Positions 1-64,000 of a stretch of 64,000 bases of DNA are shown in pieces; positions within the stretch are counted from its first letter, which is position 1, and each line of letters opens with the position of its first letter. Both the position numbers and the translations under genes were made by a program. The notes beneath the pieces are model-generated. The model had not been told where the DNA came from, ran no database searches, and saw only the letters and a list, made by a program, of their open reading frames with translations. The stretch lies in assembly GCA_024679065.1 (NCBI GenBank), contig JAGIQG010000008.1, positions 76,322,001 through 76,386,000 on the forward strand. Reading direction: 5' to 3'. Origin of the DNA: Sphyrna mokarran. Taxonomy: Eukaryota.

Positions 1-1064
1 GAGTCACCTCAATTTGAAATTTGTATGTCAGTCACCTGCTTTTAATCCACCACAAGTGACACCTCTTATATGAGACAGTCAATTACCTCACACCTCTATC
101 TAATTAGTGTTAAATGTTATGTTTTCAAAGAGGTGACATCATCATAATTTTCCCTATGGAAAGGATGAATAATTCTAATACAGCACGCAGCTCTCACTGG
201 GTGACAGAGTTCACTGAAGAGTAACCAGTTGTCATAACACTCGTGAGCCTCAGGGTTGTTCATAGCAACACTATGGCCTGGATGAACAAAACAAATTTTC
301 ACTGAATTATTGTATTGGTCGACTTTGATTACAGAAAAGTCATTCTGCACACCTGCAGCTTTTACTCTGGAAGCAGTCTTGATCTGTACGGTGCCTGGAA
401 TGCCTGAAGAAGGAAACTGAATTGATGGCTCTTTGGAGGACAGGATGTTGGATTACTGATGCTATTGAGAAGCCTCCTAATAGCAGAATAACTTTTCAGC
501 TTGGATGCTTCAGTATCTCTTTGTTCTTTCTCAGCCCTCATCACCTACCTTCAAGAACATATGAAATGTAACTCTGACTGCATGAAAGATTATATGTTAA
601 AGGACAAAATAAACTACCCAGGGGATGTAATAATCTATATTCAGGGTTGTGCCTTGGTTGATAGGCTGAACAAGTATTGGGAGCAAAATTCACAAAGATA
701 GCTTCATGGTGCCTTGGATGGCCACCTACTGTTTCATCATTTAGAAACCTTTTTTTGGAGTCCAGATGACTGTGCTCTTAGTTGACAATCTCCCTCTATG
801 TAGCCTTCCACTTGTGCTTTTTGTTGAGGTTGGCATTGAGTTCCAATAAGGACCAACATTCTTTATTGCATCATCCATAGGACCTCCAACCATTCAACAT
901 TGAAGGGAGCCATGCTACTTAGATTTCTCCATAATATTATTAATAATGCTCAATTTTTCAAACCACCTCCACCATTGTTTCTTAGGTAGTGGTTTTCTGT
1001 ATTTGCTCTCTTGAGCTAAGCATGCCACTGGCCTAGTTTGATGGACCAACATTTTAAAAACAAT

Positions 1065-1255
1065 AGTGAAAGTAGAAAGTGCCGGAAAAGTTCAGCGGAT
1101 CTGTCAGTATTTGTGGAGAGAGAGAAACAATTTAACATATGACTCTTCAGAGTTAAAGAGAGAAGGAAATCTGATGTCAGGTTTGCTGGATGTTCCCAAC
1201 ATTTTCTGTTTTTAATTTCACATTTCCAACATCCCAGTATTTCACCTTTATTTTA
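1065..1255. mobile_element. Decayed Penelope-type (family B) terminal-repeat fragment with inverted arms
   Basis: Left arm 'agaaagtgccggaaaagttcagcggatctgtcagtatttgtggagagagagaaac' and right arm 'ttgctggatgttcccaacattttctgtttt' match the element at 34436-34712. Confidence 0.55.
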
Positions 1256-1959
1256 GAAACAAGTATTAAAGGGTGGGGCTCTAATTAGAAAAATCACTGT
1301 GGTCCTCCATTAGAACTGAAGCCTAATGAAGGACCTTGTTGGACTGCATTTTTGTCCTTCTCCAAAAATGGGAATTTAAGGACAGTAATCCTCCAAGATA
1401 CCAATGGAATGTTGACTATTATCTTAAGTGATTAGATATTTTAAAGTGGTGAAATTATGTTTCAGTTGTACAGAGTCTTAACCAGAGCCACCTTGGAAGC
1501 TGTGACTAGTTTTGAGACCTAGGTCTCAGTTTCAATCCTTACCCAAGACTTTCCAGTCTTGCTGCAATGAGTTTTCCTGTAGCAGATGAGGCGATCCATT
1601 TAATTCCCCATTACTTTCAGTGGGACTGGAAGATCCCACCAGTTAGAGGTACCAGAAAATTACGCGTAGTCAATGCTGATTGCCGCCAGGTTTTGGAAAG
1701 GATACTACCCATTGGTTTCAGCACCTGTAGGTTAAGGAAGGGAAAATCAGCCAGAATTCCCACTTTGATTGTAATAACTCTTGGCCAGGACACAAACCAA
1801 AATTTTCAGCCTGGGCCATTTGACATCCTCCATTATGTCAAGAATATGACTAAGAAGAAAAGATGAGGCAAAAGGTGGGCCAAAATCCAGAGCATGGTGA
1901 GGTAGAAGTTTGTACTAGGCTTGCTGTTCTGGATGCACAGGGCTCTGTGTTTGAGTGAG

Positions 1960-2119
1960 AACTCAGTAAAGTTTTACAACACCAATTTTAAATCCAACCA
2001 ATTTATTTGATAGTAAATCCGTGAGCTTATCAAATAAATTGGTTGGATTTAAAATTGGTGTTGTAAAACTTTACTGAGTTTACCCCAGTCCAACGCCGGC
2101 ATCTCTACATCATGACTAC
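1960..2119 (+). mobile_element. Fold-back (hairpin) Penelope-derived short element, family A
   Basis: Perfect 53-bp inverted repeat (1960-2012 / 2028-2080) followed by tail 'taccccagtccaacgccggcatctctacatcatgactac', which resembles the Penelope ORF start context at 42425-42442; flanking direct repeat ttYgagtgagaa (1950-1961 / 2121-2132). Confidence 0.85.
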
Positions 2120-2579
2120 TTTCGAGTGAGAAACCAGTTGTGGATTGCCATAGTGACATCTTGGGACCTTGTACTCAGTTTATGAGATTCCATCCCAGTC
2201 TTTTGAACACAGGAACAGCAATATATAAAATTGTAGGTGAGGGATGATTTACTGTTGGGAATATGGCTACCCTCACCCCCACAATGTTGTATCAAACTGA
2301 AACATGAAAATGTTTATTCTTGGCTGCAGCATTTAATTAAAATGCTGAATTTTATTCATACGAATGCACAATCTTTATTTTCAAAAATTAATTGTGTGAC
2401 TGGATGTGACACAAGGCTGATAGTTCACCTAATATTCTGTCAGAACTAATGCAAGTGTGTGAGATAAGCATTTGTTCTAGTTCGCCTATAGTTCTTAATG
2501 AAAGCCTGTGCCTCTTAAAGGGAGGCTGCACTGAATGAAAGGAAGTGCTGTTGAGTTTCAATGCTGCAATTGGAGAAAA

Positions 2580-2810
2580 TGGAAATTGAACACCAGAGCA
2601 GACTTGCGCTCCAGAGTTCAAAGATGCACAGCTGGAAGTAAACAGAAAGAGAAATGCCATGTTTCCACCGGAGCCAGACGGCCCTAAGGACCACCTTCCA
2701 AAGTGAATCGAAGCAGGTGACCAAAGAGATAAACTCGCAGAACAAAGCCCTGAGAACTTGGTGTCAATGCTGGAAGATGTTCAATGATCTCATATATTCA
2801 AGATTAGTGA
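2580..2810 (+). pseudogene. Decayed Myb/SANT-like DNA-binding gene of a Harbinger transposon
   Basis: Frameshifted peptide pieces LAPEFKDAQLEV...RNAMFP and KQVTKEINSQNKALRTWCQCWKMFNDL fit the Harbinger Myb/SANT pattern (APRF...LE / RTWxQCRKKFNDL). Confidence 0.7.
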
Positions 2811-3018
2811 ATGCATCTAGTGAATTCATTGGTGAATAGAATATCTCATATCCCCCACACCACTAATCTCTCATGTAGCTCATGCCTAAAATTAACATAT
2901 ATCATCTCAGGCCTACCCATCTTCTAATGCTTCCAGTCTCTCACGTACCTTTTGTTACCTTTCCCACATCTCCAACGAATCAGCTTGGGCGAGTACATCA
3001 CCCAAACAAAATGTATGC

Positions 3019-3126
3019 ATACTTACCTGGCAGGGGTGAAACCATAATCAAGCAGGTACTGCATTCAGGAGCTGGCACAGGACAATGCTAGCCCATTTCA
3101 TTTAGCGTTTGCTGTCACCTGCGATT
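3019..3126 (+). pseudogene. U1 snRNA-derived 5' segment (no Sm site or 3' stem-loop)
   Basis: ATACTTACCTGGCAGGGGTGAAACCATAATCAAGCAGGT matches the vertebrate U1 5' end (first 18 nt exact, about 34/39 by eye); downstream 'caggacaatgctagcccatttcattt...tgctgtcacctgcgatt' aligns to U1 stem-loop II region. Confidence 0.85.
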
Positions 3127-3211
3127 GTGGTTTGCCTAAGCCAGGGTACGATAAAGGATCAGAATAGCTAATGAGGTAAAATGGACGTTTTATCTGATGC
3201 TATTTTTTAAA

Positions 3212-3247
3212 GTCACCTTGGCCTTTTGGCTAAGATGAAGCATTAGT
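3212..3247 (+). pseudogene. U2 snRNA-derived 5' fragment
   Basis: GGCCTTTTGGCTAAGAT (3220-3236) is an exact 17-nt match to U2 5' stem-loop I, with degenerate flanks resembling U2 nt ~1-37. Confidence 0.8.
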
Positions 3248-4889
3248 TCAAGCTTGGGAGGGGGTGCAATGCCTCATCTTGTCAGATGGGATCTTGTTTG
3301 AGCGAGCCCGAGATAGGATGCAAAGTCTTGCCAGTTTGGATCTTGTTTGTCCCTCGTGGGGATCATGATTGGCTTTTTTGGTTATAAACAAAATACAAGA
3401 GGTACAAATAAAAAAAAGTGTGTGCTACACAATCACTGACAATTCTGTCCTCTCTCTCCAAGACATAGCAAAAACAAATACAAGAGAACAGCAGAGACAG
3501 CAAGGAGCCAAACACATCTTCATGCTTTGATCCGGACAAAAGAAGTGGGGCTTCACCATGTGGGATAGGGTGTGATAGAGCCCTTAGCTGAGGCCAATCA
3601 GGATACCTTTTGCTTTTTCTCAATTCCCAACGCATTCTTTATTCTATTATAAAATGCAACCTACAGCTGGTGGCATTTCTGTTCCCCACTCCAATTCATC
3701 CCAATCCTCTCCTTCTTCTGATTTTTTGCCTTATATACCCAAGAATTGTTGCCAGGCCTGCCACAATAGCCTCAGGAGAGAGATCTGCACCAGACCTCTG
3801 AGAAAACAACAGTTAGATGGTCTGATACTTCGAGTCAGCAGCTTGGATTAAAGTACTTTGCTGACTTTAAATACTGGTCTAGAATTGAGATCTGCTGACT
3901 TTTTGTTTGGCTATGATATATCCTCTGAATAACTTGTCAATGTTCACTACCCAACTCATGCGTGAACAATGATAGAAAATCAGAATGAAAGTGTAGAATA
4001 TTGGGGAAGAAAAAATGAATGTAGATAACTTTATATTATCATTACTAACATTAAATCCATTTACTTCCCTTCCCGAGTGCATTTTGTTAGTGAAAATTTA
4101 AGTTACTAATAAAGTGGATGTTACAGGAAGTCTGAGTTGCTCTGGCAACATGTAATTTTTACATGTATGTTGAAGTCTAGAGTTATGGATAGTAATTGCG
4201 TAGACTCCAATGTTATTTCCATCACATGGCTGATCAGACATCCCTCCCACTCTTACTATCTGCTGTTGGAGTGTGCTGAAAGGATTTGCAGATTAATACT
4301 GAACTTATTTGGTCATGTTATGAACACATTATCCATAGCCATCAGGTCCTGGGATGGACTGAACTCAGAGCTTCTAGTTCAAAGGTAGAGACATTACCCA
4401 CTGTGCCTTCAGACTTCCACAATAATTGTGTGTGTATCCAAAATAAGAATTTTTTTGCCTAACTGAGGAATGGCTCCTTTAATTCTATTCAGGTAAATAC
4501 AGAGTTAAATAAACAGTTTTAGGGGGAAAAAATCATTTCTTAACTCAGCATACTTTTGCAATAATTGTTTTTTGAAAAGCTGGATGATTGATGGGCAGGG
4601 ATTGGGTGAGCTGGGTTGCAAGAAACTCAATTGGAATAAAAACATTCTGGGTGCGACTCTCCAGTCACGCTCGCCCCAAGTCTGGAAAATCCTGCCCAGG
4701 TCAGTGGACCTTTGCATGGTCCATGTCCCGCCTGTTACATTTCCCATGGTGGGCAAGACTAAAGTTCCACCCTCTATGTCATTTGGCAAAATATTTGTTT
4801 GATTGACAGCTCTTTCACTTTATCAGGCAAAAAAAAATTATTCTGCTTGATTACCAATAGCATTCTAACTACATTTATCATCCAATGGA

Positions 4890-5195
4890 GATAATGGCAT
4901 AGTGGTTTGTCACTGATATAGTAATCCAAAGACCTAGGGTGATGCTCTGGGGATCCAGGTTCAAATCAAGCAACAACAGTGAAATTTCAATTGAAATAAA
5001 AATCAGGAGTTAAAATGTCTAATGATGATACTATTGTTGCAAAAACCTAATGTGCTTTAGGGAAGGAAATCTATTGTCCTTAGCTGGTTTGGCCTACATG
5101 TGACTTCAGATCTACAGCAATGTGATTGACTCAAGGATGGGTAATAAATGCTGGCCCAGTCAGCAAAGCCTATGTCCCATTAACAAATTTTTAAA
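4890..5195 (+). mobile_element. tRNA-headed SINE (family C; further copies 39135-39485, 44150-44318, 51125-51385, and minus-strand 15420-15670)
   Basis: A box-like 'tggcatagtgg', B box 'ggttcaaatc', shared body 'ctttagggaaggaaatct...ggcctacatgtgact...aataaatgctggcc', A-rich end. Confidence 0.75.
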
Positions 5196-6019
5196 AAATT
5201 GTTTATTTTCCAAATCAGTGAGTCTATCTGGAACTTTGAACAGAGTTAATCAATGCAGGCTGCTTCTATAATTCACAAGATGAGGCATTTCATAAAAAGT
5301 AAACTTTTTTTCTGTTATTGCTATAAAGAAATAGTTGAACTTAATTTCTGTATGGCACATGTTGCACCTGTGTTTTTAATTGCTTATTTTAAAGTTGAAT
5401 AAAGTTTGTTTGGTGGTTAAAAACCTAAGTTTAGTGTACTATTATACTGCAAGCTTATGTAGATGAGGAGGCACATGATAGAACCTGTAGCTGAAAAAGG
5501 GTTCTCTGTTTATTATTCCAGGCATGTTATGACGTAGTGAACTAGGATTTAGAGTAAACTAAAACATGGAAGATAAAAATATCCAGGATACAATAAAAGA
5601 GACCACAAGAACATGACAGTACTATTTTGAAGCAGGACCCACCAGAAATGCTCCAAGTGTCAGTTTACAAAGAAACAACTGACAGGATGGAAATCATTTT
5701 CAATGAGAACACACACTTCTTTCTCCAAAGTGGAAAAGATGATAAATGAAACATGGTCTCAGTAGGTGAATTGTGACCTCTAACATCATTGCACAGTTAT
5801 GAATCATAGTTTTGGCAATAATCTATATAAGGCTGATTTTGACTGTCAGGCAACTGCATCTGAACCCACAATAATGCATAAATTTAACTCAGCTTCACAA
5901 GTGCTCATTCTTTGTCAGGATTGCTGCAACAAACTAAGATTATTGAAGCAATGAGAAAATGACAAATATTTAACTCAAAATCTTTTAAAACTGTGGTAGT
6001 AATTATAGTGAAGCCAATT

Positions 6020-7400
6020 CTTACCCTCACCATTCTTGAAAATATCTGCCCCATCTCAACCTCTGCCTCTTCTCCCAAAATCTGTGACCTCCCAACTCCA
6101 GGTCCAATTTTCTAAAGACTTCATGTTTGAATACCTCCAGTCAGGTTTATGTCCCACCACAGTTCTGAAAATGACTTAAATTCAAATTGCATCCTACTTG
6201 ACTGTGACAAAGATAAACTGTCCTTCTTCATCTTTCTCAGTCTGTCTGCAGCCTTTGATAGGGTGCCATCTTCCTCCACTGTCTCTTCACTATTATCCTG
6301 CTGGTTGGCACTGCTTTCACCTGGTCCCATTTTTATTTATCTAATCATAGCCAGAGGATCAAATGTAATGGTTTTCTTCCTGCTCCCACCCTTAATTATC
6401 TGAAAGATTTGGCCTCTCATTTCTCTTATAAATGACGCTCTTTGACGATATCATCCAAAAACAAAATGGCAGTTTTCACATCTACTCCGATTGCATGTAG
6501 CTCTACCTCACCAGTGCCTCTCTCAACTCCTCTAGTGCCTGTTGCTTGTTTGACCTCCAGCACTGATGAAAAAAGATCTTCAATTAAATATTGGAAGACA
6601 GAAACCAGAGATTTTTAACCCTGCTGCAAACGTGTTTCCTAAGTACCTTCTCCCTGGCAACTGCCTGAGACTGAGCTGGACTGTTCATAACCTTGGTGTC
6701 ATGTTTGCTTCCGACTACGTATTTGCACCACAACTAATATCACCCAATTGTAAGCCTGGCTACATTAGCTACTGCTGGAGCTCTCACTTCCAGCTTTGAC
6801 TATTCCAATATACACTTAACCATCATCCATATTCTATCCTTGATACTTGAGATTTAAAATGTTAATGCCCATGTACTAACTTGCACCTTATTTTGTTCCC
6901 ATCACCCCTGATTTTACAGATCTACACTGATTCGTAGTGAAACACCATGTCTTCCTTATTTTTTAAATATCCTCCAGTTCCCCAACATTTTGAGATAGCT
7001 ATACTCCTCTCATTCTGGCTCTTTGAGCATCGTAAATAGTTTGACAATACCAGGTTTAAATCCAACTTGACAAAGGCCATAGAGTCGAAAGCTTGCGAGT
7101 TTACTATCAAATAAGTAGGTTGGATTTAAACCTGATGTTGTCAGACTACTTACTGTGTTTACCCCAGTCCAACACCGGCATCTCTACATCTTTGAGCATC
7201 CCCAGTGTCAATTTCTCCACCATTGGTGGCTATGCCTGCAACTGCAAAATCTCTGGAACACCCTCCCTAAATGCCTCTGCTGCTCTTTCTCTCTTTCCTC
7301 CTTTGAAGTACTTCTCGAGACCTGTCTCTTTGTCCAAGCTTTTGATATCAGTCCTAATATATCCTTATTTAGTTCTGTGTCAAATTTGCTTCAAAATACT
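6020..7400 (+). mobile_element. Decayed L2-clade LINE (RT region to 3' end), interrupted at 7032-7190
   Basis: QSGxxxxHS-like codons at 6139 and ILLDCDKDKLSFFIFLSLSAAFDRV (L2 'LLDLSAAFD' motif); many stops and frameshifts. Confidence 0.7.
7032..7190 (+). mobile_element. Fold-back Penelope-derived short element, family A
   Basis: Imperfect inverted arms (tgacaataccaggtttaaatccaac / gttggatttaaacctgatgttgtca), same 'ccagtccaacaccggcatctctacatc' tail, TSD ctttgagcatc at 7021-7031 and 7190-7200. Confidence 0.8.
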
Positions 7401-8907
7401 CCTGATCTGAAGGATGTAACAGAAATAAGCAGGAGTAAGACCATGGAGCTTAACCTGGAGCCACTGTAGGCGAGTAATGGGTGATGAGTAAACAAACTTT
7501 GGTGTGAGTTAGGACATTTTACTAAATTAAGGGTGCTACATAGGTACAAGTCATTGATGTCTATGTAATTTCCTTTAATAGTGATAAATTAATGGGAATT
7601 TGTGTATGGCAACAAGTCTCTGTTTCACAATTCAGTCTGCATCATATTCATAAGGGAGATACAGATGATGAAGATTACTTGGTCCAACTTAGCTCATCCA
7701 TCCAGAGTCACAGTAGCTGTTTGATCCCAGAATTGTTGCTTACACTGCACATGTGGACGAACAACCTACATGTTGCTCATTCTTCTTATAAAAAACTTCG
7801 AAATGTAAGTCTAAATTTTCCTTTTACTAGTTTATGGTTGTGTACTCTAATTCTGTTCCAGAATTCCAAATTGATCTTCTCTGATTTATGATCTGATATG
7901 CATCTGCATCACTTATCTCCTCTCAAAGGGAAAGGTCAATGTTTTACAGCCTTCAAAACTAAGAACATTAATATTTGGGATTCGTTTTGTGGCCCTTCTC
8001 TGCACCATCTTGACTGCCTCTCTCGTGCCTTGATGACCTGAACTGGGTTAAATTCTCAATATGCAGCCTTACTTTATGCTGTCCAAATAGTACTTCCTTT
8101 GACCTGTAGCCTCCATTTTGAGTCTATTGTTCAATTTTCCATTCTCTGTATAGATTGCTGCTTGATTGTGTTTGGATTTGTTTATCATCATGTTTACTGA
8201 AATCTTTAGCCATTCTCAAAATCAAACTTGGTCATTTTGACATAGCAAATTTGTGGACTTTTGATTTTTTTTCCTTATAGAAAGAATCTGAGAATCTAAT
8301 TATGTTTAAAGTTTGTGTTTGTTAAATAAATGAATTTGCTTAGGTTTGAAAAGAAAGGCTGCAAACTGCAGACACCAGAAATGTGCGTAGAATCTAGACA
8401 GGTCAGTTTGTGGAATTCACAACTGATTTTTTTTTCTAAAAATATACTTTTTCACAAAAATTATGTTAAAAAATTGATCATCCAAAGTTGGTGTTACATA
8501 AGGTGCAGACTAACTCAGTTTCTTTCAATATTGTATGTTACTCACTGCAGATATGATTTTCAATATTCATTACATCTCAAACATATAGGCAGTGAGGATT
8601 TGCCAAGTTTCCAACTCCTGGTGTATTACTTCTGCTTCTGTGGTTGAAATGCTTTATGCAGTGACGTTTCCCCATCCTGCCTTTTCAGCAGCTGCTCCAA
8701 ACTTTCATGTGTTCCTCAGTCTGTGGTCTTGCGTCACACCAGATCCATTATCCAGAACGACTTCCTACTAATCTTGAGAATAGTAGGAGCCTTCAGGCAA
8801 AATTTTATGATTTCTTTGCACCCATTTTGCAGCAGAAAATATCATAAATTTGGGCATAAAGCAGCTAGCAGCAATGGCACCCATTCTTACGCCTGTTGTG
8901 AGCTTCT

Positions 8908-9068
8908 GATGTGGAGATGCCGGTGTTGGACTGGGGTAAACACAATAAGAAGTCTCACAACACCAGGTTAAAGTTCAACAGATTTATTTGGTAGCACAGC
9001 CTTGAAAGCTAGTGGCTTTTGCTACCAAGTAAATCTGTTGGACTTTAAGCTGGTGAGATTTCTTACTG
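8908..9068 (-). mobile_element. Fold-back Penelope-derived short element, family A
   Basis: Reverse-complement tail 'gatgtggagatgccggtgttggactggggtaaac', then inverted arms around 'gaaagctagtggc'. Confidence 0.8.
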
Positions 9069-9155
9069 CAATCTTATGACACCCAGGTTTCTGGTGCTGT
9101 CAGCATCTTGCCAGAAATGGGGGCGAGAAGCTGATTAATATATTTAGATTTATTT

Positions 9156-9818
9156 AACATAAGAACTAGGAGCAGGAGTAAGCCATTTGGCCCCTTAAGC
9201 CCACTCCGCCATTCAGTAAGATCATGGCTGATTTTCTTTTTGTGGACTCAGCTCCACTTACCACCCCGCTCACTATAACACTTCTAATTCTTTTACTGTT
9301 CAAAAATTTATCTATCCTTGCCTCAAAAATAGTTAATGAAGTAGCTTCAAATGCTTCACTGGGCAGGGAATTCCACAGATTCACAACCCTTTGTGTGAAG
9401 AACTTCCTTCTCAACTTAGTCCTAAATCTGCCCGCCCTTATTTTGAGGCCATGCTCCTTATTTCTAGTTTCACCTGACAGTGGAAACAATTTCCCTGCTT
9501 CGAAGTTATCTATTCCCTTCATAACGTTATATGTGTCTGTAAGATCTCCCCTCATTCTTATGAATCCCAGTTTACTCAGTCTCTCCTCATAAGCCAACGC
9601 TCTCAACTCCAGAATCAACCTTGTGAATCTCTTCTGCACCTCCTCAGTGTTAGTATATACTTTCTCAAGTAAGGAGACCAAAACTGTACACAGTCCTCCA
9701 GGTATGGGCCCACCAGCACCTTGCACAGCTGCAACATAGCCTCTCTGTTTTTAAACTCCATCCCTGTAGCAATAAATTATAACATTCCATTTGCCTTAAT
9801 TACCTGCTGCACCTGCAA
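9156..9818 (-). mobile_element. CR1 LINE 3' fragment
   Basis: ORF 9166-9726 has EVQKRFTRLI...YEERLSKLG...RGDL...FFTQRVVNLWNSLP; 3' UTR ends in a ttcttatgtt tail. Confidence 0.9.
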
Positions 9819-9819
9819 T

Positions 9820-10685
9820 AGTGTTTTCCATGTGTTTAATGAGTCTAGTGCTTGATTGTCCAGGCTTGCTTGCCTTTCTGGCCCTGCTGGGAGAGATTCT
9901 CACCAGCAAGGAAAACATCTCCCCATGAATGGGGAATAGTTGCATTGGTTTCACTGGTGGAACAGGAATCTGACACCTGGGCAGTGCCAGCTGGGCACCT
10001 TGGCACTGTCCACTGGGCAGTCCCTGTAGGCCAGTGCAGGGGCAGGGCTAATGGGGGTCAGGCCAATGGAGGATTGGGGTCTGAGCTGGGCTGGGACAGT
10101 GGGTGGGCGTGCCAGGGGATAGGGCCAATGGGGAATAAGACATAGGGCCTAATGAGGGTGTGTCAGAGGAAAGGGACAAAAGTAGGGTTGGGGTCTGTGG
10201 CGGTGGGCCAATGGTGATGAGACGAGTGGGGGCTCTCTACCACCTTGCCACTCTGCCACTTTGCCACTCTGCCATTCTGCCATCCTACCACTGCCTGTGA
10301 TTGGTGGGGGAGGGAGGGGGCCCATGATTGCTCTGGGTGGCGGGGTTGCATTTTGTGCCATGGGCCCCTGTGACTGTGGGGGGGAGGTTGCTGGTTGAAG
10401 CTGCCTGCAGTAGCAGGGGTCTGACAGCTCTTTCACTGTCTGTCAGACTAGTGCTAATGTGCGTGTGCAGTATCAGAGGTCTGTACATGCACAATATCTC
10501 CCTCTATAGGCTAACTGGTGAGTTAAGCCCCACCCACAGCGTCTCTGTCTAGAAATGGACGAGCCCATCTTTTGAGAGACAGAATACATAAGATAGGGCA
10601 TGAAAATTTGCCCAAAAAACGCATCTGGAACTCACCCATTTTTAGACCTACTGGAAACTTAGAAAAAAAAATCTGTTAAATTTCA
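9820..10685. mobile_element. GC-rich non-coding interspersed repeat, probably a non-autonomous DNA transposon
   Basis: Abrupt GC-rich block with internal short repeats (ttgccactc; ctgggcagtgcc); end region resembles the elements at 58995 and 61690. Confidence 0.4.
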
Positions 10686-13249
10686 CACGTCAAGGCGACA
10701 GAAGGGGTACTTACAGTTGTCTTTACTGGCAAATCACTACATGAAAGGAGCCAAAATCTTCAGCTCTGCTTTCTGGCTGTGGACATAAAGTTAAAATTAA
10801 GATGTGTAAATTGAATTTGTCTTGAATGTGCCAACAATGTTCAGTTGCTATTTGAAATATAACAAAATGAAGAGGACTTGACCTTGTCTTGCTAAAGATT
10901 TTAGTCCACCTTCAAAATAATTGGAGATGTATAAGTGTAAAGGACATGAGCTGAAATTGGGCTAAGCCTGCAGTGAGAAATAGGCTTGGAACAAATTTGT
11001 TGCCGACTTTTCATTGCACTCAATCTTCTTTCACTGAAGCTCATCGAATAGTAATTCAAATTTTTCTTGGAGACTCAATTCCGAGTCTCACTATCATTTT
11101 TATTTAATTTTTGAAATTAAAATCCTTAATAATATTTTCTAAGCCAATTGAAAATAAAATTTGGTGCAGTACATAACGTATTGTTGCATACTATGAATCT
11201 TTAGTGCTGCAAGTATGGAATAGTTTAACCTCCGTAATATCTAGTTCAGATCATAAGAGGTTCCTATTGTCATACGTGTAAATTAAAAATAATTAGGGCC
11301 CTACAACATTTTCTGGGACTGTTGCCACCTTAATATACGGCTCTGGCAAATAGTGCCCACTATTCCCTCTGTTTTGTTGTGTTTTATCAGAGATATGCAG
11401 AGATGAAACAACATGATCTACGTGTGCAGGAGTTTTATTTTGCTCTTGTCAAACAGCTGTCTGCTTCAGCTTAATTTTTTTTCAGTAACCACATCCAATC
11501 TTAACTAATCACAGCAGAAAGCAAAGTGAATAAACTCACATTATCAAACATAATAATTAAAACATTACACATTTCATGCAATTCTTTACTTTTTCTAGGT
11601 CTTGCCTTGAATTTTTAACATATTTCCTCAGGATGCATTTTGAAAAATCTGAACAGAGTGATCTGAATATACCTTGTTTGAAATTCTGAAATTTTGAAAA
11701 CTGAAAATTGAGTGATGAGGCCAACACACTCTTTTGGAATTGCCACTTGCCATCCTTTTTCTACTTGCCACCTGTAAGTGCTCCCCTTATCATTGGTCTC
11801 TGAGACTGCCTGATGTGAAATCTTGAGTAGTAGTGGCAAAGAACCTGAATTTTGTCAGTGTAAGGTAATAGTCCCCTCCTCTCCCTAATGGCCCTCATAC
11901 ACTAACCTTTGTTGACCTCCATCTCTGACATGGACTGCAGAATCAGTATTCTGCATTTCAAGGATTAAGTGTTTTCTTATGATCACTTGTCAACGCTTGA
12001 ACTCACAACCTCCTATCTCATACCAACTGAGCCAAATAATTCTCACAGGAAAGCATCCCTTTCTCCAACAGAGGTTCCTAGCCTAAAATGAAACTAGCAT
12101 TAACTACCCTTGACTATCTCACATAGGCAAACTCTGATTTCTGCTTAACAGAATCCTTTCCATTAAAAAAATGACGAGGCCTATTGACTTGCTTTTAAGT
12201 TGACATCAATCAGCCGTATCTTCTTGGAAACTATACCTGTCATCAACAGGAGTTTGAATAGTTCAACATTACTAATTACTGTACATTGTTATCTATATGA
12301 TACATACAGAAAATACACTGCATAGATATGTTAAACTTGCTGATAAGGAAAAGATAATACTCTGTGAAATTTCTTCTGGACCCCCTTAGGGGTGAATGAA
12401 ACAGCAGAATATCAATCTAACATTACAATCTGCATTATTTGACTGACCAGCCGCATTCCAAAGATGGCATTCCTATTGCAGTGTGCAAACTTTCCTATGT
12501 CTATGTGCACCATTATAAGTTTTAGTCAGTTTCTTAATCAAATATTCACGCTGAACTTTCCTTAAAAACTAATTTATATTGTCCTGCTTTCAAAAGAGTT
12601 TGTTCCATTATATTTCAAAAGATTGCACACTTTCAATAAAGTCTTGTTCAATGGAGTCCAACATCAAAGATTAGGTATGTCAGCTAAATCAGCATTCCCA
12701 TGTGATTCTTCCTTATGTATCTCCTGGTCCTTAGGGGTGTTGGGGTTACTAATAATGAAAGAAAGAATCCAAAGGTGAGAACTCTATCAATTTATGCAAG
12801 CTGACATTAATCTCATTACTTTTGTGCTCTCTGGTTCTGGGATCATAGTTTAAGTTAAATAATCTCTTTATCTCCATCCTTTAAGGTGGGCATTCTGATA
12901 ACGGATGTGAAGTGAAATGAATTAATGCCAGATGTAGCCCAGATCAGACAGTTCCACCAAAACCTTCTGTGATTGTAAGATGATGGATCCAAATTTTTTG
13001 CATTCAACCCATCAGGTACTGGAATATATACAGTCGAGCTCGGGACACCTACTTAAAGAGCTACAGCAAACATTTAAAACAGAACGTGTTCTGCCTGAAA
13101 AATAAAAATTCCGTATTCAATCTTGTAGATCAATGACAGGAAAAACACAGCTTCACAGATACAGCTGTTCTTTCAGGAAGTGAAATAATAAAGTAGTCCA
13201 GTGCCACATTCCAGTGCCAGAGATCAGTATTATGATTATGGAGGGTGAA

Positions 13250-13450
13250 ACAAAAATACTAATGCTGGAATATCTCAGCAGGACTGGCAGCATCTGTGGA
13301 GACAGAATAGAGCCAACATTTCAAATCAGGGTGATCCTTCACCAGAGCTGAAGACAAGGAAAATCAGACAGGATTTATATTGTGGAGGGATTGTGTACAA
13401 GTGATCGGTGGGGAGTTGGGGGAGATGGTGTATGGATGCTGATGAGAAGA
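13250..13450 (-). mobile_element. Penelope family B terminal fragment
   Basis: 'aatgctggaatatctcagcaggactggcagcatctgtggagacagaatagagccaacatttc' matches the left arm at 34445-34510. Confidence 0.7.
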
Positions 13451-16239
13451 AAATGTCAAGTTAAGGCTACCTAGAATTTCCATTTAACAAGTAAATAATG
13501 AACTCTGCATGTTATGTAGTTCCCTTGCAGCTTATTATATGTTGACTTCTGCTCCATGTAAGTCACTTGCCAATCCTTAAATCTCTTAACAGAACTGTAC
13601 AGTAACTGCAACTGCAATACTGTTACAGGTTATAACTGCAGCTATTGATCCACTTACTTTTTTAATGTTGCGATCACAAGCTGACCTTCCTAGCATAATG
13701 TATGCTCACTTATTCGCCTAAATATAGGATGAGAACTTCCCTGTATTCCTGCTACCTTCATTTCATTCAGTGAAGGGCAAGGTAGATTGTAACAAGGGCG
13801 ATTGTTCACTGCCAATTTTGGTGCAATGATAATGTTCACACTCAAATTGGAAAGTTATGGGATTAAGCCCATTGGAATGATTTTCACACAATCTATGCTG
13901 ATCATTATCAATGCACTGATCTGGATTTGCTCATGTGTGAGCTTTCAAGGCTAAGACCTAAATCTTCTGGTCCCACCTGCTATGGGTGGACACAGATAAT
14001 TTGATGGACCAGTGAAACATCTGTTGACCTTGGGCAAAAAACATCCGGGCCTCAAGTGAGAAGGATGGGAGAATGCCATCCTAAGTCTCTTTAGATATCT
14101 CAATTTGCAGCTGTTATAGTCCCTCATTGGAAGTCTCATTGAGGCTATGCTGACAGATCGATTTATCTGAAGTGCTGTTTTAAGATGGTTATTGAAGGTG
14201 ATGGCATTATTATCGAAGGGGAGATCATTTCAGTCTGACTTCACTTTCACTGAAGTTGGGATGCATTATTGCCTTATGACTGCAGCCAGAAGTCCTGATC
14301 AACTTGGAACTAAACTTTGCTGGAGAGAACTTTCTGTATTAAGCTAGTTCATGGTGTTAAGTTTTGCATGAGCATGTAGATGACATCAATAAACATCATT
14401 CCTGAGTCTTTGGCGATCCAGGAAAGCTGCTGAAACAAGGCAGTCATGGCATATTGCTGTAATTGTTCTGTGGGAAAGGCAGTGCAAGCACTTTTATGTT
14501 GAATAATGCACTTTTCATTTGTTTGACACACATGTGAAGCTATATAGCTAAATAATTCTTATCTTAGTTTTGAAGGGGGATGGTGGAATTAAAGTTGAAG
14601 AAGGTGGTGACCTTCACTGCCGATAAGAGCATTGTCGTTATAATGAAGGTTGTCTGTGACCATAAGTGTCCTTGCAGCAAATGGCATAAGTCAGTAATGC
14701 ATGAAGCTTCCACAATTTTTCTGCAAGAGCATCATTTTGGCAGAAGGATCCAGAATAAATGAGTACAGAAAATTTCTGATGGAAATCAGGCAGGATTGCA
14801 AAACATTCAATTTTCTGTCACTACCACCACCCTCCCGCTACCTTCCTGCCACACCACCCCTAATAACTTGATGCCTTTAGGAATATTCTCATTCAATTTT
14901 AGCTCAGAATTCTAAAAAGCTTAGTTATGTCCTTTCTCGATATTTTTTCCATTGTAAACAAATTCAGTTTGATAAGCTTTTCCTCAATAATCCCAGTTTC
15001 ACGTCCTTTGAAAGCAAAAGCACAGAAATTACAACAGGCCACTCAGCCCAAACACATGCCAATGTTGGTTATTCATCAAGAATCACTTATTCCATTTTCT
15101 ACATCTTTTTTATTTTTTTTCAGTTTCAAGTGCTTGACTGGGTCCCTTTTATGTAAAGATATAATCACTAGCCCACTGCTTTTGAAATTGTAAGAACACT
15201 GCATTTAAAAAATAACTCCTAAGTTCCCTATTCTCCTTCTGGTGAATAGTGATAATCCTGAATCTATGCCATCGAATAACAATTTATCAATCAGTGGAAA
15301 CAATGAGTCACTGTTTACCCCTTCAAGATCTTTCATAATTTTGCAATGCTTTCTTATGAAAAAAAAATCTCAAAACATTCAGGTCTGCATCGACAACCAC
15401 TCTTGATCAAAGGATGTATTTTATTTCATTCTTTCGTCGGTTGTGATCATTGGATGCTCATCCCTAATTATCATTGAGAAGGTGCTGGTCAACCACCTCT
15501 TGAATTGTTGCAGTCAATCTGGCGTAGGTAACCCCACAGTGCTATTAGAAACAAAGTTCCAGGACTCAGTAATAAAAGCGAATGGTAATTTAGTCCAAAT
15601 AAGGAATATGTGTGGCTTGGAGGGGATCTTGCAAGTGTTTCCATATGTCTATTGTCCTTGTCCTACTCAATGGTATTGTCAATGTCTGACCCTGATAGTC
15701 ATCTTGCAATGCAATGAACAGAATGGAATGTATTATTCCAATAATGACATAATTAATATGATGTATAAATTCAAGATCATATTCTTGCTTTAACATTGTT
15801 GTTCAAAACTGGACTGCTTTGAGATTATATCATCACAGGAGTTTTTTTCTGATTGTCCACTGCAACCTTGACAGAAAATCCATAGAATTCCCCAGAAAAA
15901 ATAGCATGCACAGGATTTGTATTGTTTCTCTGTAAATTACACAGTTATGGTGGATGTCAAGAGAATTAAACATGAATAGTATTAAATAATAAATCTTTAT
16001 CAATGAATTGCACAGGATTAAAATACTTTATTCTACCCTGATTATTAATGCTATTGTCAACAGTTTCAGATTTACTGGATAGTTTTAATGAGAGGTTAAT
16101 ATTCACAGCCAAACCATCTTCCTGAACCATCGCCATGAACAAAACTATTTCGTAGATCATTACAAATTATCACAATACATTTTGCACAATTGTTCTTGCC
16201 ATTGGTCAAACACAATGATCCTCCTGAGCCAGTAATGTT

Positions 16240-16560
16240 CCACATCCAGCAATGACTTAGATAACTGGCTAATTTGTTATTTTGTAGTGTTGATTGAGAT
16301 AGAAATGTTGGTCAGGACCTTGGAAGGACTCACTGTTCTTTTAGTAGTTTCATGAGATTTGTTTTTACATAAAACATCCACTGGAACAGACAGGAGAGAC
16401 CTAGTGTAAAATCCCATCCAGTGCACAGCAGTACTTGCAAAGATACAGCACACTCTGACTATTACACTAGAATCAGTTTAGATTATAACTTCAAATCAAA
16501 GTATGGCGCTCAAATTCATAACTTTCTGACCCAATGACAAGAGTACTAATGAGTGCCACA
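16240..16560 (-). mobile_element. Decayed Deu-domain SINE (SacSINE1-like)
   Basis: 'gttgattgagatagaaatgttggtcaggacc...catgagattt...cagcactctgactattacactag' is homologous to 63380-63560. Confidence 0.55.
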
Positions 16561-17302
16561 TGGAAATGGTATACCTCATATCTGTGTTCACATTAAAACC
16601 TATTCATTTAACTGATGTACAATATTACTTTCCTTTATATTAGTCACTTAATCAAATAGACAACAGCATCTACTATGAGTAGTACCCAACCTGTAGCATT
16701 TTGTACTTTGCCTTTCCAATCTCTCAATTATATGACATTAAGCTCAATAAGACAATATTCATTTGAATGGGAAATCTCTCATTAGCAAAGTAGCATGTCT
16801 TCATCTAGTTCAGACACAAGTAAAACCACCTCAAGACCCATAAAAAGAAATACTATGATGCTGCTTTCTGAATAAAGGAAGTCATAGCTGGCTGGAGGGT
16901 TGCATTCCATTGACTGCTCACTACTTTCCTTTATTTGTTTTGACTTCATTTTTTTATGAATGATGTTACTAATTCTATTTTATGTGTAAGTTGGTGTGAT
17001 TTCCTGGTACCACATTTGGTACTTTATAATAGCTTTGGAATGAATACCAGAAACATGCAAAATGTCTGTGTATATATTCACAGGACATCCAGCATGTCTG
17101 CTATCTCCACACAACATTCATTTGGAATGACATTGCTATTTTGTTGCAGTAACCTTAAATTGCTGAAAGCAATGCGGCTCACATTTTTAGAATGTGACAT
17201 ATTTGCCAGCAGTAAGTGATAAGAATGCTTGGTATGTATTATTCTACCTGATCATATATTCAGCAAAGCAAAGGTTCTTGAGGATTATGACCAGCAACAT
17301 TG

Positions 17303-17622
17303 AATCATAGAATCCTGACAATTCAGGATAAGGCCATTTGGCCCATCAAGTTTGTACAGTACACAACCCACCCAAACCCTATTTCTCTAACCCCACGTAT
17401 TTACCCTGCTAGTCCCCCTGGCACTTAGGAGCAATTTATCATGGCCAATCCACGTGACCTGCACACCTTTGGACTGTGGGAGGAAACTGGAGCACCTGGA
17501 GGAAACCCACGCAGACACTGGGAGAATGTGCAAACTCCACATAGACAGTCACCCGAGGCTGGAATTGAACCTCGGTCTCTAGCACTGTGAGGCAGCAGTA
17601 CTAACCACTGTGCCACCATGCC
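17303..17622 (-). mobile_element. HE1/V-SINE (tRNA head, V domain, CR1-like tail)
   Basis: Minus strand reads ggcatggtggcacagtggttagtactgctgcctcacag...ggttcaattcc...tgtggagtttgcacattctccc...gattctatgatt. Confidence 0.9.
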
Positions 17623-17914
17623 AAATATAGACAGTGGAAGATGACAACCTCAATTTTTTTGGATACTACAAAGACCGGTTTGGTTCCAAAGTAGTACATG
17701 TATGCAACTCTGGTGGGCCATCTTTGGCAGTGTATTAGCAAATATGTAAAGAATATACAGTAGAAGTATGCAAAGTAAGTAAATCATGATAATTATTAGT
17801 GTATAGCATTCATATAGTGTCATCAGTACCCTTTTGGAACTCAACACTGCAGTTAACAGTGTATTAATCATGCAAAGCTGAAGACGTGCTTAACAGTGCT
17901 ATTCAAAGGGATCA

Positions 17915-20900
17915 AAGAACATAAGAACTAGAAGCAGGAGTAGGCCATCTGGCCCCTCGAACCTGCTCCACTATTCAATAAGATCATGGCTGATCTTTTT
18001 GTGGACTCAGCTCCAATTATCCACTCGTTCACCATAACCCTTAATTCCTTTACTGTTCAAAAATCTTATCTATATTTGCCTCAAAAACATCCAACAAGGT
18101 AGCTTCACTGGACAGGGAATGCCACAGATTTACAGCCCTTTGGGTAAAGAAATTCCTCCTCAATTCGGTTCTAAATTTACTCCTCCTTGAGGCTATGTCC
18201 CGTAGGTTTACCCCCCCCCATGAGAAACCAACCTCTCTGCTTCCCTATCTATTCCCTTCATAATTTTATATGTTTCTATAAGATCCATTTTCATTCTTCT
18301 ACATTCCAGTGAGTATAGTCGCAGTTTACTTAGTCTCTCCTCATAAGCCAACCCTCTCAATTCCAGAATCTCCTCTGCACTCCTTCCAGTGCCAGTATAT
18401 TCTTTCTCAAATAAGAAGACCAAAACTGTACACAGTACTCCAGGTGTGTGGCCTCACCAGCATCTTTTACAACGACAACATACCCTCCCTGTTTTTAAAC
18501 TTCTTCCTTCTAGCAATGAAGGACAAAATCCCATTTACGTTCTTAATTACTTGCTGCACCTGCAAACCAACTTTTTGTCATTTATGTACAAGAATATTCG
18601 GGTCTTTTTGCATAGCAGCGTTCTGCAATTTTTTACCATTTAAATAATAGTCCATTTTGCTGTTATTCCTACCAAAATGGATGACTTCACATTTATCAAC
18701 ATTGTATTTCATCGACCAGACCGTTCCCACTCACTTAAACTATCTATATCCCTTTGCAGACATTCAGTTTCTTTTGCGCACTTTGCTCTGCCACTCATCT
18801 TAATGTTACTTATGAACTTTGACACACTACACTTGATCCCCGACTTCAAATCATTTATGTAAATTGTAAACAATTGTGGTCTGAACACTGATCGCTGAGG
18901 CACACCATATGTCACTGATCGCCAACCACTGAAAACATCCATTTATTCCCATTATTTGCTTTCTGTTAGTTAACCAATCCTCTATCCATGCTAAAACATT
19001 ACCAGTAACATTATGATCTTTTTCTGTGGCAGCCTTTTGTGTGGCACCTTCTCCAGTGCCTCCTGGAAATCGAGATATATAACATCCACCAATTCCCCAT
19101 TGTCCACACTCGTAATGTCCTCAAAGAACTCCACTAAATTAGTTAAACATGACCTGCCTTTCATGAACCCATGCTGTATTTTCCCAATGGGACTATTTAT
19201 ATCCCGATGTCTTGCTTTTTTTCTTCCTTGATGATAGATTGAAGCATTTTCTCTAACAACAGAAATTAAGCTAACCACTCTATGGTTACCTGCCTTTTGT
19301 CTATCCCCTTTTTTAAACAGTGGCATCACATTTGCTGTTTTCCATTCTGCGGGAACTGCCCTAGAGTCCAGCAAATTTTGGTAAATTACCATAAATGCAT
19401 TTGCTATTTCCCTGCCTCTCTTTTGGTACCTGGGATGCATTCCATCAGGACCAGGAGACTTGTTTATCTTTAGCCCCATTAGCTTACCTAATACTGCTTC
19501 TTTAGTGATAATGATCATTTCTAGATCCTCACCTGCCATAGTCTTTTTGTCATTAATTTTTGGCATGTTATTTGAGTCTTCCACTGTGAAGACCGATAAA
19601 GTACTTGCTCAATGCGTCGGCTATTTCCTCATTTCCCATTATTAAATCCCCTTTTTCGTCCTTTAAAGGACTAATGTTTATCTTAGCTACTCTTTTTCTT
19701 ATATATTTCTAAATATCATTGTTATCTATTTTTATATTCTGAGCTAATTTACTCTCATAATCTATCTTACTTTTCCTTATAGCTTTTTCTGTGGCTTTCT
19801 GTTGACCTTTAGAGATTTCCCAATCCTTTAGTTTCCCGTTAATTGTTGCCAGTTTGTATGCATTTTCTTTCAATGTGATATCCTCTATTTCCTTACTTAG
19901 CCATGGTTGACTATCCCTTTTTCTGCAGTCCTTCCTTGTTACTGGTATATGCTTTTGCTGAGCACTGTGAAAAATTGTTTTGAAAGTCCTCCACTGTTCC
20001 TCAATTTTCCCATCATGAAGCTTTTGTTCCCAGTCTACCTTAGCCAAGTCTTCCCTCATCCCATTATAATCTCCTTTGTTTAAACACAAGACATTGGTAT
20101 TGGATTTTACCTTCTCACGCTTCAATAGTATTTTAAATCCAAATTACTGTGATTGCTCCTTCCAAGAAGATCCCTAATGTGAGATCATTAATTATTCCTG
20201 TTTCATTACACATCAGCCCAATGCTGACATCTCCACATCATCATTATAAGGGACCAAATCTAGAATAACTTGCTCCCTCATAGGTTCCATTGTTCGAGTG
20301 TTATTGCGGATATATTTTATGAACTCCTCCTCAAGGCTGCCTTGACTGACCTCTTTTGATCAACTGACACGTCGATTAAAGTCCCCCATGATAATTGCGG
20401 AACTATTTTTACATGCACCTATTATTTATTTCCTCATTGTTCACCCTGCTCTAATATTATTTGGTGACCTATAGACTACATCTATCAGTGACATTTTCTT
20501 CTTACTATTTCTCATTTCCACCCAAATGGATTCAATGCTTTTCTCCATAGAATCTATATCATCTCTTACTACAGCCCTGATGTCATCCTTAAATATCAGA
20601 ACTACACCATCTCCCTTACTTTCCTGACTGTTCTTCCGCACAGTCTGATACCCTTCGATGTTTAACTCCCAGTCGTGACTACCCCACAATCATGTCTCTG
20701 TAATGGCCGCTAAATCATACTCATTTGCGACGATTTGTGCCATCAACTTATTTACCTTGTTTCAAATGCAAAGAGCATTTGGGTAAAGTGCCCTTATGTT
20801 AATTTTTATACTTTTTTTGTATCCAAATACTTCAATTAATAACATCTCCTGAGATCTTCTCCCTTTTAACATTTTTGGTAATTTACAATGTAGTTGAAAT

Positions 20901-21170
20901 CTTCTCTCCACATGTTAACTGCTGTTTTGCTTCCCATTAACCATCATACTTCCTGTACTTGCTGGTTTAAAGTCCTTGTAACGACCCTATTTATCTTTTC
21001 TGCTCGAACACTCGTCTGATTGGTTCAGGTGAAGACCGTTGCAATGATACACGTCCTTCCTGATCCAACACTGATGCCACTGCCCCATGATATGGAACCC
21101 CTCCTTTCCACAGCACTGCTTTAGCTGCAAGTTCACACCCCTAATTTTCTCATCCCTATGCCAATTCATA
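17915..21170 (-). mobile_element. Decayed CR1 LINE: end of SGNH-esterase ORF1 plus APE/RT ORF2 and 3' UTR
   Basis: Colinear fragments CGKEGFHIMGQW...GLHLN (ORF1), VYRSPN (APE), KSPGPDGMHPR, QHGFMKGRSCLTNLVEFFE, GVPQRSV...FISNIK, YEERLSKL; ttcttatgttc tail. Confidence 0.92.
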
Positions 21171-21329
21171 TCAAATCAATTGATTTCTATTGGCTGTTGC
21201 TGAGTTTGTAGGAGTGTTTGATGGAGTATTACTATTTAAAGTTGCTGATGTCTGCAGGAATTACTGTGGCAAATGCTGAAGGACTTTTCCCTGACTTTAA
21301 GGATTCTGCACAAAACACTGGCTCCCTGA

Positions 21330-22110
21330 CAGAGGAGCAGTAGTTTCAACCCACCATCCTGGCTGACTCTTGGTCTCAGAGTAAGCAAGGACAGCATTGC
21401 CAATGTCTGAAGGTGATCGTAATCATGAACTTTATGCATCTGGCTCCCGCAGGCTGGAACTGGCAATCTTTGCAATATCTCTCAGCTTGCTGTGCACTGT
21501 TGTGTAAGGCAGGTCACTGAGGCTCTATAATGAAACAGAACTGAATATATATCATTCTATCTTGTCAGGATAATATAGACAGAGTGAGCACACAGCTAGT
21601 TTCCCCATAGGTTCAATTGACAGTGTGTACGTTGCTTAGAGAGCAATGCATGACAACATTGAGGTATGCTGCTACCAGAAGGTCTTTTATTCCCTCATCA
21701 TCTAGCTGATGTGTGACCAGATGACGTATACTTTACTGATCAATGCCCAGTATCCTGGCAACAGACATGATGCCTTCATCCTGTGAAAGCCTGTTGTATC
21801 ATCTGTGTTTGACAAACCAGAATGTAGCTATTGGACAACAAGGTGAATCCACTGAGCATTTGGTTTATGACTCTGGTTGGCAATCCAAGCATGCATGGTT
21901 CCACATAAGATGTCATTGAGCAGATCACTGGCATGTTGAAGCATTGCTTCTGCTACTGAAGCCACTCTAATGGAACACTGCACCACTTGGCAAAATGCGT
22001 CATAAGATTTTGTTACCTTCTTCTGTACGCTGGACGACCTCATATCACAATGGGTGCTGCCTTTGTCACCGACTAGATGGTTACTAGTTGAGGAGGAGGA
22101 AGGGAAGAGA
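21330..22110 (+). pseudogene. Decayed Harbinger (HARBI1-like DDE) transposase
   Basis: Frameshifted motifs ARTALP, NISQLAVHCCVRQVTEALY, NAQYPGNRHDAFIL, VIEQITGMLK, acidic EEEE tail. Confidence 0.8.
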
Positions 22111-22199
22111 AAACCCACACAGCCCTTTTAGGGTTTTATTAAGTGTCTTCTGTTCTGCAGACTCATCTGTCTGCAGTAATTAAACTTTAATCTCCCATG

Positions 22200-22692
22200 T
22201 TTTATAAATGCACCATAGAAAGCATTCTTTCCGGTTGTATCACAGCTTGGTATGGCTCCTGTTCTGCCCACGACCGCAACGAACTACAAACGTTGTGAAT
22301 GTAGCTCAATCCATCATGCAAACCAGCTTCCCATCTATTTATTCTGTCTGTACTTCCCACTATCTTAGCAAAGCAGCCAGCATAATTAAGGATTCCATGC
22401 ACCCCCGATATTCTCTCTTCCACCTTCTTCTTTCAGGAAAAAGATACAAAAATCTGAGGTCACATGCCAACTGATTCAAGAAGAGCTTCTTTCCTGCTGC
22501 TGTCAAATTTGGAATGAATTTAACTTGCATTACGTTGATCTTTCTCTACACCCTAGCTTTGACTGTAGCACTATGTTTTGCAGTCTCTTGTTTCCTTCTC
22601 TACGAATAGTATGTTTTCTCCATATAGTGCACAAGGAGCAATACTTTTCACTGTATGTTAATACATGTAACAACAATAAATCAAATCAAAAA
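22200..22692 (+). mobile_element. Rex1/Babar-clade LINE 3' fragment
   Basis: CTIESILSGCITAWYGSCSA...VVNVAQSIMQTSFPSI...AASIIKD..HP..SLFHLLLSGKRY; ends aataaatcaaatcaaa. Confidence 0.85.
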
Positions 22693-24184
22693 CAAAACAG
22701 TCTCACTCACAGGCTTTCATGAAGAGGGCAGAGGCTACAAAATACTGGGGGTGCCAGGCCTACTGCTCACCCGCTGTCCCTGTCCCAATTCATCAAGATG
22801 CCTTTGCAATCCTAGATAACCTTCTTTACTGTCCACTATGCCACTAATCTTGGCGTCATCTGCAAACTTACACGTCATGCCTATTAAATTCTCATCCCCG
22901 ATAAATATTCAGCCTGTGATTTCTATTCTTTTTTGATAGTTACTTTAAAGAGGAAGTTAAAGCCCAAAATGTTAATTAGGCTTTGACTGTCAATATTGTG
23001 GACAGGATTAATGGGGTACTTGAGGTGTATTGAACAGTGAAGGGAAACAAAAATAAATACAAGTGGCAAGACTACGATCGAAATCCATTAAGTTGGTAAT
23101 TGAATCTTTTACAAGGCACTGTACCTTGAATTTGTTACAAATCAAAGTGCAATGAAAAGAGTTTCAATGATTTCAGTTTGCTGGGAGGCCTCCACAACTT
23201 CAAATCAAAGCAGCGTGCATACATTGGGCCTGAATGCACAGCTGGACAAAATGAATCCCACCACCGCAACCAACCCCCCCCACCCCACCCCCAGTGAAAT
23301 TGACATCTCCTCTCTGTCAGAGAACTCCAGAGGAAGCTGACCATACTTGCTTCTGATAGGAAGAATGCTAAAAGAATGCTCCTGCCAAGTGACTGGGAGG
23401 CATGGACGTTAAAGTGACCTATCCACTTCTGAATTTTCACAATTGCTAGGCTGGAATTGCTAGGCCTGCCTGAAATCACCATGCCAAGGATGATCTTCAG
23501 GTCTACCAGGGCTCAAAGGGGCAGTCAAGTTATGACACTCCCGCTCTAATCGGGAGGGTTAAGGTTATACACTTGCCCGAGTCTGAACCCACTCAACCGC
23601 CAGGACCCTTGAGGGACCCATCCTCTGCAGTCTGGCAGCAGCAGAGGGGCAAACAGTCACCTCCTTGGGGCCCAAGGCACCAGGCCAGGGTGTCAGTGCT
23701 CTGTCGGTACTGCCAAAGTGCACTACCTTAGGGAGGCTGAAAAGTAGGGTCTGGATCAGAAGAGGGTGCTGAATGGGGAGATGGCTGAGAGAAAAGTAGA
23801 CTGAGTGAATGTCTGGAGGAAGATAGCTGAGTGGGCTGAATGAAGAGGAAGGGGGCTGAGTGCAGGCGTCTGAGAGGGAAGATGGCTGAGTGAGAGGTCT
23901 GAGAAGGAATGAGGCTGATTAGAGAATCTGGGGGTGGTGGGGGGGAAGGCCCAACAATGGCTGTGATCAGGACTGCACCTGAAACAGGTGTGACAGCCAC
24001 TTCAATGCATTTATGTGCATGTAACTTGATTTAATGGACTTCATGCCCAACTTTACATGCACTCCCCTCTTTACCACCACATTTCCCCATCCAGAATTGG
24101 CATGAAACAGGCATGTTCATAGAAGTCCAATTCGGGTGCTCCATTTAGTGAGAAGGTAAGTGCCTAGCGTCTGAAGGCTCTCTG

Positions 24185-24455
24185 CTTGAGATCGGAAGGG
24201 GAGTGGGGGGAGAGGTGGATCCACTGCCACGCTGCTTGAGATCAGTGGGAGTTGGGGTAGGAAGAGGGGCCGTTGCCACTCTGCCTGAGATCAGTGGAGA
24301 GAAAGGCGTGTCCACTGCTATTCTTCCCGAGATCAGTGGGGAGAAAAGGGTGTCTGCTGTCATTCTGCCTGAGATAAGTGAAGAGAAAGGCGGGTGGGCT
24401 GCTACTCTGCGTGAGATCGGTGGAGGGGAAAAAGAGTCCTCTGCATTCTGAGATT
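24185..24455. repeat. Degenerate ~39-bp minisatellite (core ctgcctgagatcagtgg) inside a GC-rich repeat element
   Basis: About 6 units; the same core recurs at 59460-59640 and reversed at 62290-62330; explains the repetitive ORFs 24145-24555 and 24203-24451. Confidence 0.8.
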
Positions 24456-25028
24456 GGTGGAGGGGAAGGGGGGGTGAGAGGAAAAGGGGAGGAGGGGCCT
24501 GCTTGTCGTGTGACTTTTGCACAAGTCCCACATTCGAAGCAGAGTGATAGCTCATTACACACCGTGTTTTGTTGTTTGAAATTCATCCCAAATATTTGGA
24601 ATAAGAGACCATCATAATGTGAAAGAGGGTCAGTAGGATCTTTTTTCACATTCATTAAGCATATATTGAGTTTTGATGTTTCTTTCTTTCTTCAGGGTGA
24701 AAAAGGCAAGTTGACTGGAATGCTATACTTCTGTTGTTGATAGTCTATCCTTAAACAAAGGATTGTGTCAATCTTCCAACTAGCTGTAAATGTCCATACT
24801 CAATTAGGTAATTATCTGAGACTCAAGACTAAATAAAAGCAAATTACTTTGGATGCTGGAATCTGAAACCAAAGGAGAAAATGCTGGGAAACCTCAGCAT
24901 CTGAGACTCATGACTGTCTGGCTCAGAATGCTAAAAGTCACTTGATTTGCAGTGGCCATTTAAACAGGTTGTTTGTGTCCAAACTTTTAGAACTATTGTC
25001 TGTGAGTTCATAATACACCAAAGCATGA

Positions 25029-25268
25029 TACCTCATTGTCCCCAATATCCAGAGTCCTCATTGTCCCCAATACCCAGAGTCCTCACTGTCTCCATTACCC
25101 AGAGTACACGCTGTCTCTTATATCCAGAATATACACTCCCCAATGCCCGGATTCCTCACTGTCTCTAATATCCAGAGACTGCACTGTCCCCAAAACCCAG
25201 AGTCCTCTCTGTCTCTAATACCCAGAGTCCTCACTGTCTCCAAAATCCAGAATCACTGTCTCCAGAAC
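25029..25268. repeat. 25-bp minisatellite, ~9 copies
   Basis: Unit approximately tacccagagtcctcactgtctccaa, repeated in tandem. Confidence 0.9.
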
Positions 25269-25590
25269 AGAATTATAGAATTATTGTAGAAAGAGACCAT
25301 TCAGCCCAATGGTGTCTGCATAGACTCTCTGAATGAACAAATCACTTGTGCCATTCTCCAGCCTTCACCCTGTAATCCTGCACATTTTTCCTTTTCAGAT
25401 AATTGTTTAATTGCTATTTGAATACTGAACCTGCCTTCACCACATAATGCATCCAGGCCTAAAACATTAATTGCATGAAAGAAAACTTTTGCTTCTTTTA
25501 CCAATTATTTTAAATGTATCCTCTCATTTTTGATCCTTTCAAAAATAAGAAAAAATTCTCCCCATCTGCCCAGATCTCGCCATCAAATCT

Positions 25591-25805
25591 GATGTAGAGA
25601 TGCTGGCATTGGATCGGGGTAAGCACAGTTACAAGTCTCACAATACCAGGCTAACATCCAACAGCTTTATTTAGTAGCACAAGCCACAAGCTTTCAGAGC
25701 ACTACCCCTTTGTCAAGTTAGTGAAAGCTCTGTTCACAAACAGGGTATATATAGATACAAACTCAATTTACATGATAACGGTTGGAGTGAGAGTCTTTAC
25801 AGGTA
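25591..25805 (-). mobile_element. Penelope family A 3' end (pLTR) fragment
   Basis: Tail 'gatgtagagatgctggcattgga', then sequence homologous to 39908-40085. Confidence 0.8.
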
Positions 25806-25814
25806 AATCTCCTG

Positions 25815-26790
25815 TCAACCTTCTTTCTCCAAGGAAAGCAGTCCTAACCTCTCCAACCTATTCAATACCTGACGTTCCTCATCCCTAGAACCTTTCTCAA
25901 TGTTTTCTGCACTTTCTTCAATGTCTTCAAATCCCTTATAAATTGTAGCGCCCAGAACTGCACACCATATAAGTACCAGACTCCTTATCCAGCATCCCAA
26001 AATCAAAACAAGTGACATTTAAAGTGTGCATCCTGGGTAGTAATTTGAATGAAACCTTATCCTTTAATTTTCATTTTTTGTATAAGTGCATACTTAAAGT
26101 TCAAAATTCATAAGTTTTCCTCAAACCAGTTCACATATGGTCCTGAGATTCCTGGTTATGGATTCCGGTACCTATGCTTCAGTTAAAGCTGAACCAGTGT
26201 TCTATACAAGTTTAGTATAACTTTCTAGTTTTTATTCTGTATATCCCTATTAATAAAGCCCAGGATGCAGTATGCTTTATTAACCAAACTCTCAACTTGT
26301 CCTGTTATCCTCTGTAACTTATGCACATATATACAATGTCCCTCTCCTCCTGCATCCCCTTTCAAATTATAGCTCTTATTTTATGTTGTCTCTCCATGTC
26401 CTTCATAATAAATGAATCATTTCACATTTCTCTGTATTAAAATTCATTTGCTATCTGTCACTCCTTCCACTGCTATGTCGATGTCCTTTCAAAATTCTAC
26501 ATTATTCTCCTTGTGGTTCACAATGCTTCCAAGCTTTGTGTCATCTGCAGGCTCTGAAATTGTGCCCTGTGCACCAACAATTGAGTCCTTAATATTATAT
26601 CTGGAAAAGGAACAGTCCTAAAACTGACCACTGGGAACTGAACTACACACCTTCCTCCATCAACAAAATTATCCTCTGTTTCCTGTCATTCAGTCAATTC
26701 CAATATCCATCTTGTTACTCTCCTTTTTAATGCATGAGTTGTATCTTTGCTCATACCTCTGTTGTCTGGAATTGTATCAAACATATTTCA
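25815..26790 (-). mobile_element. Old CR1 RT fragments
   Basis: LERLGLLSLEK, rc of 'tgtgtcatctgcagg' (ADDTK), rc of 'gaacagtcctaaaactgacc' (SVLGLF). Confidence 0.65.
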
Positions 26791-27001
26791 TGGAGAGGCT
26801 GTAGGACATTCCTCTGGGTGAGGAAAGTGGATGAGGGACTGAAAGCAGATTTTAGACTAGAAAGAAGAATGAAGAGCAGGATCTCTAAAGCAGTAATCTC
26901 AAGATTATACCCAATCCCACATGGAAGTGAATATTAGAAATAGGAGAAATACACAATTCAAAATGTGAATGGAAAGCTGATGAAAGAGGCATGGTAAAAG
27001 G

Positions 27002-27323
27002 GTGGCATGATGGCACAGTAGTTAGCACTGTTGCTTCAAAGTGTCAGCAACCCAGGTTCAATTCCAGCCTCAGGTCACTGTCTGTGTGGAGTCTGCAATT
27101 CTCCCTGTGTCTGCATGGGGTTTCCTCTGGGTACTCCAGTTTCCTCCTACAGTCCAAAGATGTGCGGGTTAGATGAATTGGCCATGCTAAATTATTCTTT
27201 AGTGTCACAAGATGTGTGGGTTAGGGGGTTGGTATGGCAAATATGAGGGGTCATGGGATTTGATGACAGTGTGGACTCGATAGGCCAAATGGCTTCCTTC
27301 TGCACTGGAGGGATTCTATTCTA
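27002..27323 (+). mobile_element. HE1/V-SINE
   Basis: tggcacagtagttagc A box, ggttcaattcc B box, V domain, gattctattcta tail. Confidence 0.9.
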
Positions 27324-27577
27324 TCAGGTTTCTGAGTGATTGGAATCAGTTCTGTGGAAGGTGGGATCTGTACAAGCCAGAGGGTCTACACCTGAACATG
27401 ACCAGGATAAATATCCTCACAGGGAGATTTGCTAGTGCTGTTGAGGAGGACTTTAAGCTAGATTGGCAGAAGGATGGGGACCTGAGGGCAAATTCAAGCA
27501 GGAAACGGGAGGCAGAAATTTAATGAGTGGCTCTGGCAGTCAGAAGAAGCACAAATTTAAAAAGTGTCCGACAGTTT

Positions 27578-28040
27578 TGAGTACAGAAAAGGTTTACCAG
27601 GATGCTGCCTGGTATGGAAGGTTTTAGCTATGAGGAAACATTGGGTAAACTGAGTTTGTTCTCCCTGGAAAGACGGAGAATAAGGGGAGACCTAATAGAG
27701 GTGTATAAAATTATGAAGGGCACAGATAGGGTGAACAGTGGGAAGCTTTTTCCCAGGTCAGAGGTGATGATCACGAAGGGTCACAGGTTCAAGGTGAAGG
27801 GGCGAGGTTTAACTCAGATATCAGAGAGATGTATTTTATAGAGAGGGTGGTGGGGGCCTGAAATGCACTGCCAAGCAGAGTGATAGAGACAGACACTTTG
27901 GGATCGTTTAAGATTTGTCTGGATGGCCACATGAACAGACTGAGAATGAGGGATACAAACAAATGGCCTAGTTGGACCAATGAGCGGCGCAGGCTTGGAG
28001 GACCGAAGGGTCTGTTTCTTGTGCTGTATTGTTCTTTGTT
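27578..28040 (+). mobile_element. CR1 3' fragment nested in older CR1
   Basis: RFTRMLPGMEGFSYEETLGKLSLFSLERRRIRGDLIEVYKIM; ttgttctttgtt tail. Confidence 0.9.
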
Positions 28041-28365
28041 CACAGGAATTTGGCAATGTTAAAGGCTGTGTATGTTAATGTAAGGAGGATAGCAAATAAA
28101 ACAGATGAGCTAAGGGCACAGATAGACATAGTGTAGCATGATATAATCACTATAATGGAAATTTGCCTAACGAGGGGCAAAGATGGCCACACAACATCTC
28201 TGAATATAGAGTTTTCAGAAAGGATAGACAGAGAGATAAAAAAGGTGGGTGTGTAATGTTAATTATTACAGATGTGAGGGGGGATGAGAATCTAAAAGGC
28301 ATCTAATGAGGCTATGTGGCTTGAGCTCAGAAGTAAAAAAAGGGGAGCTGTATTGGTAGGACTAA

Positions 28366-29605
28366 CTTACTAACCTCATTGAGTTTTTTGAGAAAGTGAC
28401 CAGAGAGGTGGATGGGGGTAAGGCGGTTGATGTAGTATATATGGACTTTAGTAAGGCGTTTGATAAGGTGGCCCATGGAAGACTTCTACAGAAAATGCAG
28501 ATGTGTGGAATAGAGGGTGATTTAGCTAATTGGATTAGGAATTGGCTGGCAGATAGAAGACAGAGGGTGGTGGTTGATGGGAGATATTCATCGTGGAGTT
28601 CGGTGACGAGTGGTGTGCCTCAGGGGTCTGTTTTGGGGCCCCTGCTGTTTGTAATTTTTATAAATGATCTGGATGAGGGTATTGAGGGATGGATCAGTAA
28701 ATTTGCAGATGATACTAAAGTTGGTGGAGTGGTAGATAGTGAAGAGGGGTGTTTTAGTTTACAGAGTGACTTGGACAAGTTGCAGAGCTGGGCCGAGAGG
28801 TGGCAAATGGAGTTTAATGTGGAAAAGTGTGAGGTAATGCACTTTGGCAGGAACAATAAATGTGTAGAGTATAGGGCTAATGGTAGGGCTCTTAATAGTG
28901 TTGAGGAACAGAAGGATCTTGGTGTATGTGTCAATAGATCCCTGAAAGTAGGCAGTCAAGTGGATAAAGTTGTTAAGAAGGCATATGGAGTCTTAGCTTT
29001 TATTGGTAGGGGGATTGAATTTAGGAGCCGCAGCATCATGTTGCAGCTGTACAAAACTCTAGTGCGGCCGCACTTGGAGTATTGTGTGCAGTTCTGGTCG
29101 CCACATTATAAGAAAGATGTGGAGGCATTGGAGAGGGTACAGAGGAGGTTTACTAGGATGTTGCCTGGTATGGAGGGCAGGTCCTATGAAGAGAGGTTGA
29201 AGGATTTGAGGTTGTTTTCGTTAGAAAGGAGGCGGCTAAGGGGGGATCTTATTGAAGCATATAAGATAATTAGAGGTTTGGATAGGGTGGACAGTGATAG
29301 CCTTTTTCCTAGGATGGAGAAAGCTAGCACGAGGGGACACAACTTTAAATTAAGGGGTATGAGTTATAGGACGGATATCAGAGGTAGGTTCTTTACTCAA
29401 AGAGTGATTAGGGAGTGGAATGCCCTGCCTGCAGCTGTTGTAGATGCGCCAAGTTTGGTGGCGTTTAAGAGGTTAGTTGATAAGTATATGGATGAGAAGG
29501 GAATGGTTTAGTTAGGAGGGGCATTGCTTTTTATTTTGGTCGGCACAACATCGAAGGCCGAAGGGCCTGTTCTGTGCTGTATTGTTCTATGTTCTATGTT
29601 CTATG
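28366..29605 (+). mobile_element. Young 5'-truncated CR1 LINE
   Basis: Uninterrupted RT frame from LTNLIEFFE to stop at 29511, short 3' UTR, (ttctatg)n tail; splits the APE region of the older CR1. Confidence 0.95.
28396..29511 (+). CDS. CR1 ORF2 reverse transcriptase C-terminal part (5'-truncated, no native start)
   Basis: YMDFSKAFDKV, SGVPQGSVLGPLLF, FADDTK, LYKTLVRPHLEYCVQFWSP; 371 aa with no stops. Confidence 0.9.
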   Translation: MTREVDGGKAVDVVYMDFSKAFDKVAHGRLLQKMQMCGIEGDLANWIRNWLADRRQRVVVDGRYSSWSSVTSGVPQGSVLGPLLFVIFINDLDEGIEGWISKFADDTKVGGVVDSEEGCFSLQSDLDKLQSWAERWQMEFNVEKCEVMHFGRNNKCVEYRANGRALNSVEEQKDLGVCVNRSLKVGSQVDKVVKKAYGVLAFIGRGIEFRSRSIMLQLYKTLVRPHLEYCVQFWSPHYKKDVEALERVQRRFTRMLPGMEGRSYEERLKDLRLFSLERRRLRGDLIEAYKIIRGLDRVDSDSLFPRMEKASTRGHNFKLRGMSYRTDIRGRFFTQRVIREWNALPAAVVDAPSLVAFKRLVDKYMDEKGMV

Positions 29606-29827
29606 ACTGTAATATATATCCTCAAATAGAAGAGCAAATATATAGGCAAATTTCTAAATACAAAAACAATAGGCCAATAATTGGTAGAGACTTCAACTAC
29701 CCTAATATCAATTGGAATATGAACAATGTGTTGGCCATAAAGACTACAAAATTCTTGAACTGTTTTCAATAGAACTTCTTTAACCAGCATGTAAAAAGCC
29801 CAGAGAGGTGTAATAATTCTAAATTTA

Positions 29828-29937
29828 AGGCACAATCTTACCAGTCATTCACGCCGCAGTCCTGCTGCAGCGAGTTTTGAGAATTTGGCACCCAGCCAAA
29901 TCTCTGTTCATTACAGCGGGTGGTAACATTCCAGCTT
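29828..29937. mobile_element. Short MITE-like insertion (similar ones at ~1530-1665 and 47376-47498)
   Basis: Imperfect terminal inverted repeats (ggcacaatcttacc / ggtaacattccagc) interrupting CR1 coding remnant; shared 'ccattcacttcagtgg'-like core. Confidence 0.5.
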
Positions 29938-31898
29938 TAGTTTTCAGATATAAAACTGGGCAAGTGCATGAAGTGGCAACAGGGTCTTAATATTCAGACA
30001 TGAAGTTGGGCAAATGGATGAAGTAGCAGTGGGGAATCACTTAGGAGAGATTGACCATAATGCAGTTGCATTTAACATTATTATGGAAAAGGACAAAGGT
30101 AGAACAGGAGTAAAAGTTCAAAACTGGGGGGGGAACACATTTTGTAAAGTTAAGAAATAGGCCTGGCAAGAGGTGATTGACTGCAACTATTAGAAGGAAA
30201 AACTGTGTCAAATCATCGGGAGGCATTCAAAAGCAAGATTCTGTGTGCACAATGTAGACATGTCCCACAAAGAAAAATGGTGAAATTGCCAAATTGAGAG
30301 CCTCCAGGTTACCCAGAAGCACACAAGGTAAGATAAAGCAGGAAAAGAATGCTTATGACAGTCACAAAAAAGCTTAGTACTATAGAAAATCCAGAGGAAT
30401 AATAAAAGTTAAGAGGTGAAATAAAAATGGAAATTAGGAAAGCAAAAAGAGGGTACAAAAAATATTGGCAGGTAAAATCAAAGAAAACCCTAAATGTTTT
30501 AGCAATACATTAAATGCAAGAGAATAACTAAGGAAAGGATAGGGCCTATCAAAGTTGTACGTAGTAACTTATGCTGAAGATATGGGCAATATTCTCAGTA
30601 TTACTTTATCTCCATCTTCACTAAGAAGAAGGGTGATGCAAACATTCTAGTTTAAAGAGGAGTGTGAAATGCTAGACACAATAAGCATAATGAGTGAGAA
30701 AGTACTGGAGGGGTTGACATCCTTAGAGGTGGGTAAATCACCAGGATTGGATAGATTATATCCCGGGCCAATAAAGGAAGTTGGGGGGAAAATAATGGAT
30801 TATCAGAGGATTATTTTCCAATCCTCACTAAATACAAGTGAGATACAAGAGGATTTGAATTCTGTGAACATTGTACCACTATTTAAAAAGGGAGCGAGGG
30901 ATAGGCCAGAAAGCTACAGGCTTATCAATCTGACTTCATTAGTGGGAAAATTATTGGAAACAATTCTGACAGGATAAACTGTCACTTAAAAAGTCATAGA
31001 TTGATTTTGGATAATCAGTGTGATTTTGTTAAGGACAGGTTGTTTCTTACTAACTTAATCAAATTTTTGAGGCAGTAACAAGGAGGATTACTGAATGTAG
31101 TGCAGTTGCCCACAGAGATTTTAATAAGGCATTTCTCAATGTCCCACATGGCCGACAGGTCAGAAAATTGAGACCCCTGTGGAACACAGAGGGAAGTGGT
31201 GAGCTGAATCCAAAATAAAGGAAACAAAGCTAATGGTCTATGGATGTTATTGTGAATGGAAAGTGGTTCCAATTCTTCCATCTCCTTCTTTTCTCCCACT
31301 TCCAGGACAGGTTACAATATTTGAAAAGAGAAAAGCACAAATTGTAGTGAGAGTAAAGCAAGAGGTGTTTGTTCACACTGTTCACAGTTTGCAAATCAGA
31401 GTTGATTGTGGGCTAAGGAGAAACTGGAATTTGAAAAGAAGATTAAGCATGTGCATACATTATTTTTGTATGGTTTCTCTCTGCCATGATTGGACAATGA
31501 CATGATGATGTGGCAGGGAGCAAAGAAAAGACAACTTTGAGCAGGAGCCTTCACTGGGTACAGAGTGTCCAAACCTGCTTTCTTACCCAGACTGCAAAAC
31601 ATCAGCAGCAGCTATTACATGTCCCATCACTGCTAACATCCTAGTAGTGGCCATTAATTTAACATCATGGAGTTAACATCATTATGGAAAAGGACAAAGC
31701 TAGAACAGGAGTAAAAGTACAAAATTGGGGGAGGAGAGATTTTGTAAAGTTAAGAAATAGGCCTGGCAAGAGGTGATTGACTGTCTTATTTGCCCCACAG
31801 GCGAACAACTCACCTGACATCTCACTTGGCACAGGTAAAGTCCTAGATGAGGCAAATAGATGATATCTCACTCTGATGTGAGGGAAAGGGTGCAGGAT

Positions 31899-32224
31899 TT
31901 AGAATCATAGAATCCTACAGTGCACAAGGAGGCCATTTGGCCAATCAAGTCTACACCAACGACAGTCCCACCTAGGCCCTATCTCTAATACCCCATGCAT
32001 TTACCTCACTATTCTTTCAACACTAAGCGGCAATTTAGCATGGCCAATCAACCTAACTTGCACATCCTTGGACTGTGAGAAGAAACCAGAGCACCCAGAG
32101 AAACTCATTCAGACACGGGGAAAATGAGCAAATTCTGCACAAACAGTGACCCAAGCTGGGAATCGAATCCAGGTCTCTGGCGCTGTGAGGCAGCAGTGCT
32201 AATCACTGTGCTACCGTGCTGCCT
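31899..32224 (-). mobile_element. HE1/V-SINE
   Basis: Minus strand ggcagcacggtagcacagtgattagcactgctgcctcacagcgcc...ttcgattccc; gattcta tail. Confidence 0.9.
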
Positions 32225-33004
32225 CTATTTAAATTCCCACCCATTGATAGTACAGCACAGTGCAAAGGGTAGGCTTTTAGTCTTTTGTGTCTGTGTCTTG
32301 GCTAACTCTTCAACTGGAATTTTCTATTTTAGTATCGCATACACTCAGACATCAAGATATATTTATGAATATATGGAATTATAACAAAACACTCTGATAT
32401 CATATTGAAGTAGGGCATAGGGAACTGATTGATGAGCATTTGTGTGCTTTATCTCAAGGCCTCCTATTACATTATAAAGTACAGTAAGTTCACCACAATG
32501 GTATTCAATGAAGTAATTCTTGACCCTGTGTCAGTCCTCTTGACCCTGTGTCTGTGACGCTTATGTAAAGAATGTGACCTTTACAATGCAATATTAAACT
32601 TCTATCTCAACCATTAGGACAGGCATAATTCAATACCTTGCAAATATTCTTGGTGACCTGTTCATCTGCGAATTGAAGTATAGTGAGAATTTCTTTAGAA
32701 TGTAGGAAAGTGAGCATTAAGAGATCATTTGAGTTCACAAATCGATTTTGTCAAAGGTTAACTATAATTTCAACAATTTATCTTGGCTTTGTTTCAAAGT
32801 TGTACTCGAGTTCAACTGAATGTTTCTGAGTATTTAGATGAGGTGATGTGGTTAGCACTTGAATTTTGATTCCAGACACGGTGCATGGGATAAAAATCAG
32901 TTAGATGGTTCAGTGAGTGGATGTACCATTGATGAGAAGTTTCTCTGGTGTGGTGAAATTCTAACTCCCTTTTCTCACACTTATACTTTTGTCACTGTGT
33001 CCTC

Positions 33005-33372
33005 ACTGACGGTACTGATAAGTGTCCTCACCTTTTATTCTGGAGAATGTGGATCAAAGTTTACTCCAGAGACTGAGCAGACTGGAAGTCCAGTGTAGTG
33101 CTGAGACCTGAGGCCTTGTCTTTCTTAGATGAAAAAGATCTCATGACACTATTTTCCAGATGGGTAGGAGAATTCTGCATTATTAGGTCTGACCAATAAT
33201 TATCTTTCAACCAATTCCTAAAACAAATTACCTCAACTTTATCTAAAAACTCTTTGTGGAATTTTGTGTGCCAGTTGGCTTCTGTGTTTCCTACATTAGG
33301 TGAGCACTTCAAAAGGCACTTCATTGGCTATAAAGCATGAAAGGTGCTACATAAATGTAATTTGTTCTTTCT
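33005..33372 (+). mobile_element. Deu-domain SINE (SacSINE1-like)
   Basis: 'aaagatctcatgacactatttt...ccaataattatctttcaacc...cacttcattggctataaagc...aaaggtgctacataaatgtaa' is the reverse complement of 63200-63480; L2-like tail. Confidence 0.65.
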
Positions 33373-33429
33373 TATATGATGTCAATCCAAATGATTGTGA
33401 AGGCTGAAGAGTTTATTGGAGCACATTTT

Positions 33430-33520
33430 ACAAGAGATGAATGGCCAGAACCTTGCATTACAGAGGTTGATAACAATGCAAGAAGAAGTACATAGACCTC
33501 AAGAGGATTGTCAAGGTGCG
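33430..33520 (+). pseudogene. Harbinger Myb/SANT fragment
   Basis: EMNGQNL...QCKKKYIDLKRIVK followed by a gtgcgt donor-like site, paralleling 2720-2810. Confidence 0.5.
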
Positions 33521-34435
33521 TGAATACATCCTCACGGTAAATCACATGTCAACCACCCTCCTCACTCGGCTCAATGCACCAGAACTTCATCATTCACCCA
33601 GTAGCATACCTTGCCAGCTCAGAACACATGCCCAACATTAATATATTCTAATATAAAAGCAAATTACTGCAGATGCTGGAATCTGAAACAAATCTCAGCA
33701 GGCCTGACAACATCAATGGGCAGAGAACAGAATTAATTTTCAAGTCTGGATGACAGTTACACCCCTAATCATTGGCCACGTTCCCCCCGCACTCCCCAGA
33801 TCATCAGCCCTTTCCCCCTCCTGATCGCTAGTTCCTTACTCCCAATCATTGGCCCTTTCATCCTGTCCGATCATCAGTTCCTCCTTCCACTCCACAAGAC
33901 GCAGAGTCAGCATCCAGCTCCCCCGAAGGCCACCACAGACACACCCAACTCCTCCGCTCTAGGCCATCACCACATCAAATGAATCACCCCACTCCCTCAT
34001 GATGCTCCCACTGGCACCTGACATGCCAAGGGGTAAAGTCAGGGAGCATTGCCAGGATACTACCTGTCCATGAGCCTCTCCCCCAGGGCTATACTTACTT
34101 TTACACATCCCCACAACAGCTTCATGTCTAGGTGAACCTGTTGGAAACCGCGCTGATGTGACATCAGTCAGCATGGTGTCAGTCTATGGCAGGGGGTCAA
34201 TATCTGATAAGAGGGCAGGTTAGTGATATTAAGATTTATTGAAATGCATATGAAGCAGGTTCATGCCCATTATGGGTATGAACTTGATGACATTGCTGGC
34301 GAAGGGCAAGAAGATCCAAAATCACCATCTTGTCAGCGAGATCTGCAACTTCCAGATCTTGAGCCCCTGCCAGCATTTGAACAGATGGAGGAGTGGGCTC
34401 AACATCGCCCCCTTCAGTTTTTTGCCAAACACACA

Positions 34436-34712
34436 AAAATAGAGAATGCTGGAAAACGTCAGCAGGTCTGACAGCATCTGTGGGGAATGAATAGAGCCAA
34501 CGTTTCGAATCTAGGTGAACCTTTGTCTGAGCTGAGAGCAAAGAGAATCAGCAGAGATTTATACTATGAGGATGGAGGGGTTCATGCTCTCGACTCTGAT
34601 GAACAATTGTCAGACTCGAAATGTTGGCTCTATTCTCTCCCCACAGACGCTGTTGGATCTGCTGAGATTTTCCAGCTGTTTCTGCTTTTGTTTCAGATTC
34701 CAGCATCCACAG
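34436..34712. mobile_element. Fold-back Penelope family B element with hammerhead-like core
   Basis: ~85-bp imperfect inverted arms (gctggaaaacgtcagcaggtctgacagcatctgtgggga..atagagccaacgtttcga / tcgaaatgttggctctatt..tccccacagacgctgttggatctgctgagattttccagc); CTGATGA at 34596-34602 and GAAA at 34618-34621. Confidence 0.8.
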
Positions 34713-35399
34713 TGTTTTACTTTTATACCCTAGGCAATGATGCTGTCCTGAGATTTATATAAAGACCAATTTTGAACATAACCCTGCAAACAATGAAGGA
34801 GATAAAGAATGGTGTCAAAGACAAAGTGCCACGCTATTTTCAACATCTGCATATTTCCCACAGATTTCACAAGCATTTACTATGAAAGGTGGTTGGTAAA
34901 CAATGACCACAAAATTCATTGGTACACTGTGAATATTTTTGCCACAATGGAGACATTTCAGATATACACGAGCACATGCGCAACACGTACAGCATCTCAC
35001 ATCTCAAGCTATTTTGACTCTTTGTTCTAATCTAAATTTCAGTCTCCAGTTAATTCCCCACTACTGAACTTGACTTCAGCAGAAGGAAAGGCATCCTACT
35101 AGTTTTATTTAAAAGGAGCATCAATTACTTTCAGATTAATTGTTGACTGATTTCTGCTGACTGGTGCTGAGGTGGTAATTATGCCTGGAGGAATGCAGTG
35201 CTACTTAAAGTTGCTAAAGTCTATCGGGAGTGGTGTGGCGTATGATGGAGCCTCTGATTTTCACATAGAGCATGCTGCTCAGATCACTTGCTCCCAGACG
35301 CCGGGTATATTAGTTTCCATCTCCATTAGTTTCCAGCATGACTGGGAAAATAAACAGAGGTGAACTAGAAGGGATAAATTGCTCAAAGAGAAAAGAAAA

Positions 35400-36260
35400 G
35401 GAAAGAGGTGTCAATAGGACCCATATCCATCCAGCATCTTCATGAAGCATCACTTCTATCTCAATCTCAGTGAGTAACAATGTGTGATGTCTCTTTCGCT
35501 AAGGAGATCTCACTGAAACCTGTCAGCTCAGAGCAGGGTGAAGATGGCATTTGCAGTGGCTGTGAAGTTGACTGTGGCCATGAATTTTCACTGTACAAGC
35601 TCCTTCCAAGCCCCTTAAGCAGGTGATGTTTTCAACATAGCCCAGTTTGCTGTCTACTCTTGTATAAGAAATCATTGAGGTTGTGTATACAATGAGAGCT
35701 GAATGCATTTCCTTCTTTCTTGCCAAAGAGAATCAGACGGATGGACACACAGTATCACCTGGATAGCAGGCTTCCCTGTGTGGCTGCGTACGTTGCTCTG
35801 TGGGCAATGCATGAAAAGCAGAAATGCACCTCCACCAGAAAAGGTTCTGTTACCTCACTGTCCAGCTGCCCTATGATCATACTTAACATGGCATGTGGGT
35901 TAATGCCTGCAACAGTCATTCTGTGATTATGCATTTATCAATGAACAAATCAGAGTGTGACTACTGGACATATGGCTGTCCTTTCTGTACATTACCCTTA
36001 ACCACTGAGCTCATGATTATAATACACAATGCAACCACATGTGGTCAATATTTGAGAGCCATGTTCCCACTCAAAAATTAATTGAGCAGAAAACTGCAAT
36101 TCTTAAGCAATGTTCTGCCTTACAGACTGTTATGGAGCAGTCCTGCAGTATTTTCAAGGACCCTTTTCACAATTTGTGGTGGGTCTGCTCTTTCTTGAAC
36201 AATCTCATCATCATGAGGGCACAGTTCTTGTCAAGTATATGGTGAGTATCTGAGAAGGAG
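35400..36260 (+). pseudogene. Decayed Harbinger transposase
   Basis: PYPSSIF..HHFYLNLSE*QCV, AVAVKLTVAMNF, YPLTTELM, ESHVPTQKLIEQKTAILKQ. Confidence 0.7.
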
Positions 36261-36399
36261 GAAGGGAGGAGGTAGTCAATCAGGATCATCTCTTTTCAGC
36301 CAGAATGTCCATGAATGGTTCATCTAATCACAGTACCAGGAAACAGAACCAAATCCCCCTTTCAGCAGTCTAGCATTTGATTTTGATTTGATTTGACAT

Positions 36400-37030
36400 A
36401 AAATGCCAGGTCTATGTCATCGGTACCAATGTGGACCACAATGTCAGAATGTTTACCCTCCCCAGTAGAATATTGTGTAGCTGCTTTGTGATATCTCTGA
36501 CCCTGGCACCAGGGAGGCAAAACACCTGGAGTAATGTCTACACTGCAGAAATGCCCATCTGCTCCCCTAACACTATTTACCTTCCACTCTTCCTTCTCTG
36601 AGTGAATGCAGTGGAACCACCCATGATGTCATAGACTTGGCACTGGCTGCACTCCCCTGAGGAACCATCACCCTCACAAATTTCTGAACTTAAAAAAAAA
36701 ACAGGTAGCAAGTGAGATAGACTCAGAGGACTGCTATGTTAGCTGCCTGATTTTCTTAACCTGCCTTACGGCCACCCATTTCCTCTTAACCTGCGTGCTC
36801 CTAAAATGCAGTGTGAGCATCTACCTAAGTGTGCTGTGCACATAGTTCTCTTCCTTGTGTATGCACCATTGTGACTCCAACTACCTCCCAAGTTCCAAAA
36901 CATAGAACTTAATTTTCAGCAGCCAATGGCACTTTCTGCAAAATATGTTTGCCTAGGTCACATGGTGCATCTATGACTTTCCACATGCCACAGGAAGCAC
37001 ATTTCACTTGACTCAGCTGCCCTACCATAC
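36400..37030 (-). mobile_element. Decayed CR1 ORF1 (Cys-rich N-terminus, coiled coil, SGNH esterase)
   Basis: Minus strand VFCLPGARVRDI (36490-36525) and IVVHIGTDDI (36412-36443). Confidence 0.75.
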
Positions 37031-37389
37031 TTTAACTTTACAAGCTATTTATTGTAAATAGAATAAGTAGAACAATTATCAATTGGTTGCCAAATAACCT
37101 TTTCCTATGTACCAAAGCACATAGGTATCTACGATAGCTACGAAAGTGAGAACCTATAAAAGGTAGAACATACCTCTCTTCACCAAATTCCCTTATTCAG
37201 CAGTAGTCATTCACTCCATTTCACAAGAGTTAATAGTTAAGAATTGCATGTATTAATGACTATTGTTCAGATAAAGTTAGGATAGCTTGATAACATTGTG
37301 GTGTGTTATGTTTTAAGAGGATGCTCATGTAGTTCACAGCAGAAAGATGGAAAGATTGGCAATTGTGAATCAGCATTAAGTTCGGAAAT

Positions 37390-50390: not shown

Positions 50391-50504
50391 AATCTAAAGT
50401 TGAGGTGCTGTTCCTCCAATTTGTATTGGGCTTTGCTGGAACAATACAGCAGGACCAAGAATGGATATGTGGACATGAGAGCAGAGATGTGTCAAAATGA
50501 TAAG

Positions 50505-50825
50505 GTTGAGGTGTCCAGAATCAGGGGTCAGAGTCTGAGGATTCAGGGTAAATGATTTAGGACAAAGATGAGGAAAAATGTCTTCACCCAGAGAGGGATG
50601 AGTCTATGGAATTCACTATCATAGAAAGTAATTGAGGCCAAAACATTGAATGTTTCCAAGAGACAGTTAGATATAGCACTTTAGGCGAAGAAGATCAAAG
50701 CATATGGGGGAAGGAAGGATCAGGCTATTAAGTTGGATGATCAGCCATCGTCATAATGAATGATGGAGCAGTCTCAAAGGGCCAAATGGACTCCTCCTCC
50801 TGTTCCTATTTTCTATGTTTCTATG
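50505..50825 (+). mobile_element. CR1 3' end fragment
   Basis: SRIRGQSL...FTQR..SLWNSL; ttctatgtttctatg tail. Confidence 0.8.
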
Positions 50826-52143
50826 GGACTGGCCAAGAAAACTGTGGCACAAAAATCAATATGTGGCATATTGATTTTGCGGACACAATTGAAGAATATA
50901 TTTTTCTTATCTTAGTGGATGCATATTCTAAATGGCTAGAAAAAATGATGGTGAAGTCAACTGAAAAGTCAATTGAATGACTAGCTGAACTATTTCTACA
51001 ATTTGGAAAACTGGATTAATTAGTGACATTGGAACTCAATAAGGACTAACTCAGAAAACATGGAGGGATGCAGCATTACAGAGTATTGTATTATCATCCT
51101 TCTACTAATGAATTGGCAGAGAGGCTGATGATGAAATTAGAATTCAATAGAAATCTGGAATTAAAAATCTAATGATGACTGTGAAACCATTGTCAATTGC
51201 TGTAAAAATCCATCTGGTTCATTAATGTCCTTTCAGGAAGGAAATCTGCTGTCCTTACCTGGTCTGCCTATATGTGACTCCAGACCCACAGCAATATGGT
51301 TGACTCTTAATTGCCCACATGGATGGGCAACAAATACTGGCCAACCAGCGATGCCCCCATCCTATGAATAATTTTTTTTAAAAATGAAGAATGCCACTGA
51401 AACATCAAATGATGAAGGACTATCAACAAAAAAGTAAACAATTTTCTCATATCCTACAGAAACACAACCCAAATCTCACTGGCAATATTGTTTTTAAAAG
51501 GGAAGTTGAGACCCAAATTTGATTTGATCTTACCAACTGATACTTCTACCATAGTAGAACAACTACAACAAAACCAAGTTACTTGTGTGAACAGACATCA
51601 AAACCAAGAGGTTTCAATCTAGGAGAAAGTGTTTTAGCGAGAAACTAATTTTCAAGTCAGAAGTGTGTACCTGCCACAATACTTACAAAGATGGAACTTA
51701 TTTCTTATACAGTGCAAACTGATAATGAGAAGTTTGGAGGAGCCACATAGATCAAATTCTTGCTTTAAAAAGAGAATTTGCAGAGTTGTTATCTGAAAGG
51801 CCAACATTTGACACTCAAGGTTTGAAAATCCCTAAACCTATGGTCACAATTGTGTCAAACTCAGATTCTATATCAGTTGAACCAACAATATCTGTAGAAG
51901 CTGAAGAAGAAACAGTTTTATCAGCTGAGTTAAGTTATGAACAGATTACTGAGAATATGAAAGCAAAACTCCTGAATGACAGCTTCTGCCTAAGCAGAAC
52001 CAATGTCCTTGTACTGATTCTTGTACTGATTGTATATATAAAAAACTGTATATAATGATAATTGGCAAAATATTTATTGCTCCTAGTGAGTAAGAGATAA
52101 AATTAATGTTAGCTGTTGTACTATTGGAGTAAAAGAGGAGGGA

Positions 52144-52370
52144 TGTTATGTATTGTAAACCAATGCATCCCTGTGTGGTGTGTTGCATGATTATGTGGTG
52201 ACAATATCCGAGGCATTTGGGAGATTTTCCTTCCCTTCCATCTTGGACGGTAAGCAAGCAACATGTATCTAATAAAGCTCCATGAACTGGTTAAGTAACC
52301 TACTGTGTGACAAATTTTTCATCCTTTTATCATTGCTGTGCAAGTGAGCTGAGCACATTAACATACAACA
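52144..52370 (+). repeat. Putative Gypsy 3' LTR
   Basis: Polypurine tract aaaagaggaggga immediately before TGTTATG, internal AATAAA, ends ...catacaACA (terminal inverted tgtt/aaca). Confidence 0.65.
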
Positions 52371-53914
52371 GTTTGTGCTGTACAACATCTTTTGGAGAGA
52401 TTTTAGAAATGCACTCCAGCTAGATCCATTGTCTGTCACTTGGCACAACCACCATTCATTCAAAGGTCTCAGTCCCTTGGATGTGAAAAGTGATGAGATA
52501 TTAATATTTGCACATAGATTATATGGATGAAAAACAGAAAAACTAACTAAGGAAAAGTCATTTTTTTGCTTTTCTGCATTTCCCCTGTCCACAGATCTGC
52601 ACAGGGGTACAGACCTGCCACTATGTCAAACTCACTTTCAAATGTACACTATGTGGTCAATTTTCTGAATCTGAAAAAGCTGCAGCACTGGAGCTCTCCC
52701 CTCCATCATCACACAGTGTGACAGTATTGAATGTTCTCTACTTCCTTCATTCAATGAGAGAAAGAGCTTCCCTTAACTTTTTTGTTTTGTGATAATTGTC
52801 ACTATCAGGCTGTTCTGTGTGTTTTGTCTAATTCCACCCCCTCCACTCCAGGCTCTAGGGCTTGAAGATTTTAGAAAATGTCTCATCTCCTATAGGTAAT
52901 TGTTAGCTTCTCTGGCTGAGCCTTTTTCCCTTCAGGTTGGCAACGAATACTGAATAGGCTGGTGGATTCTAGGCTGTTTCATTTTCTAAGCTGTTAACCT
53001 GCTATTTCATGGTGTTGCAAGCAATGTGTTGGGAAAACAAAAGAAAATGACACTCAACAGGTGATGACCGGCATGCAGTGTAGTGCTACTGAAAATGGAA
53101 AATAGTTGTGACATGTTGCTCAGTCTCATTTTCTGCAATTATTTTTCATTTGCGTACACTCTCAAGTTTCACCTTCCAAGCACACTTTCAGAGCTACTGC
53201 TATCAGGCAGAACACCATTGCTTCAAAGGCCCGCAATAAGGAGTCAGCCATCTTTGGCTGCCTCCACACATCTTCATAGCTTCACTTTGTTGCAGGTCTG
53301 CTCCCTATCTTTCACTTTGGGCTTTCTTTAACTTCAGCTTCCCTTGAAGTTCTGGGACCTTATTTCCTGTCCTTCTAGCTGTATGAACTACCTCCTTTGT
53401 GATGGCATTCTCACTTAGGTGTCTTGATCTGTATTTTTTGCACCATTTGGCTATGGTTTGATCCCTTTAAGGCAATTTCCTCTGTATACGTTTGTAGTGC
53501 CATTCTCTAGCTGAAGGAATGCTAGAAGGTAAACTATGCATTTGCCAGCTATGCACAAAAAAACAACCCCAGAAAGGCTGCAGCTTGCCGAGAACTATAG
53601 TTTTATGGTAATGGCAACAGCTTTCATGGCTCAGTGAGAGTTGGGGCTGCTTGTGTGAGTTGGGGGTGTCAGGGTTGGGCAGGTACGGAAGGTGACTCAT
53701 GAATGTTCAGGAGGGAACTTGGAAGCAGTGCTTTGGAAGGATTCAGTCACAGGGCTGTTCCAGCTGAGAATCCTGACTTATAGGACTCTTCGTAGGGTTT
53801 GACAGTTGCCTGGAGCTGCTGAGAGGAGATGCCTGAAAGCCACCCTGGTGCGCTCCAGCTGATTCCCAAAGCCCTGAAAGTTAACTGCCAGGTTGAAAAA
53901 TGTAGCAAATTTTC

Positions 53915-54370
53915 TTCAAGCTTCCATTGATCTTCTTTGGAACTGTGTAGAAGGTTGAGGATAGAATATTCAGTCTTATGGACTTAAAAATTAAAGGTGA
54001 CCAGCCGCTTAGGATATGCTTGTGGAATTAACAACTGTATTCCACAAAGTGTTCATCCATTCCCTGTTTCATCTCCCCACAGTAGATTGCATCATGGACA
54101 GAAATACAGTGGACTAGTGTTGGGCAACCTATGGCCCAAGGACCACCTGGTTAGTGATCATACCCAGTTTCAATCTTACGGCCCACATAGGTGAAGAAGG
54201 ACTGTTAGGTAGCCCACTCACCTGCACAGGCTGCCCATCACTGCAGTAAACTAAATTGAAAGAGGTAAAAATAAATCACTGCTTCACATGGAAGGTGTGT
54301 TTGAGGTGTTGGGTGTTGATAAACGGGAAGGTAAGAGAGCAGGTGTAGCATCTTTTGCATTTGCATAGAA
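53915..54370 (-). mobile_element. Old Penelope GIY-YIG region fragment
   Basis: Minus-strand remnants CKCKRCYTC, TFHVKQ*FI, TVGR*N (YIGET-like). Confidence 0.5.
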
Positions 54371-54679
54371 GTATATCTATCCATTTATCTCTCTCTATCT
54401 CAATTTCTCCCTATCACTTGTGCTCTCCCTCTCTATCTCACTCTACTTTTTTCACCTGAAGGTTGTGACACACATTGAGATCGGATTCTACAGTGCCAGC
54501 AAGCATTCTAGTTTGAATCTTCTAATTTGCTTTCCTGTTGAAAATCCACTAGGTAGAAGTATTGTACAGGTCACCAGGATTCTATGTGAGTTAAACTTGT
54601 TCCTAACTTAGTTCCACCTGCAATATGTATCCATTCCCAAGTCAACATCATGTATAAATAAGGGCTGGGAATATATGCA

Positions 54680-56550
54680 GCAAATGTGGAATACAAGGAA
54701 AGTAGAAAGAAATTTAAGCAACAAGTAAGGAGAACTAAAAGGGGTCACAAAGTGTCATTGGCTGGCAAGATTAAGGAAAATCCCAAGGCTTTTTATACAT
54801 ATATAAAGAGCAAGAGAGTAACCAGGGAGAGGGTTGGCCCATTTAATTACAGGGATGGGAATCTGATGTGGAGCCAGAGGAAATGGGTGAGGTATTAAAT
54901 GAGAACTTTGCATCAGTATTCACCAAAGAGATGAACTTAGTGGATGATATGTCTGGGGAAGGGTGTATAAATAGTTTGGGTCATGTTGAGATCAAACAGT
55001 AGGAGTATTGGGGTTTTTAAGAAAAATTAAGATAGATAAGTCTTTAGGGCCTGATGGGATATACCCCAGAATACTGTGAGAGGCAAGGGAGGAAATTGCT
55101 GGGGCCATGAGAGAAATCTTTGTATCCTCACTGGCTAAAGGGGAGTCCCAGAGGATTGGAGAATAGCTGATGTTGTTTAAGATGGGTAGCAAGGATAATC
55201 CAGGTAATTACAGGCCAGTGAGCCTTATGTCAGTGGTAGGGAAATTATTGGAGAGGATTCTTCAAGACAGAATTTACTCCCACTTGGAAATAAATAGATT
55301 TGTTAGCAGAAGCGGAATGGATTTGTGAAGGGGAGGTCGTGTCTTACTAACTTGAGTTTTTTGAGGAAATGACAAAGGTGTTTATTGAGGGTAGGATGTT
55401 GTCTATGTGGATTTCAATAAGGCCTTTAACAAGGTCCCTCATGGCAGGCTGGAACAGAAGGTGAAGTCGCATGGGATTAGAGCTGAGCTGGCAAGATGGG
55501 TACAGAACTGGCTGGGTCAGGGAAAATAGAGGATAGCAGTGGAAGGGTGCATTTCTGACAAGTAACGGTTCTCAGGGATCAGTGCTGGGACCTTTAATAT
55601 TAACAATATATATATAAATTATTTGGAGGAAAATGTAACTGATTTGATTAGTAAGTTTGCGGATGACACAAAAAGTTGGTGAAATTGCGGATAGCGATGA
55701 GGACCATCAGAGGATACAGCAGGATATAGATTGGTTGGAGACTTAGGTGAACAGATGGCAGAGAGAGGTTAATCCAGCTTAATGTGAGGTAATGTCTTTT
55801 GGAAGATCTAATACAGATAGGAAATATACAGTAAATGGCAGAACCCTTAGAATATTGATAGACAGAAGGATCTGGGTGTACAAGTACACGGGTCACTGAA
55901 AGTGGCAAGACAGATGGAGTAGGTCATCAAGAAAGCCTATGGCATGCTTACCTTCATTGGCCAGAGCATTGAGTTTAAAAATTGGCAAGTCATGCTGCAG
56001 CTTTGTAGAATCTTTGTTAAGCTGCACTTTTGGTTGCCACACTACCAGAAGGATGTGGACACTTTGGAAAGGGTACAGAGAGGGGTAACAGTGAATACCA
56101 ACTGACTGAGTTTTGTTGCCTGGTCTGGAGAGCATCAGCTATGAGGAAAATCTTGGCTTGTTCTCACTGGAATGACGAATGTCAAGGGGCGACCTAATAG
56201 AAGCCTACAAGATTATGAGAGGTATGGACAAAGTGGATAGTTTGAAGCTTTTTCCTGGAGTGGAAGAGTCAATTATTGGGGGGCATAGGTTTAAGGTGCG
56301 AAGGGCAAGGTTTAAAGGAAATGTATGAGGAGGCGTGTTTTTTACACAGATGATGGTGGGTGCCTGGAACTTGCTGCTGGGCTAGATAGTGGATGCAGAC
56401 ATGATAGTAACTTTTAAGGAGCATCTTAACAAATACATGAATAGGATAGGGAACGGAGGGATGTGGTCCCTCGAAGAGTAGGAGGTTTCAGTTGTCGGGC
56501 AGCAAGGTCGGTACAAACTTGGAGGGCTGAAAAGCCTGTTCCTGTGCTTT
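54680..56550 (+). mobile_element. Decayed CR1 ORF2 (RT) to 3' UTR
   Basis: IKENPKAFYTYIKSKR, GPDGIYPRIL, PGNYRPVSL, FVKGRSCLTN, QGSVLGP, KFADDTK, RGDLIEAYKIM. Confidence 0.92.
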
Positions 56551-57817
56551 TTAAAGATAATTACTGCAACCAAAAATCTGAAAATATTCCTATTATCAAA
56601 CTGTCTGTCTTCTTCCACCCATTATTTTTCAATTGAACAGGTAGCTAATCATATACATAGCTAGCTAGCATGAATAACATTTCTTTCTGTGTTGTATGTT
56701 AATCAAATTTTATGCCATTCACAAAATTCCAGGATATTGTATTAATAACTACATATAACAATGATACAAATATTCATGCATTATATAATTGCATTAGATA
56801 GGACCAATACTCTGAGTTCTTCTTTTCCTCAAAAAATGCATTTTGGAAATGGTATAAAATCTCATTGTTCGTTACCTGCCAGAACATTCATTGCTAACAA
56901 TTGAAAAAAGTGGATTTTGTTATGAGAGAACAAATGTATTATCTTTAAAAGTACAGAAAAGGGGTATGGGGACTATATGTTCTTCAGGGAGTACCAACAA
57001 CTCCAATAGAGGATGAATCTCATATTCAGCAGCTGGAAGCTACAATGGGGGGAGGGTTCAATAGGAACTCTCTGGATGAACAAACTACGATGACCTTTCT
57101 TTATCTGTAATTATCTTGCTATCATATTGGGCAACTGGGTAAAAGGCCAATTCTCTGAGTGCAGGACACTACTAAGTTTGAAAGAGTAGCAGCTCAGATG
57201 AGGTAAATTAGGAAGTTTGGTTAGCTGATGTCAAACTTATATTTTAAAGATTGGTAGATTGTAAAAGGAAATAAAAACAGTTGGGGATGGAGAAAATAAT
57301 TAGTGATAGGAAGAGATTTACAACTCAATATTCAGTTAGATGTGCAACATTATCGGACTGTATTTACTGTGTGACTGTAAATACAAAGAACTCTCAAATA
57401 TATCCTTGTGCATTTATCTGGGACCATTTTCCCTCTTTCAAGACAATATTATCCACTATATTGGACACTTCCATGGTGTGGAATATGCCTAGAATTTATG
57501 CACAGGTATATTTCCAATAATCAAATCTTAAAACCGTATTTCTTTTTGAACTTATTAAACCTTGTTCAAATTTCCAGCCTTGTGAGCATTTGACACTTCT
57601 GAAAAGTGTTAAATGTGATAACAGCACACTGTCTTACCACAACTGTTGGTAACAGGGACACATTCTGCACTTCAGTTCCTTCCTGATTCAAAATCTGTTT
57701 GCATTTACAGTGACAATGAGTCACACAGTTTAGGATTGAAATGAGCTCTGTGAGAAATCCTGTTTAATTATTGAGTAGACTGGGCGCAATGTAGAAAATA
57801 TCATCAACTTCCATCTT

Positions 57818-58196
57818 TAAAGTTTAAAGTTTTAAAGCTTAAAGTTTACATATTAGTGACACAAGAAAGCTTATGTTAATATTTTGTAATGAAGTTAATG
57901 TGAAAATTCCTGAGTCGCCACACTCTGGAGCCTGTTTAGGTACACTGAGGGAGAATTTGGCATGGCCAGTGCACCTGCCCAGCAAATCTTTTGGACTGAG
58001 AGAGGAAACCGGAGTACCTGGAGCAAACCAATGCAGAATAGAGAGAATGTGCAGACTCTGTACAGTGACCATGCCAGGAATCGAACCTGGAGCCCTGGCA
58101 CTGTCAGACAGTAAGAAGTCTCACAATAACAGGTTAAAGTCCAACCAGGACTTTAACCTGTTATTGTGAGGAAGCAGTGCTAACCACTGTGCCATC
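57818..58196 (-). mobile_element. V-SINE with alternative tail, carrying a Penelope hairpin insertion
   Basis: Reverse complement of 50092-50390 with (aaacttt)n tail; interrupted at 58108-58170. Confidence 0.85.
58108..58170. mobile_element. Minimal Penelope family A hairpin
   Basis: Perfect 23-bp inverted repeat ctcacaataacaggttaaagtcc (58120-58142 / 58148-58170), 5-nt loop. Confidence 0.85.
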
Positions 58197-58994
58197 CTAC
58201 TATACATTCTGCAAATAATAAATTATCAAATGGCCCAAAAGCAGGTCTTCATTTTAACTCAAGTGCAAAAACTACTTTCTATATTTTAAATAAGATCTAA
58301 CTTATGTTGAATTATAATGCAGAATAAACAAATTGTTTGGAAGAATTTGTCTAATTCTGAGAACATAGAGCAACCAGTTGAGTTATGTCCAAAATTTTCC
58401 ACAAGCGTGTTTTTCTTTTTGTTTTCCTAACATGAAACTGTTTAAACTCAGATTGTGGCGAGAAAAAAAAAAGTTAATAGCTATATTGCTTTGGCTATTA
58501 TGGCATCATCAAGAGATACTTAATGAATAAGAGACTTGGTACTCAGGGTTGTAGCCCTGTGGCACCCTGGTGCAATGCCGCAGTCCTTACATGCTTACTA
58601 CATGGCTGCTAGAAAATTCTTGCTGAGAGAGGGGTGGTTGCTCAGTCATGGATTCCATTGGTTCCTTAAACCAGGAGACTCTCTTCCGCTGCGCTGTTTT
58701 TAAGAGACGAAACCACATACATAATATTATTCATTTGACAAGTTTGTGCAAATGGATTGAAATGGAACTTTTCTTCTTCTGGCCACATTACCATTTGCAA
58801 TGCAAATGTTTGTCAATCCCACAGAGACTGATGATCCAAAGGGATGGTGCAAAAGATGATTGCACTTAAATTATATGAATATAATCGACTTTTAATCTAA
58901 ATGATCTACTAATTTAAACTTGAAACTTAAAATAAAGCAGGCATGATTGTGTCCCTGCTGTATTGGTTCTGGAGGCAGTGATGGCAAGACTGAA

Positions 58995-60003
58995 GGCCTG
59001 ATTTTACCATTGCGTTGTGCCTGCATTCAGCAATGAAAACTTGGTAAAATCGGGCCTGAGGTGAGTAGTGTGACCTGTGCCCACCTCTGCACCGGTTCCC
59101 CCTTTACCAAGACCCAAAAATGGCCACTATCAGGATTGCACCCGAAATGGGTGCAAAGGCCAATCAGATGCATTTGCGTGCATTTAAATTGCAAGAAATT
59201 TGACTTACTCACTATTAATGTATAACCTTCTCATGCCTAAACAAAACTTGTGCATTTATAGGCCAGCTATTAGATTTATCAACAAGAAATTTTGCAAAAA
59301 CTTTTTTTAATAGATTGGGCTGCACATCCAACTTCCCCAGCACTTTCCCCTTTACCAGCACGTTTGCTCATCCAGACTTGGCGCTAAACAGACATGCTCC
59401 ATATAAGTCTGATTTGGGCATTCCAGTTAGTGAGGAGGTAAGTGCCGAGTGACCAACTGCTCTTTGGTTGAGATCGGGAGGGGAGGCACTGGGAAAAGGG
59501 TTTGCTGCCACTCTGTTTGTGATCAGGTGTGAAACGCAGTCTGCTGCCACCCTGGTTGATATCAGTGGAGGGGAAAGTGAGTCCGCTGCCAGAGAAGAGG
59601 GGTCTGCTGCCAGTCTGCCTGAGATTGATGGAAGGGAATGAGTGGAGAGGCCAGCAACCAATCTGGGTGGTAGGGGGATACCGGGGACAGTAATGTTGTG
59701 AAGGTGGAGCAACATCTGTGGGGGTCGTAGGGTGGGGGGGGAACATTATCCAGTACAGGAGAGATGTGGCAGGGGAGGAGCACTCTATAATGTTTTTCTG
59801 TGCATGTTTAGTTGAAGGCACCAATCAGAGCTGCCAGGTTTCAAGCACGTTAAGTCTCACCCACACGTTGCTTCTGCAACGTGATTAGGAATTGCGATAT
59901 TTTTGCACATGGAGGTGCCTGAGAATGGGTCTAAAAGCCAGATCTGAAACTCTCCCAGTTTCAAGTTCGCCAAGCATTTAGAATCAAAATAGTATAGTAG
60001 GGC
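58995..60003. mobile_element. Non-autonomous TIR DNA element (copy 1)
   Basis: Starts ggcctgattttacc; both ends are inverted homologues of the ends of 61690-62575; contains the gagatcagtgg minisatellite. Confidence 0.6.
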
Positions 60004-60090
60004 GCTGACTGTCATTTTGTTGGGGCTGCATTGTGCCACTTCTGACATGGCTGGTCTGTCTCCAGCAACATCAGAAGGTGATGAAGGAGC

Positions 60091-60154
60091 GCTACTCTTG
60101 ACATCACACCTTCAACCTACTTATGTAGGTTGAAGGCGCAATGTCAAGAGTAGC
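60091..60154. repeat. 30-bp-arm palindrome with 4-nt loop
   Basis: gctactcttgacatcacaccttcaacctac-ttat-gtaggttgaaggcgcaatgtcaagagtagc. Confidence 0.9.
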
Positions 60155-61259
60155 ACTGTGCTTGAGATTGGGAAGAGGGTGGGTGGGGAAGTTGGGGAGG
60201 GAGGGGGTCCACTGTCACTCTGCTTAATATCAATGAGTGTAAAAGGAAGTGCCAGGATAGTCATTTGGAACACTCAAGTTTGGGCCACGAATGTATGTCA
60301 TTCTAGGGACAACAAGCATTAAGGAGGAAAAGGACCACACTCTCAACATGCAGCTAAAGTAATTTTGAATAACATCTGCAATTGCAAAATGTCTGGAAGT
60401 GGTCTGAAGTGTTCCTGGATCTCTGGAATTCACAGCATTTTTACAGAGCAAAGAATTATTGACTTGTGCATGCAAAAACTGCAATTGGTATGTGGGCTGC
60501 AATGGCACAGTATGATGATGGAGTGGAGGTGATGGAAGGGCCACAATACCCTTTGTTAACTTGGAGACAGATTTACTTATGCTCCTTGACAGTGGCTAGA
60601 GACATCTGGCAGGCTAACCAATGCAGCCAATGTTTTGGTCTGCATGCCGATCTGTATTCTCCGCTGCCCCATTGAGATGCTCACCTGAATTCTCTGCAGC
60701 AGTACTTGCCTCTGAAATTCCCTTCCAATGAAACGGCAAATGAGTCATCCATCCTAACATGGTTGGCGCCCACTCATGGCTCAGATGCTTTATCAAGCAC
60801 TGATCCCAATTCTATACAAGTCTCCAAATAAGTGCAGTGACAATATCTAAGCAATGGATGCCAGTCTAAATAAAGTGACAAGGCTTCATCCTTCCTTTCA
60901 TTGTGGCTGGGAATGTGGCAATTCTTGAAAGTCTATAAGCAGAAGATCAAATGGAAAAGGTTAGTGTAAGGGAAGGGATTCAGAGTGGGAAACAAAAGAT
61001 TAATGGCTATAGCATCAGAAGCTAGCTCATCGTGTCAGATTGCAAAATAAGAATGTGCTGGGAGTTAAAATGGGACATAAGGCAAGAATGTACTACCATT
61101 CTTGGCAATACGAGGTTTCAATTTAGCATGGTGTGTTCGCTGAGCACTGTGTGGGTTGCCTCTATTGTGGGAAAATTGTCTATGGACTGAATGACTACTT
61201 TATAGAACATTTCAGTTAAATTTGCAAGTGTGAGCTCATTTTTCCAATCCATGCCATTT

Positions 61260-62640
61260 TAGCTGCCCACTCCACTTCAACTCTGGCCTAGCTGAATCAC
61301 TCCTCCAATTAATCATTCCTTGAATGAAGCTTAACGTAAACTCGAGGATTACGACCTTGTCTTTTGATTTTATAGCTTTCTGCACTTAACATTGGGTTTA
61401 AGAATTTCAGATCATTACCACTGTCCCCAGATCTTCCGGACAGCAACTGTTAGCACTGGATCTGTTATCACCATTCACACCTCCTCCACATTCTGACTTT
61501 GTGTCTTTACTTGCACCATTGCCATTTTCTTCTTGTCCTGCACCATCATCCTTTTTGTTATTTACTCTCTCATACCTTCCACCCTGTCACTGACCTTCCG
61601 TTATATTCTTTCCTTCCCTTCCCAGCTACTTGTTTAAAACCTAATATTATATCTCAAACTTTTTCCAGTTCTATTGACCTGAAACATTAGGCCGATTTTA
61701 CCAATTTTTATTCGAAGTACTGGGTGGATTTGAAACTAGGAGTGTTTCAATCCGATTTTTAGACCCCTTCTCAGGTGCCTTCGTACGCACTCTGCCTATA
61801 AAAATATCAGCAATTCCGAATTGTGCTGCAGAAGGTTTAATGCATCCAAGATCCTGCAGCTCCAATCAGTGCCTCCAAATGGGCATAAGCAGAAAAAAAA
61901 TGGTAGAAATTGGCTCCCCTGCCACATTGCTCCTGGGCTGGATAATGCCTCCCTTTTGACCCCCCCCAGACATTGCCCCACCCCACAACATTCATGACCT
62001 CCTTATTCCTCCAATCCCTGCCGCCTCCCAGACTGATCATGGGCCCCTTCCCCCCTTCACTTCACTGATTTCAGACAGAGTCATAGAATCATAGAACCCT
62101 ACAGTACAAAAAGAGGCCCTTTGGCACATTGAGTCTGCACCGAACACAATCCCACCTCGGCCCCACCCTCATATCCCTACATATTACACCCACTAGTCCC
62201 TCTAACCTACACATCCCTGAACTCTAAGGGGTAATTTCTTAGCATGGCCAATCAACATAACCCGCATATGTTTGGGCTGTGGAACTTCCCATCCCCTTCA
62301 CTGATCTCAGGCAGAGTGGCTGCAGACTCCCCTTCCCCCCCACCCATCAATCTCATGCAGAGAACTGTTGGACCCATCTTCCTCCCCCCATACCGCTCTC
62401 AAGCAGTGAGTTGTTGGACTTACTGATAAATGCATTTAAATGGCCGTCACACTCATTTTGGATGTGGTCCTGATTGCGGCCATTTTTGAGCCGTGGTAAA
62501 GGGAGAACCGGCACGGAGGCAGGAGCGGATTGCGCAACTTGCCTCATGGGCACAACTTGAGGGTAAAATCGGGTCTGTTAACTTTGTTTCTCTCTCCACA
62601 CATGCTGCTTGTGTGCAGAGTATTTCTAGCATTTTCTGTC
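61260..62640 (+). mobile_element. Old Penelope family B 3' end split by a TIR element
   Basis: 'gacctgaaacatta' [insertion] 'tgttaactttgtttctctctccacacatgctg...tagcattttctg' rejoins into the family B terminus. Confidence 0.6.
61690..62575. mobile_element. Non-autonomous TIR DNA element (copy 2), with nested V-SINE fragment 62079-62285
   Basis: TIRs ggccgattttacc / ggtaaaatcgggtc. Confidence 0.7.
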
Positions 62641-62682
62641 CCTGTTAGATGAATAATGCTTTCATAATTTGCTTTAACTCAA

Positions 62683-62962
62683 GATCATTGAATCCCTATA
62701 GTGCAGAAAGAAGCCATTTGGGCCATTGAATCTGTACCGAATCTCTAACAAAATATTTTACTTAGGCCCTCTCCCCCACACTATCCCCATGATCCTTCAC
62801 ATTTGCCGTGGCAAGCTTAACTAACCTCACATCATAGGACTCAAAAGGGCAACTTAGCATGGCTATTTCACCTAATCTGCACTTCTTTGGACTGTGGGAG
62901 GAAATGGAAGCACCCAGAGGAAACCCACACAGACATGGGGAGAGTGCAAATTCCACACAGAC
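62683..62962 (-). mobile_element. 5'-truncated HE1/V-SINE
   Basis: V domain and CR1-like tail, no tRNA head. Confidence 0.8.
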
Positions 62963-63199
62963 AGATCTTAAGTTTTCAGAAGTTACAGTTTTCTGTTCCG
63001 TTTTGGGACACAGGCAATTGTGTATGGTTCAGCATTGTTAAAGATTATTTTTCTTCTCATTTAATACTTCCATTATTAATTTTCTTCTAAATGTTGAAAA
63101 AGAACATGACAGAGCTTCTGAGCATCTGGATTTGTTTGTAACACAACCAACAGTGAGTCTTTGCCTCTTGCTTGCCACCCAGACAGCAGATGAGTAAAA

Positions 63200-64000
63200 C
63201 AAAAGAAAGCCTTGCATTTATATAGTGCTTTTCACAACTGCCAATGATCTCAAGCTGCTCTGCAGCCAATGAAGTGCTGTTTGAAGGGCTGTCACTGTTG
63301 TAAGGCAGAAAACATAACAGCCAATTTTACACATAGCAAACTCCCACAAGCCACGATGTGATAATGACTAAATAATCTATTTTTGTGATGTTAATTGAGG
63401 GATAAATATTGTCCGGGATGCCAGGGAAAACTCCCTTTCATTCCTTCAAAATAGTGCCACAGGATCTTTTACATCTAGCCGAGCAGGCAAATGCATCTCA
63501 GTTTCCTTTCCAAAAAAGTGGCATGGGTAACAATGCAGCCACCTCTCAGTACATCATGGGCTATAAAGCACCTAAAAGTGCCTGGTCATTATGAAAAAGC
63601 AATATAGAAATGTAAGTCTTTTTCCTTTGCTCATGTGCTCCCTGGGTGGCAAATGGGAAACAAAGACTCAAATTCCTCATCACTGTCACTACAAAGGAAT
63701 TCAGTAAAGTTTTACAACACCAATTTTGAATCCAACCAATTTATTTGATAGTAAATTTGCGAGCTTTAGCAAATGCTATGGCATTTGCCTGACAAAGGCC
63801 ATAGAGTCAAAAGCTTGCAAATTTACTATCAAATAAATTGGTTGGATTCAAAATTGGTGTTGTAAAACTTCACTGAGTTTACCCCAGTCCAACGCCGGCA
63901 TCTCTACATCATGACTACAAATAATGTTAGCCTTGCTTTTGTGCTAAAGTCTTGGGAGAAAACTTCAACCCAGATTTCTTTGACACTGAGGCAGGACTGC
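63200..64000 (-). mobile_element. Deu-domain SINE (SacSINE1-like), interrupted
   Basis: 'gcatttatatagtgcttttcac...gatgttaattgagggataaatattgtccggga...atagtgccacaggatcttttacatc' (63200-63560) resumes at 63922 with 'gttagcc...gtgctaaagtc...aacttcaaccc'. Confidence 0.75.
63701..63918 (+). mobile_element. Fold-back Penelope family A short element
   Basis: 67-bp inverted arms with 2 mismatches (63701-63767 / 63810-63876), decayed hammerhead ctgacaaaggccatagagtcaaaagct, same tail as 2081-2119. Confidence 0.88.

Follow-up and report, generated by a model that had tools for sequence, protein, structure and literature searches.

SINEs that carry snRNA sequences at their 5' end have been reported solely from crocodilians (Kojima 2015, PMC4494074). 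In these SINEU families U1 and U2 pieces were added repeatedly at the 5' end and U1 is partially duplicated; they further have a poly(A) tail, target-site duplications (TSDs) of ~10 bp and internal oligo-T runs. They have no internal promoter, and their mode of transcription was not settled there, flanking promoters being the probable answer (PMC4494074). Keno and Utopia elements insert into U2 at nt 38/39 (PMC4640811, PMC6136364).

Here we analyse a 399-nt element found in a 64-kb window, i.e. the whole stretch of shark DNA that was examined (64,000 nucleotides). By description, it has 5' modules made of U1 and U2 and a partial U1 duplication in common with SINEU-1 (notably SINEU-1G/1G2) and SINEU-2 of crocodilians, and the order of U1 over U2 in common with SINEU-1. 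An apparently unique 3' body, a poly(A) tail, a length below 500 nt, internal oligo-T, the lack of a pol III promoter and a short TSD (~10 bp in SINEU) are likewise features of both SINEU groups. In contrast to SINEU, the shark element has an elasmobranch host, its U1 part is predicted to be refolded into one long rod, it contains a structured spacer that is possibly U4-derived, and it gave no evidence of Mariner-N4 targeting. From Tx1-Mar and Keno (PMC4494074, PMC4640811, PMC6136364) it differs in having no ORF and no U2 nt 39+ downstream. The Group IV chimeric snRNA retropseudogenes of Doucet et al. 2015 (PMC4476161) resemble it in that a 3'-truncated snRNA is joined to another RNA, with a TSD and L1-like cleavage; however, they are single events and mostly involve U6, whereas in the shark element three or more snRNA pieces are joined and the structure looks remodelled. 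The target site of Dada-U1 transposons coincides with the end of the element's U1 module, but these are DNA transposons of ray-finned fishes (PMC3706591, PMC8869645), and their terminal match to the shark element is weak. We lean towards regarding the locus as a copy, full-length but dead, of a short poly(A) retroposon in an elasmobranch that is non-autonomous, works like SINEU-1 and probably arose independently.

Architecture of the element

All modules lie on the plus strand, and the U1 and U2 pieces were aligned by hand to the human snRNAs. The U1-derived head (3019–3126) corresponds to U1 nt 1–96. Its first 39 nt are identical to U1 nt 1–39 at 34 positions, the first 18 without exception; nt 40–58 are collinear with U1 and largely rewritten (8/19 identical); and beyond a 10-nt insertion at 3077–3086, positions 3087–3126 align with U1 nt 57–96 (28/40 identical). 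The head is followed by a second U1 piece (3127–3146), a repeat of U1 nt 38–52 matching at 14 of 15 positions with 5 nt inserted, which is predicted to close a 42-pair hairpin with 3026–3049. The sequence-only reading had proposed an element that begins at U1 nt 1 and runs to about nt 95, with an insertion and a displaced U1 piece, and the alignment bears this out, reaching nt 96. The Rfam U1 model aligns to 3019–3141 with 17.8 bits (E 0.033, 651 nt scanned) against a cut-off of 69.5. At curated cut-offs Rfam reports no family in the element region, and when run on narrow stretches it did not recover the U1 57–96 segment.

After a hairpin spacer (3147–3211) comes the U2-derived module (3212–3247). 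It is firm over U2 nt 8–31 (3217–3240, 22/24 identical by hand), where Rfam places U2 nt 8–25 at 3217–3234 (15 bits, E 1.4, 651 nt scanned), and both of its CpGs are decayed. Of the U2 5' fragment originally drawn over 3212–3247 the core stands, but the extensions to nt 2–7 and nt 32–37 are loose, and the 3' boundary may fall anywhere in nt 31–37. The same reading had noted that Keno and Utopia target U2 at about this position; the module fades near their site. The 5' 13-mer of U1 has a single occurrence in the window, free of mismatches; as 1.28 occurrences are expected by chance when two mismatches are allowed, the strength of the match comes from its being exact and longer. For the U2 18-mer with up to three mismatches we found one occurrence versus 0.04 expected, a number that 4 of 100 shuffles reach. 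No other motif resembling U1 or U2 was detected in the 64 kb, and these two are 200 nt from each other, on the same strand and inside one TSD pair, in agreement with the proposal of a single retroposed unit with two snRNA modules.

Downstream of the U2 module lies a body (3248–3406) in which Rfam detects neither an snRNA nor any other RNA family, as the description of a non-snRNA body had implied. It is unstructured (z –0.2 versus shuffles) and contains an internal duplication (3262–3300 and 3316–3349) with 21/24 identities at a spacing of 49 nt; of 2000 controls from adjacent windows, 16 reach this score. The repeat also resembles U2 nt 44–55 (9/12 and 10/12 by hand), but this was dismissed, as such scores are at chance level over so many positions. 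The longest open frame inside the element has 58 codons, and protein searches gave no homologue for it. Oligo-T runs occur at 3188, 3203, 3224 and 3374; the B-box consensus pattern is absent from 2700–3500, and no tRNA was found.

The element ends in an AATAAA signal at 3407 that runs into an A8 tail at 3410–3417, so that the ending previously read at 3407–3417 is confirmed. An AATAAA immediately 5' of the tail is a LINE-like arrangement. The left TSD (3008–3018) may reach ~3003, and the right one (3414–3425) was delimited by sequence inspection and null tests. Their pairing had been called a degraded A-rich TSD, and it withstands both nulls: the score is equalled or beaten by 7 of 2000 random left flanks and by 2 of 85 other A-tracts, and the two copies differ at 2 of 12 positions. 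The A-rich tail overlaps the right TSD, so part of it may be target DNA and its length is uncertain; a tail of only A8 that overlaps the TSD counts against the retroposon reading. The bottom-strand cut at the element site would be TTTT/G, and the L1 endonuclease consensus is given as TTTT/A in PMC4476161; judged by sequence, the A-rich insertion site is close to this consensus. The 500-nt flanks of this one locus match no repeat in the window except one 16-mer.

Predicted structure of the U1 head and the spacer

The whole element folds better than its shuffled versions (z –4.2). The signal comes from the head (z –3.98, –55.6 kcal/mol) and the spacer (z –3.21), and the flanks have none; among background tiles, only 1 of 159 has a z as low as that of the head. 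For the head, a single rod with 42 pairs (38 Watson-Crick) is predicted, with a mean pair probability of 0.94 in the full RNA; it differs from the native U1 fold and leaves U1 nt 1–7 free. Of the 113 positions of the head that align with human U1, 29 differ. By hand, 28 of the 42 rod pairs would also form with the human bases and 4 involve inserted bases, while the other 10 would be mismatches with the human bases, all 10 being Watson-Crick in the element; this count is partly circular, the pairs being taken from the minimum-free-energy fold, and its reference is human and not shark U1. When we introduced random substitutions at 5, 10, 20 and 25%, a z of –3.98 or lower was kept in 11, 1, 0 and 0 of 40 trials, respectively. 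As random substitution rarely keeps the stability, most of the differences in the head are not neutral decay of this copy, and on the predicted fold the U1 head is remodelled and not merely decayed. A rod with compensated positions also favours a lineage that passed through several rounds of retroposition over a one-off chimera. Nonetheless, templated correction of a quasi-palindrome could mimic a selected pairing pattern without selection.

Loops I and II of U1, the sites of U1-70K and U1A, are mutated in the element, and loop I is paired in the predicted rod. The 5'-splice-site-pairing sequence of U1 had been described as kept. This is true of the letters, nt 1–11 being intact, but in the predicted fold nt 8–13 are paired (P ~1). 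The change at nt 35, one of the ten compensated positions, is also present in a crocodile U1-derived stretch (PMC4494074) and may therefore be natural U1 variation. The predicted rod suggests that such heads are selected as RNA structures and not merely carried.

The spacer contains a candidate U4 5' stem-loop, the kink-turn, at 3165–3200. It matches U4 nt 24–47 at 20 of 24 positions with a 12-nt insertion in the loop, and keeps the three-base bulge AAU and both GA steps, the closing C-G pair being U-U (by hand). A score as good turned up in 23 of 5000 shuffles of the element and 15 of 5000 shuffles of the motif, and in none of 316 tiles. The motif was picked by eye among ~30 possible snRNA stretches, and with p ~0.004 per motif the corrected p is thus ~0.1; Rfam does not report U4 in the spacer at E ≤10. 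A derivation of the spacer from the U4 kink-turn as a third module is suggestive only.

Signals of snRNA genes

Sm site, 3' box and octamer, searched as consensus patterns, are absent from 2700–3500, and the lack of an Sm site asserted in the sequence-only reading holds in this range. A search of the window for the continuation of U2 from nt 39 onwards, with up to three mismatches allowed, gave no match. With neither snRNP signals nor downstream U2, the locus cannot be a functioning snRNA gene, nor is it a Keno element sitting in its U2 target. At 2954–2959, ~60–65 nt upstream of U1 +1, five bases agree with the beginning of the consensus of the snRNA proximal promoter element; the rest of it is unmatched and no octamer accompanies it.

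That the locus is a functional variant snRNA gene, or that a U1 and a U2 pseudogene became neighbours by chance, we consider very improbable. A gene would account for the structured head and spacer and for the intact U1 nt 1–11, but it should have an Sm site, a 3' box or an octamer and an Rfam score closer to the cut-off than 17.8 is to 69.5. For a chance meeting, the sole U1-like and U2-like motifs would have to fall 200 nt apart within one TSD pair, which we expect in ~0.3% of cases.

Copies and genomic context

A BLASTN search (word size 7) of 2901–3600 against the window gave no second copy, and Smith-Waterman alignment of four parts of the element to the window gave nothing above the nulls. 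Searches in protein space with the 58-codon frame of the minus strand and, against longer proteins, a 46-codon frame of the plus strand (2 of 21 short frames) returned no matches; like the scans of the window, they are a weak test. Plasmid and phage collections yielded matches at E 0.1–0.4 alone (11 and 1 records). In the literature outside Repbase Reports, Dfam and subscription journals, no shark snRNA-headed SINE was among the matches listed; the family may already be deposited. An snRNA-headed retroposon family of which one copy is seen is nevertheless likely.

The shark-like host is corroborated by an ORF of CR1 type at 28366–29508 (381 codons open), which looks young and is nearest to shark sequences. 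Its best named vertebrate matches among the best 120 of 6576 are Stegostoma (72%), Chiloscyllium (70%) and Hypanus (66%), those of birds, turtles and a lizard in the same 120 reaching 42–58%, and no crocodilian name is among these best 120 of 6576. One further record is 95% identical. Two proteins assigned to Klebsiella and Proteus, encoded on contigs of 1.6 kb, match at 74% and 66%, respectively, and probably represent fish DNA in bacterial-labelled records. We found no host gene in the window: Pfam matches were obtained for 3 of the 168 frames with 72 or more codons, all to retroelement domains.

The window contains several other elements. An LTR-retrotransposon RNase H remnant lies at 49215–49538. 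At 42400–45700 there is a remnant, presumably Penelope-like, with a C28 run at 43127–43154; an inverted pair of 85% identity (41499–41996 and 43391–43873) brackets its 5' part, and a region near 42700 that looked like Tx1 turned out to be Penelope-like on translation. MITE-like short palindromic repeats are found at 1959–2119, 7038–7190, 8905–9055 and 63697–63918, with copies up to 98% identical; the one at 8905–9055 yields matches to miRNA models at 8970–9048. A SNORD36 match in Rfam at 6558–6630 (32.3 bits, E 0.3), just above the cut-off, lies within a decayed reverse-transcriptase remnant (6100–6800) that we assume to be L2-like, and is probably a false positive.

Alternative origins

The element might be a truncated or internally deleted LINE of the Tx1/Keno clade with an snRNA head of its own, the body being its 3' UTR. 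In crocodilians, four families of Tx1-Mar, a group that clusters with Keno, are headed by U1 or U2 (PMC4494074); the U2 module of the shark element fades near nt 37, beside the Keno/Utopia site, and AATAAA stands directly before the tail. Such an origin seems rather unlikely to us in view of the missing U2 continuation, the lack of a coding remnant (the 58-codon frame being without homologue) and the fuzzy end of the U2 module at nt 31–37. Nor do we think it probable that several template switches in one insertion produced a one-off chimeric retropseudogene that decayed later, even though snRNA/LINE chimeras flanked by TSDs, some of them tripartite, are documented (PMC4476161) and the window holds a single copy. 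Neutral decay to ~26% difference from U1 should have destroyed the fold, and the divergence is uneven along the U1 head (34/39, 8/19 and 28/40 identical), compared with 2 of 12 differences between the TSD copies. Furthermore, in the human survey of that paper chimeras of the same orientation were mostly U6/U6atac, and none of 33 U1 copies was a U1/L1 template-switch product.

A further scenario, for which we see very little probability, is a U1 gene that was interrupted by a Dada-U1 transposon, read through from the U1 promoter and retroposed as a chimeric RNA. It would account for the start at U1 +1, and the collinearity with U1 ends at 3126, which is the 3' end of the 6-nt target duplication of these transposons (PMC3706591, PMC8869645); 19 bases on, where their sub-terminal repeat would be placed, 5 of 7 positions match (1.6% per position in the window). 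However, 11 sites in the element match this 7-mer at up to two mismatches, and the 19 nt that follow 3126 have at most 9/19 identities (by hand) with the nine distinct Dada-U1 ends compared, U1 nt 38–52 being the better match (14/15). In addition, Dada was reportedly not detected in elasmobranch genomes (PMC3706591, PMC8869645). Two further matches, namely the exact Dada-U1 sub-terminal 7-mer at 3264–3270 and 11 nt at 3302–3312 that equal the far end of one goldfish Dada-U1, were treated as chance, as both have the wrong orientation for read-through.

Proposed origin and implications

For the SINEU-like retroposon that we prefer, the master RNA would have grown through template switching, which joined one 3'-truncated snRNA piece after another to the 5' side of a polyadenylated body, U2 coming first, then possibly U4, then U1 nt 38–52 and finally U1 nt 1–96. 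Repeated rounds would have rewritten the U1 part into the long rod that buries the U1-70K loop. An external promoter, of U1 type or belonging to the host, may have driven the master, a pol II transcript with its 5' end at U1 +1 and its 3' end set by its own AATAAA, whereupon the ORF2 protein of an L1/Tx1-clade element would have integrated this RNA into an A-rich site through target-primed reverse transcription, leaving a TSD of 11–16 bp. The modular anatomy, the TSD, the tail and the loss of snRNP signals are observed, whereas template switching, a master made by pol II from U1 +1 and the L1/Tx1 partner are what we infer; the present copy is without a promoter of its own, and the body could be the 3' end of a LINE. 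As the host is not a crocodilian, one copy is seen and the body may be of LINE origin, we do not file the element as a member of SINEU.

A bolder version, which we put forward tentatively and hold to be rather doubtful, is a snRNA-mosaic family of the shark's own that combines U1, the U4 kink-turn and U2 stem-loop I, with a head selected to a 42-pair rod that leaves only seven 5' bases free and a master transcribed from the promoter of a U1 gene. If this were true, snRNA-headed SINEs would have originated independently a second time, for the first time with a U4 module, and there would be a handle on their transcription. With a copy that begins at U1 +1 and has a head specific to its lineage, the question of the promoter becomes testable. 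Were a shark family established, the snRNA-headed design would be shown to recur.
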